A stretch of 61,399 nt of DNA, counting the filler, from Globobulimina sp. (Eukaryota): NCBI GenBank assembly GCA_003354225.1. It is 23 parts of 23 records of this genome, joined end to end, with 100 filler letters (N's around TTAATTAATTAA, not from the genome) between each part and the next. Parts side by side here need not be neighbours in the genome. Positions count along the whole stretch, not along the records: positions 32,102 to 34,674 come from PIVH01005911.1; 22 more parts are not named here. The stretch is one strand, 5' to 3'. Position numbers and translations under genes: made by a program. Below, piece by piece: positions 1-61,399 of the stretch. The notes beneath the pieces are model-generated. The model did no database searches. It was not told the DNA's origin and was given only the letters and a program-made list of their open reading frames with translations. Position 1 is the stretch's first letter; every line of letters begins with the position of its first letter.

Positions 1-935
1 CTCAATCCGACGAAATTTCCCACCTTGAATCCAAATACGAGAGCACCCACAGTTACTAATTACACATATCCACCAACAATCATTCCGAGCACGAACCCAA
101 CAAATAATCCTTCAACAACGCCGACCAAATCACCCACTGAGAACCCTTCGACAGCACCGACAAAATCACCCACTACGGATCCCACGAAAAATCCATCCAC
201 ATCTCCTACGAAAGCACCAAGCAAACCTATATTTTTTAGAGACTTGAATATATAAATGAGACAATTGACTGTAATTTTACTTTATTTACAACTGAAATTT
301 ACTTTTATACCGAAAACTATGCAAATAATAATATAATATTCGAAATTGATAACTTGAATGTTACAAATAATATGAATGAGTCTTTGATTCGGATTAATTA
401 TCAAATATCGAGCAATGCTTCGGATGAGATGTTGGATGCCGTTGAAAATATGATTAACGCAGCGAGATTTAAGCAACTTTTAATGGATGATTTAGAAGAA
501 AGTTCTGGTGATTGTGTAGATTTTAAATATATTGGATTTGAGACATCGAGATCAGAAATATCAACTTCGCAGTTACTATCAACTGACAATGAGGGCGGAG
601 AAGACCAAGATGTGTGGATCAAATTGCTTGATTGGCAAAATTATAATACCACAGAGTTGTTGGTTGTAATTGGCATTGGCGTCGTTGTGGTGATACTCAT
701 TTGTACGATTCTTTATTGTCTGATAAGATGTTGTTGCAATGACAGAGAGAATGCTTCGCAATTTACGCATAGTAATAATGCACAGTCTGTTGTTGAGTTT
801 GGTGGCTTTCATTCGAAACCAAGACAAAAGAAAGCTGTGTTTAATTATTCAAACCAATTTACTGATGCAAATAATCAAAATATGCAAAATCGAAGAGTTT
901 CCGATATCGATGGTAATCGTTGGATTGAAATATAA
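1..935 (+). CDS. Mucin-like (PT-repeat) single-pass membrane protein, 5' partial, apparent frameshift near 240-252
   Basis: Frame 1 encodes TxxPT/PS repeats to TAA at 253. Frame 3 is open 240-935 with a hydrophobic TM helix (LLVVIGIGVVVVILICTILYCLI) followed by RCCC and a cytosolic tail. Confidence 0.7.
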
Positions 936-1121
936 TTTGTTTTTTGTTTTTGTGTTTGTTTTCTTTGATTCTTAGTGTTTTCAAAGGATTATATTTGTTA
1001 CCAACCCCAAGTTATACTTTGTTAATTTGTGCAAACCCGACACAAAGCTATAGCAAACCGTTAGAATATAAAATCAAACATCAGGAATATGAGTACGTAT
1101 TACAAATTGAATGAAGACATT

Positions 1122-2576
1122 TTAGGGTTGTTTTGTTGTCAGAAAAGAATCCTTTATATTTGTACTCAATGATATGCCTTTTTGCAAATGTTGCACTATT
1201 TGTTTCCATGTCAATTGTGCTTGATATAATTTACAAACTCTATCAAATAACCAAATGGCTTGGTGGTCGGTTTCAATCTGCAACTCAATTTTTAACATAT
1301 TCCAGCATGTAATAATTGTATCCTCTCTTTGCTCAGATTGCAAAATTGCATTTTGCACAAAGTATTTTATTCTCGATAAAAACACAAAAAATCGGTAGAT
1401 TTGTTGCAATGATAACGTTTTTATTTTGTTTCTAATGATTTGAAATAATTTATTTATGGATTTATCATTGATTCCCAATGAATGCTTTAATAATATAAAT
1501 TGTGACAGCTTTAATGTGTGCGATCCATTCACGGCTTGTGAGTTTACACAAAAATCATATGATTTTAATATCATTAAACCGTGCGGTATGCTCATTTTTG
1601 ATTCATTTGAATTTGGTTTGAACGCCCAAAATAAATTCAAATTGAAACATAAATCGGCAATATTTTTTGAATATGTATACAAATATTTAAGTTCCGATTG
1701 GAATTCTTGTTTTTCTTTGTTTGAATTCCATACTGTTTCACAGAAATACTCGTTTTTAAAAATCATAAATGTTTTTGGCAATGGTTTTGCAAAGAAATCA
1801 ATTGTTTCTTTATTCAATTTGCTATGTTTCAATCTTTTTTTATCTTTCATAAATTTATGATATTTTATCATCATTTCAGTAATTTTCTCATTACGTTTTA
1901 AAACATTGCCAAATTGTACTGAGAATGAAAATATTTGTTGCAAAGTTATGGTGTCACAACAAAATGATAACATTGCATCAAATATATTGTCTCGTCTTTC
2001 CTGCTCCATTCTAATTATTGATCGATTTATTTTCCTTTCAAATATTTCATTTTCGTGCATTACCATTACGCTCATATTAAATTCATAATTTTTGAATTCT
2101 TTCTGACATAATATGCAGTCACATTGCTTATTACATAAATGACAGTCTTTATTAATTTCTTTGATCAAATCACTCCATTTCTTCCTATCCAAATGCCTTA
2201 ATTTTAACTTGGCATTTTTCACTGCATTTACATTTACATTAAAATTATTTTCTTGATACAATCTGCCGGATTTCTGTCTCGATTCTTGTGTATCTTCAAT
2301 TATTGCACTCAACAAATGATTGATAATACGCGTAATTCCACCATATCCAAACATCATTTTATTTGTATCACATATCAATTTATTCAGACACTCTTTGATT
2401 TGACCCAATGATATCACATTCTTTTGGGTATCCAATGCCGCACCAAATAGCTCTGAAGCTTGCATGCTTTTTTTTGTTGACAACAATGTTCTTTGTTTAT
2501 TTTTCATTTCATCATTTTCATTGCAATTTAGTTCAAATTCTGGATCCACAAATTTAACAAACACATCATGCGAAAT
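1122..2576 (-). CDS. Hypothetical protein, 5' partial
   Basis: 480+ aa stop-free frame running to the contig edge, with a small Cys cluster CHLCNKQCDCILC. No family recognised. Confidence 0.7.
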   Translation of the reverse strand: MSHDVFVKFVDPEFELNCNENDEMKNKQRTLLSTKKSMQASELFGAALDTQKNVISLGQIKECLNKLICDTNKMMFGYGGITRIINHLLSAIIEDTQESRQKSGRLYQENNFNVNVNAVKNAKLKLRHLDRKKWSDLIKEINKDCHLCNKQCDCILCQKEFKNYEFNMSVMVMHENEIFERKINRSIIRMEQERRDNIFDAMLSFCCDTITLQQIFSFSVQFGNVLKRNEKITEMMIKYHKFMKDKKRLKHSKLNKETIDFFAKPLPKTFMIFKNEYFCETVWNSNKEKQEFQSELKYLYTYSKNIADLCFNLNLFWAFKPNSNESKMSIPHGLMILKSYDFCVNSQAVNGSHTLKLSQFILLKHSLGINDKSINKLFQIIRNKIKTLSLQQIYRFFVFLSRIKYFVQNAILQSEQREDTIITCWNMLKIELQIETDHQAIWLFDRVCKLYQAQLTWKQIVQHLQKGISLSTNIKDSFLTTKQP

Positions 2577-2676
2577 NNNNNNNNNNNNNNNNNNNNNNNN
2601 NNNNNNNNNNNNNNNNNNNNTTAATTAATTAANNNNNNNNNNNNNNNNNNNNNNNNNNNNNNNNNNNNNNNNNNNN
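2577..2676. other. Artificial contig linker (first of 22)
   Basis: N44-TTAATTAATTAA-N44 with stops in all six frames. It recurs at 5253, 7929, 10605, 13281, 15956, 18631, 21306, 23981, 26655, 29329, 32002, 34675, 37348, 40021, 42694, 45367, 48040, 50712, 53384, 56056 and 58728. Intervening contigs shrink monotonically from 2576 to 2572 bp. Confidence 0.99.
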
Positions 2677-4821
2677 TTATTATACATTTCTTGATCTTTT
2701 TTAGATGGCTTATATTTGCCGCCATTACATATTGCATTATAAATGTCATCAACTTTTATTAAATCCTTTTTAGTTTTCACTGCATTTGCAATAGTATTAA
2801 TATGTAATCCTTTACGTAACAAAGCCTTAACTAATTGTATTTGCTCTGCATCCTTTTGATCATCATCAACATTACCAATCTGATCATCATTTTTCTTCTC
2901 ATCACAGCCAAAAATCAGTCCTCCATTGCCTTCACAAATAATATTTTCATACTTTATTTTGGTCCCATTAGAAATTTCAATATGTCCTTTCATTCCAAAT
3001 AACTGCCGACCTGAAACAAACAATTTAATTCATACATTTCCAAATAAATATATACCACAAACCATAAGGAGTATTATAACCAATTACAACTCCTACACTA
3101 TATTCACATTTTGAATTTGCTGAACGAAGCTGCAAACTTTTAATATGTTTCAATTTATTGTCAGGATCAGCAATTTTGATAACTGCAATATTAGCATATT
3201 GGTATACTTTCCATGACACAGCATACCAATGATAAATAGTATGACATGCTGTCAATCCATCAGCTGTATTTTCTAATATTTCAAATAATATGTGATGCAC
3301 TTTCATTTTCCCATCATTTTGAACAATGGCGGCAGCACTGCCCAATAAATATGCACATTTTTCTGATTTTTTTATAATGAATGCAGTGGATCGGAATTTG
3401 ATTGAACGACCATTGGAATTTCCAAAATCTGTCCATAACATTCCGACATTATAAACCTGATTATTATTACCGTCAAACCCAAAGTCCTTTGGCTGTGCGC
3501 GTCTATATTTGAATCTTGTTTGCAATGAAACACAAAAACTTTCAATTTCATTTGTTAGCAAAGTCGCCTTAATCAAGTCATCCACATTTTTGATGGTGCT
3601 ATGTTGTGCAGTCAACGTTGTCGCACATAAAGTGCCTGCATTGTATTTATATTTTTTAGATCCACCGGTATGAACAGCAAATATCAGAGTATATTTATCA
3701 TAAATTGAAAATATGGCAGCTCCGGAAGTGCCACCAGATGCATCAATTTCTGTTTGTTTCAACACATATTCTCCATTGTCATACTCATTTAACTCACATT
3801 CAAATATATCATTAATTGACTCAGCACCCCACATAGCTTCGCGTTGCTTATTTTCGCTTTGTTTGATTGGTTTTTTGAGCACAATCAAAGGATATCCATA
3901 GATATAATAAGCATGTTTCCCCCTAATATTATGAAATAATTTGCCATCAACCAATAGAATATTTTCGCAGACATGTTTGTAATAATTATTGGTATCTCTA
4001 AATCTAAGAATTGCTATGTCATAACCACTTTTTACCAGTGGTAATTCAGCATATTTATCATCGTCAATATATACTATATCTCTGTTAAATTTATATTCCT
4101 GTTCAATGTCACCATTCTCCAATTTTCTGCGCTGAAAATATACCTTGCCTGCTTTTAAAATATGTGCTGTAGAATTTAATGATTTGCATTTAATATCTGA
4201 ACATTTTCGTGTTTCGTTTTTCTTTTTGCAGTCATTACACTCAAAATATTCGGTAAACCTCACATTGTGCGCACACGTAATAACATAGCAATAACTGCCT
4301 ATAACTTTATATACAGTGCCTGTTCCAACTGCAGTCAACGCAAAACCATCACTTTTAATATATGTTGCTCTTATTTTGCCAATGCAAGCAATGATGTTTT
4401 CCTCTTTAATGCAACAACCAAATGCTTTCTCTCTCAAATCATTCTCATTCACTAAAACCTCTTGTTCGCCATCATCCAAATCATCAATGTCATGTTCTAT
4501 GTTATCATGATCACTATTTTTGAGGGTTTGACATATTCCACACTGATTCTCTGTGTTTTTGTTGATAAATCTGCATTTTGTGCAGCTCCATTCCGATATG
4601 AACTTTACAAACAATCTTGTTTTCTCTCCAAAAAGCTCAATATCCTCATCATCGATGACACATTCATCATCATCAATGATATTGAAATTTGTTAAATTTA
4701 TATTGCGGAATTTCTCAATTATTTTTTGCTTCAACTGCAGTAAATTGGTTTCATTTTTATTGATTGTTATCTTTCGTTTTACTGCATTTATCTCAATGAT
4801 TAAGCAAATACGGGTTGACAT
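2677..4821 (-). CDS. Multidomain trypsin-like serine protease (PB1/ubiquitin-like N-terminus, RanBP2 Zn finger, active protease domain, degenerate second protease domain), 3' partial
   Basis: WSCTKCRFINKNTENQCGICQ (RanBP2-type finger). Catalytic triad in GTGT..ITCAHNV / YDIAIL / GGTSGAAI..AVHTGG. A 52-nt GT-AG intron at 3011-3062 joins ...NTPYG|RQLFGMKG in frame. Confidence 0.8.
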
Positions 4822-5353
4822 ATGTAAGCTTACTGCATTTATCTCAATGATATATGTAAGCTTACTGAAAATTTCTGCTGTTCAAAAACTTTTTCAGTAT
4901 TTTCGCAATAGTTGTCGAACAGAGGCTCATTGAATTGATTAAAAAGCAAAACTTCCTGAGATTTATGTGTGTCATCAGAAGAATAACGGATAAACATAGA
5001 GACGTCCAATGTGTGGAATATTATCAATTTCTTGTCCGGGGATATTTCTTGGTTGCGGTGCAAACGTGGGATAACAAACTGTTTTAGAAATAAAATAAAT
5101 AAAATACAGAATTATTACCGTTCACGGTTATATATAGCAAAAAAAATAACAATACAAACTCAGACATCAAACTATTGCATATCTCGAACATACGCCAATA
5201 TCGTGGCACTTTCCGAATGGCGCAATGCTTGCTGTTTTGCACCTGTATAAACNNNNNNNNNNNNNNNNNNNNNNNNNNNNNNNNNNNNNNNNNNNNTTAA
5301 TTAATTAANNNNNNNNNNNNNNNNNNNNNNNNNNNNNNNNNNNNNNNNNNNNC

Positions 5354-7928
5354 ATTGACAATTGTTATCCGTTTGGTTCATTTATCCCATTTCCAATCAA
5401 CAACTTCCAATTAATGATCTTAGCGGGAGCCAAAGGCTCAACTGTCAACATGGCGCAAATCGTAGCTTTGTTAGGTTTGTTCTGCTCAAAATATTTTATA
5501 TATCAACAGCAATATTTTATATTTTCTTTTTATGGAACAGGTCAACAGGAATTGGAAGGACATCGGGTTCCGCGCATGATATCTGGCAAAACGTTGCCAT
5601 GTTTTGCAGCGTATGACCCGTGCGGTCGTTCAGGCGGCTTCGTCACCCAACGATTTCTAACTGGCCTACGACCGCAAGAATATTACTTCCATTCCATGGC
5701 AGGCCGCGAAGGTTTGGTGGACACTGCGTGTAAAACCTCGCGCAGTGGGTATTTGCAACGCTGTTTAATTAAAGGATTAGAAACCTTACACGTCGCATAT
5801 GATAATACAGTGCGGGATTGTAACCAGAATATTATACAATTCCTATACGGCGAAGACTCGTTAGATACCTCCAAAGCAAGTTATTTGGACGTGAATGATT
5901 GTAGAAAATACTCGTTTTTCGCCAAGAATAAAAACATCATTGAGAAGAAAGTCAAAAAAGGAATGTTTGACGAACGCGAATTAAAATTAATATTCGAGGA
6001 TCGAGATAAGTTTTTAAATAAAGCATTTTTCGAAAATATGCCTGAATCGAAACTACACAAAATTTTGTCAGCTGATATTAAACGAGCGGACTACACGGCG
6101 ATGGATTTCCGAAATGCGCGGTTGTATATGTTCCAATGGCATAAATATAAGAAAAAACACAAAATTGATAATTGCGATCCATGTTTGAATATTTATAATC
6201 CAGCTTTGCATTTTGGCTCTGTGTCAGAATCGTATTTCAATCGAATTAAACAGTTTATAAAAACATTCCATTCCAACACTAAGATAACATTAAGCAAAAA
6301 TAAACGATTCCAGAAGGAATTTGGTATAAAAACCCTCGATTTCGAGGACTTAATGAAAATAAATTATGCCAAAGCTTTGGTAGAGTCCGGAGAGATGGTC
6401 GGAATATTAGCAGCACAGAGCATTGGTGAGCCGTCCACGCAAATGACACTAAATACTTTCCATTTGGCCGGCTTTGGGGACAGAAATGTCACCTTAGGCA
6501 TACCGCGCATGCGCGAGATATTGATGACGGGGGGAAACAATATTAAAACCCCAGATATGTCCTTTTGGATCTCGGCCGATATACAGCAACCAATGGACGC
6601 TGCGATAAAGTTGAAAAAGGCATTGCAGCCGTTGTCATTAGCTACGTTATTGACTTCGCGCAGTATCCAAGGCCCAGACGTCGTACGTAAAGGCGCCAAA
6701 ACTTACAAACGGGTCTATACCATCGAATTAATAATCGCAGTGCCAAAAGCAATGAAAGATGCGAGTATCAAAGGAGTATTACGCTGTTTGCAGAAGCAAT
6801 TCTTGCCGACTTTATTGCGGTTAATTGGCACAAATGCATCCAAATCAGCAGCTACCTCTGCGTCCAAAATCGATGAATCGCAGAATATCAAAGACGATGA
6901 ATATAATATACAACAAATGCAGGAGGAGAAGGACGAGAAAAGTAAGAATGTTGATGGCAATGTGGAGGAGGAGGAGAGTGACGATGTGGACGCTGACAGT
7001 AATCATTCCGACAGTGACTTAGATGCACACAGTGAGGAAGAGAAAGAATCAGAATTAGAGGACGAAAGTGTGTTATTTGGCGGCACTGATACTGACACAG
7101 TGACTGATAAAGACGATGTTGGATCGAATAAAATGCCCAATTTAGTGACCACCACAGATGATGATTTTAGTGATTATGTAGCTGATAAAAAGAAAAAGAA
7201 ACATAAAAAAAAGATTTTTAGAGATAATGATAAATTGCAACAAGAGCTAGCATTGAAATATAATACATTTCGTAGTGTGTCGATTGTGATCGATGAGCCG
7301 CGAATATTATGTTCATTACAAATTGAATTGCCGCTAAACCACGAACCATTATTATTGCAATCGTTAATTGACAAAGTTTGCAGAAATCATGCGTTTGTAC
7401 GTAAAATCAACAATATTGATTCTGTACATATTCAATATGATAAAAATGGTGGTTATGGAGGCTCGAATTGGAAAATAATAATCTCCGGTTTTAACACTGC
7501 GGTGTTTAAATTGGTGGAGAAATATGTCGATCTACGCTCATTTGAATCGAATTCCATTTATCAAATATATCTATTGTATGGGATCGAAGCAGCGAGAAAT
7601 TCCATCATCAAGGAATTGCTGAGCGTGTTAGGTGCGTATGGTTTGAATGTCTCATTCCGGCATTTATCGTTAATTGCGGACGCAATGACGTATTTTGGCG
7701 AAATCAGGGCAATGACAAGGAAGTCAATGTCAAAGTCGACCTCTCCGTTCTTGCGTGTTACATATGAAACGGCACAGAACTTTTTGAATGATTCATGTTT
7801 AAATAAAGACATTGATAATATTTCATCGCCGTCCTCTGCGATTGTGTTGGGGCAAGTTGGTAAATTTGGTACGGGGCTGTTTGATATTAAACAAGATATT
7901 AAGCAATTAATTAAAATACAAAAAGAAC
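5354..7928 (+). CDS. RPA1: DNA-directed RNA polymerase I largest subunit, C-terminal half (partial)
   Basis: [98 protein letters not shown], acidic expander insert, RHLSLIAD and no CTD heptads. A 66-nt intron lies at 5475-5540. Confidence 0.95.
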
Positions 7929-8028
7929 NNNNNNNNNNNNNNNNNNNNNNNNNNNNNNNNNNNNNNNNNNNNTTAATTAATTAANNNNNNNNNNNNNNNN
8001 NNNNNNNNNNNNNNNNNNNNNNNNNNNN

Positions 8029-10068
8029 AATAACAGAGATTTTATGTAATCCAATATTTTGCATTTCATCTAAAACCTGAATGGCATACTTTGATGGAAT
8101 ATTCATTAATAAATCAATAACCTGATCGCCGACTGGCTTATCTCCAGCATTACGAACAAATTCCTCCAAACGTATTAAAATCGCTTCCTTTGCAAACTCA
8201 TTGTTATCTTTATGACATTCATTTATTTTGAACGTAAGTTTCTTTTCTAATGTTCTTTGATATAATGCGGGATATTTTATTTCTTGTCGTTTTTGTAGAT
8301 TATTTTGATTATTTGTATGCGATTTACATTCCGATGCGATGTTCAATGAATCAGTTAACGACGAAATTAAAACTGCTTTTGTGCATAAACGAGACACATT
8401 TATTAAAGCTTGAAAGCAATGCATCGATTGAGACACATTCAATTTGTATAAAGCATCAATAACTGCATTATCCATAAAATCATCAGTGGTTAATATTCTT
8501 TTTTGTATTAACATATTGTATTTATGCCGTAAGTATGGATTTAAACATCGAATAAAATTATTAATATCTAATATATCTCTCTCATAACTAACACCCGCTG
8601 GAAACACACCAAACTCAGTAAATTGTTTAAGATCCAGCTGTCCCCAAAATTCTTTCTTTGTGGAAAACGTATTTGATTCATTCCATATATTTGGTTTGTG
8701 ACTGCATTCATCATTTTTGCATTCCATATATTCCAACATTTGAACACAAACATTCTTTGTTAGAATGTGAACCGATGGCAATTCATAAGTGTTTCTAAAA
8801 TGCATTTCGTCGTTTAATGTCCAATGATATCCATCATGGCACCAATTAGCTTCACCGCGGAGGCCATCATGTAACGCACAATAACCGTTCAAAGTGTATT
8901 CCTTACACAAACTCACTGTGTTTAGTTTGTTGTTAATGAGTGGATGTATGCCATGATTGCAATTATCATCATTTTCACATTGATTTAATATCCAATGCTT
9001 ACATACTTTTATTTCTTTCGTTATATCGAAGTTTGAATAACTTGGTTTATTAATAATTTGCGGTGCATGATCTGTGACAAATTGGTCGTTTCTATACTTA
9101 TCGTTCAACGCAATCTGTTTTAATATCCGTTTTAATTTGTTATACCTCGGAATGTCATTATGTTTCGTTTCATTTAATGTGCGAATAAAATATTTATATT
9201 CGTTTGGAAGTCTATATTTATCCAAAAATAAGTTCTTTTTATTGCTATCATTGTCAGATAACATGTATTGGATAAATTTCTCTTTTATTTTTTCAATTCT
9301 TTGCCTTCGTGCTTTGGGCTGACTTTCTAACCGAATATACATTGATTTCCATGGTAATAAATTTGTGGAAATATCAATGATTACAAAGATGAGCGACCAC
9401 AAATCATCGATTGGTGATAATTGTAATTTGCAGTGTGCAGTCAACGAGGCATACAACGAAGTGCCAATAAATAAATCTGTTTGTTTCTGGTTTGTAATCT
9501 GTTTTTGTTTATAACTTAGTCCAAAATCGACGATATAAATATGGTGTTTCCAATATTGTTTGCGTGGGAATACAAAATTTGAAGGTTTGATGTCGCGATG
9601 AACGTATCCTTTTGAGTGGAAATTTTGAACCGCAGTTAACAGTTCAATACCAATCAAAGCTCCTTTTTGTATTCCAAAGCATTTCGATGGACATTGTTTG
9701 CGAATCTCACTTAAGTTGTTCTCATCGCATAGTTCCATACATAAATAATTGCCAATTAAGCCAGTGTTTGGTGGCAATTTGCCAAAAGCATACACTTTGC
9801 AAATGTATGGTGATTTATTTCCGAATGCACGCATTACACTGTTTTCCCAGAACAATAAGTCTGTCTCTTTTGGGTTTGTATCAACTTTTATTGCCACATA
9901 ATTCATTTTGCTCTCATCGTAGGCACTAAAAACATGACTAAACCTGCCTTTTCCGATACATTTACAAATTCGATATCCATTCAATTTAGATCCACTGTGT
10001 AATATCCCGTGTTGATTCGTTTTCGTTGTCTTATCTTTGTTACCTTGCAATTGTTGTTTGCTATACAT
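8029..10068 (-). CDS. Casein kinase 1/tau-tubulin kinase family protein with CCCH zinc fingers and a helical C-terminal region, 3' partial
   Basis: IGKGRF, VAIK, HRDIKPSNF, DFGLS, FIGTSLYAS (CK1-type, no APE), DDLWSL. Followed by CKHWILNQCENDDNCNHGIH and two more Cys/His repeats. Confidence 0.88.
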
Positions 10069-10335
10069 AAATACAGGAAACACAATCAACTACAAAGGTG
10101 TTTATGAGTTATGTACTAAACTCATCATGATCAAACATAAGCGCTTTTGTTTGTGCCTTTGTGTTCTGGATTGAATGTGATAATAATAAAAAAAAACAAA
10201 AAAACTCTTTTTAGAGTGAGGTAACTAATCACCAGATTCATCTGTATCGTTGCAATACTATTTAGGAGGATATCTTAAACAAAACGAATCAGTCCTTTTT
10301 TTTGTTTAAACGAAATTAAACTTCTTATTTCAATC

Positions 10336-10604
10336 ATGGAGGTCGATTTTAAAATATTTAAAACTAACACAACGCGATGTAATTGCAGTAAGGGCGAAGA
10401 TGAAATCATCAAAAATTGCGATCATTTATTACGGATAGCATATGGCTTACGATATTACCAATTATTGTGTTGCAAAGAGAATAACGCGAATTCGGAATCG
10501 ATATTTATTGAATTTTGTAGTGAGTCATATTTAATGTGTTTGTCGGATTATATCCATTTAATGACAAAACATAATGAGACTGAAAGCTTAAATAAAATTA
10601 GTAG
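10336..10604 (+). CDS. Hypothetical protein, 3' partial (CxxLxRIxxxLxxYQ family)
   Basis: ATG-initiated frame open to the contig edge. Motif CDHLLRIAYGLRYYQ..DYIHL is shared in part with the ORF at 12974. Confidence 0.6.
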
Positions 10605-10704
10605 NNNNNNNNNNNNNNNNNNNNNNNNNNNNNNNNNNNNNNNNNNNNTTAATTAATTAANNNNNNNNNNNNNNNNNNNNNNNNNNNNNNNNNNNNNNNN
10701 NNNN

Positions 10705-11356
10705 AGGGATTATTCTCAGGGTTTACCATCATTTCAGTGAATGCGTATTCTTGCGTGCCTCGAATGCATGCATTGTTTAGATAGAAATTGAATATTTTCT
10801 CTTTGACAATGAAGTCAATTAAGCCCGGATTTATCTGGTTTGGGTTCATGAACGCAAGCGTTTTTGTTTGGTTTACATACTTATAATACATCCATTTGCT
10901 GGCATCCAATGCCGAATAATTTGCAAATTCTGTTATTGCATCAAATAGTAAAGTACTGTTTGCAATATAGGCGGAATCATCCTGTAATAAAACAGCGTTA
11001 AGAACGGATGCTAATGTTATCAAGTTTGGGGTTATTAAATGTTGCAAGGTGTAATTATAGCGAATATAACCCACTCCGACTGAGGATAGACAGGAAAGCA
11101 TGAACTCATCGACTGCTGTCAAGACTGGATTGCTGATGTTATAAAGATCGTGTAGCCAGTCTGTATCGTATGGTTCTTTCATAAGCGTATAGACACCATT
11201 GCTGTGCGATTCTTTATTGAATAATCCTGAACATATTTGCACTGCTATGCGTGTTGGAATGTCGTGTATCGATGTCAAGTCGATCACTGTTGGTTGCTCT
11301 CCCAAAGTTGAAAATAATCCATAAATAACAAACAACAGCGCAACAAAGAGTGACAT
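10705..11356 (-). CDS. Secreted protein resembling the N-terminal region of GxGYxYP-motif putative glycoside hydrolases, 3' partial
   Basis: Signal peptide MSLFVALLFVIYGLFSTLG, then IAVQICSGLFN, DWL and NLITLASVLNAV, a pattern like GxGYxYP N-terminal domains. The signature motif itself would lie beyond the contig end. Confidence 0.5.
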
Positions 11357-11615
11357 GGTGGTGTATCAGGAAAACTGTAAATTCAATGTTTTTTTACAGT
11401 TTTCTTAGTATTTTGAAGACAAACAAGAGAGTCATAATTCATATACAACGGGTACAAGTTAAGTACAAGTTAAGTGCAAGGACGCCCAACGTAAACAAAT
11501 GAAAGCTATTATAAGTACGTAATATGTAATTTATCAAAAACATGTTGATTATACATGTGCATACACAATACACTGACACTATAAAAAAAATTGATATGTA
11601 TATTGAATAAATAAT

Positions 11616-12875
11616 TCATGGATTTAAGTCGGATTGATCCGTACTGGATAGATCAGCATTTGGTGCACTTGCAACAGCCGCGGATGATAAGTTATGGTCA
11701 CTATCTTCCTCTTTTTCCTCCTGTATTATTATTTCCCTTTTTCTCTTTTTCTTCCTCACATTCCTTCCATAGCCATGCTTATCCCCCAAACTCTGATGAA
11801 ACCAACAAAACAATGTGCAATATCCATCACTGGTAATATCATACGACAACACCACACAAAATGAGTTGACTAAGGTTTCAATGCAGCGAATATTTATAAC
11901 ATTAATAAACCGCAATGCTAAATGCACCCATGTCACCATCATAGCCAACATACCAAAATAAATGCAGCGTAGCATCAATTTTCTCACTGCGGCTGAGCGC
12001 AATCCGCCATTCAATTCATCCACAAAATATGTACTGGGCATATCCATATTGTCCACACCATATTTATTTGTCAATGGTGCCTGTTCCCCGCCATCCAATT
12101 CATCGATGTCGGTGTCTTCAGTGTCTTCATCTTCTTCCAATGCGTTTTTATTTGCATTTTCTAAGGCTAATAAAGCACGCGATTTTATCACAAATAGCCA
12201 GGTTAAATATAGCGACACAAAGACATCCATCAGCAAAAAGAGCAATATTTCCTCACGTAATGCCGCATTTAATTCGCCGGAGCACATTCTATATTTGCCA
12301 GCATCTATTATGGTGGGGGTTTGATAGAAAACTAATACGCAAATCAAACAAAATGAGACTATGGAAATGAGAGTGAATGCTGCGATGAATTTTTGTCTAC
12401 GAAATTCATGTGCTGTGCCTTTGAAAAAATGTCGGATTCGAATCAGAAAAAATAGCTTTTTATTTTGTGTTGTTTGTGTAGAGAGAAAGTGCAGTATATA
12501 CACATACTGACATACATAGAGTGAGTATCTATAGATGCCATAAGAAAGTGCACTAAAATGCAAGGCTTGCGAACATCCGTAATTCATTGCATATTTTGCA
12601 TCCGCTATAAACACATTTGTGGAAAATACGAATGAGATGAATCCATCGCTCCACGCAAAGAAGACAACGCCAAATGTGGCAAATATCAATATTGTTGATA
12701 AACGTTTTCTATTTCGTGTTATATAGCCACTTAATATCCACGCAAATATTGTACAACATATCCAGACGATAAGTCCAGAAATGGCGAAAAAAACTATTTG
12801 CTCGCTTGTTTTGGTCCCGTCTTCAATTATAACTGGGAAACCATTTGTGTTTGTTTGGTCAAGTTCTTCTGACAT
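11616..12875 (-). CDS. 7-transmembrane GPCR-like receptor
   Basis: Seven hydrophobic segments, Cys at the top of TM3 (YGCSQ) and in ECL2 (RMCSG), long acidic ICL3. A 60-nt intron at 12456-12515 gives RYSLY|LFFLIRIR. Confidence 0.7.
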   Translation of the reverse strand: MSEELDQTNTNGFPVIIEDGTKTSEQIVFFAISGLIVWICCTIFAWILSGYITRNRKRLSTILIFATFGVVFFAWSDGFISFVFSTNVFIADAKYAMNYGCSQALHFSALSYGIYRYSLYVCQYVYILHFLSTQTTQNKKLFFLIRIRHFFKGTAHEFRRQKFIAAFTLISIVSFCLICVLVFYQTPTIIDAGKYRMCSGELNAALREEILLFLLMDVFVSLYLTWLFVIKSRALLALENANKNALEEDEDTEDTDIDELDGGEQAPLTNKYGVDNMDMPSTYFVDELNGGLRSAAVRKLMLRCIYFGMLAMMVTWVHLALRFINVINIRCIETLVNSFCVVLSYDITSDGYCTLFCWFHQSLGDKHGYGRNVRKKKRKREIIIQEEKEEDSDHNLSSAAVASAPNADLSSTDQSDLNP

Positions 12876-12973
12876 TAGGGGTGTCCGATAAGTACTGATT
12901 TTTTAAAAAAACTTTGGCTGACTTAGAGTAGGCCACATCAAAAAACGTATCGTTGTCAAACCGGTACCGTAGA

Positions 12974-13280
12974 ATGCCTTGCGTATCAATTCGTAATTGT
13001 GAATGTATTCGACGCATATCAGTATTATTAAATAAATATCAAACATACCAACAAATATTACATCCACACGGATTTATAAATAGTGATAAAAACAAGAGCT
13101 ACGATTCAAACACGTATAATGATGCTGACACGCCTGACAGTGATACGTATGATGTTGAATATGTACAAAACATCGATTATAATCATGATTTAATACAATA
13201 CGATGCTGAGAATATTGACCCGAATGAACATCCATATCACACAGAACAAGACGAAGATGAAGAAGAACAACAAGCTATTT
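12974..13280 (+). CDS. Hypothetical protein, 3' partial (CxxIxRIxxxLxxYQ family)
   Basis: MPCVSIRNCECIRRISVLLNKYQ followed by an acidic low-complexity region, open to the contig edge. Confidence 0.6.
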
Positions 13281-13715
13281 NNNNNNNNNNNNNNNNNNNN
13301 NNNNNNNNNNNNNNNNNNNNNNNNTTAATTAATTAANNNNNNNNNNNNNNNNNNNNNNNNNNNNNNNNNNNNNNNNNNNNACCCATTGTTATTAGAGTTT
13401 GTACTGATTTATGTTCCAGTTCGACAGTTTTCAATGTTGCCATTATTTTTTGTCCTAAAATGACATAGTTTTTACGTTTCAGTATTTTGCAATGATGATG
13501 TCCTTTAATTTTTTCACATGCCCATTACCTATTACAAGACAAAACATGGTTTGTCATTGTTAAATTTCTATTTTTAGTAAAAATGTGCTATATTCCAAAT
13601 ATATACTGTACTATTTAATATAGTACATCATTTCAATTATAACTCATGACAGACAAACGCACAAACAAACAAACAAACATCCTACCAAAATTATGGTATA
13701 TATAATACTATAGTA

Positions 13716-13970
13716 TTTACTTTGATGAGGTGGGGTTGTAACTTGGATAGAGTTGTCAACCTTTTGTGCAGTTTCTGCAAGGCTTTCGGGTTCTTCCATT
13801 GTTTCACCTAAATATATATTTCACAACAAAATTTTTGACAATAAAATTTTATTACCTGGTGGATACCATATTGGTGATTGTACAATACCACCACATGCTT
13901 CTCCTGGCTCAATATTTCTCCAAACAGCCATGAAAACATTAGAGAGGTTGTTTTCGGCTAAATGACTGGC
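13716..13970 (-). CDS. Probable internal exons of an unidentified gene
   Basis: ASHLAENNLSNVFMAVWRNIEPGEACGGIVQSPIWYPP joins in frame via a 48-nt GTAAT..TTTAG intron (13808-13855) to GETMEEPESLAETAQKVD. Confidence 0.4.
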
Positions 13971-14182
13971 TTCTTATGTTTTGTCAATTTTCAAATCACA
14001 TGTACATCACATCACACTCACTAGCTTATCTGCAAAACTGCTGAGAATTCTCTGTTTTTCATTTGAATGGAGATCTGCATCTATTTGCGAAATGTTCCAG
14101 GTTTTCCAGGCATATAATTGTTTAAAGGACAAATATATTGACCAGGTCTTGTAAATTTGTAGGATTTCTAATAACCGTTAAT

Positions 14183-14701
14183 ATGTCAGGACCATTAAAA
14201 AGACATATAGTTATATGTGGAGGAGAAAATGTTGGAAAGACTGAGATCGCATTGAGAATTAGTGATCCTTTGAATAAGCGAAGTTGCTTTGATTCCACTG
14301 CACAGCAAGACTTTGAAAGAATAATTAAGAATGAAAACCAAAATTATGAATTGAGAATTACTGACACCTGTAGTTTTCAATACTGGACATCATTTCCTCA
14401 AGATTGTGCATTTGCTGATGGAGCAGTTCTCGTCTACTCAATAAGTGATCGACACTCGTTCGAAATAATCAAAGAAGTCAGAGAAGCAGTTTTGTATACA
14501 ACTGTTGAGATACCTATGGTTTTGCTGGCCAATAAAATAGACATTGAGGTTTCAGAAAGAGTGGTGAGTTTGAAGGAAGGGCAAGACTTAGCAAATAGTT
14601 GGCATATTCCATATAAAGAAGTCTCAGGGAAAAAGAATTTAAATATCCAAACTTTTTTAGAGTTATTTTTGGAGCAAATTGAAACTTACAAGAATAACTA
14701 A
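14183..14701 (+). CDS. Divergent Ras/Rheb-like small GTPase
   Basis: G1 GGENVGKT, G3 DTCS (for DTAG), GAVLVYSISDRHSF, G4 NKID, RVVSLKEG, G5 EVSGK. No CAAX box. Confidence 0.85.
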   Translation: MSGPLKRHIVICGGENVGKTEIALRISDPLNKRSCFDSTAQQDFERIIKNENQNYELRITDTCSFQYWTSFPQDCAFADGAVLVYSISDRHSFEIIKEVREAVLYTTVEIPMVLLANKIDIEVSERVVSLKEGQDLANSWHIPYKEVSGKKNLNIQTFLELFLEQIETYKNN

Positions 14702-15897
14702 ATTAATATTAGCAATAGCAGACTTTTATTACTTAATAAAATTTTGTTTTTTTATTAGCACCTTTATACAACAATATATCACCTATTTTAGCATTTCTTT
14801 AATTAGTGGCAGACTGTAGCAACTGATTTGTATTTACACGTTTTTATGCTGATAAATAGTTGTTTTGTGACTGACAATGTACTTTAGGTAATTGTCTAGT
14901 AGTAGAATAATACCCAATTGTCTGCACAATTCCTCAATTTATCAATATGACTTGCTTTATCATAATTGACAGTGAAGATACTGGATTTTCTTTCACTACA
15001 AGAAGAGATGATGATGAAGTGCCATCATTGAAAAGCTTAGCAGCTTCGGCCATAAAGCAATTAAAATTGGAGAAATGTTGTGGTGATGTAATTCCTAAAG
15101 AATTGATTGCCTTTTTAAAAGCTACTTTTCGTTTACTCGTTTTAGTAGTTTGGTCACTGAATATAATGCTTTGTAAGTACAATAGGTTACATGTGATTCA
15201 CATATATTTTTCTAACTTTATTGACTGACAACAGATAACGAATTTAATAATGTACTAAATGTATTGTTGTGTGCAGAAATTTAATAAAGTTTGCATTCCT
15301 TAGAAAACAGCCTGATTGAAACTTTACAAAAAGTTTGGTATGTTTTGCTAATACTTGTGGAATTTTAATCAACATATCAACATTGGTTGACTTCCTGCAA
15401 AAACATTAATAGCTTTGATTGACAGTTTACAAAAAAATTGAGGGTTAAAGTTCCTTCCTGCAAAGCAAAAGTTTACGAAATTTTAATAAAGGTACAATTG
15501 TATTGCATTGCACCACATACAATGTAAAATATATGTGTGAATAATAATTGACATTAATTATCATGAACGGGCATAAGAATGTCTAACAAAATAAATTTTC
15601 ATCTCAATTGCAAATCACTAACTAACATTATTTGTTTAAATTGCTCTTAATGAAAGTTACACAAATGATATTGCAGTCAGTGGACTTTGAAATTGGTTAC
15701 CAGACAGCCCCCAGATCAGGAATAGTAGGCTCCTTTAGTAAACTCAAATCTAGACTGCTATCGAATAAAATTGTTGTTAACCCTTTTAACTTTTTCATTT
15801 AGAAAGTTACATAGTAACCTATTGATAAGCATCAATTGGTTAATAGGTTCGTTTTTCTCCGCCAGCCAACATATTAAACTTTTAAAACAAATTTGTT

Positions 15898-15922
15898 ACG
15901 AACGAACGAACGAACGAACGAA
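15898..15922 (+). repeat. (ACGA)n microsatellite, about 6 copies
   Basis: acgaacgaacgaacgaacgaacgaa read directly from the sequence. Confidence 0.9.
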
Positions 15923-16237
15923 GGCCTCTGAATAGTGTGTTAAAATCCGTGGAGCNNNNNNNNNNNNNNNNNNNNNNNNNNNNNNNNNNNNNNNNNNNNT
16001 TAATTAATTAANNNNNNNNNNNNNNNNNNNNNNNNNNNNNNNNNNNNNNNNNNNNTCAATTTTTTGTATATAACTATATTGCATTGGGTTTGCAAAGTGA
16101 ATGCAAGTGTACATTGATCGATATGTATTAAAACAAAGGGGTGGTTATCTAACAGCCCGAGGGGGTTCTGTATTAAAACTCATTGTTAAGAAAACTGTCT
16201 TAAAATATAATTCATAAAATAAGCTGTAGCGTGCTAA

Positions 16238-18019
16238 ATGAACCTACCCGTGGCAGATGTTCTGCAAGTAAATGTTGATGGAATACCTCACGTGTCTGAT
16301 GAACAAAGGCCATCAATTTTATTACAAACAGGCCATCAACCAGCTGAAGCTCCAATAAATAAAACGGTTAGTTTTTGTCCTCAGACAGCAACCAGGCAAT
16401 TTTATTCTGATGATGCTCCAGAAAAATTAATAATTAAGGAAATAATTCATGAAACAAAAGAAGAAAGTAATCACTCACCGGTACGATCACCATCGCAGTC
16501 GATTGCACCAATAAAAACAATTGGCGTCGTAGCAAATGAGAAAATAGTAAAAATCCCGGAGATTTGCAGAATTCTTTGTTGTTTGCCATTTCTTGTCTAT
16601 ACGTCATGTATCAATTTATTTTGTCCATGTATCAAACACATAACTTTAAAATGTTGTAGATTTTTTGCAAAGAAAAGACGAAAAACAAATCACATTAAAG
16701 ATGTATTCATTGATTCCCACTTTTTACCAAATGAGGAGTCATTAAATATAAAGGAATTAAAAACAAACGACATTGAATGGCTAAGTGTGACAGAAATGTA
16801 CGCAAAGAAAAAAACAAAATTAAATGTAGAAAATATAAATGTTAAAAATATCATTGATGGGCAAAATATCCAAAATATAAATAATATTATTGACAATAAA
16901 TGGTTATTATCTGCAATTATTAGTTTATGCCAATATCCATATTTAATAAAAAAATTATTTTTATTAAAAAGCGAAAAAGATCCATGCAATTTACACAGAA
17001 TTAGGTTGTTTGATGGAAGAGCAAAAAAATGGAAACAAATAAAAATTGATGATCTCATTCCATGTTTTTCTTCTACCAAAAAACCATTATTTAATTACCC
17101 AAAAAGCAGTGATGAATTATGGTTTATTTTATTAGAAAAATGTATCGCTAAATTTTGTGGAAATTATGGCAATTTAGATAACGAAACTGGTGAATTCTTA
17201 GCATGGGCATTACACGCATTAAGTGGACGTAAAGTTAACGTCATTATTAATTCAGCCAATCGACGCGATTCGTGGATAAAAGGATGTATAAAATATAACA
17301 CTATTTCATCTGAAAAGGTTATCAATTCGTTAAATGTACAAAAAAAACAAAAATTAAGTGCAAATCCGAAAGAACAATATAAAATACATTTTGATGACGC
17401 TCCAAAAAATTATTTTTCTACAAGAACGTTATGGTTTGTTTTAAATCGACAGTTTGATGATGAATCATTAATTGTGGCGACGCAAAGTTCAAGGAAATTA
17501 TTCAAGAAATTTGAGTTGTGTCAATGTGAAAATAATTTGAATGTGATGTTAGAGTCAGATGACAGTTATAACATATTACAAATTAAAGAGATTGGGTGTT
17601 TTAAATTAATTGAACTGAATAATTCATGGAATACATTTACATGGAATGGGAAATGGAGCAATAACCATCCAATTTGGGAGGAACATCCACTTATTTTTGA
17701 TGCATTAAAACCAGATTTTAATCAAACAGATAGATTTTGGATTGAATTAAGCGAATTTGTTTTATTATTTAATGTGATTTATATCTGTCACCGAGTAAAA
17801 AGAATTAATCATAAAAATGATTTGATTTTAAATGTTAATCCAGATACAAATATATGTGATGCATCAACTGTATGTTGTAAGAAATGTTTTCATTTTTGGT
17901 GTAAATGTGTTTCGTGTAAAACAATGTATCCAAAAGTGTATAAGAAATGGATGAATCGAAGTATGAATAGAAAAGTAGTAAATCAGGACGTTAAATCCAA
18001 ATATGTGTCGAATGTCTAA
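16238..18019 (+). CDS. Calpain-like (CysPc) protein, predicted catalytically inactive
   Basis: WLLSAI, W..IKIDDLIP, ELWFILLEKCIAKFCGNYGNL, ALHALSG, WNGKWS...W, FWIELSEF. Catalytic Cys and His positions are substituted. Confidence 0.9.
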   Translation: MNLPVADVLQVNVDGIPHVSDEQRPSILLQTGHQPAEAPINKTVSFCPQTATRQFYSDDAPEKLIIKEIIHETKEESNHSPVRSPSQSIAPIKTIGVVANEKIVKIPEICRILCCLPFLVYTSCINLFCPCIKHITLKCCRFFAKKRRKTNHIKDVFIDSHFLPNEESLNIKELKTNDIEWLSVTEMYAKKKTKLNVENINVKNIIDGQNIQNINNIIDNKWLLSAIISLCQYPYLIKKLFLLKSEKDPCNLHRIRLFDGRAKKWKQIKIDDLIPCFSSTKKPLFNYPKSSDELWFILLEKCIAKFCGNYGNLDNETGEFLAWALHALSGRKVNVIINSANRRDSWIKGCIKYNTISSEKVINSLNVQKKQKLSANPKEQYKIHFDDAPKNYFSTRTLWFVLNRQFDDESLIVATQSSRKLFKKFELCQCENNLNVMLESDDSYNILQIKEIGCFKLIELNNSWNTFTWNGKWSNNHPIWEEHPLIFDALKPDFNQTDRFWIELSEFVLLFNVIYICHRVKRINHKNDLILNVNPDTNICDASTVCCKKCFHFWCKCVSCKTMYPKVYKKWMNRSMNRKVVNQDVKSKYVSNV

Positions 18020-18362
18020 TATAACTTGGTTTTTGTATATGTTATGGTCATATTTAATGTAATTATAAAGCTTCACCTGTCCTTAGGGTCTGTTTTGAGA
18101 ATACTTTAGAACAGCATTTACTTGCATTCCCATCAATGATAAAAAAATGGGTTATCCTAGTTTGTGCGGATTATCCTTGATAGGTTTTATCGTCGCCGTA
18201 GAGATAACAACATCGAGTGTAGCATTATGCAGATATTCTTTAAGTTGGTTTTCATCCTAGTGTCCGATATCATCTTTTTCAGAAATAATATTTTTCAGAA
18301 ATCAGGAAGCACAAAAAATAGAACATTGAATTATTTGAATATAACTAGGTGGTGAAACATAA

Positions 18363-18630
18363 ATGGACATGGAAGCCAATGAAAAGAAAGAAATGTCAAA
18401 AGCATTCCTACAAAAAGCACATCAACAACAATTGCAAAACAAAATGAGTAACAAATACAATCAAGATGAAATCGTTGAAATTTTAGGCGGAATTGATAAT
18501 TTATTAGATAATGTGCTCGAATCTAATATAGTCTTAAATGAATCACAAATGTCTCAAATATATAAACTTATCAATACACCATTGAAGCCACAACAAAAAA
18601 AAAAAAGGAAAAAAAACATATTATTCTTTT
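18363..18630 (+). CDS. Hypothetical protein, 3' partial
   Basis: ATG-initiated frame open to the contig edge. No family recognised. Confidence 0.5.
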
Positions 18631-18730
18631 NNNNNNNNNNNNNNNNNNNNNNNNNNNNNNNNNNNNNNNNNNNNTTAATTAATTAANNNNNNNNNNNNNN
18701 NNNNNNNNNNNNNNNNNNNNNNNNNNNNNN

Positions 18731-19548
18731 CCAAAGTGCCTAACTCTGCCGGATGTCTATGCGATATGACAGGGCCGCCATTATCTCCGCCACAAACTGT
18801 CACCAAACTATCCGCGTCATTCCATTGGTCCATAAAACATATCATTGACTCATCCGTATAATAATCCGTTCCCGTCACTCGATCACACTCTTCATTTCGA
18901 AAATATTCCTCTGTGCCATTCCTATATACAATTAAAAATTAGATATATTATATCCTTGCACATACGTATAATCACAAAGCAATATGAAAAACAAACGTAC
19001 GTCAAATTGCCATAAACGAATTGGAAACGAGTTCTGCCATAACCATAAACTGATAAAGGATGACCATTCTCGCCACACGGTACACCTGATTCCAATGGAA
19101 GAGGGGCCACACCCACCGGTTCATTGATCACTCGATCCAATCGAAGCAATGCAATATCATATAACGGTGGTTGTAAATCAACTAAATAGTGATGAAAATC
19201 GGGATGAATAACTACATCGGCTACGGTATATTGGACTGGTTGTGTCTCACCAGTAAGACACGTGTGTTCATCACAGCCGATTTCTACTTTGTCGCCACAT
19301 TCACGACCAAATACAATATCAGATGCTACGCAATGGGCAGCGGTTGCCACTACAGGTGGATCTAAACTAATTATGGTCGCTGCACAACAATGTTCTGAAT
19401 CTTCAACATCGTTTCGTATGGTTGCCATGTATGGCGCTTCAGACCATAACGTAGTTACACCATGGTATATGCCCAAACCTGCGGATTGATTTGTTGGCTT
19501 GGAGTTGGAGCTAATTGTTTGAATAATTAAGGCTAGTATCCAAAGCAT
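18731..19548 (-). CDS. Secreted S1A trypsin-family homolog with catalytic Ser replaced by Asn, 3' partial
   Basis: Signal peptide, IYHG activation-like site, PYMA, TAAHC, YDIALLRL, VYGYGRT. A 79-nt intron at 18922-19000 precedes MIC..CGGDNGGP. Confidence 0.88.
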
Positions 19549-19584
19549 GCTTATCACTGTGATTTTGCTTTAATTTTAAAAAAC

Positions 19585-20277
19585 TTACCGGGAAAACATG
19601 GTAACATCGGACATTGCAATGTAGTGATCATTATCTCCCGTACACACAAACGACGGATAATATGTTATATCTGGGTGAATATCATACATTTTATTGCCTA
19701 CGCGCTCATCATTTTTCTCAAATGCTATTTTCCAATTATCGCAATCCAAAATCACAGTCAAAATATCGCCAGATGTCCACCCATCCATCACCTGTTCCAG
19801 CATAAAAGTGTCTAAATGCACACTCCGTGCAATATGGTACTGATTATATCCAAACCAATAATAACTATAATTAGGATCACCAAACCATGCATTTGATGTT
19901 GTTGCAGACGAATGACCGGACCATACACCAATTGCTTGATATGAACCTGGATCAGAATGTTCACATTTTATTTTCCAAACATGATATCCCGATTTGTATG
20001 CAATGTCTGCAGACACCATTCTGTTTGGTGACCAGTCCACTTGTTTTGCTTTAAACTCAGTATCGTTTTTGTGCATTGTTACAGTCTGTGTGCAATAAAC
20101 AGGAAATCTCAGTGCTTCTAAATGAACATGATAACATTCAAAAATCATTTCCAATATGACATCTGGTATATTTATTGATGAACTCTCCCGGCAATAACCA
20201 TGCAGTAACAATGAATCCAATTGTTGTTGTGTTCCACTCCATTTTAGTGATTTTACTTTGCTTTGTTTGTTGCCCAT
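19585..20277 (-). CDS. N-myristoylated SPRY/B30.2-like domain protein
   Basis: MGNKQS myristoylation motif. SGYHVWKIK, AIGVW, GDILTVILDCDNWKIAFEKN and YYPSF form the SPRY pattern. Confidence 0.75.
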   Translation of the reverse strand: MGNKQSKVKSLKWSGTQQQLDSLLLHGYCRESSSINIPDVILEMIFECYHVHLEALRFPVYCTQTVTMHKNDTEFKAKQVDWSPNRMVSADIAYKSGYHVWKIKCEHSDPGSYQAIGVWSGHSSATTSNAWFGDPNYSYYWFGYNQYHIARSVHLDTFMLEQVMDGWTSGDILTVILDCDNWKIAFEKNDERVGNKMYDIHPDITYYPSFVCTGDNDHYIAMSDVTMFSR

Positions 20278-20792
20278 GTTTGTTAGACTTCAGTTGCTGA
20301 CTATTTTCTAAAATCGATTATGGGCATGGCTCTTTTTACAGAAACGGTATGATTTTTTGACTCTTTATAACATAATCAACATATTCAGGTCGGAAAAATG
20401 TTTTCAAGATACCAACGTAATCTCAAGGCTGAGAAAAAAAGTTAACGTTTACATTATGCGATCACGTTATCGAAACTTTGAAATTGAATCAACGGAATTG
20501 TCATCTGTATCGCCAACCGATTATTTTGCAGGTACGTACGGTCACTGTTATTGCTGACTGCTCAGGTTATAATTACCTCAATTAAATTAAATGCATCAAA
20601 TCGGATCTGATCGGGACTAAATTAGGTCAGGTATTGTCTAAATCTGACTGGTCAGAAAAATATGCTGACCGTTGAGCTAAAGGGAAATTACTATAGGAAT
20701 AGCATATTGGTAGGCTGACCAGTCAGCCATCACTGATTTGATTCTGATCTAAAATTCTGACCTGAGTCACCGACAGGCGTTGACCATCAACA

Positions 20793-21305
20793 ATGACCGT
20801 ACGTTTCTGTTATTTTGAAGCTGGAAAATCAAAGCAAGAACAATATAGTTACACTCCTTTGTTATCAAAATGGAATCTAATTCAATATTATTGGCACAAA
20901 CCATTATTTTATTGTACATTTATTAACATTGTCAAGATTTTCACCATTATATTATTATTTATTGTATCTATTTTTATATTATGGACATCTCCTAACATGC
21001 AGATATCATAAAGCATTATGTACTCCGTATATTATGTTTGTACAAAGTTATCATAACAACCAATTGGAAGCAACTCTTATTACTGATTATCAATTAAAAC
21101 AAGAAACAAAATGTGCAAAACAAAGCAAATTATTGTATAACGATACATATAAACATGAATTTGGATTATTATTAACAGAAAGAAATAAAATGGAGGAATG
21201 GTTGGTAAAATTGGTTCAATACAAACCTCAAATTAAAATACAAGAAATTAATATGCTAATATTAATGGATCATGATTTGAATACAAATTCATGCAAATGG
21301 ATTGT
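20793..21305 (+). CDS. Hypothetical membrane-anchored protein, 3' partial, frame switch near 21000
   Basis: ORF with a TM helix stops at 21011. An overlapping +1 frame continues to the contig edge. Confidence 0.4.
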
Positions 21306-21405
21306 NNNNNNNNNNNNNNNNNNNNNNNNNNNNNNNNNNNNNNNNNNNNTTAATTAATTAANNNNNNNNNNNNNNNNNNNNNNNNNNNNNNNNNNNNNNN
21401 NNNNN

Positions 21406-21930
21406 CTAAAATGCATCGGAATAATCATCAACACTAAAATACATCGGGACAGACATCAACACTAAAATGCATCGGGATAAAATGCATCGGGACAAACATC
21501 AACACTAAAATACATCGGGATAGGAATCGACACTAAAATACATCAAGGTAGGCATCAGGATAATCATCAACACTAAAATGCATCGGGACAGACATCAACA
21601 CTAAAATACATCGGGATAGGAATCGACACTAAAATACATCAGGGTAGGCATCGGGATAATCATCAACACTAAAATGCATCGGGATATCATCGGGATAGGC
21701 ATCAACACTAAAATACATCAGGGTAGGCATCGGGATAGACATCGGGATAGACATCGACACTAAAATACATCGGGATATGCGTCGGGCTAATCATCAACAC
21801 TAAAATGCTTCGGGACACATCGGAATAGGCATCGGGCTAATCATCAACACTAAAATGCTTCGGGACAGACATCAACACTAAAATTCATCGGGATATGCAT
21901 CGGGCTAATCATCAACACTAAAAAGCATCA
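21406..21930 (+). repeat. Modular satellite (CATCAACACTAAAATR and CATCGGGAYANN modules)
   Basis: About 525 bp of interleaved 16-nt and about 12-nt modules that both begin CATC, truncated by the contig start. Confidence 0.95.
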
Positions 21931-21994
21931 AACCAATGAATTAATAGAGTGTGAGTAAAAATTAAACTGATCCGCTGGCTATCCAGCGGGTACT

Positions 21995-22303
21995 TCACTT
22001 GTTTAATATATTTGGCTGTGGAGTGGATCCAATGTACACATTTTCAATATCAATTTCTCCAATATCTCGCAATGCATTTTTTAATTTCCTTTTGCTGTTT
22101 TTTCTCAATCTCCATGAAGTTGAAAATGCAATCTTACAGTTTGTTGACTTAACAATAAATCCAATCCGTTTTAAATGATCCCCAGACAAAGCCAATCCAT
22201 TTTTATATTGCATTGATGAATAATTCAACACACCATCAACATCCAAAAATAATATCTTTACTTCCTGTTTGTCACTCAAATCCTCTTTTGATTCGTTTGC
22301 CAT
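21995..22303 (-). CDS. HAD-superfamily protein (Swiss Army Knife RNA-repair-like HAD), truncated or first exon only
   Basis: ILFLDVDGVLN (motif I), KIAFSTSWR (motif II), IGSTP. The expected R..EI..WL and DD motifs are absent before the stop. Confidence 0.75.
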   Translation of the reverse strand: MANESKEDLSDKQEVKILFLDVDGVLNYSSMQYKNGLALSGDHLKRIGFIVKSTNCKIAFSTSWRLRKNSKRKLKNALRDIGEIDIENVYIGSTPQPNILNK

Positions 22304-22371
22304 TTTCTACAAAAATTTAAATTTAACTTTTACAGTTTTTTGAATCGTTTTCTAGCTATGCTATCATTGCT

Positions 22372-23604
22372 ATGTTGCGTTCATCCCTTCGTTTACGACA
22401 ATGTAGAAACATCCAATTATTTGATCACCTCATTCAACACCGTGTTTTCACCCAACAATTACAAAAATTGCCTTCAATAACGGAAGATGACGCATATCAG
22501 ACAACCATCCAAGAACAAGACGACGACGAACCCAAAGAATTGACGTTAAAACAGTACATCAAATTATATAAAACCTTAAGTAAATGGAATTTATCCTTAT
22601 TAAACGGCATAGTAACCGGCAGCACCGCCTTCCTTTGCAGCGGCGGTATATTATTCCCAGTGGCCTTACCAGCAACCATTGGTTGCATATCCTTAGCGAT
22701 CTCAGCTTCCGCTTTAAACCAATTACAAGAATACAAATGCGACAAATTAATGCAACGCACCAGATTCAAACGGCCGTTATGCACTGGCAAACTGAGCAAT
22801 AATTCAGCTGCATTATGGAGCGTATTATCAATGACCATCGGAGCTTCTGTACTAACTTTTTATTGTGGCTCCACTGCCGCAGTCATTGGGATATCCACTT
22901 TATTTATGTACAATGCAATATATACGCCGTTGAAACGTATCACGCCGTACAACACCGAATTCGGTGCAATTGTGGGTGCCTTGCCGCCGCAAATTGGCAT
23001 TGCTGCGTCGCATTACTATTCTGCTACGAATCCAAGTTGTTTTTCAGTGTTTTTTGACACTATCAACGATCCGTTGTGTTGGTACAGTTTTGCGTTGTTA
23101 TATACGTGGCAAATGCCACATTTTTTGTATTTGAGTGTGCGTAATAAAGACGATTACATTCGCGGCGGCTTCAAGATGTGGTCGGGTCAGTATGAAGGCG
23201 ACAGTTTGTGTAAGAAAAAGTCTTTGCTTTATACGACTGCATTGTTGCCGTTACCGGCTTTGTTGTCATATTCGAATATTACGTCATGGATGTTTGCATT
23301 TGATGGGACTGTGTTGAATGTGTTGTATTTATTCACTGTGTATAAATGGTATGGTAGTCATCACCACAAATCTGGGAAATCGTCGTTTTATGCCAATTTG
23401 TTGTATTTGCCATCGATTTTGTTTTTAATGATAATACATTCGAAGAGATGGAAATATACGAAAGGTGAGTTTTGGTCGACGCATTTGGCGTGTTTGCAAC
23501 ATAAAGGAACTAAGTATTGTTTGTATGAGAATGAGGAGTGTGTGGAGGGCGAGTTGCAAGTTCCAAGTGATGCTTCGTGTACATCGCCGTTTAGAATTAA
23601 CTGA
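22372..23604 (+). CDS. COX10: Protoheme IX farnesyltransferase (heme O synthase), mitochondrial
   Basis: Arg/Ser/Leu-rich presequence, ASALNQ..E..DKLMQRT..RPL..G, YTPLKR, GAIVGALPP, WQMPHF, DDY..GGF and multiple TMs. Confidence 0.95.
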   Translation: MLRSSLRLRQCRNIQLFDHLIQHRVFTQQLQKLPSITEDDAYQTTIQEQDDDEPKELTLKQYIKLYKTLSKWNLSLLNGIVTGSTAFLCSGGILFPVALPATIGCISLAISASALNQLQEYKCDKLMQRTRFKRPLCTGKLSNNSAALWSVLSMTIGASVLTFYCGSTAAVIGISTLFMYNAIYTPLKRITPYNTEFGAIVGALPPQIGIAASHYYSATNPSCFSVFFDTINDPLCWYSFALLYTWQMPHFLYLSVRNKDDYIRGGFKMWSGQYEGDSLCKKKSLLYTTALLPLPALLSYSNITSWMFAFDGTVLNVLYLFTVYKWYGSHHHKSGKSSFYANLLYLPSILFLMIIHSKRWKYTKGEFWSTHLACLQHKGTKYCLYENEECVEGELQVPSDASCTSPFRIN

Positions 23605-23802
23605 AAAGATAATATTTATTTGTTGAGTGCAAGGATAGCTTACTTTACTTACTAGCTCGATTGCACACTAAACACACTGAAAAAATATAAACTACATATT
23701 ATATATAAATAAAATTAAACACACTCTTAAGATATAAAAACAATATAAAAGTCACAACACACTTTTTAAAATTAACGATAATATAAAAGTTTTTAAATTT
23801 AA

Positions 23803-23979
23803 CTAGAAAGCAGCATCTCCGTTTGCTTTAAATATAATATATCCCGTCCTATCATTCCACACATATTCAGGATGTTGCTTTCCTTTCGCATGTAACTCAT
23901 CCTGTATTTCCTCAAATATTTCAGAAAGAAATCGCCTCCCCTCATTTTCCAACATTTGAATATATTTTGCATAAAATTC
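23803..23979 (-). CDS. C-terminal fragment, possibly caspase-like small subunit
   Basis: Open frame EFYAKYIQMLENEGRRFLSEIFEEIQDELHAKGKQHPEYVWNDRTGYIIF. The helix followed by KQxP resembles the end of caspase p10. Confidence 0.35.
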   Translation of the reverse strand, partial: EFYAKYIQMLENEGRRFLSEIFEEIQDELHAKGKQHPEYVWNDRTGYIIFKANGDAAF

Positions 23980-24080
23980 GNNNNNNNNNNNNNNNNNNNN
24001 NNNNNNNNNNNNNNNNNNNNNNNNTTAATTAATTAANNNNNNNNNNNNNNNNNNNNNNNNNNNNNNNNNNNNNNNNNNNN

Positions 24081-25616
24081 TAGAAAATATATTTTGAATC
24101 AGCTCAGAGAGTTTATAGAATTATTTGAAAGTACAAATGTGAACAAAATGGATATGACTCAAATTATTGATGAACAAATTGAATCAATTATTGATTTGCT
24201 GTATGGACACGATGTAAATGGGTCAGATTACTCCGATAGAAACATTTTAGCTGTTCCAATGAATTTCATTTTCAGCGTTTCGGCCTCGGAGATAAATCAA
24301 GTTCGAAAGTTATGCTCAATTACTTTTGCATATGAATTCAACGCAGGCCACGAAGATATGAATTTTTTAATAGCAAAAACAATTGATTTTAAAAACAAAT
24401 TTCCTGTGTTAATGAATCTCGTCGATTCGTTTTCGAGATATCGTGCCGACCAAAACAAAGTACTGTGGGAGAGAAATAAAAAAATACCATTGCCGCATAA
24501 GTGGATGCGCATAAAAAGTATAGAGACATTGGGGTAAAATGTATGATATCAGCAATGGAAACCATTATAAAACGTGTATCACCAACATTGAGTTATGATC
24601 ATTTGGTTACAAATATAATATGCGATTCATATGATATATTTGCAAGGTATGCAATGGCTATGAACAAACTGGTTTATTTAATACAAAATAATGACCGAGA
24701 ATGGCAATATTCGCCAATGCAAATTGATTTGTGGATAATTCCCAGATTGTCACGTTCACGGCGTCGACACACATTGCTTCTGGACATATTTGATCATATT
24801 TTGTTTGATGCAGAGGCTCAGTCCGAAGAGGAGCTGGATAGAGATCAGCTATATCGTCCAATCTCTATTTCAGATGATAGTGATGATACAATCGAATCTT
24901 TGGGCACTCAAATTAATAATAAACGATTGGAAATATGGGATTTAGAGCAAAATTTGACAGATGCTGGCTATGAAAAAGGTAATGATTACTTTGTATCGTA
25001 CGGTAACAATGATTATAATATTGGCGTATTGAAAAAAACATTAACTACTCTGTGGCGGAAAAATGTGGAATGGGAGAATAAAAGACATAGACGTTACATA
25101 CTAATTATTGATCGGAGAAATCCGAAACATATTAGAAACAAACAAATGATGGATGATTTACAGTGCGCTCAAACATGGAATGACAAATTATATTTAATTC
25201 AACCAAAAAAATATAACACCATCCATACACAGTACGAATTTTCAAATGAATGTTTTGCAATTAACACAAAGGAGTATTTGTTACCATTGCCATTGGAAGA
25301 TGGGAGTTTTGGAGGGTGTCAAGATGAGAGTTTTGGAGGATTGCACCATGGAAATGGTTACAAATTTCTGTTGTCATTTCATATTTACTCTCACGATGTT
25401 GTGAAAATGTATTGGTATTGGTTCCATGGAGTACAACGATTTTTTATGGACGATATCCAATGGTTATGGCCACGGTACTTTAAGTTAATCGATAATGACG
25501 CATTTCAAACATTGAGTGACGAATCCAACTATGTGCTGCAGAATGTAATATCACAAGATAATCTCCCAGATAAACAATTTGACGTATTTCGGAGAAATGT
25601 TTTACAACTCTGTTAA
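24081..25616 (+). CDS. Hypothetical protein, 5' partial, split across two frames
   Basis: ORFs 24094-24537 and 24501-25616 overlap. They can be joined by a 59-nt GT-AG intron (24460-24518) or by a 1-nt indel. Confidence 0.6.
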
Positions 25617-25736
25617 TAAATTAAATGTGAGAGAGGTTTTTGTTCAAAAACATTTTTCTCAACTTTAATTCACATTTATAATGTGATCAGACTGTACAAG
25701 TATATGGCCGAAGGTTTGTGAACCTCACCAAGTTCT

Positions 25737-26654
25737 GTGACCTATGTGATTAATATACAAAACACAGAAGCACCAAATGATGTATATTCTCAATTGGACA
25801 AAGACCAAAAACAAAAACCCATCAGAAAACAGACAGAAAAACCCATGAAAAATCAAAAAGAAAAACCGAAAATTCTTCCAAATAAATCAATGCAACGAAA
25901 TGCAGAAAGAGAATTTGAAAAACAAAAAGAATCGTACTCGCAAATGATTTATCCACAAACCTTCGACGAAAAGAAAGACGAAGCATTTGTACATCTATTG
26001 GTAGAATTTGGTGACCAATGCGTGTTGGATATGACGGACATGAAATGTGTTATGAATAACTTTGCTTTACATGCTATGAACAGAGATTGTGATATCGTCC
26101 ATTCTCATCAATTTACATTTTTCTTACGTACATTTTTTAAATCGTTATTACTTACAAATTACAATGGTAATAAAATTGATCTTTATTTGGGAGGACTTGA
26201 AAATCGTCGATTATTTAATATAGCTCCATTTTGTCAAAAATTAAAAGCAATTTGCAATTATTATAAATCAAATACCACCGATGATTATTTTCGTGAAAAG
26301 TTAGTATCGCAAAGATTTTATCCATTTATGCTAAATTGCCAAGCACTGCCGGTGCAATTACATGCATTGATGTTCATTGCTGCCATAGCACCACATTTAA
26401 CAAACGTATCTCATAAATATTGTCTTGTAATGCTTGAGTATAAAGTAAAAGACTTTAATTTTAAAACTGATAACCGATCATTAATGGAGAAGATGCAGGA
26501 TCGACATCGTACGTTTAGTCGATTATTCTCACAAAACGCAGATATATTATCACATTCTGATATGTTTTTAAAAATCGATGCATCAAAATCTGTACATGAC
26601 AAAAATTGGATTACCATTGAAAAAGAAACAAAATCAAAGACATTAACTCCAAAT
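25737..26654 (+). CDS. Hypothetical protein, 3' partial
   Basis: About 300 aa stop-free frame. Start codon uncertain and no family recognised. Confidence 0.6.
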
Positions 26655-26754
26655 NNNNNNNNNNNNNNNNNNNNNNNNNNNNNNNNNNNNNNNNNNNNTT
26701 AATTAATTAANNNNNNNNNNNNNNNNNNNNNNNNNNNNNNNNNNNNNNNNNNNN

Positions 26755-27773
26755 CCGGAGGCATGCAATTTTCGGCAGCCATAATATTTGTAATTGCATT
26801 CAAATCGCAATTTGTGGATGAATATATGTTCCAATATTGGGCAGTGCGCTATGCCAAATATTTAGATAACAATAACAATAAATGGCATAATAATAATAAC
26901 AAAGAGATTGATAAAGCAGTGGAGGGTCACACATGTACACATAATTACGACTATGCTTCGCATCTCCACGGCGATTTTGTGAATCCAGCGACCGCATTCG
27001 CTGCGGCGGCAGCCAATATACATAGAAATACGTCAAATGCAAATGGAGCGTCAGGCGGCTCTTCATCAGCGACCTTGATTACACCCATCGACGATTCTGA
27101 AATTGAACTGAGTATAAAAACAGTGACCACTGTACACACCGTCTCGGAGATTGTTGACATGAACGATATGACGGATTTGAATCAGCAAAATATAGTGTTT
27201 CCTATCAGAAGAAGTTGGAAGTATGACAGTTGTCGGCATACTCCCGACAATAAAAACAAACACATGAATTATTCCACTGTTCTCCACAAAATATACAAGT
27301 GTTTGTTGAGTATATTCATCGGATACGGCGCCACATTCTTAGTCTTTCCATCATTGATTGTTGGCTTAGACTTGGAAAATGAACACTTAATGGAAAGCAA
27401 ATGGAGCGGAGTCGTTTTGTATTTGATATGGTCGGTTTTTGGATGGATTGGAATATTCTTTGCAAACAGATTCCATTTCCACACAACATATAATAACTTA
27501 TGGATATTGCAATGTGTCTGGATGTGCATCATGTATTCACTATTTATCATCGCCAATCAACACGTCATCGTCAGAGATATGGGCATATACACATTGGTGG
27601 CAATTGCGCCATTAATATTCGGCTTTTTGTCAGCGCGCACCTTTGCGGAGCTGCCGCCCAGACTTGGTTTCTTTGAAACTGATATTGCGCAAGGAATCAC
27701 ACAGTTGACTTTGCTGGCGGGCATATTAATTGGTGCGTGGATCGCATTTGGAATGAAGAAATTATTGCCATGA
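26755..27773 (+). CDS. Equilibrative nucleoside transporter (ENT/SLC29)-like, 5' partial
   Basis: Large cytosolic loop then five TMs with TFLVFPSL, FGWIG, GFLS..TF..LP and ETDIAQG..QL.LLAGILIGA, matching ENT TM7-11. Confidence 0.75.
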
Positions 27774-27924
27774 AAATGCAAAAACTTACAATTGTGCAAG
27801 GATGTAACATTTTGACTAAAAACTTTTTAAAAAAAAAGCGTTTCTGTTTCGTTACAATATGTATGTTAAATTAATCCATGATACATGTATTTTGTTTTAA
27901 ATATTGCCGAATTCCGAGACCTGT

Positions 27925-29211
27925 TTATATGGACAAAATGGGTATTTTCAATCTCAACATCTTCGTTTTTTTGACAAACACCGCATGGATGTTCGGCGAG
28001 TCAATCCTTTGCTTGATGGCATTCCCAAAGTCGTTCCACAATATTTCAAACAATTTGGACTGATTCACAGTTAATTGCACCTGATCCCGGTCTGTATTCA
28101 ACCAGATTTGCTGCTGCTTATTGTGGCCATGCTGTACCTCACACAAATAAATCCAAATCGTAATGCACAACAAATCATTATTTCTGCCATTCATTCTCTT
28201 CAAATTCTCGATGTATTTCCTCATTTCGTGCACCTGCTTGCTTTCGTTGTCATTGTCCAGAACATAGTCATTGTTCCCTCCACGAAGTAGCAAACGATAC
28301 CGCAATGCGGAGGATATCAACTTCCTGCTCTGACTCTGCGGATTCCCTGCGACAATCCCATTATTTACACTGTTCCCTTCCATTTTTTTCAAATTCTCCT
28401 TCAACTGCTGGGCCGCCGACATTTTCTTAGACTTAGTATGGGAGTGATTACTCACTACTTTCTTAGACATAGTCGGCCATTCTTCCATCTTTTGGGGCTT
28501 TTTGTCCTTCCACTTTTTAAATTTCTTCTTCTTGACCGGCTTGCCGGCTTTGCTCGATTTGTTTTTCTTTTCCTTCTTCTTTTTCTTATGCGATTTCGCG
28601 ATGTCTTCCTTCTCCTTTTTCGGCTTTGGTTCGTCAAACTGTCCGGACGCTATTTGCATCGCTATCTCGTCTTTCCATTTTTGTTTATTTGCCTTGTTCT
28701 TGGCTTTCAACTCTGCTTTTTTGCGGATCGACTCTTGGTCGTTGTCATTCGACTTCGACGTAGCTAAATTGTTCTTGTTTTGGCGTCTTTGCCGCAACCA
28801 CTCATCGCGCAAAGCATCGGATCTCTCCTCATAGATCTTCTGCAAAATAATGGATTGCAAGTCCCACAATTTGGTGATGTCCCTCTTGTTGCGAATTTGA
28901 GATTGGATATTATGGCGGATATAGGGATAGATATCTTCTTTGAAATAGGATTCAAACAATTCGTGGGCTGAGGGCGGCGGTAATGTGATATCTAAGGAGA
29001 TTTTCTTTAACAAGTCGGGCAATGTTAATTGGTCGAAACATATTGGGGTTCGAGCGTGAAATTTCTCGCCTTCGAATACGAATTTTACCATTAATTTGTC
29101 ATCTTCTTCGACTGCGGCTGGTGTGGCTTTGGTTGGGCTGTTGTTGTTACTGTTTGTTTTAGAACCTTTTTTGTTATACAGAAGAGCTTTTTTACCAAAT
29201 CCTTTGGACAT
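27925..29211 (-). CDS. Lysine-rich hypothetical protein with a possible C-terminal CS/PIH1-like beta domain
   Basis: Long ORF with a poly-Lys central region, ending AVFVKKTKMLRLKIPI. Confidence 0.6.
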   Translation of the reverse strand: MSKGFGKKALLYNKKGSKTNSNNNSPTKATPAAVEEDDKLMVKFVFEGEKFHARTPICFDQLTLPDLLKKISLDITLPPPSAHELFESYFKEDIYPYIRHNIQSQIRNKRDITKLWDLQSIILQKIYEERSDALRDEWLRQRRQNKNNLATSKSNDNDQESIRKKAELKAKNKANKQKWKDEIAMQIASGQFDEPKPKKEKEDIAKSHKKKKKEKKNKSSKAGKPVKKKKFKKWKDKKPQKMEEWPTMSKKVVSNHSHTKSKKMSAAQQLKENLKKMEGNSVNNGIVAGNPQSQSRKLISSALRYRLLLRGGNNDYVLDNDNESKQVHEMRKYIENLKRMNGRNNDLLCITIWIYLCEVQHGHNKQQQIWLNTDRDQVQLTVNQSKLFEILWNDFGNAIKQRIDSPNIHAVFVKKTKMLRLKIPILSI

Positions 29212-30201
29212 GTTCAATTGTAGAAGTTCTTTTTTTTTTGTCACGACGCAATGAAGAACTACTCAAAAACTTACTTAAACGTACAATAATTAAGAACAAT
29301 CACTCAGTTTTTGTTTCATCTTCATTATNNNNNNNNNNNNNNNNNNNNNNNNNNNNNNNNNNNNNNNNNNNNTTAATTAATTAANNNNNNNNNNNNNNNN
29401 NNNNNNNNNNNNNNNNNNNNNNNNNNNNAGTACTAATATGCGTACCTCTTATCGGGAACACTACTGTACTGTTCAGATTTTCCTGCATAAATACTCGGTC
29501 GTTCAGTTGCTGACAAAAGATTGGATCGGAATCTTGTTTGATGATCTCGCATTGTAAATGTTGTTTTTACCAACTCGATCGTAAATGACCCATGGAAATA
29601 TGTCGTATTCAGTAATGTATTTGTGTCTGTGTATTTTGTAATGTTAGATTGAAATTTTTGAGTGAGTTTACTGCTTCGTGCGCGTTCAATATATTTATTT
29701 GTTTTTGCTCTGCTGAATATATCTCCATGTTTACACAAATGTGGTTTCATTTTCCGAGTGATTGTTGTAATTGAATCATTGTCCGTCTGTTTTGGATAAT
29801 CATACAAGATCGATGGACTGTAATCATAGCATGTTTGTTAAAATGTGTCGATACTAAGTTCTACTTTGTCAATGCGGTGTTTGATGGATTTAATTTTGGA
29901 TTTAAAAAAACAGCACCTGAGTGTCACTGTGACTAGCTCATCATGGCACACATGATTTGTATACTGATCACAATCACATTCATCTCTCTTTTGAAGGTAG
30001 CTTCTTTGTCAGGAACAATTTCCACAGACAGTAACACAACACCAAACAAATCCGGGATCAACGGGAACAGATTGAATGTGATATACGCTGCAGCTGAATT
30101 ATGAAATCCGCTCATTAATTATTGCTTTAATTAGCTTTAATAGCGATCAAAACTAAATTTAATTTCAAAAGCAACGACCCAAAATATTAATATTCAGAGG
30201 T

Positions 30202-31056
30202 ATGGATGATACAGAATGGAGACAAGAGGTGTTTCACATTAATCAAAAGAAAGGATTTGAAAGCTTATTTCACATTTTCAGCGAATCACTCAGTGACCCA
30301 ATATTCATATCGGTGTGCATAATTGGTTGTATTTTCTTCATTTTTGTGCGAGTAATTAGCGAGAAAATCTTTGCTGCATTACCAAAGCATCAACAAAAGA
30401 GCAGCAAAATGACAGCAAAGGGGTTTGGAGGGTGGGTTTCGTCATTAGTGCACGCATTAATTGTTGCGCCTGCTGCCCTCTACATTTTGTGGTATTATCA
30501 ATTGAATGAAGAGATAATGACAGCCAACCACAGTGGCAATGACAATTTAATCATTTTCCGAATTATTACAATGTTGTCCACTTCTTATTTTGCCATTGAT
30601 ACATTGTATTTGGTGTTATTGGTCCCTGAAGCGACCGCAGCTTACAAAGCAACCATGTTTGTCCATCACTCAATCTCTGGCATTTTGACTTTAATGACAA
30701 CAGTGATGAACCCATTGGTATTGCATTTGGTTGCGCTGAGCGAAGCGGTTGAATTTAGTACGATTCTTTTAAATGTAAGAGTCATTGGAAAACTGTTTGA
30801 AATGCCAAAGGTGTATTACATTGGGGGCTTAGGAGGACTCATTACGTATCCCACCAGATTCGTATTGTTGCCCTGGTGTTTAGTATATTCCTATTATCAA
30901 AGAAGTAATCTGACAAAAGTAACCTGCGATGAATTTATGATATTTCAGACTGGTGGAACCACTTTTGGCGTATTAATGAGTGTGTATTATTTCTTTGGAG
31001 TTATTTTGCCAAGTGGAACCAAATTCTTTAAACTTCGTCTGAAAAAACGCGATTAG
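30202..31056 (+). CDS. TLC (TRAM/LAG1/CLN8) domain membrane protein
   Basis: SLVHA, YFAID, MFVHH, EFSTILLNVR and TR motifs set in TM helices. Confidence 0.88.
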   Translation: MDDTEWRQEVFHINQKKGFESLFHIFSESLSDPIFISVCIIGCIFFIFVRVISEKIFAALPKHQQKSSKMTAKGFGGWVSSLVHALIVAPAALYILWYYQLNEEIMTANHSGNDNLIIFRIITMLSTSYFAIDTLYLVLLVPEATAAYKATMFVHHSISGILTLMTTVMNPLVLHLVALSEAVEFSTILLNVRVIGKLFEMPKVYYIGGLGGLITYPTRFVLLPWCLVYSYYQRSNLTKVTCDEFMIFQTGGTTFGVLMSVYYFFGVILPSGTKFFKLRLKKRD

Positions 31057-32101
31057 ATGCTGAATAAACTCGAAAATGTGTCTTGTAGTGTGTTTAATGA
31101 TTTTAATATGACTTTTTTTCGAAACGGTTTGCCTAAAAAACGAAAAAGTTTGTTGAAGCTCAAAAACATTCACTTCAACAATCACAAACCACACAATCAA
31201 AATAAGCAGAAATCCTGCACTACGTTTGTATTTATGACATAATAATACTGTGGAAGCTCAAATCACATAGCAAACCACAACAGCAACCATTCAATGCAAT
31301 AGCGGACATATTAGCTGATATCGGTTGTCAACACCCTCACAATTCCATGCAACTTAATACGATATGCGAAGTATAAATCTTTCCACTTTCCAAGGGGTAT
31401 TATACCCAACCAACTTAACACCCTCACTCAGACCGGGATGAATGTTTCCCCCACTACTACTCAATCAAGACCAGAATGTTGAGGAAGTTTAATAATTTCA
31501 CCATTCTACGGTATTATGATTATCACATTCAAATATTTTGATTTGATACGATTACATTCGCAAAAATGAATGAAAAAGCAATCAAAAAAAGTGATGAATT
31601 TTGGCGTTTTTTTACTTTTACAACTTTTGATACAAAAAAAATCCGTAATACAACATTTGAACCAATTATATATCTGAAATGCAATATGAACGAAAGTATA
31701 ATGATTATTCTAGACCTGGCGCACTAGGATGAACTAGTTAGATCACTCCATCTGTCCTATAAAATTAACATTGAATAAAATGTATATAACTTATCGCCAA
31801 ACGGGTGAGGTATCCAATGGGATATATCGTTTAGTCAAAAAAACATACAGACATTGCAAACTTAGTCATGAGGTGAGAACCGTTCTTATATCGCACAACA
31901 CACACAAATTGAAAATAAAATGAAAAATACACAACTATACATTACCCGCAGTGGTTCCTTGCGGCGTCTCTGTCGTAATGTCATTATTTGGTTGATCTTG
32001 ANNNNNNNNNNNNNNNNNNNNNNNNNNNNNNNNNNNNNNNNNNNNTTAATTAATTAANNNNNNNNNNNNNNNNNNNNNNNNNNNNNNNNNNNNNNNNNNN
32101 N

Positions 32102-33427
32102 CACCGTGCACTAAAATATATTTCAAACCCTAAATACTGGAGAAATATGGCCAAAGGGAAGGAATTAATAAAATTATTAAAAGAAAAAGAAAATAACTGT
32201 TTAAGACTAAGATTGGTCATTGGCCATTTTAACACCGTTGTAAAACCACTAAATATTATTCATCGCAAATTTTTTAATCGTTTCAATATGAAACTACGAG
32301 CTATGTTTCCCTATCATTTACTTATTGAATCTGTAATAATGCTTATATTTGAAATTATTGTTTTTAATGAAAAAATAAAGGAAAATGGATTACGTGTCGA
32401 AGATATGTGGATAATTACAATCGATATTCGTGAATTTTATCCAAATACATGCAATGAATACGTTTTTGAGTCCATGGCTTTACTCAAAAACCTCTTTAGT
32501 ATTGACCCAATATTAATATTTTTAATTAAAAGGACACTGAAAACGTGTTTTGATAATGCATTTTTTGAGATTAATAATACGATTTACAAACAAATCAATG
32601 GCCAAATGATTGGCGGTGATGGTTCTGGTGATATTTGTGACTGTGCCTTATTGATACGCGAATACCACGCATTTTTTAATAAAATTGATGCTAATTTTGC
32701 CAAATACTTCCGATACAAAGACGATATTCTCGCCTTTATGTTTTCTATAAACAAACCATCGGAGAAACACATTCTTGGTATACTTCATCAAATTTATGGC
32801 ACAAATTTTAAGTTTAAAATAAATATAACACGAAATCCCATACAATTCCTTGATATCACACTCAATTTAGACATATTCAATAATGCAATACGTACCACGC
32901 CATATATTAAACCCAGCAATGCCTGTAATTATACTAAGAAACGATCAAACGCACAAAGTACCGTATTAGGTACAATTATTTGTGGTTTATCATTCCGTTA
33001 CATTGTGACTAGTGACACTGAGTGCAAATTTATCCAAAGACGCACTAAATTATACAGAGACTTATTACGTAACGGTTGGACTGCGAAGGATATTCGCGTT
33101 TTGCCACCAAAATATTTCCCTAAATATAATAACAGACGGCAGCTTATAAACGAATACTTTATTAAATTCTGGAATAAATGCTACAAATTTGTAACATGTA
33201 ATTCTAATGCTCCATTATGTATATTTGAGCAATTTGAACAGGATGAAAATAAAGAAACCGTTATATTTAAAAACGGTGTATTTAATAAATGCTATGATAA
33301 CTTACGGGATATTCGCCAAGCCATTGACAAAGGGATTAATTTATTACCTAATAATATGCCAGAAATTGAAGTTATTATTTCTTCATTGGCTTCCCCGGCA
33401 TTGCGATCTCTATTTTATCGCACTTAA
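32102..33427 (+). mobile_element. Penelope-like element (PLE) reverse transcriptase, 5' partial, no C-terminal GIY-YIG endonuclease
   Basis: RT2 LRLVIG, RT3 TIDIREFYPN, RT4 YKQINGQMIGG.GS, RT5 RYKDD, RT7 FLDI. PLE thumb YIKPSN..NY...SN..R..S...F...L..NGW. Stop follows ASPALRSLF. Confidence 0.85.
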
Positions 33428-34353
33428 ATACTATATTTATACATATTAATATTAACAAAATCAATCCATTTTATATTCACTTAATTATATTTATCTTATT
33501 CAAACTACCCACACGCGCATCGTTATAAATTTGTGGGTGTTTTTTATGATTTATATCTCAATATAATCTGAATTTGCATTGATTTATATATTAATTAATC
33601 GATTTCGCACTGATTTTTGTATTGATTTATTGGATTTGCTTTGATCAGTCTTTGATTTGTAAATTTTCAATTTATTTTACATTGATTTAATGTGTGAATT
33701 CGACTGGATTGTAATGACATGATTGTATACAATTCAATATGTTCCAAATTATTATGTATAGATATTTTAATGTTGTTGTATTGATTTATGATTATAAAAA
33801 TTGATTAATATCAGTTTCCCATCGCATTAAAATTGGATCCATTTTTACATTCAGACCATAAGCGTTTCCATATATTTTCATTTAATTATTCAATATCTGG
33901 ATGACTATACGTTATGGAATGAGATTTATGGAATCCATATGCGACTATTATGCTCAATACGACTTTGTTATACTTTTTGTTGTTTGACCCATGGTCGGGC
34001 CTCAATGCCCAACCTCACTCAAAATGTTTTTACAAGAAACAAATAAAAAACCACCTGTGAGTCTTGAATAAGACGTCGGTGCCAAGTGACATAAATTCTT
34101 GTATTAAATTTGTATTTGAATTATTTATTTGTTAATTTATTTATTGGCAAATTCGTCAATTTATCAATCAAACACACAATTGGCCAAAGCAGAAACACTT
34201 TAATTTTATTATATTAAGCGATCCCCGGCGGTGAAGGATATTAAGTCTTGTTACGTTTGCGTCATAGCAGTGGATTATACCACCACTTCGTTCCGCCAGC
34301 CCACAAACTCCCCACCCCACCACCCCCAAATATTAGAAATATGATCATATTTT

Positions 34354-34674
34354 CCTAAGGGAAAGTGTACTTTTTGTACGCAACTGTATGCCTGAGTTAG
34401 CCTAAGGGAAAGTATACCTTTTTTACACGCAACTGTATGCCCGAGCTAGGCTAAGGGAAAGTGTACTTTTTACACGCAACTGTATGCCCGAGCTAGGCTA
34501 AGGGAAAGTGTACTTTTTGTACGCAACTTTACACCTGAGTTAGCCTAAAGGGAAAGTAGACCTTTTTTACCTGCAACTTTACGCCTGAGTTACCCTAAAG
34601 GGAAAGTATACCTTTTTTACATGCAACTTTACGCCCAGTATATTTCCGAAAAAAACATGGGCGTAAAGATGCAT
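34354..34674. repeat. Tandem array of about 47-50-bp units (6 copies) that inverts at the contig end
   Basis: Units CCTAAGGGAAAGTGTACTTTTT..CGCAACT.TA.GCC.GAG.TAG start at 34354, 34401, 34450, 34497, 34544 and 34594. 34621-34637 is the reverse complement (1 mismatch) of 34658-34674. Confidence 0.95.
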
Positions 34675-34774
34675 NNNNNNNNNNNNNNNNNNNNNNNNNN
34701 NNNNNNNNNNNNNNNNNNTTAATTAATTAANNNNNNNNNNNNNNNNNNNNNNNNNNNNNNNNNNNNNNNNNNNN

Positions 34775-35251
34775 AACCTTCAACATAATATTTTAGAGAA
34801 TGGATTATATATTAATGCATTGAATGGATTTGGGTATTATAGACATCCTGAAATATCCCATAACGAATTGGAGAAAATTAAAAATGAAATGATGTCTATA
34901 AAGAATATACAAAAACATTCGGTGAACAGATTTATTAATAAATTGGATAACAAATATCCGTCAGCTCCTTTAAGAAATGATTGTATTTATTATTCAATAA
35001 AAAATAGAGATGGCGTACAATGGCTTGTTGACAAAGACAGCAACAATTTACATAAGAAAGTGAATTGGTGTCACTTTGAGTGTACACAAATTCTTGATGT
35101 TGGTGTCGATGTCGATGTTGATGTTGATAAAGATGAAGATGAGAAAAAACAGTCAGTGCCACCATTATCAACAAATATAGAATGCTTTCACGAAATGACA
35201 TTTGTTGATCGGGTGCATGTGATCCAATATAAAATGTCACCAAATAAATGA
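34775..35251 (+). CDS. Hypothetical protein, C-terminal fragment
   Basis: About 150 aa frame near the contig start. No family recognised. Confidence 0.5.
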   Translation, partial: NLQHNILENGLYINALNGFGYYRHPEISHNELEKIKNEMMSIKNIQKHSVNRFINKLDNKYPSAPLRNDCIYYSIKNRDGVQWLVDKDSNNLHKKVNWCHFECTQILDVGVDVDVDVDKDEDEKKQSVPPLSTNIECFHEMTFVDRVHVIQYKMSPNK

Positions 35252-35401
35252 TTTCTCGACAGCACACACCAGAACTTTGCTATTTTTGCATGATAATTGT
35301 CATGAATTGTTTTTTTGTTGAAAAACGTTTAGTTGAATATAAAACGAGTGGCGGAACGTAGATCGGACATGATGTTTAACCAAACGTTTTTACAAAACAT
35401 G

Positions 35402-36622
35402 TCAATGGCCAATAATATCATGCTTTTGTGGCGTGTTGTTGTTATTTTGCCAAATATATTTTACAATTTCGTGGCTTGCCTCGCGAGGCGAAACTATATT
35501 GTCCATCACCTTCTTTTCAATTGGAATCAAATCTTTCTTCTTTGCATTGACATTTTCTTTGATATGCCTCCAAACATATTTCCACGTCGCAAATTTGCTT
35601 TGCTCCCTTCTGCATCGATCAAATTCCCCATTTGCTTCCATTTCCTTCCGAAATATTTCAATTTCCCTCCAAACATTCAGAACCGTATTCTCCTCCTCTG
35701 CATTGCTGCCATTTTTAAAACGCACAGACTGCGGCAAGCTTGAACACAAAACAATTTTCGGCTGCCATCCTATATTGGCACGTCGGTGCGTTTGCAGTAA
35801 GGCCAAAGCTCTCTGATAGTCATTTTTGATATGCTTCGCTTTGTGCGCCATCTCCGACGACGGATCCGCTTTATTCACAATAACCAAATCAGCCATTTCC
35901 AGAATGCCTCTTTTCAATCCTTGCAGCTCATCGCCAGACGTCGGCGTTATAATTAATACGAACATATCCACGCAGTGTGCGACCTCAATCTCGGCCTGGC
36001 CGACGCCCACTGTCTCTACGAATATGATATCAAAGCCGGCGGCTTCGCATAATGTGCACACTTCGAATGTTGTGTCGGTAACGCCACCCAACGACAGTCT
36101 GTTTGGTGACGGTCGGAGATATGCGGATTCCTTTTTAAATAAATCTAACATTCTCGCCTGATCGCCCAATATGGAGCCACCCGACAAAAATGAGGATGGG
36201 TCCACCGGCAATACACATATTTTATTATTAGACGCCGCATCGCATAGTTTGCAGCCTAGTTCGTTGACAAAAGTAGATTTCCCGGCGCCTGGCGGCCCAG
36301 TTATGCCGATACGAAATGATCTTTTCTCGCTTCTTCTGCTTTGCTGCGATGAATAAATGTGATTTAATAACAGTTGGGCTTGTTTGCAATGCCTCGCATT
36401 GGTGGACTCGACCAAGGTGATAGCACGCGATAAATCGCGCCGATTGCCTGACAACACACCTTCTGCAATGCGCATGACATCATCATCGGCAACCTTTGTC
36501 CTTAAAAAAGATCTGTCAATATCATGTATGTGCGCATGCCGGAATTGTGGAATACCATTAGGGTGGATCTGCTTTAATGTTGCTAGTAAAGAGCAATGTT
36601 TGAACACAGTTTTGCAGTGCAT
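35402..36622 (-). CDS. MMAA: Methylmalonyl-CoA mutase chaperone GTPase (MMAA/MeaB), mitochondrial
   Basis: LSRAITLVES, RIGITGPPGAGKST, VDPSS..SGGSILGD..RM, RPSP, ETVGVGQ.E, GDELQG.KRGILE, VNKAD. Likely start is MHCKTVFK at 36622. Confidence 0.95.
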   Translation of the reverse strand: MHCKTVFKHCSLLATLKQIHPNGIPQFRHAHIHDIDRSFLRTKVADDDVMRIAEGVLSGNRRDLSRAITLVESTNARHCKQAQLLLNHIYSSQQSRRSEKRSFRIGITGPPGAGKSTFVNELGCKLCDAASNNKICVLPVDPSSFLSGGSILGDQARMLDLFKKESAYLRPSPNRLSLGGVTDTTFEVCTLCEAAGFDIIFVETVGVGQAEIEVAHCVDMFVLIITPTSGDELQGLKRGILEMADLVIVNKADPSSEMAHKAKHIKNDYQRALALLQTHRRANIGWQPKIVLCSSLPQSVRFKNGSNAEEENTVLNVWREIEIFRKEMEANGEFDRCRREQSKFATWKYVWRHIKENVNAKKKDLIPIEKKVMDNIVSPREASHEIVKYIWQNNNNTPQKHDIIGH

Positions 36623-37447
36623 TTTGCGAATTTGGATGCAATTTTGTTTTTTTTGTAAGATCTTTCCTTCCGACAGAGGATTAAAGACGCCGAGCAACAA
36701 ATAATTAAATCCAGCAACGTTGTTTCGTCCAATCATACACAAACAACAAATTCGAACAACTTTCATGGGATAACACTGCGTCAAATGGCGTACATCATTC
36801 ACAAGTCACAACAATTACAAATTGCTTGTTATTTATTCGTAAACCAACCCAACATAAAAAAAGAGCATTCAAACAAAAAAATCTCAACATCTCAATAAAA
36901 AACTTATAAATCAATCGCATATTAATGTAGCACATATAAAAAAGCAATTATTCAAATTGAGCAGATAAAATATTACACATTTTACCAAACAAATATATTC
37001 TGAGACATGAATAAAAAACATAACTATAGCTAATCGTATCAAGTATCAACAAACGACGTATTATCTATCTGCTGAAACAAACGACATATTTTACGACGTA
37101 TTATGTACTTATTCCATTTGTGGAAATGTAATCGCATCGCTGTGGTTAAGTGGCGTTTCTCATCGCGTGCGATTAAACGGTGTATTCTGGATTTGCAGCT
37201 GTTAACACCGAGGGTTACAACATTAACCATAAGTTGCTTGTGAATATATACTTGCTGGAATTGCAACACATAAACCATTTTCCGATTGGATTTGATCGAA
37301 ACAAGAAAGCCAGAAACATAAATGTATGCACTTCTCATCAGCCAATANNNNNNNNNNNNNNNNNNNNNNNNNNNNNNNNNNNNNNNNNNNNTTAATTAAT
37401 TAANNNNNNNNNNNNNNNNNNNNNNNNNNNNNNNNNNNNNNNNNNNN

Positions 37448-38634
37448 TTTCTCTTCACCATCAGCACATCCGCAATTTCAGCATCTTATCAGCCGAACAT
37501 GATCCACATGCACGGTTGAAACGGAAACGAATGAAAAAACTCCGCGGTAAAAAACGTATAAAAGCCCATCGAAAACGATTAATAAAATCCTTAAATGTAT
37601 TGTTTCATCCATCACTCAAAAAATCACCTATTATAAACACTAAACTTAAAGAAACACCAAAGAGTGATACGAAATCATTAACTGCTTCCTATTCATCTAA
37701 ATTTGATAAAATCAACCAATCATTAACTTTGGATAAACTTAGTGATTATATCGATATTTTATACGTGGATCAAAATATAATCGCAGTCAATAAATTTGCA
37801 GGAATTCTGACAGCCAAAGCAAATGATAACACATTGGACATGCAAAACCTATTAAAATCGTATATATTCAGACACAGAAATTTCAGAGATTGGAGGCGAT
37901 ATTTATTCAAATCAATATTTGATAAATTTACAAAAATGGAACCATTCGTTGGTGTGTTACACAGATTAGATAAATGCACATCGGGTATTACCATATATGC
38001 CAGACACGAAAATTCAAAAAAATCTATGATTCAATTATTCAGTCAACATAAAGTAAAAAAAACATACATTGCGGTGATTAAAGGCCAACCTCCGAAAAAA
38101 TCCGATGATTTGCAACATTATATTGCGACTACTAATTTTCCTGTGGTTAAAATTGTAAATATGGAGCAATTCAAGAAACTAAATCAAAGTGTTTCTAATC
38201 CGGAGAATAATGATTCAGACATTGATGATGATAATGATGAGGATGTGGAAGAAGCGGACATTGTTAGTCTGAAAAAAGAGGGTGAAAAATTGAAATGGAA
38301 GAAAGCAAGATTACATTATAGACATTTACAAACATTCACATATCAGAGACAGGAATATAGTGTGTTGAGAGTGCAATGTTACACAGGAAGACAGCATCAG
38401 GTCAGAGCACAATTGTCAGCAGAAAAGATGGCAGTGATTGGTGATACGAGATATAAGTGCCGGATACCGTTTATTCCAAATAAGAATGAAGATGCTGTTG
38501 CATTGCATGCGTGGTTATTGGAGTATAAGTGTCCGTTTAGTGGAGAAATGAAAAGTATGGAAGCGCCATTGCCTGATTATTGGAATGATAGGTTTGGATC
38601 ACAAATACATACGGATGTGTTTGATCATTTGTAA
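37448..38634 (+). CDS. RluA-family RNA pseudouridine synthase, 5' partial
   Basis: IIAVNKFAGI, catalytic HRLDKCTSG, KTYIA, TGRQHQVRAQL, IGD.RY, LHA. Confidence 0.93.
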
Positions 38635-38932
38635 ATTGTAACAGTATATATAACTTCCAAATTGTATCAATAATAACATAGTAAACATACATGGATCGGA
38701 CTTAACTACTATTTTTTTTGCCTGTTTTTTTATTTGTTCGGATTTATAGTTATGATGGTCTTGTTGGTCAATAGTTAGTGTACAAATCCGAAAACAAAAC
38801 AAACTGAGTTGTAAAATAAATGTGTTATCAAATTGTGAAAATAATAGACATGCTCACCAGCTAATAAACTTTAGATAATTAAATAATACAAAAAAACAAA
38901 TTTTCAGCACCCACATTGGTAAAATATGTATA

Positions 38933-40020
38933 TTATGTTCTTGTTCTCTTCATTGGATTGGTATTTTCTATGTTTTCAATATCCTCATCATATTCCTTCC
39001 TACTTCTTTTTTTTTTATTTCTTGGTTTAACATTTTCATTTTTTCCAATTCCATTTCCATTTTTTGATTTATTATTTTGATCATGTATTTGTTTTAACGC
39101 TGTTGTTTTTTTATATGGTTGTTGAAGATCAATATCTTCGCTGTCGAATTCATCTGTTTCAGAAAAAATATGCCTTGAACCAAAACCAAATCCTAAAAAT
39201 ATTAAATAAATTATACATTTGCAATCAATCAAAAATAGATAAAGGAACCTGATAAATTATTATTTTTCTTTGTTGTTTGATTGAAAACGTTGCTCATTGA
39301 ATGTGAATGTTCATGACTACAACGATGACAATTGAATACATCCAAAGTATCATCATCGATATCATCATCACCTATTTCATGTTTATCATGTTTACATTTT
39401 GATATTCTCACTGTTGTTTGAAGACCAATATCCTCAAAATATTCATTCCATTTCGGATTTACATGATTACAATCAACAAACTGTTGTTTTAAATTATTAT
39501 TTTTCTCCCTATCATTGATATCTATTTCAACTGTATCAAACCATGGATGTTTTAATAATCGAACCGCATTCAATCTTTTATGAGGATCTAACTGTAACAT
39601 TTTCTGAAATAAAAACCAAACACATCTTAAAAACAGCATAATACAAATTATAAAAACACTAAACTTTAAGCAAATCACATGCAAACTGATCATTACTTAG
39701 ATTTCCCATTTCATTTTCAAATTTAATACCTTTAAATCTGGGGAATTTAAAATTAAAATGTTTAAGTCTGTTAAGTGAATTACTATCATTGATATTTGGT
39801 GTGCCGTGAAATTGAAATATTTCCATAATTAATTCCCATTCAGTATATGCAGTAAATAATGCATCACCTCTTGCCATTTCCGCAATAATTAAACCTAAAC
39901 TCCAAATGTCGACTTTACCGCAATATAATTGTGTACCTAATAATAATTCTGGTGCTCGATACCATAAAGTTACAATTTCCGGCGTTAATTCGTTGAGTGG
40001 TACTTGGTGTTCTCACCCTA
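38933..40020 (-). CDS. Cyclin-dependent kinase, C-terminal half (5' partial)
   Basis: TPEIVTLWYRAPELLLG..Y..KVDIWSLG, IFQFHGTP, DLLK|KMLQLDP.KR...LKHPWF. Introns at 39604-39664 and 39193-39248. Basic NLS-like tail. Confidence 0.92.
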
Positions 40021-40120
40021 NNNNNNNNNNNNNNNNNNNNNNNNNNNNNNNNNNNNNNNNNNNNTTAATTAATTAANNNNNNNNNNNNNNNNNNNNNNNN
40101 NNNNNNNNNNNNNNNNNNNN

Positions 40121-40550
40121 CTTTTGTTTTTGTTTACAAGAAAATATGAGAAAGTTAAAAACAATTGCAACTGAAATAGAAAGTCGTTTACCCCATAAAT
40201 ATGAAACCAGAAACTGACAAAACATAAATGATGCGTTTAGTAATGATGAATAAATTCCTAACATATTTGGTCGAATTCCAAAATCTCGACCTATCTCATT
40301 TGTGATCAACAAAATGGAATTGGATAAGATGTAGCTAGATATACATATTTCTTCTTAACACATGAATACAACCATCGGAAATAACACAGTCATTTGATAA
40401 GCTTCACTAAGTTGTACAAAAAAAGCAGTCACTATTTATTATATACACATTAGTTCATTAAAACATTAATAGTACCGGGCGTTAGAATTACATACATAAT
40501 TTCTTCTTTGTTAATAATTGTGGTGTTTTTGGCGCTGACATTCTTTGCAT
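40121..40550 (-). CDS. MFS transporter (ZIFL/TETRAN-like), first three exons
   Basis: Spliced reading MQRMSAPK..KKL|LTAFFVQLSEAYQMTVLFPMVVFM|CRDFGIRPNMLGIYSSLLNASFMFCQFLVSYLWG via GTATGT..ATAG and GTTAAG..ATAG introns. Confidence 0.75.
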
Positions 40551-41734
40551 TGTAGAAGACGCTTTTTTTTTGAATTTTTGTAGACAATTTTTCACAAATC
40601 AGGACAACAAATTAACAGGTTTTTCACAAATCAGGATCTACGTAGAAATGGATTTATACATATTTTCATAATCATTGTCGTTCATGTTTTAGGATCCATA
40701 GACTTTTGGGTTTTTGGAACTTTGCGATTCTTCTGTCCCGCTGCCACAGTTGTGAAGTTTTGGCGCTGGTCAACACTTCATTTGTTTTTAAACTTTTTTA
40801 ATCTTTTTGAAATCTTTTGAAAGCGTCGACGTCAAACAAATCTTTGCCAAACAAATGTTAGAAATCAGTTATCCCATCACCTAGGAACTGAATCCACCGA
40901 ATCTCGCGGGACTTGACAAGAAATATCATGATTTATGCATTAAAAGTATGTATACACTGTCAGACAGCATATTGCGTTTCTAATAATTTTTGGACATTTA
41001 TTATGGCGCATTATACACGATGTAAATGTCAAGTGAATGGATGTAATGGTTTATTTAGTGATACACATCGATATACGATGCATAAATAAACAATCAAAGC
41101 AAGCCAAACCATCGTATAACAAGAATAAGAATGTGAATGTGAATGATAATGTGGATGATTGGTATTACATATTCATCGCAAGCAGAGTCATTGCGGATTG
41201 ACATACTAAGAATCTGAAGGAAATGGTTATAAACATTTTGTGAATTGTATTGGAGTGATGATTTGGATAAATTTGATAGCAACAAAATATGGGTAGAATT
41301 GCGTGTAATGCGAATATGAATAGAAATAATAATAGCAATGCAATATTATTGGATGAATCTGTCAATAAATGTATTGCCTTTTGTTTGGAGTACTATTTGT
41401 GTCTGGTTTTGTTGTTGTTCAGGTGGTTCCGTTATTAATGTGTAATATATTAAAATTATTAGTAAGGATTAAGGAATGTTGAGAGTGCGTCAGTGCGATA
41501 TATGATGGAAACAATATAGTTGATTACATCTACAAAATATTCTGAGATGTATACAAATGGAACGAGTAATAAATAATTAAGTTTCTTGTCAAGAACCGCG
41601 AAAATATGATTAAAGTGTCTAAATATTCATTGGTAATCGATCCATAACATAATATTTGATATTTCCATTTTTTTTGACAATTTTTGTCGTATAAACGCAT
41701 TGTAGTATGTTCAAAGTACTTCAAAATACTTCAA

Positions 41735-42133
41735 AGTAGATGGTCAAATTATGCTGTTTTTCACAACTGTGCTCCAGTTACCACTTCAGATTTATCCAAA
41801 ATTGCGAAGAAAATTGCCATTGTTTCTGGCTCTCCACAACGTGATCTCTCCCGTTTTACCGCCTATTCATTTCGCATTGGCGGCGCTACTCTCTCCGATA
41901 TGCAATTAATTCCACAGCCAAAATTATTGAAATTCGTTGGCTGGAAACCATCCAATTTACCACATGTTTCCTACCGATATATCCGATACAATGAAGATGA
42001 TTTCCGGATCTTTATTTTCGAATTGCTCCATGGATCTGTCACAAAACGCAATTCTCCGCCACTCACTACTTTCCATATTACTTCTGCCGTAACTGATCCT
42101 TGGCATACTGACTATAAATATGACTTTCTTTAG
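41735..42133 (+). mobile_element. Tyrosine recombinase C-terminal fragment (DIRS/Ngaro- or Crypton-type)
   Basis: YSFRIGGAT (HSxRxGxAT box), VGWK and YRYIR with the catalytic Tyr. The N-terminal part is missing from this frame. Confidence 0.8.
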
Positions 42134-42793
42134 ATCCTTCTTTGCTTTCCATGATCTTTGTCAAAAGTCAGTCTTAGGTGCTCAAGTTTTTCTACTTTTA
42201 CATTTTTAAAAAGCAAAAACACTTTCCCTTCTTTTTTAAATACTCTTTCAATTTTCTCTACGTTCTCTGCATTCCTTCATTTAAAATGTTTCTTTGCGGC
42301 CACGTAAAATTTTAAACAGCAAATTGAGCCTTACGGGATATGGGGTTTATATATGTTATTATTGTTTGTAATTTGTTGTTTACTGTCAACAAAATAACAA
42401 TCAATCCAAAATAAATTTAATTTAAATTATACAATTATTTCTCCCGTTAGCTCGTAAAAAATAAAAGTTATTCACACTTGCAAAAACTTGAAATTAAAAA
42501 ACACTACAATATTTCCAAATTAATAATATAGTGATTGAGATTACTAAATAATCAAAATATTAAAACAACACTGCCGGCCTGGAGATAACAAAACATGTAC
42601 TTTAGAAATTTGAATAGGACGTGATCTCTTCACCAAGCTCCAACATGTGCGAATTTCGAATGTGATCTGATGACTTGCGAATGTGCGAATTTCNNNNNNN
42701 NNNNNNNNNNNNNNNNNNNNNNNNNNNNNNNNNNNNNTTAATTAATTAANNNNNNNNNNNNNNNNNNNNNNNNNNNNNNNNNNNNNNNNNNNN

Positions 42794-45014
42794 ATAGTCA
42801 CAAATATATAAATTATAATCTTTGCTTTTTCTTTGATTGTTTTTAATTTTTCGGAAGCTTTCACCACATTGACATTGATATATAATTTTATTTTGATCAT
42901 TTTCTGCAATATTATAAATATTTTTATATACTATATTACGACTAAATATACCCTTCATATTTTCAAATGTACCGTGATATTTTGTGTTTTTAATAAATAT
43001 TTTTAAATGTGTAGGGTCACCAACTCTACTACATGCAACATACAATTGCCCATGACTAAAAACAGGTTCTGGCAAAAAAATGCCAACAAATTGTAATGTT
43101 TGTCCTTGGCTTTTATTGATAGTCATTGCAAATGATAATTTGACAGGGAATTGTCGACGTATAAATTCAATAGGGAAATTTTTGGTGCGTTTTGATGTCA
43201 TTTGAATTCGAGGAATATAATATATATTACCCTTTTTAGGACCATTTATAATTTGTGCAGTAATCAAATATTTGCAAAATGAAATAACTTTTAACCTTGT
43301 ACCATTACAGACTCCACTTTCAGGATCTAAATTCCTAAGAATCATTATTATACAATTCTTTTTTAACTTGATAGCTGAAGCTGGCATTCCTGGTGGTTTA
43401 AAACCTTTTAAAACCTTTGGACTATATGGTGAAACAATGTTACTTATTGTATTAAGATCAGCACTATCTAATGGTGCGCAATCAGGTTCAACCATTTTAT
43501 TCAAAATAATTTTGTTTATATTATCAACATCCTTATTTTTTGGTGTTAAAATAGCATGCAAACTAAAATATTTTGAATAATTATTTGAATTGAATGGAAA
43601 AATTTCTTCTATAAATTCGTCGATGTTATTTGCTTTAGATATCCATTCTGTGGGTAATTTAATAAAATCTGAACCTAAAGTTTTATTTATTGTAAATGTA
43701 CCATCACCGATATTCTCTAAATCTTTCGCAAACTTTTGTAATTTTTGTCTTTTTTTTGGATTGTTATTATATTGTTGTTTTACTCTTTCATTTGTTGATA
43801 ATGTAAAAATGTTTACATGTTTCCATAAAAATGAACATTTTCACGTTGAATTTATTATTTGTCTTTTTGAAGCATATGGTATTACTGGTGTAACTTGTCT
43901 AAAATCTCCGCACATCATTAATATTTTACCTCCTAATATTTCTTTTGAACTTAGAATATCTTGAAAAGATCTATTTAAACAATGTAAAATATCTTTATTG
44001 GCCATAGGAGCTTCATCCCAAATTATAACCTTGCATCTTCGAATTAATTGGGCAGTTACATTATTTGTTCTTTTTGAAATGTCACATACAGAATTTCTAG
44101 TTACTTCAAGAGGAATTTTGAATCTACTGTGTAAAGTTCTACCACCAGATAATAACAAAGCAGCTATTCCACTAAATGCAGTAGCTAATGCAATATCGCC
44201 AAAACTTCTAACTCTAGCTAATATAGTATTTGCAACCAATGTTTTACCTGTTCCACCTAATGCATCTAAGAAAAATATATTAGAGATAGTATTTGTAATG
44301 GTTTGATATTTGTTTGGATAAATTTTGCTCATAATACATTGATAGAAATATTCTTGTTCTTTGTTGAATAACATTTCATTTGTAGTTGCAAGTTTATTAC
44401 AATTAGCTTTATCATAATTTAATTCCATTCTTATTTCTTTAGGAATATTTATATATTGTTGAGGTTGAGGTAAATCAAAATCGTCTAAGTTTTTATTTTT
44501 TAATTTTAAATTTTGTTCTATATCAAGTAACGCTTCATCAAACATTTTTTCTTCAAAATCTAAATATCTGTTATGTTGTTTCCTTCTATATTTTAGTAAT
44601 ATATCTTCTGTTAAATATTTTTTATGTGATTCCCATAATATTAAAGGTTCGACTGGTTCGCAAAAAACTAAAATAGTACAGAATAACTTCCTTAAACGTT
44701 TACCTGATTGTATTTTTTCTGCTGCTGTCAAGCATCTATCCCATTCTTTATCATCTTGTAATAAACCAAGTTCTTTACATGCTTGTTTGTATGTTTCATG
44801 TGTTTTTTTCTTAACAGTTTTTAGGTCATCCCAAGAAGTTGCTCCTGTTCTATGTACTAATAATAAGTTTAAATAGTATCGTTCTCCTTCTGTTGGACTT
44901 GCTGTGTAAATACGTCCTACACATGGTGTTTTTTGTAAGTTTTTTCTTCTTTTCCATACTTTAGTTGTTTTATTCCAAGTATAATATTCAGGATATTGAT
45001 AGTAAAATAACTCA
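42794..45014 (-). mobile_element. Helitron RepHel, Pif1 helicase region, with one in-frame TGA (43841-43843)
   Basis: YPEYYTW..W..R, GERYYLNLLL..G.TSW.DL, ACKELGLLQDDKEW, GGTGKT, SGIAALLLSGGRTLHSRF, WDEAPM, GDFRQVTPV, RNL....CNGTRL, RRQFP...FAMTINKSQGQT, VFSHGQLYVACSRV. Confidence 0.95.
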
Positions 45015-45016
45015 TA

Positions 45017-45366
45017 CAGTGGTAACTCCTATAAGAGGAAGAATCATACAAATGATCATAATGTATGACTACAGAAGTCTGGGCGACCTTTCCCAGGCAA
45101 AATGTGATCCTACATTATAGAATTTATGATTTTATGATTTTATGATCACTGTATGATCATGTATGATCATGTATGATTATATGTATGATCATATTTATGT
45201 ATGATCATGCAGTACCAAGGAGCGTTTTTTTTTTCCACCAAACTGAGCTAAAATGGGCGAACAAGTACGAGGTCAATGCCTCGTCGTCCCCGAGTGTTCA
45301 AACACAGCACAAATAGCCGGTCCATCCTCCAAATCCTCACAATGAAACAGCTCCAAATCCACACAA
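45017..45366. mobile_element. Putative Tc1/mariner-pogo-type non-autonomous element inserted into the Helitron ORF
   Basis: Helitron homology ends abruptly at TA (45015-45016) followed by CAGTGG. The interior has ATGATC/ATGATT micro-repeats (45125-45208). The other end is not in the contig. Confidence 0.5.
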
Positions 45367-45466
45367 NNNNNNNNNNNNNNNNNNNNNNNNNNNNNNNNNN
45401 NNNNNNNNNNTTAATTAATTAANNNNNNNNNNNNNNNNNNNNNNNNNNNNNNNNNNNNNNNNNNNN

Positions 45467-46371
45467 TATGCAAGAAACAATATGGCAGCGTCAGGGATAA
45501 CGCGTGCCAACTTTGCAGATAATCCAAAATAAAACCTTGCTATCCCTCCTTGCCGGTAATTGATTTTTATACACTCAAAAACGTTGCTATACATAGCCAT
45601 GCCCTCTGCAGACTGTACCTGAAGCATCCTCCGTATCGTATCAGTTGGGTACGTTGCAATGCCCGCACAAGCACCGGCGAGCGCGCCTGCACACAACTTG
45701 CCAAATGGATGGGGTTCGTGGCCATATTTGGTTGAAATAGTGGGTATTTTATCTCTAGCAACGCTATAAACGCCAATCCTCGCGGCTTCATAGGGCACCG
45801 CACCAATAAGAGTGACCCCTAAGCCTCGGTACAATCCAAATATTCCCTTGTCTTCCATCAGATGCTTTCCTATGCTAAACATTGAACTCCTCCTTTTATC
45901 AAATGTTCCCGATAAGTATGCGCGAATTACATCGATTGGGTATGTTGCTGCTGTTGCTATCAAACCAGAGAACGCTCCGGTTACAAATGCGGATAATTGA
46001 TAAACTTGTAATTTCTCATTGACTGTGAATAGTATGGATTTGTGCGGAAATACGCGAACACAATTCACAAAATTGCCTCTCCACAATCCTTTGATTCCAT
46101 CACCACGCAATATACGCTTCAATGTGCCCTTGATTGTATCATGTGTGGCACCTTAATGATGTTTCATTGTATACACGAATATGTTTTCACGATTGCAGTA
46201 CAAATCAGATATGCTTTCATTGTTATACAATATACCTGTTTGGTTCAACATTTGCACTCTTTCTAATGGAGCTGTGCAAGTTTTGGAGATCATTCCAGCA
46301 AAACCACCACTGAGAATAGTTTTGTACGTTTTTGGGATGTGTCTTTTCTGCGGAGACGACATGGTGTTCAT
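45467..46371 (-). CDS. Mitochondrial carrier (SLC25), CoA/adenine-nucleotide-type subgroup, 3' partial
   Basis: Three carrier motifs TAPLERVQ, TYPIDVIR and TYPTDTIRR, plus GLWRGN..NCVR and GLYRG. An 84-nt intron lies at 46152-46235. Confidence 0.93.
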
Positions 46372-46649
46372 GCTAAAACAAAAAAGTTTTTTGTATTTAT
46401 AATCTGCAACATCATGGGCGAAATTAAAACATAGAATGTGGTATATTCAGCAATTTGTGCAACGACAGGCGATGGACTGTACGAAGGCTGTGATTGGTAT
46501 CAATATCAGCGGTTATGTCCGTGAATTTTATGATTGTGAAGCAATTAATTAAATAAATTAAGTTATTCATATAAATTCTTTGGAGAATTATACTTTAAAT
46601 AACGATATTGAGCCTGATACGTTAGAATGACAAACCAATGACAAGTCTC

Positions 46650-48039
46650 TCAAATATTGAAAAAATCAGAAACAACGTCATTAATTAATATGTTATTTGG
46701 ATCATATTTGTTTCTAATTTTAAAGTATTCATTTAATTTCTCACCAAATCTATTTTTGATTCTTTCTTGTAATTTTAATCTGTCATTCTTATTTAAATAA
46801 TATGTTTCAACTTTTGCCCAATGTCCCACTGCTCCGTATTTATCCGATAATTCATCCAAAATCCGGGAATATCTTTGAAACTCATTTGATATCCATCTCC
46901 TTTTCTGTTCATCACTCGTTGGAATATAAAAAATTATACCAAACCAACAAAATGCGTCATTGTCATCACCATCATGCTTACTGACATATGCTGGCGATAA
47001 GTATGAAGATGATGGTGCCGTAAATCTCTGTTCTAATGGCGATGGGGCTGCGATATCATTCTCCTCTATTTCTGACAATAAATCCTTTGCAAACTGTATA
47101 TCCATCGGTATTTCATCCGATTTATAACATTTTTTGATTGGGAAACATATCTCGTAAACCCACTGTTGACCACCACACTGAAAACTTAATACATTTTCAC
47201 TAAAATCAATTTGCTGTGCTTCCTTATTCTCACTCAAATTATTCCAATATTTAAACTCTGATTCATTTATCTCTTTGATCCAATTCGTATCCAATATATA
47301 TTTACTATCCTCATACCCCAATAACAAATCTCTCAAATCCGCAAAAGATAAATGCTCATTCAATCCTGATACCTTTTCACCAGTTTTTGAGCACAATAAC
47401 TCTCTCATTGGTTGTTGACATTTTATTTCTAACTCACTATCATTCGCTGTATGCGAGGCATGATACATTGCCTCGAAATGCGCATCATCGATGGGATTGG
47501 ATGCAATCACCACAGCTTTGTTATTCATATACGGCACCCACAAAAACTTGACATGTTTATACCTGTTCAGTAACTCATTCCTCCTCAACATCAATTCATC
47601 CACATCCATAATCCACAAATATTCCGAGAGCTTATGTCTGTCCACACATTGCAGTGTAACCTGCGTCACAATGCCAAGGGTTCCCAATCCGACCCTCGCC
47701 CAATAAAACAAGTCATCATCTTGCGTCAATTCTATTTTTCCGCCACTCGGTGTGATTACAGTCATAGCAATAATTTGCATATCACATGGACCAATATCAA
47801 TGCCTGTGCCATGCGATGAGACCTGTGTCAATCCACCAATTTGCTGCTCCTGTATAGATGGGATGTTTTCTAATGTCATATTATACGGAGCCGGAGTTAT
47901 TGCGGACAGTATAGCTTTGATCGTAGTGCCTGCTTCCACAGTAATCTGTTTTTTATCCGCATCGATGTTTAATATCTTATTACAATGACCCATGTCCATA
48001 ATGGCTGTATTTGAGTGAGAGATGCCATTTGGTGATATA
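46650..48039 (-). CDS. GLDH: L-galactono-1,4-lactone dehydrogenase-type aldonolactone oxidoreductase, 5' partial
   Basis: ISPNG (no covalent-FAD His), SIQEQQIGG..QV..HGTG, GLGTLG, FQCGGQQWV.E.CFP, AP.PLEQR, W.GII.Y.P, HWAKVE, DPNNIL. Confidence 0.9.
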
Positions 48040-48710
48040 NNNNNNNNNNNNNNNNNNNNNNNNNNNNNNNNNNNNNNNNNNNNTTAATTAATTAANNNNN
48101 NNNNNNNNNNNNNNNNNNNNNNNNNNNNNNNNNNNNNNNAGTATTTTTAGGAGGACTGCCAAAATTAATAGATATAGTTTCAAATGAAGAACAAGTCGAA
48201 GTCGAAGCAAATATAAATGTAAATGTAAATGTGACAGTGGAGACACAGGATAATAATATGAGTGATATGACTCCTCCGTTTGCATCCACATTGAATGAAC
48301 CTGCATATTTTAAGAAATATTCATCTTTTAAGAAATATCCATCTTTACCGCCTGAATCGGTTCAAAATAGTCGAACCGCTCTAATTAAATGATATTAATA
48401 TCGTAAATTATTATATTAATTTTGTGTATTCATTTATTGTTTTTTGTCCCTTTCTGCCTCTACGGTGGTGTTTGTGGTATTGTCCGCGTTCTAAATATAT
48501 AGAAAATTGTCTAAATGGCTATTGCCAACTGTAATGTGGTCGGACAATACCAGATGAACCACTGTAAATATATTGTTATTATTGTATGCTTTTAATATGT
48601 ATTTTATTAATCTCCAATAAAATAAAAACGAAAATACTGGTCATAATTATGAAAAGTTGCATTTTAAAACTTTTTTCATAACTTAGTGAAAATCCTGTTT
48701 GAATAATAGG

Positions 48711-49328
48711 ATGTTACTCGTTCGATTTTTATGCATCATGACGATATTAACTGCGGCAACAGATTCTAATCAGAACACTGCAAATAAAATACATAGAGAT
48801 TCTTTACTTTTTTCTGAAACAAACCAAACCAATTTGGAATTTCGGTCCTTGCATTATTTCTTAATTTATGGCATATTCGAACCACGAACAATGCATCATT
48901 CAATGATCATTGCTAAGTTTGAACATACAGTCAGTGGGGACTGGGCGATACTTGTTCGGGATAAATCACATTCAGCTGAAATCCGTAAGTTCCATATTGC
49001 GGCGAATATGGATTATTATGAATCCAAGGATGAGATAGACATTGCAAATCGATACAGCACGATTGCTGTGTTCAATCGTTTACAATTCGCAGGGGTTTCA
49101 CGCAAAACTACTTTCAAACAGTTCCGTGAATTGGTTGACAAAAAAATTGAGCAATATGAAAAAACAGAAGGAGCAGTCGGATATCAATACCAATATAATG
49201 ATTGTCATGATTTTGCATTGCGTCTATGGCATCTGATGACGCAACAAGATATCAGACAATATTTCTACCAAAGACTCAACTCTCTCGACGCAATGTACGA
49301 GAATACACGGCAGTGGCCAACAAAATGA
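48711..49328 (+). CDS. Secreted protein with a PPPDE/LRAT-like permuted papain motif
   Basis: Signal peptide, early HHSMII and late YQYQYNDCHDFA..L, resembling the YxLxxxNCxHFA nucleophile motif. Confidence 0.55.
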   Translation: MLLVRFLCIMTILTAATDSNQNTANKIHRDSLLFSETNQTNLEFRSLHYFLIYGIFEPRTMHHSMIIAKFEHTVSGDWAILVRDKSHSAEIRKFHIAANMDYYESKDEIDIANRYSTIAVFNRLQFAGVSRKTTFKQFRELVDKKIEQYEKTEGAVGYQYQYNDCHDFALRLWHLMTQQDIRQYFYQRLNSLDAMYENTRQWPTK

Positions 49329-49450
49329 AATTGTGCTGTAATTTTAATGTATTGTGATTTTCAACAAAAAACTTTCGATTCATCTCTTTTGTTTCTCTCG
49401 TTTTTGCATTCGTTTGCATTCTAGCCATTGCTTTTATAATTGTAGTAATA

Positions 49451-50680
49451 ATGAATCCAACTGAGTCATTATTCTCATGTCATTCTGAGTTATCCAACCT
49501 AGCAAACCAACTACAAAACCATCGCAATTTGCTAATAAACGATCCGTACATTAGACACGCCGTTGAATCATCCAACATAAAACCTTCAAATTCCTTTTAT
49601 TTCCCATACTGTTCAATGGTTGAAAAATACATTCATTTTGCGGATGAATACCACGACAAATTGAATGAATTCAAAGGATTGTTATTAGATTCTGTTCAAA
49701 TCTGTGGTACAAACAATACAACTCATACAAAGGCAAATACTTCAAATTGCAATGCCAAACTCAGTCAACTCACACAATTGTCAGATATTTGTAACAATAA
49801 TCACAGTGACGACTGTACGCCCACTCCGTCCATCATCTACGATGACACATATTTGCCCATTATTGATGAAGACAAAGAGACGGTTTATTCGTATAATTCA
49901 TATAATTTGTCCACCATTGCACCATCGACTTGTGATGCTCTCTCAAGCACTCACACTGACGCTGACAATGTATTATATCTTGGTGATGGCAATGATAATG
50001 ATCAGGACTCTGACACTGACACTGATGATGAGTCTCAATACGTTTATTCTGATGAATCAGATGAGGACGACACTCCGTTATTCATCAAGCCAATTTATTG
50101 TAGCACGCTGATATATATTTCAATGGGTGGACAGCAACAAAGTTATAAGCAAATCCTGAAATTATGTGTGGATATCGGTGCTATTTCTAAAGAGTATATA
50201 AAAAATATTGTTTTCAAACAAAATTATAACGGTTTTTATTATGCATTGGTTACAATTAAAGAGTCCGTGAATGAGATGAATAGAATGATGCATGATATTG
50301 AGGCGTATTCGAGTGACAATAATCTGAAAATTGTGATAAATATATTTAAGCCGCAGACATCGTTTGATTATGATTATGGTTCAGATTATTATTTGAATAT
50401 GAAACAGAGCAATAAATTATGCGTGGCACATTTTGATATTTTAGATGGGAATATTTATTACGATTTAATCAAATTATTTGGAGACTTTGGTGAAATTAAA
50501 AGCATCGAAATATTTGAAAATGATAACAATGAAAATGATCCGTATGCTTTAGTTGAATTTAAGAGCATAAGGGATGCTGTTAAATGTTTTGATGCGCATA
50601 ACATAAATATGAATATGTCTGGATACTGTAAGTCATTGTATTTGGCTCATCGCCTATTACAAATTAAATATGCTCATTAA
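49451..50680 (+). CDS. RRM-domain RNA-binding protein
   Basis: C-terminal RRM (KLCVAHF, LFGDFGEIKSI, YALVEF, LQIKYA), a probable preceding degenerate RRM (YYALVTI) and an acidic linker. Confidence 0.8.
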   Translation: MNPTESLFSCHSELSNLANQLQNHRNLLINDPYIRHAVESSNIKPSNSFYFPYCSMVEKYIHFADEYHDKLNEFKGLLLDSVQICGTNNTTHTKANTSNCNAKLSQLTQLSDICNNNHSDDCTPTPSIIYDDTYLPIIDEDKETVYSYNSYNLSTIAPSTCDALSSTHTDADNVLYLGDGNDNDQDSDTDTDDESQYVYSDESDEDDTPLFIKPIYCSTLIYISMGGQQQSYKQILKLCVDIGAISKEYIKNIVFKQNYNGFYYALVTIKESVNEMNRMMHDIEAYSSDNNLKIVINIFKPQTSFDYDYGSDYYLNMKQSNKLCVAHFDILDGNIYYDLIKLFGDFGEIKSIEIFENDNNENDPYALVEFKSIRDAVKCFDAHNINMNMSGYCKSLYLAHRLLQIKYAH

Positions 50681-50811
50681 ATTAAATTTATACAACTTTT
50701 TTTTATTATTANNNNNNNNNNNNNNNNNNNNNNNNNNNNNNNNNNNNNNNNNNNNTTAATTAATTAANNNNNNNNNNNNNNNNNNNNNNNNNNNNNNNNN
50801 NNNNNNNNNNN

Positions 50812-52053
50812 TTTACCCATTGTTTTCACCATAAATGAATTATTTATATCTTTTAAGTGTTCCTCTTCTTTTTGATATTGTAATTTTAATTCGTTTTTAT
50901 TTATGTTTGAAGTATTATGACCAAATAAATTTTTCCTCATTTTTTCTTCTTTTCCTGTTTCCATAAATTTAGTTAATTTATTTTGAATCTGCACTGTTTG
51001 ACCAACCATACTTGATCTTCTTCGTCGAACATTCGTTGGATCATTATTGCTGTTGCTGTTGTTGGTAAATGCACTCTGTTCAAAGTAACGGTTTTTTTTA
51101 GTTGAGTTGTTTTTGACATTTTTAATTGGTTCGGCAATGACAGGTAAAGTGTTTTTATTTGGTGGTGATTTACAGCTCATAACCAATGAATGCCTTCTTT
51201 GCCTGGCATTGCTTGTACTTTTCGCAGTGCCTGGTTTCGAATTTTCTTTAACTGAGTCGAGATGTCGTATGGTATTATTTTCGTTTTCTTTATCATCATT
51301 TTCATTATTGATTGATTGTAATACTTTTGATATGATATCATTATGCTCTCCAGGTAATATTGAAACACTTCGTAATTGAGATGCAGGCAATTGCAACAAC
51401 GGAGCAATCTGATTTTCAATCTCCTTTTGTTGTGAAAAATTGGTTGATTTTTTTCTATGGTACACTCTTTGTGGTGATTTGCAGGTAAATTTACGTTGGC
51501 GTAATTTTGCTTTTTTGGTTGGCAGCGTTTTTGTTCCAATCATTCGTGAATTTTGGTTGTCTGCATTTATAATATTACTTAACGGAGTTCTTGGAACAGA
51601 ACTTTCTGTTTTAGAAACAATTGTTGTTGTTTGATTTTCTATTTTTTGTAGAATAACATTTTGTCCTTTTTGATTGTGTCTCCATTCACTACAAATACCG
51701 CCTAATAATATTTTAAATGCGTCCGGCTCTTGATTTTGTAATGAAACAATTGTGTTTTCTGGCGTTTTAATTAATAATATATATTTTGCAACTTTAGCGC
51801 GATCTTCCCAATGAACCCGAGCTAAAATATTATTTCCAGATAAACGCGACCAAATCCAATCTGATAATTCACGGCATTGTCTGAATGATCGTTGCGAAGG
51901 TTCAACAGATGCAATTTTAATGCATCGGACATAATCATATAATCTATGCCATAATGCTTTTCTTCTTTTGCTGGCATGCAATGCTTTCCTTACAACCCGT
52001 TGAAATCTTCGTATTGTCGGATTTGCTCGGAGTGGACCAGAAATATAAGACAT
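50812..52053 (-). CDS. Hypothetical protein, basic N-terminal domain and disordered tail, 3' partial
   Basis: 413+ aa ORF with RRHS and RRRRSS phosphosite-like motifs. Confidence 0.65.
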
Positions 52054-52198
52054 TTGTGCTTAGTTTATATTATGAATCCATCACACAAATATTATGAGTA
52101 CAACTAAATGTATATACGATTGCACTGCCAATATTTTGGATATATACTCAAACGCATTTAGTTTATATTGAAATTTTTATCTGCACTGAATTATAATT

Positions 52199-53383
52199 CT
52201 AGAAATAAAGGAAAGTTGGAAAATACGACAGTATAATGCCTGTCAAATGAAGTGGATATTTATCAATGAGTCCAAATGTTTGAACCTCCTGTTTCACGAA
52301 TCCAAATACCAATTTCCTATCATATGCATGTCCATTCATTTTATATTTATTAACCAAATCATTGGGTATCATATCCCTTAAATCCAATTTTAAATGAAAG
52401 TCATTTGACATAAAATGAATATAATTATCCATTGTATTGATATGTAGACACTTCTCAAAACCCGGCAGTATGTGACTACTTTCAAACCATTCATTAATAT
52501 TTAAATCATAAATCCAAATTCCATTCGACCCAATCAAACACAACAAATGTTCATAAATGACAGTTGATCGAAACGCACAAACTTGCGAATGTGATGGAGT
52601 TACAATTGATGCCCATTCATGTGTTTGTAAATCATAAATATTGACAGCGAAATTAGGCATCATCGAATTTGTTGTCGTTATTATTTTATTTTGTATCAAT
52701 TCAATGCATTCAAACTGTTTTTCTTCGAATGTTTCCAAACAAATTCCCATTGTATTTGCATTGTTATCTTTAAAGATATCTTCATATTTCATGCATAAAT
52801 GGCGCATATTTGGGTAATCTAAAACAATTAAATGCAATATGCCATTTGCATAAAATGCATCTATTGATGAATAAGGCTGATACTCCATTTCAATGAATAT
52901 ATTTGATTGTCTCCATTTCAATGTACATAAATCCAACACATAAAATTCAAAATGATCAGCAACTCTATGTATTAAACATAAATCTTTATTATCAATGATG
53001 ATATATCCATGATATTTCGATAAATAAGTTGGTGGTTTTCCAATTTTCATGTATGTATATGTATCACTGCTGATATTATACTGCCAAATATCAAAGTTGA
53101 GGTATGCCAGTATGATGATGTATTTGTTACCATCCTGGTGGTACAAAATAGCATTATCTGCATGGTAGCACAAAGGATACGATAATATCTTGCAAGGCAC
53201 AGTATGTGTATTTAATGGAGCTAATCTTTTGCAATTGTCCTTTTCAATCCATTCATCAAATCGCTGTGTCCATCCGTAAAAGTGAATCTTTATTTCTGTA
53301 TCATCAATATCACATATTTTACCAATACACCACGACTTGATGGTTGGAGTATCATCAAATACATCCAATGAGTCGTTTATTTG
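52199..53383 (-). CDS. Tudor-knot/MBT-like domain plus kelch-like beta-propeller protein, 5' partial
   Basis: DVFD..W..I.....IKIHFYGW..RFDEWI aromatic-cage motif, repeated Y[DN]L....W blades and a C-terminal LVFGFVK..YPLHL..IILSY motif. Confidence 0.75.
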   Translation of the reverse strand, partial: QINDSLDVFDDTPTIKSWCIGKICDIDDTEIKIHFYGWTQRFDEWIEKDNCKRLAPLNTHTVPCKILSYPLCYHADNAILYHQDGNKYIIILAYLNFDIWQYNISSDTYTYMKIGKPPTYLSKYHGYIIIDNKDLCLIHRVADHFEFYVLDLCTLKWRQSNIFIEMEYQPYSSIDAFYANGILHLIVLDYPNMRHLCMKYEDIFKDNNANTMGICLETFEEKQFECIELIQNKIITTTNSMMPNFAVNIYDLQTHEWASIVTPSHSQVCAFRSTVIYEHLLCLIGSNGIWIYDLNINEWFESSHILPGFEKCLHINTMDNYIHFMSNDFHLKLDLRDMIPNDLVNKYKMNGHAYDRKLVFGFVKQEVQTFGLIDKYPLHLTGIILSYFPTFLYF

Positions 53384-53483
53384 NNNNNNNNNNNNNNNNN
53401 NNNNNNNNNNNNNNNNNNNNNNNNNNNTTAATTAATTAANNNNNNNNNNNNNNNNNNNNNNNNNNNNNNNNNNNNNNNNNNNN

Positions 53484-53878
53484 TAAACAATAACTTGTAA
53501 TAAATGTATATATTCATCACGCGCATCAAAGGTTTCATTTGTTGGGGCTGTCATACTATGTTTTATCTTACCATCATCATTATTATTATCATTAGTGTTG
53601 GAACTCTGTTTCACTGTATTTTTTGTTTGGTTTTGTGAGCATTTTACATTTTCAACATAGAATTTATTCTTATTCTTTTTCTTATAGTTTGTGTCCTGTT
53701 TCTCCTGAAATTTATGATATTTTACATAATCTTTATCTGATAAAGTGTGCGATTTTGCTTTTGTTTTATCAATTTTGTCATTTCCATCATAACATTTAAT
53801 TGTTGGATCATAAAAGACTTGATCTGTTTGCTTAGCTGATCTGCGCCTGTAAGGGTGTCTGGTGCGCCCTCGTGGCAT
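53484..53878 (-). CDS. Hypothetical protein, 3' partial
   Basis: MPRGRTRHPYRRR start, frame open to the contig edge. Confidence 0.5.
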
Positions 53879-54019
53879 TATTATGTTAATGTTATTGTTA
53901 TTGCTGTTGCGAGCGTTTAGGGAAAGGAAGGTGTATTAAAGAGGAGAGTTTTTTAATTTTCTAGTGTTTTTTGGCTTTGGATGATGCCGAATTGATCCAA
54001 TCGATTACTATATAACACC

Positions 54020-56055
54020 ATGCTACCACTAATCACAACCTTACTGCTTTTATTAGCAATATGCGAATCTCAAGCACCACGGACGGACATCACAGATTGT
54101 GGCGAGATACAAATTCGTAATGCCAACTTGCACCCAGCTCTAAACGGGTATTATCAACGATCGCCAGAGTCGTACAATGATATGCCAGTATTTGAAGGCA
54201 AAACCAATAATGACAAAATCCGTTATATTTGGTGGAACAAATACAATGAGTTTACTCGTTGGAGCATTGGCACCGAGAAGTTCTCCTCTTCGATTGAAGG
54301 TTTTATGGATAACCAATTGAATGAAGGCTTGTTGTTAGGGAATGGGAGGTCGTGGCACGTGGTCAGTCGCCAGGAATGGACCATCGACAACGATCTAAAT
54401 ATTATATGTTCGCGGCAAATAAGCGCGCCAAACACACAAAATGTGGATGCTAAGCTGCCACCACAGAGAGGCGGCAGACCTCCACCCGGAAGATCACAGC
54501 CACCGCAACAACCAAATCTCGCTCAAAAGGTACGTATCCAACATCCATTGCATTCTCTGTATGATGTGTTTATTATACGTCATTGCAATATGTATATGTC
54601 CTAAATAAAATCCGTGTATTCAGAGCGTGATCAAAGTGACAGGAGCCAGACACACTGAATTGAACAACATTTATTATCCAACGAATCAACAATATGACAA
54701 TAACGCTGTGTACAAAACAGACGGAGTGCGCGGTAAACCCATCTATGTATTCCATTACAGCTACGATAATATGCAAAGGTGGTATATTGGGAGCACGCTC
54801 GGCTCTGACTACGATGTGCTTGCTTTCATGGACGACCTCAGTCGCGACTTAGCAAAGGATGCCAGCACTCAAATATGGTCTGAACATTCCACGGGGCCCT
54901 CGCCGTGGAACGACAATCCAAACTTGAAGCTCGTGTTTGAAGCGAATGCTTTTCAAAACAACAACGACCAGAAGCCACCTCCGATCAACAGAGATGAGCC
55001 ACCACAGCAAAATTACCAACAACAGCAGCAACAGCAAAGTAGTCAGCAGCAAAGAACCCCGCAACAGCAAAATAATAATAATCAGCAGCAACAGCAGCGG
55101 CAAGAAAACAAGCAGCCGCCCAAACGTACCACCACTGCACAGACAGAGCGGGAAGAACGCAGGAAACAGATGTTTCGCAGAGTGAATAAGTTAGATTTGG
55201 ACGTGGAATCCAGCGGGAAATTCGAGAGCGGCGTAGATGTGTCGCAAGAGCCGGATATCATCATCGCCGGGTCCGACGATAACGACGTTAACAGCGTCTA
55301 CTTGATACAGCCGGTGAAATATAACGAGAAGCCAGTGTACAAATCGCAGTCCGGCTCGTATTTGTATTTCGTGCGCTATGTCGGCAATGACGCGGCGCGA
55401 TGGCAGGTGGGTCAGCCCAATGGCGGAGTGAAAAACGACCAGCCCATTGCCTTTGTGAACGCAGACATAGAGTATCCGTATGACATCGCCACCTGGCAAG
55501 CCTGGCTGGTCTTCGATAAGGTGGAGAGAGACTGGGTGCGCCAATCCAAAGTGAATACGTATCGCGGCGACTGCGTGGTCAACGTAGAAGGTGCCCTCAA
55601 CCAAGAGATCAACGGCGAGTATGGCATCATACCCAATACGTTTCAGAGCCGTCCGGTGTTTGAACGCATGAACGAGCAAAATCAGCGCGTCACTATTTTT
55701 TTTAACGACGGCGAGACCCAATTCAGTAAATGGTTTATATCGATACCGAATGCCGTGCGGTATTTGGATAATAGGGACACCATCGCATTCATCCCCTCTT
55801 CTGCGTTAACTGTGGACGGTGTCACTGATTTTGAATCCTGGCAAGAGCAGAACACAGCGCGGGAGAAGCGATTGGTTGAAAATCGCAATTTGAAAGTGAC
55901 GGGAACATGCAGCAAAGTGAAGGAACACGATTGGAAAAGAAGGCGGCGCCGACGGGCCGAGGAGAGAAAGCGAAAGAAAGTGATAGATGCGCAAAAGGAA
56001 CAACATTGTCCCTCCGACATCACCGTGTCCAACGACCCAGGTATGTCAAAGTATT
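54020..56055 (+). CDS. Secreted protein with four copies of an about 100-aa beta-rich domain and P/Q-rich linkers, 3' partial
   Basis: Signal peptide. A 94-nt intron at 54530-54623 joins the two ORFs in frame. Repeat consensus V.GA...[LI]NG.Y......PV[FY]...[YI]...RW.IG...AF...W. Confidence 0.85.
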
Positions 56056-56444
56056 NNNNNNNNNNNNNNNNNNNNNNNNNNNNNNNNNNNNNNNNNNNNT
56101 TAATTAATTAANNNNNNNNNNNNNNNNNNNNNNNNNNNNNNNNNNNNNNNNNNNNAGTGCCATGACGAAAGCAAAATGTTATGTTTCTAAATGACAAAAG
56201 TTTTTTTTTCTTCAATTATCAAAGCGTTCATTGAAGAAATGAACTAAAAGCAAAAACCCTATTCTCAACAGGTTTTTTGCTGGATTTCTGAAGCAACTTT
56301 AATTATCGACTTCGAAAAAATATCTAAATTACTTGAAAAAAGATAACGTATATACTGACAATAAATCAAAAAAAAAAAATTAAAATCAAAAAAATTATTA
56401 TTGAAAAATGATAAAAATAAACTAAAAAAAAGTTAATAACACAC

Positions 56445-58727
56445 TCACACTCTAAATAAAGCACTTGTTTTCTTTGCTTTATTTTTCCAAACACACCAAA
56501 ATAAACAGCCAAATACAAGTAAATGTACAATTATGATAGCCATTACATTCCACAACACAGATTCATCAAAAGTAATAATAACATCACGCTCAATCGATCC
56601 ATTCTCATTCTCATTCTCATTAATCAACTCATAGTTTTCCCGCAGCGAAAGAAAGTCTTCTGACGACCAATCGGAATCACTCGACCAATCACTCGAGCTT
56701 TCATCACTTGGTTGTTGAGTTGTTGATGATTTAAAAACTAAGTCAAGCAAATTCACATCAAATGCTGCAGCAACACCATCAATATTAGATAACATATACA
56801 AGACTGACACAAATAGAGCGTCAACCTGTGCTGGAACAGCATCAACATCCCCATTGGCAGCAGCACAGGCATCGTAATTACAATATACTTGCAATCTATC
56901 ACACAAATCAACCCCTATCGCATCACACAAGTCAGAATATTCATTTCTTGCAGTCGCACATTCATCAATTGCTGCAATGGCTACTTCAGTGCCACTTGGA
57001 CATAAATCAACATAGACAAAGCCAGCCGGAGCACCCACCAATTCCTCTAACCGTCGCCTCGTTGGCACAGACGTTATTGGACGCACACAGTGAGACTTTG
57101 ACCATGAAATACCATTGGCACTGTACGCAGTGTCATGCACTCCCTCCCAGCCCCAGTCCACATTAATATAGCTACCATCGCAGGCTTGCAGCGATATCAT
57201 TGTACCTTCGATTTGTGGTTGAATAAAATCGCCCAACAATCCGGCAATGTGGCATTGAAAACACGTGGGTGGGAAAACAAACACCATCCAAATGTTCACT
57301 TCCAATGAAATGCTGCACTCTCCACCGACTGTTAAAGTGAAACCTAAGTAACTATCACTGCCCGCCTCTACTATCTCTGTGATATGAGCAACAAATAACT
57401 GTCCAATTGGTTGTGGCGCACCAACGATAAACGTAGATAGTCCGTCATGATCCGCATACAATGTGGAAGCAGCCAACGAGACCGGATATGCCGTATATTG
57501 CATGAAGTTAATCGACAGAAATATTAAATAATAATCGCCGTTGGCATCAAATAGCTGCAATGTAATATAATCAAAGGCACGCACACTGCCGGGAGGACCC
57601 TCTCCTTCTCCTTCTACAAAAACCCTATGCTTTCCCAACATATTAAAGGGTAAATCCGTTTTGGTGCTGAATGCGTCGGACGTGATATAATAATATTGGT
57701 TATCAAAGGAGCCCACTCCTTGGAAATCATGGTAGTCACCGCTCCATGTTTTAAAATGAGGGTCGCCATTCACAAACGCTGGATGGCCAACAAAAAAATA
57801 ATTTCCACCCAATTCGCATGTGGAGCTATACACAGCATCGCCAACTGTGCTACATTGAGGCGATACTATTCTGCCTAAGCCATCATCGCAGTCATCAACT
57901 TGTGAGAGTCCATTGATGTTAAATGACGAATCCAGACCACCTCCGCATAAATCAGAGTATATTCCGTCTTCGTCACATAAAATATCTCGATCTGCATCAC
58001 AGGCACTGCACGAAATAGCTGCCGTTGTATAAGCTTGTTCGCCTTGAATGTTACCAGCTGGATAATATAGACAAATTAATAAATTATCACTGCTACACTC
58101 ATCATATCCACATCCAACATAACGAGTGCTGTCCCACGCCATTTGTGCAAACTCTGTAGAATCCACTGCGTCGTATGCTAACCGTCTACGTCTACGTCTT
58201 CGTCTACCGGCTGGTGGGGGTCCACTGGGTCCAGTGGGTTCAGGGGGATATGTTGTTGTGTCTGGCTGAGTGGGTTCAGGCTGAGTGGGTAGCTGTGGTC
58301 CAGTGGGTTCAGGGGGATATGTTGTGGTTTGTAACGTTGGTTCTTCGCCGTATGCCCACAACTGTACAATTTGTATGGCAGTCAAAGTTTCGCGACCCAC
58401 GCTTTTGCCAAGGGCTACAGCAGTATTTGGTATGGCAAATGAAACAAATTCTAAATATGGGTCTAAATGTGATGTGGTATAATCAATATCTGGCGTAAAA
58501 CACGTAGCTGAGGATGCAAGTTGAGACAGTCCATCATCCTTAAAATTAGTATTTGTATTATAGTTATACAGTTATACAGTATTTGTATATATAAAAAGTT
58601 ATATAACGTTAACGTAGTACCCAAAATAATTGATTTAAATTCGCAGGTTCCATGGCGGCAATATCATTTCTTAAACTATTATGCAAATCTAAAATATCTC
58701 GCTTTTCACCTAAATCCAGCGCGTATG
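56445..58727 (-). CDS. CAP/SCP plus VWD domain single-pass surface protein, 5' partial
   Basis: ILDLHNSLRN..ANLNQLFW|DDGL (82-nt intron at 58539-58620), FAQMAWDSTRYVGCG..LICLYYPAGN, VWD motifs GDPHFKTWSG..DFQG and GLLGDF, C-terminal TM. Confidence 0.88.
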
Positions 58728-58982
58728 NNNNNNNNNNNNNNNNNNNNNNNNNNNNNNNNNNNNNNNNNNNNTTAATTAATTAANNNNNNNNNNNNNNNNN
58801 NNNNNNNNNNNNNNNNNNNNNNNNNNNTTTAAATTTTGTTTCTTCCACATTTCAATTTCCGCATTCAACTCTTTGCACTGCACAATATCACTGCACAATA
58901 TCATAATCATAAAAAGCAAAGAAGTTTGATTCTAATTAAATGTTGCTCTGACAAACAATGCAGTCGTGCATGTGAACTAACA

Positions 58983-61399
58983 ATGACTATGTTACGCAGA
59001 GTGTTGGCGATTGTCACCAGAAGTTTCTATCGGAATAATAGTCACCGCGTTAAACTCATAAACAGATATGGCACAAAAGCACACCATCATCGCCAGCATC
59101 ATGCATTATATCCAACATCTACACGTTTACTCACGTATCACTATCATAAATATACAACATCTGCCAAACCAAACCCAAGTATACGTATGGAAACTAAGAC
59201 TAAATCCAAGTCATCCTTTAAAAAGCAATTAAAATTCATTGCCGCAGCAACCACACTCTCCTATATCGGCTATAAATATTATTTCTATGATGATAAACAT
59301 GAACAAGACAGCAACTCATTACCGCGTGCAATCTTTAAAACAGCCGCCGAGATCATAGAAAATAAGATATTACATTCAAATTTCGCTTTTAAAATGGGTC
59401 TGTTTATGGATAATCGTAACCGCTATGATAAAGCATTATATTTTTATAAATTATACCTTCGAAAACCTAACACCAAACCCGGTGAATATGCCGCATTAAA
59501 TAATATGTGCATAATCTATTATAAATTGGCTGAATATGACAATGCATTGATTGCTTTTGAGTTATTAGGCACGCAACAAACCAGGGAAAGAAATCTAGAG
59601 TTTATAAGAGCTCATTGTTATCATATACTGAAACAATACGACAATGCGCTGATTTATTATCATAAATTCCTCGCTAATCAACGGTCAAAACAAGCGGATA
59701 TTTTATCTGCATACAATAATTTGGCGTTGTTATATTATGAGCTCGGTCAATATGAAAAGGCCTTGCAGTATTTTAAGAGAATGGGCGATGAGGCTATCAA
59801 GGAGAAAAACTATGGATTCCGAGTGGCGCACTCATTGCAACATACAGACGAATTTGAAAAGGCATTGACATATTATAACTTATATTTGGCCAATCCGGAT
59901 ACTTCCAATGTAAATCTAGAAAATACCTATCATAATCTAGGCGTTTTATTTTATGATAACGGCAAAGATAAACAAGCCATGGAGATGTTTAACAAATTGG
60001 GTGAGGAGGAAATACGGTATGTGATCACTTAATGTCTTGTTTATACTGTACTGGAATAGGAAATTATTGATGTTGTTAGGAAACGCAATTTAGAATTTAA
60101 AATGGCTCATGTTTGTGCACGGTTGGATGATAAACGCGGCGCTGTTAAATATTTAAAGGATTGTAAAAATAAACCAGATGTATATGGGGAATATGCCATC
60201 GTTTGTCAAGGAATAATGGCACAGATATTGTATGAAATTGGTGAATATGATCAAGCTATGCATGAATTTGACAAATTAGGACAGGAAGAAATTATCAAAC
60301 TTGATTTGTGTTTCCCGGCAGCTTTTAGTTATTTTAAAGGTGATAGATATGGAACAGCATTGATATTCTTTCGATTATTGATCGAAAATAAGCGACATAA
60401 ATGGCCCAGATCTGAACTGGCATTTATTTATTCCCGTATTTGTTTAATACATTATAAACAGAAACACTTTGCCAAAGTATTAGAAATGATCGCGGATGAA
60501 TTGTCCGAAGAGTTTGTCATCAAATACAATATGGAATTTATAGCTGGTCATTGCAATCATAAATTACATCGATATGATAAAGCACAGGCATATTATCATA
60601 AATTTTTAGCAAATGACAAATCCGAACCAGCCGATATCATAAATTGCTATCAAAACCTAGCGTTATTATATTATGATTTGAATAATTTCTCCAAAGGTAT
60701 GCAATATTTTGCATTGATGGCTGAGGATGAAATACTTGAACGAGGGTTGGAGTTTTATATTGGACGTTGTTTACAGGAAACGCAGCGATATAAAGAATGT
60801 ATAAAATATTACACACTTTTTCTGCAGAAATTAGATAAAAACAAATCCGAGGATATAAATGACAGTACACTGCAGCTGATGAACCAACACAATGTATATC
60901 ACAATTTAGGCAATGTTTATTACGCTTTGGGTGAATGGCGCAATGCCTGTAAAACATGGAACAATTTAACTGATACAGACATTTCCAGACTGAATTTAGC
61001 AGTGAAACTAAGCAAATGCTATGCTATGATGGGTGATGCTGAAAATGAAGCAAAATATTCGAGCTTGGCAACGGAGCGAAATGAGACAGGAAAGGAACAG
61101 ATAAATGTGGCGAAAATGTATTATATTATGTACGAGAATGAGAAGGCAATACAGATGTTTGAACAAGTGGATGATGCGGACATTGTTGGATGTAATGCAG
61201 AGTTTGTGTTGGCGCATTGCTATCAATTGGTTGGTAATCAAGAACAAGCCATAAAATATTATAAGATGGGACTGCAAAATGCGAATTTAAAGGATATGGA
61301 TATGGATGGAATCACAAATGCATATCATAACCTTGGCTGTGCCTATCATGACATGGGTGACTATGAAAAGGCAGTGGGGTATTTTGATAAATTGAGCAA
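58983..61399 (+). CDS. TPR-repeat protein with a presequence-like N-terminus and short hydrophobic anchor, 3' partial
   Basis: Repeated YNNLALLYYELGQYEKALQYF units. A 63-nt intron lies at 60017-60079, after which the frame stays open to the window end. Confidence 0.9.

Follow-up and report, generated by a model that had tools for sequence, protein, structure and literature searches.

A Penelope-like reverse transcriptase ending without a GIY-YIG endonuclease on a small Globobulimina contig

The reverse transcriptases (RTs) of Penelope-like elements (PLEs) are the nearest retroelement relatives of telomerase, and the PLEs that have no endonuclease (EN-minus) are regarded as the forms that resemble the ancestor. 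An open reading frame (ORF) in a Globobulimina sp. assembly encodes an RT of this type that stops without a GIY-YIG domain, and the question that it raises is whether the nuclease is truly missing from the element or lies beyond the region that is seen. On the evidence given below, the ORF is probably the RT gene (ORF2) in one copy of an EN-less PLE, carried by a small, unplaced contig from a eukaryote whose genome is AT-rich and poor in introns. Such a copy represents a divergent lineage within an already known type of element, the EN-minus PLE, and not a new type.

Reading frame, motifs and predicted fold

The window (the whole stretch of DNA that was analysed, 61,399 nucleotides) is a concatenation of 23 small contigs separated by synthetic linkers, each made up of 44 N, TTAATTAATTAA and another 44 N. 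The window contains 22 of these linkers, compared with 0.09 expected by chance, at a spacing of 2672–2676 nt. The RT is alone on a 2573-nt contig bounded by the linkers at 32002–32101 (5' end) and 34675–34774 (3' end), neither of which has a strand; its neighbours in the window are therefore not its neighbours in the genome, and the gene neighbourhoods seen in this window are assembly artefacts. Position 32102, which the earlier note gave as the start of the feature, is simply the first base after a linker and has no biological meaning.

The ORF (32102–33427, plus strand) is open at its 5' end, where it is cut by the contig start, and contains 441 sense codons followed by a TAA stop codon (33425–33427). 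The chance of a stop-free run of 441 codons at the base composition of the contig is ∼2e-15, and the longest open run in the other five frames is 84 codons. The encoded protein aligns to residues 184–630 of a 632-residue relative (P0006). The contig end removes the N-terminal ∼183 residues, whose codons are missing only because the assembly breaks there, and with them the region of the N-terminal PLE motifs (GxKF/Y and DKG). None of the window's other 22 contigs carries the missing 5' part, and the corresponding Logan contig also ends at 32102, with no loose end reported from which to extend leftwards.

As the earlier note had proposed, the PLE core motifs and thumb follow one another without interruption in this single open frame. 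Motif 3(A), ITIDIREFYPN, is located at 32414–32446 (plus strand, as are all motifs of the ORF) with the catalytic Asp at 32423–32425; motif 4(B), QINGQMIGGDGSGDICD, at 32591–32641 is a family-specific G-G-D-(V/I)-C-D version; and motif 5(C), RYKDD, at 32711–32725 carries the catalytic Asp-Asp pair. The FLD motif and the PLE-type thumb (IKPSN...RSNAQS...R) occupy 32846–33004 with the spacing of canonical PLEs, FLD being at 32846–32854 and the thumb KPSN...S...R at about 32900–33004. The region after the thumb Arg (33005–33424, ∼140 residues) ends in ...IISSLASPALRSLFYRT, and the stop codon lies, as previously described, directly after the C-terminal motif ...SSLASPALRSLFYRT (a terminus also given as ...ASPALRSLFYRT). 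When the region is set by eye against the Hydra rows that Craig et al. (2021; PMC8557442) show in their supplementary Fig. S7, this is where EN-bearing PLEs run on into the linker and GIY-YIG domain.

RT motifs 1–7 and the thumb are collinear with those of bona fide PLE RTs, and in a 101-row alignment with PLE-type matches, the window protein keeps all 13 of the nearly invariant residues. Its spacings from A to B (56 residues), B to C (43), E to the thumb Lys (19) and thumb Lys to Arg (29) are equal to, or within one residue of, the medians in 86 other PLE-type rows (56, 42, 19 and 29, respectively). Two peculiarities that had been remarked on fare less well. The putative insertion of ∼30 residues before RT2 corresponds to a real lengthening, but of ∼15 residues and between RT1 and motif A, where the distance is 81–87 residues in the family versus a median of 66 (range 62–90) in 80 other rows. 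The Y(K/R)DD form of motif C (YKDD in the window protein) is not peculiar to the family: Arg or Lys is found at this position in 17 of the 86 other rows.

The window protein is not detected by the Pfam RVT_1 model even at E ≤ 10; its identity as an RT rests on its homologues, motif geometry and fold; it is a practical case of how RTs of this type slip past RVT_1. The AlphaFold2 model has a pLDDT of 88.2 and a pTM of 0.87. The nine best PDB matches found by Foldseek are all telomerase RTs (TERTs; E values of 7e-9 to 7e-7), and VIA-align gives Z scores of 18.0 for yeast TERT (310 residues, 4.1 Å), 17.6 for Candida TERT and 16.5 for human TERT, with a margin of only about 2 over a group II intron RT (Z = 15.9). 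A profile of the 101-row alignment has Tribolium TERT as its best PDB sequence match (E = 1.3e-10). A family-only profile matches no solved RT in the PDB significantly (the best being the Drt3a RT, E = 0.055); the connection to RTs is made via PLE sequences that lie in between and via the predicted fold. The window protein is an intact PLE-type RT, shortened only by the assembly, and its predicted fold is telomerase-like.

Homologues and the missing endonuclease

A phmmer search of 1.84 billion representatives using the window protein as the query gave 253 matches at E ≤ 1e-3, 23 at E ≤ 1e-10 and eight at E ≤ 1e-30, and a word-based protein search gave nothing at E ≤ 0.01 among 3722 candidates. 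In a Pfam scan of 104 matches, RVT_1 was recognized in most and, in 13, a GIY-YIG domain at the C-terminus. The window subfamily shows 41–45% identity to P0002, P0004 and P0005 and ∼28% identity to full-length relatives, which add only the PLE N-terminal domain with GxKF-type and DK(N/G) motifs: LGCKF and DKNMG in the ORF2 of metagenome locus L001, GGKF and DKNLG in P0009, and DKGLG in P0007. No relative was found on the viral contigs scanned. The nearest ESM Atlas clusters (score 0.96), in which HTH_animal, RVT_1 and DUF8422 occur, are drawn mainly from Rotifera and Cnidaria, an observation that serves as a lead only.

The family forms a clade with a support of 99/97 that was recovered in every one (100%) of the 200 bootstrap trees and has an SH-aLRT value of 98 in a 105-row tree; in the best tree it is not nested among EN-bearing rows. 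With hhalign, an eight-member family profile aligns with the EN-bearing PLE P0085 (probability 98.4%, E = 6e-15), and the 460 aligned columns extend from the N-terminal motifs as far as the thumb. The window RT falls in a robust clade of environmental sequences, none of which continues into a GIY-YIG domain where the C-terminus is reached.

To search for the nuclease, a GIY-YIG HMM was built from 13 Pfam-positive PLE endonucleases; it recovered 24 C-terminal endonucleases at E < 1e-9 and one more at 3.5e-6 among 156 proteins. The HMM has no match at E ≤ 10 in any of the six frames of the RT contig, which bears out the earlier reading on this point, and none in the six frames of L001, and Pfam detects no GIY-YIG domain in family members. 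Twelve family members extend to the C-terminus, and all of them terminate at the same point, 138–159 residues past the thumb Arg, versus 188–315 residues in 20 EN-bearing rows. The longest family match in the phmmer search, which covered proteins of every length, has at most 655 residues. The lack of a C-terminal endonuclease is thus a family trait, in line with the EN-minus option of the earlier note.

A nuclease could also lie beyond the region seen, as an N-terminal GIY-YIG domain, as an ORF of its own, upstream of where the contig breaks (as in Chlamys or Naiad) or elsewhere in a composite element such as a Terminon. The contig does cut the ORF ∼183 residues short, and the closest relatives of the window protein (P0002, P0004, P0005 and P0008) are all fragments, such that no N-terminus from this sub-branch is on view. 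Precedents are given by Craig et al. (2021; PMC8557442), according to whom N-terminal endonucleases were overlooked for years and Athena-type RTs in Terminons are at times associated with GIY-YIG endonucleases. However, neither Pfam nor our HMM finds an N-terminal GIY-YIG domain in P0006, P0009 or L001 ORF2, the three relatives of full or nearly full length. These also have no CxC motif, which in Naiad and Chlamys lies upstream of GxKF/Y (P0006 and L001 ORF2 each have one Cys before DK(N/G) and P0009 has none), and no IFD, which in those groups lengthens the stretch from RT3(A) to RT4(B) by about 20 residues or more relative to other PLEs (the A-to-B spacing is 56 residues in the window protein and 56–63 in the family, versus a median of 56 in the 86 other rows). 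The permuted, Chlamys-like arrangement that had been offered as an option is not supported by the same three proteins. The 3586-nt unit of L001 has room for ORF1 and ORF2 only, and P0003, the deepest branch beside the window protein, begins within a few residues of the start of the window ORF. We therefore consider a hidden nuclease to be unlikely.

Element anatomy, copies and surroundings

The organization of an EN-less PLE of this family is best seen in L001, the sole metagenome locus obtained (with a four-row alignment as the query). It is a head-to-tail tandem of two copies with 97.4% identity across 308 nt; the unit measures ∼3.6 kb, and in it ORF1, an in-frame TGA and ORF2 (the RT) follow one another in one frame. 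ORF1 encodes 325 residues with an Arg/Gly-rich tail and has no Pfam match. A word-based search with ORF1 gave only one 97% identical copy on a different ENA contig and one low-complexity match, and ORF1 is therefore not demonstrated as a family trait. A model of the N-terminal domain of L001 ORF2 has a pLDDT of 84.1, and a wide VIA search with it lists helical hairpins only (best Z = 7.7), with no nuclease and no TERT RNA-binding domain; this result does not demonstrate a new fold and, taken by itself, does not decide against a nuclease. Tandem or partial-tandem copies (pseudo-LTRs), a PLE feature, are not visible on the 2.6-kb window contig, and no second RT copy is present among the 23 contigs of the window.

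The ORF is followed by an AT-rich noncoding flank (33428–34353, plus strand) and by a 47-nt satellite (34354–34636, no strand; 5.8 copies, ∼85% matches). A C-rich run, CCCCACCCCACCACCCCCAAA (34310–34330, plus strand), is located just upstream of the satellite and is not a tandem telomere-type repeat. No telomere-type tandem array is found in the contig or in the rest of the window, and no reverse-complement telomeric tract is recognizable in the 1.25-kb 3' flank or in L001. For hammerhead ribozymes, Rfam gives nothing at E ≤ 1 on the contig or L001, and a regular expression for the CUGANGA...GAAA core has no match on either strand of the 3' flank (1.25 kb) or L001; the search extends to 34674, and because no 3' boundary of the element is mapped, a motif farther out is possible. 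The predicted RNA folds of 33428–33640 and 34230–34400 are no better than those of shuffled sequences (z = −1.15 and −0.43, respectively), and no noncoding similarity was found between the 3' flank and the spacer of L001.

In Logan contigs, the RT contig is present in one of the three runs of the sample, and the other two (X2 and X3) contain next to none of its words, a near-zero cover that is not evidence of absence; no RNA run is listed among those with the contig. In the run that holds it, most of the RT body is represented by single contig pieces at a low depth of 3.7–6.5, whereas the adjoining satellite is very high-copy (summed word depth 334–5619). The low depth of the RT body and the two nearly empty runs mean that a high copy number is not demonstrated and that a minor or foreign source is possible. 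Additional but divergent copies of the ORF 3' end occur in the same run, for example a piece that is 91% identical over 33327–33427, and several diverged contig pieces cover 33428–33563 and 33822–34337 of the flank.

These data bear on two further explanations. In the first, the ORF would be an RT gene of the host, domesticated or single-copy, and not an active mobile element, as might be suggested by its 441 intact codons, the mostly low, single-piece depth of the RT body and the single occurrence on the 23 contigs. Against this, L001 is a tandem of nearly identical units with an ORF1, clusters of relatives include several near-identical variants (the P0010 cluster has four members), the run contains the diverged pieces of the ORF 3' end mentioned above, and the copy is embedded beside a satellite and not among genes; a host gene thus seems very improbable. 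According to the second, the contig is foreign to the main organism (derived from prey, a symbiont or a contaminant) or the ORF is a dead relic that looks intact. Its small size (2.6 kb) and unplaced status, its presence in one run only and the metagenome-type origin of all relatives would fit such a source. Nevertheless, its G+C content (0.317) is within the range of the other window contigs (0.288–0.443), it is joined to a satellite with a summed depth of up to ∼5600, as expected of an abundant genome's own satellite, and the catalytic and nearly invariant residues are all kept. We give this explanation very little weight.

For an EN-less PLE, the following mode of spread can be proposed. 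The element would be transcribed, and ORF2 would be made either as an ORF1–ORF2 read-through product or alone. Having no nuclease, the RT would have to prime cDNA synthesis on an existing 3'-OH, be it at a chromosome end, at a break or at the terminus of an earlier copy; such priming would also produce head-to-tail arrays. Priming on an existing 3'-OH has been described for Athena and Coprina (Craig et al., 2021; PMC8557442; 2017 review).

Comparison with telomerase, Hydra, Athena and Coprina

TERT is the best structural match of the predicted model (residues 1–350), but the sequence identity is just 9–14%, the IFD of TERT has no counterpart in the window protein, in which the A-to-B spacing is that of canonical PLEs, and the family of the window gene is found in a retroelement-like unit.

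A second comparison is with the Hydra clade, which Craig et al. (2021; PMC8557442) describe as C-terminal EN-bearing PLEs of aquatic invertebrates. By eye, and on the rows in supplementary Figs. S1 and S7 of that work, the family resembles Hydra in motif A, with F/M-Y-P (FDIxxFYPSIT in Hydra and D(I/M)xxMYPxT in the family), in the unusual motif B (MGSYDGAEVCE in Hydra, IGSYDGGDVCD in the family and IGGDGSGDICD in the window protein), in the YRDD of motif C, in having neither an IFD nor CxC, and in the segment after the thumb (IIWFNPPFS... in Hydra and eIIxVKPxFN... in the family). It differs in stopping where the CxCX5C linker and GIY-YIG domain (without CCHH) of Hydra start, in DK(N/G) in place of DKT, in the two ORFs and 3586-nt unit of L001 versus a single ORF of less than 3 kb, and in the hammerhead, which was not found in the contig or L001; according to the same source, canonical hammerheads occur in all PLEs except Naiad and most Chlamys. 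The earlier note had named nesting of the RT in a known EN-bearing clade as a contrary outcome. The best tree keeps the family apart from the Hydra-like matches P0139, P0134, P0027, P0085 and P0090 (support 100/97), which lie inside the EN-bearing rows, but a union is not rejected: forcing the two together is 23.2 lnL units worse (p-AU = 0.118) and is 13.4 lnL units better than a weaker quick tree.

Tentatively, the family might represent an undescribed deep clade of EN-less PLEs in microbial eukaryotes, with a Hydra-type RT4(B), an end exactly where the EN linker of Hydra begins, an ORF1, in-frame stop and RT arrangement and no hammerhead. In that case, the family would correspond either to the ancestral, nuclease-free condition of the Hydra lineage or to a clean loss of its endonuclease, and the extension of free DNA ends would be its means of multiplication. 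Judged from titles and abstracts, the literature searched does not describe a Hydra-like clade of EN-minus PLEs from protists. If true, a robust and widespread EN-minus clade would be a data point on how often PLEs have gained or lost the nuclease and would bear on the age of nuclease-free end extension, especially if the motif tie to the animal Hydra clade holds.

The known EN-minus PLEs are, in the account of Craig et al. (2021; PMC8557442), Athena of bdelloid rotifers and Coprina of fungi, protists and plants, which attach to telomeres and have short reverse-complement telomeric repeats at the 3' end; the comparison with them was made by eye on motifs, as the tree contains no named reference sequences. 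Motif B of the family is unlike that of the Athena rows (GGAMGS...TLTxAN) and of CoprinaP1 (GLAMGIACSPDLAN) in supplementary Fig. S1 of that work, and neither a reverse-complement telomeric tract nor a hammerhead was found in the sequences searched. It resembles Athena and Coprina in its PLE-type RT, in the N-terminal motifs (present in its relatives), in the thumb and in the absence of an endonuclease. An upstream ORF1 is possible in those elements according to the Fig. 1 legend of the same paper, and L001 has one. By analogy, the family would presumably share with Athena and Coprina the need for a pre-existing 3'-OH.

The contig and its reverse transcriptase reading frame

Rather than one stretch of chromosome, the window is a pseudomolecule assembled from 23 unplaced contigs. 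The word TTAATTAATTAA, flanked by N runs, occurs 22 times (0.09 expected) at a spacing that decreases from 2676 to 2672 nt, and cutting at the N runs separates 23 contigs, ordered by size from 2576 down to 2572 nt, with 100-nt linkers (N plus TTAATTAATTAA) between them. Synteny or neighbour arguments across any linker are therefore void. The contig bearing the Penelope-like element (PLE) reverse transcriptase (RT), delimited by splitting at the N runs, spans 32102-34674 (2573 nt, G+C 0.317) and carries the RT alone, so that the membrane-protein gene (30202-31056) and the MeaB gene (35402-36802) seen to its sides in the window lie on other contigs and are not its neighbours. The remaining contigs contain long unbroken ORFs for Rpb1 domains, calpain, kinase, UbiA, ALO and TPR proteins, a gene content consistent with a eukaryote whose genome is AT-rich and poor in introns. 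At the start of another contig lies a complex tandem array (21406-21923; periods 28, 40 and 96; unit ...CATCGGGATA...CATCAACACTAAAATA...).

On the forward strand, one frame is open for 441 codons from 32102 to a TAA at 33425-33427. The chance of such a run, given the contig base composition, is about 2e-15, and the longest run in the remaining five frames is at most 84 codons. All RT motifs listed in the earlier note are present in the translation, which displays ITIDIREFYPN, QINGQMIGGDGSGDICD, RYKDD, FLD and a KP...S...R thumb and ends in ...ASPALRSLFYRT. Pfam gave no RVT_1 match to the protein at E ≤ 10, and a word-based protein search returned no match. The distance from RT1 to motif A is 81-87 residues in the family (the window RT and its close environmental relatives among the phmmer matches) versus a median of 66 in canonical PLEs; these ∼15 extra residues are the sole length difference from canonical PLEs. 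The expansion is half the size of the ∼30 residues guessed in the earlier note. The A-to-B spacing is 56 residues in the window RT, 56-63 in the family and 56 (median) in 86 other rows.

The window ORF corresponds to residues 184-630 of the relative P0006, and the window RT is cut short by assembly, not by biology. Its missing N-terminus would be expected to resemble that of the relatives. Upstream of the K(Y/L/F)HKG RT1 motif, P0006, P0009 and P0007 contain a DK(N/G)xG motif and P0009 additionally a GGKF motif; motifs of the DK(N/G) and GxKF types are described as N-terminal marks of PLEs (Craig et al., 2021; PMC8557442). A profile built from eight family members could be aligned to P0085, a PLE that has the endonuclease, across 460 columns extending from the N-terminal motifs as far as the thumb (98.4% probability, E = 6e-15). 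The relatives contain neither a GIY-YIG domain (Pfam and our own endonuclease HMM) nor a CxC motif, and the family lacks an IFD as judged by the A-to-B spacing. The suggestion of a permuted element with an N-terminal GIY-YIG is thus not borne out in the relatives and, as far as these sequences tell, the element is not permuted.

Absence of the endonuclease across the family

When 1.84 billion representatives were searched exhaustively with phmmer, 253 matches were obtained at E ≤ 1e-3, 23 at ≤ 1e-10 and eight at ≤ 1e-30. The distant matches are PLEs. A Pfam scan of 104 matches (39 + 65) found RVT_1 in most and GIY-YIG in 13, C-terminal every time. An endonuclease HMM built from these 13 proteins detected 24 C-terminal endonucleases among 156 stored proteins at E < 1e-9 and one more at 3.5e-6; the window contig, read in six frames, gave no match to it at E ≤ 10. 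The close matches (P0002-P0013, P0152 and P0154) lie on 1-4 kb contigs in ENA, Logan or JGI data and have no Pfam domains. In a 15-row alignment, all members reaching the C-terminus stop almost where the window ORF ends, a few residues apart at most, and most commonly with ...IIAxRGxPKxxxxFxKNGL. In all 12 such members the tail after the thumb Arg measures 138-159 residues, compared with 188-315 in 20 endonuclease-bearing rows, and the longest family proteins are 632 and 655 residues in a search that covered proteins of any length. The lack of a C-terminal GIY-YIG after the RT, seen in the earlier note, is confirmed, and it is a trait of the whole family.

Of the 86 alignment rows outside the family, 53 have no endonuclease and are not near neighbours, and 45 of these 53 end at most 170 residues past the thumb Arg; the 13 near-neighbour rows end 61-143 residues past it. 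In protein sets derived from metagenomes, endonuclease-less PLE-type RTs seem to be common, though true ends there are indistinguishable from truncated gene calls.

Among JGI metagenome contigs, scanning recovered one related locus, L001, whose entire contig (3894 nt) contains the 3' end of an RT ORF (3-353), a 667-nt spacer (354-1020), ORF1 (1021-1998; 325 residues with an Arg/Gly-rich tail) and a second RT ORF (ORF2; 1999 to the contig end, starting ...LANLGCKFKL) in the still-open frame of ORF1. The terminal 308 nt repeat the initial 308 nt with 97.4% identity, so the unit measures 3586 nt; the repeats are two distinct copies arranged head to tail, and a nuclease would not fit in the unit. 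Pfam gave no match for ORF1, whose sole detectable relative, on a different contig, is 97% identical. The in-frame TGA between the ORFs (1996-1998) is the only one across both, and the first ATG of the RT ORF (2146) lies past its first conserved motif, a pattern that suggests stop-codon read-through or a host decoding TGA as sense.

The window element is a divergent PLE RT of the endonuclease-minus kind. The earlier note saw the object correctly and was about half right in interpreting it, as to the missing endonuclease and not as to permutation.

Copies, satellite and chromosome ends

No further RT copies are found on the other 22 contigs of the window. The sequencing run X1 contains 78% of the words of the contig, and two other runs of the same sample next to none. 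In the X1 Logan contigs the RT body is represented mostly by single pieces at depth 3.7-6.5, with two 86-nt bins totalling 16-19. Summed depth rises to 21-59 over the final 200 nt of the ORF and the following 135 nt, where one piece covers 33327-33427 at 91% identity, and is 17-83 over parts of 33822-34337. The raised depth and diverged pieces indicate additional, diverged copies of the 3' part, as expected of 5'-truncated retroelement copies. The copy, low in depth over most of its RT body, lies beside a very abundant 47-nt satellite (34354-34636; 5.8 copies, also readable with a 96-nt period), with a summed depth of 334-5619, at its peak roughly a thousandfold that of the RT body. The satellite is absent from the other 22 contigs and unrelated to the 21406-21923 array. 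At its very end (34621-34674), the contig has 54 nt that align to their own reverse complement at 83.6% over 55 columns; either a hairpin-like terminus or an artefact of assembling the satellite could explain this.

Athena and Coprina elements are described as attaching to G-rich overhangs via short reverse-complement telomeric repeats beside a hammerhead ribozyme (Craig et al., 2021; PMC8557442). Rfam gave no match at E ≤ 1 on the window contig or L001, no hammerhead core occurs on either strand and no telomere-type array is present on the contig or in the whole window. Candidate telomeric repeats are limited to a C-rich run (34310-34330) and an 8-nt ACCCACAC/GTGGGTG pair (∼33510-33540), around which folding is no better than in shuffles. 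Action at chromosome ends would accordingly be a reading by analogy, drawn from the missing nuclease, the head-to-tail arrays in relatives and the adjoining satellite.

Predicted fold and relationship to known PLEs

The AlphaFold2 model of the window RT (101-row alignment) has a pLDDT of 88.2 and a pTM of 0.87. In the PDB, telomerase RTs take the first nine places among its Foldseek matches (E = 7e-9 to 7e-7), ahead of retron, group II intron and viral RNA polymerases. VIA-align gave Z scores of 18.0 for yeast TERT (310 aligned residues, 4.1 Å), 17.6 for Candida TERT and 16.5 for human TERT, a small margin over the group II intron RT (15.9). A PLE-wide sequence profile matched Tribolium TERT best (E = 1.3e-10); a family-only profile had no significant match. 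The L001 ORF2 N-terminal region (306 residues), modelled at pLDDT 84.1, matched only helical hairpins (best Z 7.7).

Tree 1 was computed with a quick IQ-TREE search (285 columns) from 116 stored proteins of at least 300 residues, with P0125 and three near-duplicates removed and at least 75% of window RT positions 30-340 filled (105 rows). It groups nine family rows with the long-branch P0031 (SH-aLRT 98) and places 23 of 23 endonuclease-bearing rows across a starred branch from the family. Tree 2 comprised 64 representatives, including the short, plainly Hydra-like matches P0139 and P0134, over positions 98-345 (242 columns kept). A careful search (lnL -30834.9) recovered the family with support 99/97 and in 100% of 200 bootstrap trees (bootstrap correlation 0.961, not fully settled); the family clade is solid. 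P0139, P0134 and P0027 form a Hydra-like set with the endonuclease-bearing P0085 and P0090 (100/97), nested among endonuclease-bearing rows in a clade with support 96/96. The best tree keeps the family apart from this set, but a union with the Hydra-like rows, a group chosen after the motifs had been seen and not ahead of any tree, is not rejected (23.2 lnL worse, p-AU 0.118) and is 13.4 lnL better than a poorer quick tree.

P0033, P0094, P0043 and P0129 form a separate endonuclease-less cluster with a GSYDS(G/A)E-type motif B and DDG after motif C. These motifs are reminiscent of Hydra, and several environmental lineages without an endonuclease may share a Hydra-type motif B.

In Craig et al. 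(2021; PMC8557442; supplementary Figs S1 and S7), the Hydra clade of aquatic invertebrates carries a C-terminal endonuclease and the motifs FDIxxFYPSIT (A), ...MGSYDGAEVCE... (B), LYRDDG (C) and, post-thumb, IIWFNPPFS.... By eye, D(I/M)xxMYPxT, IGSYDGGDVCD, RYRDD and eIIxVKPxFN of the family match these, whereas the Athena and CoprinaP1 rows in the supplementary figures differ from the family in their ordinary AMG...(S/T)...AN motif B. On this motif likeness, the window RT family may have ties with the Hydra clade, whose members carry the endonuclease.
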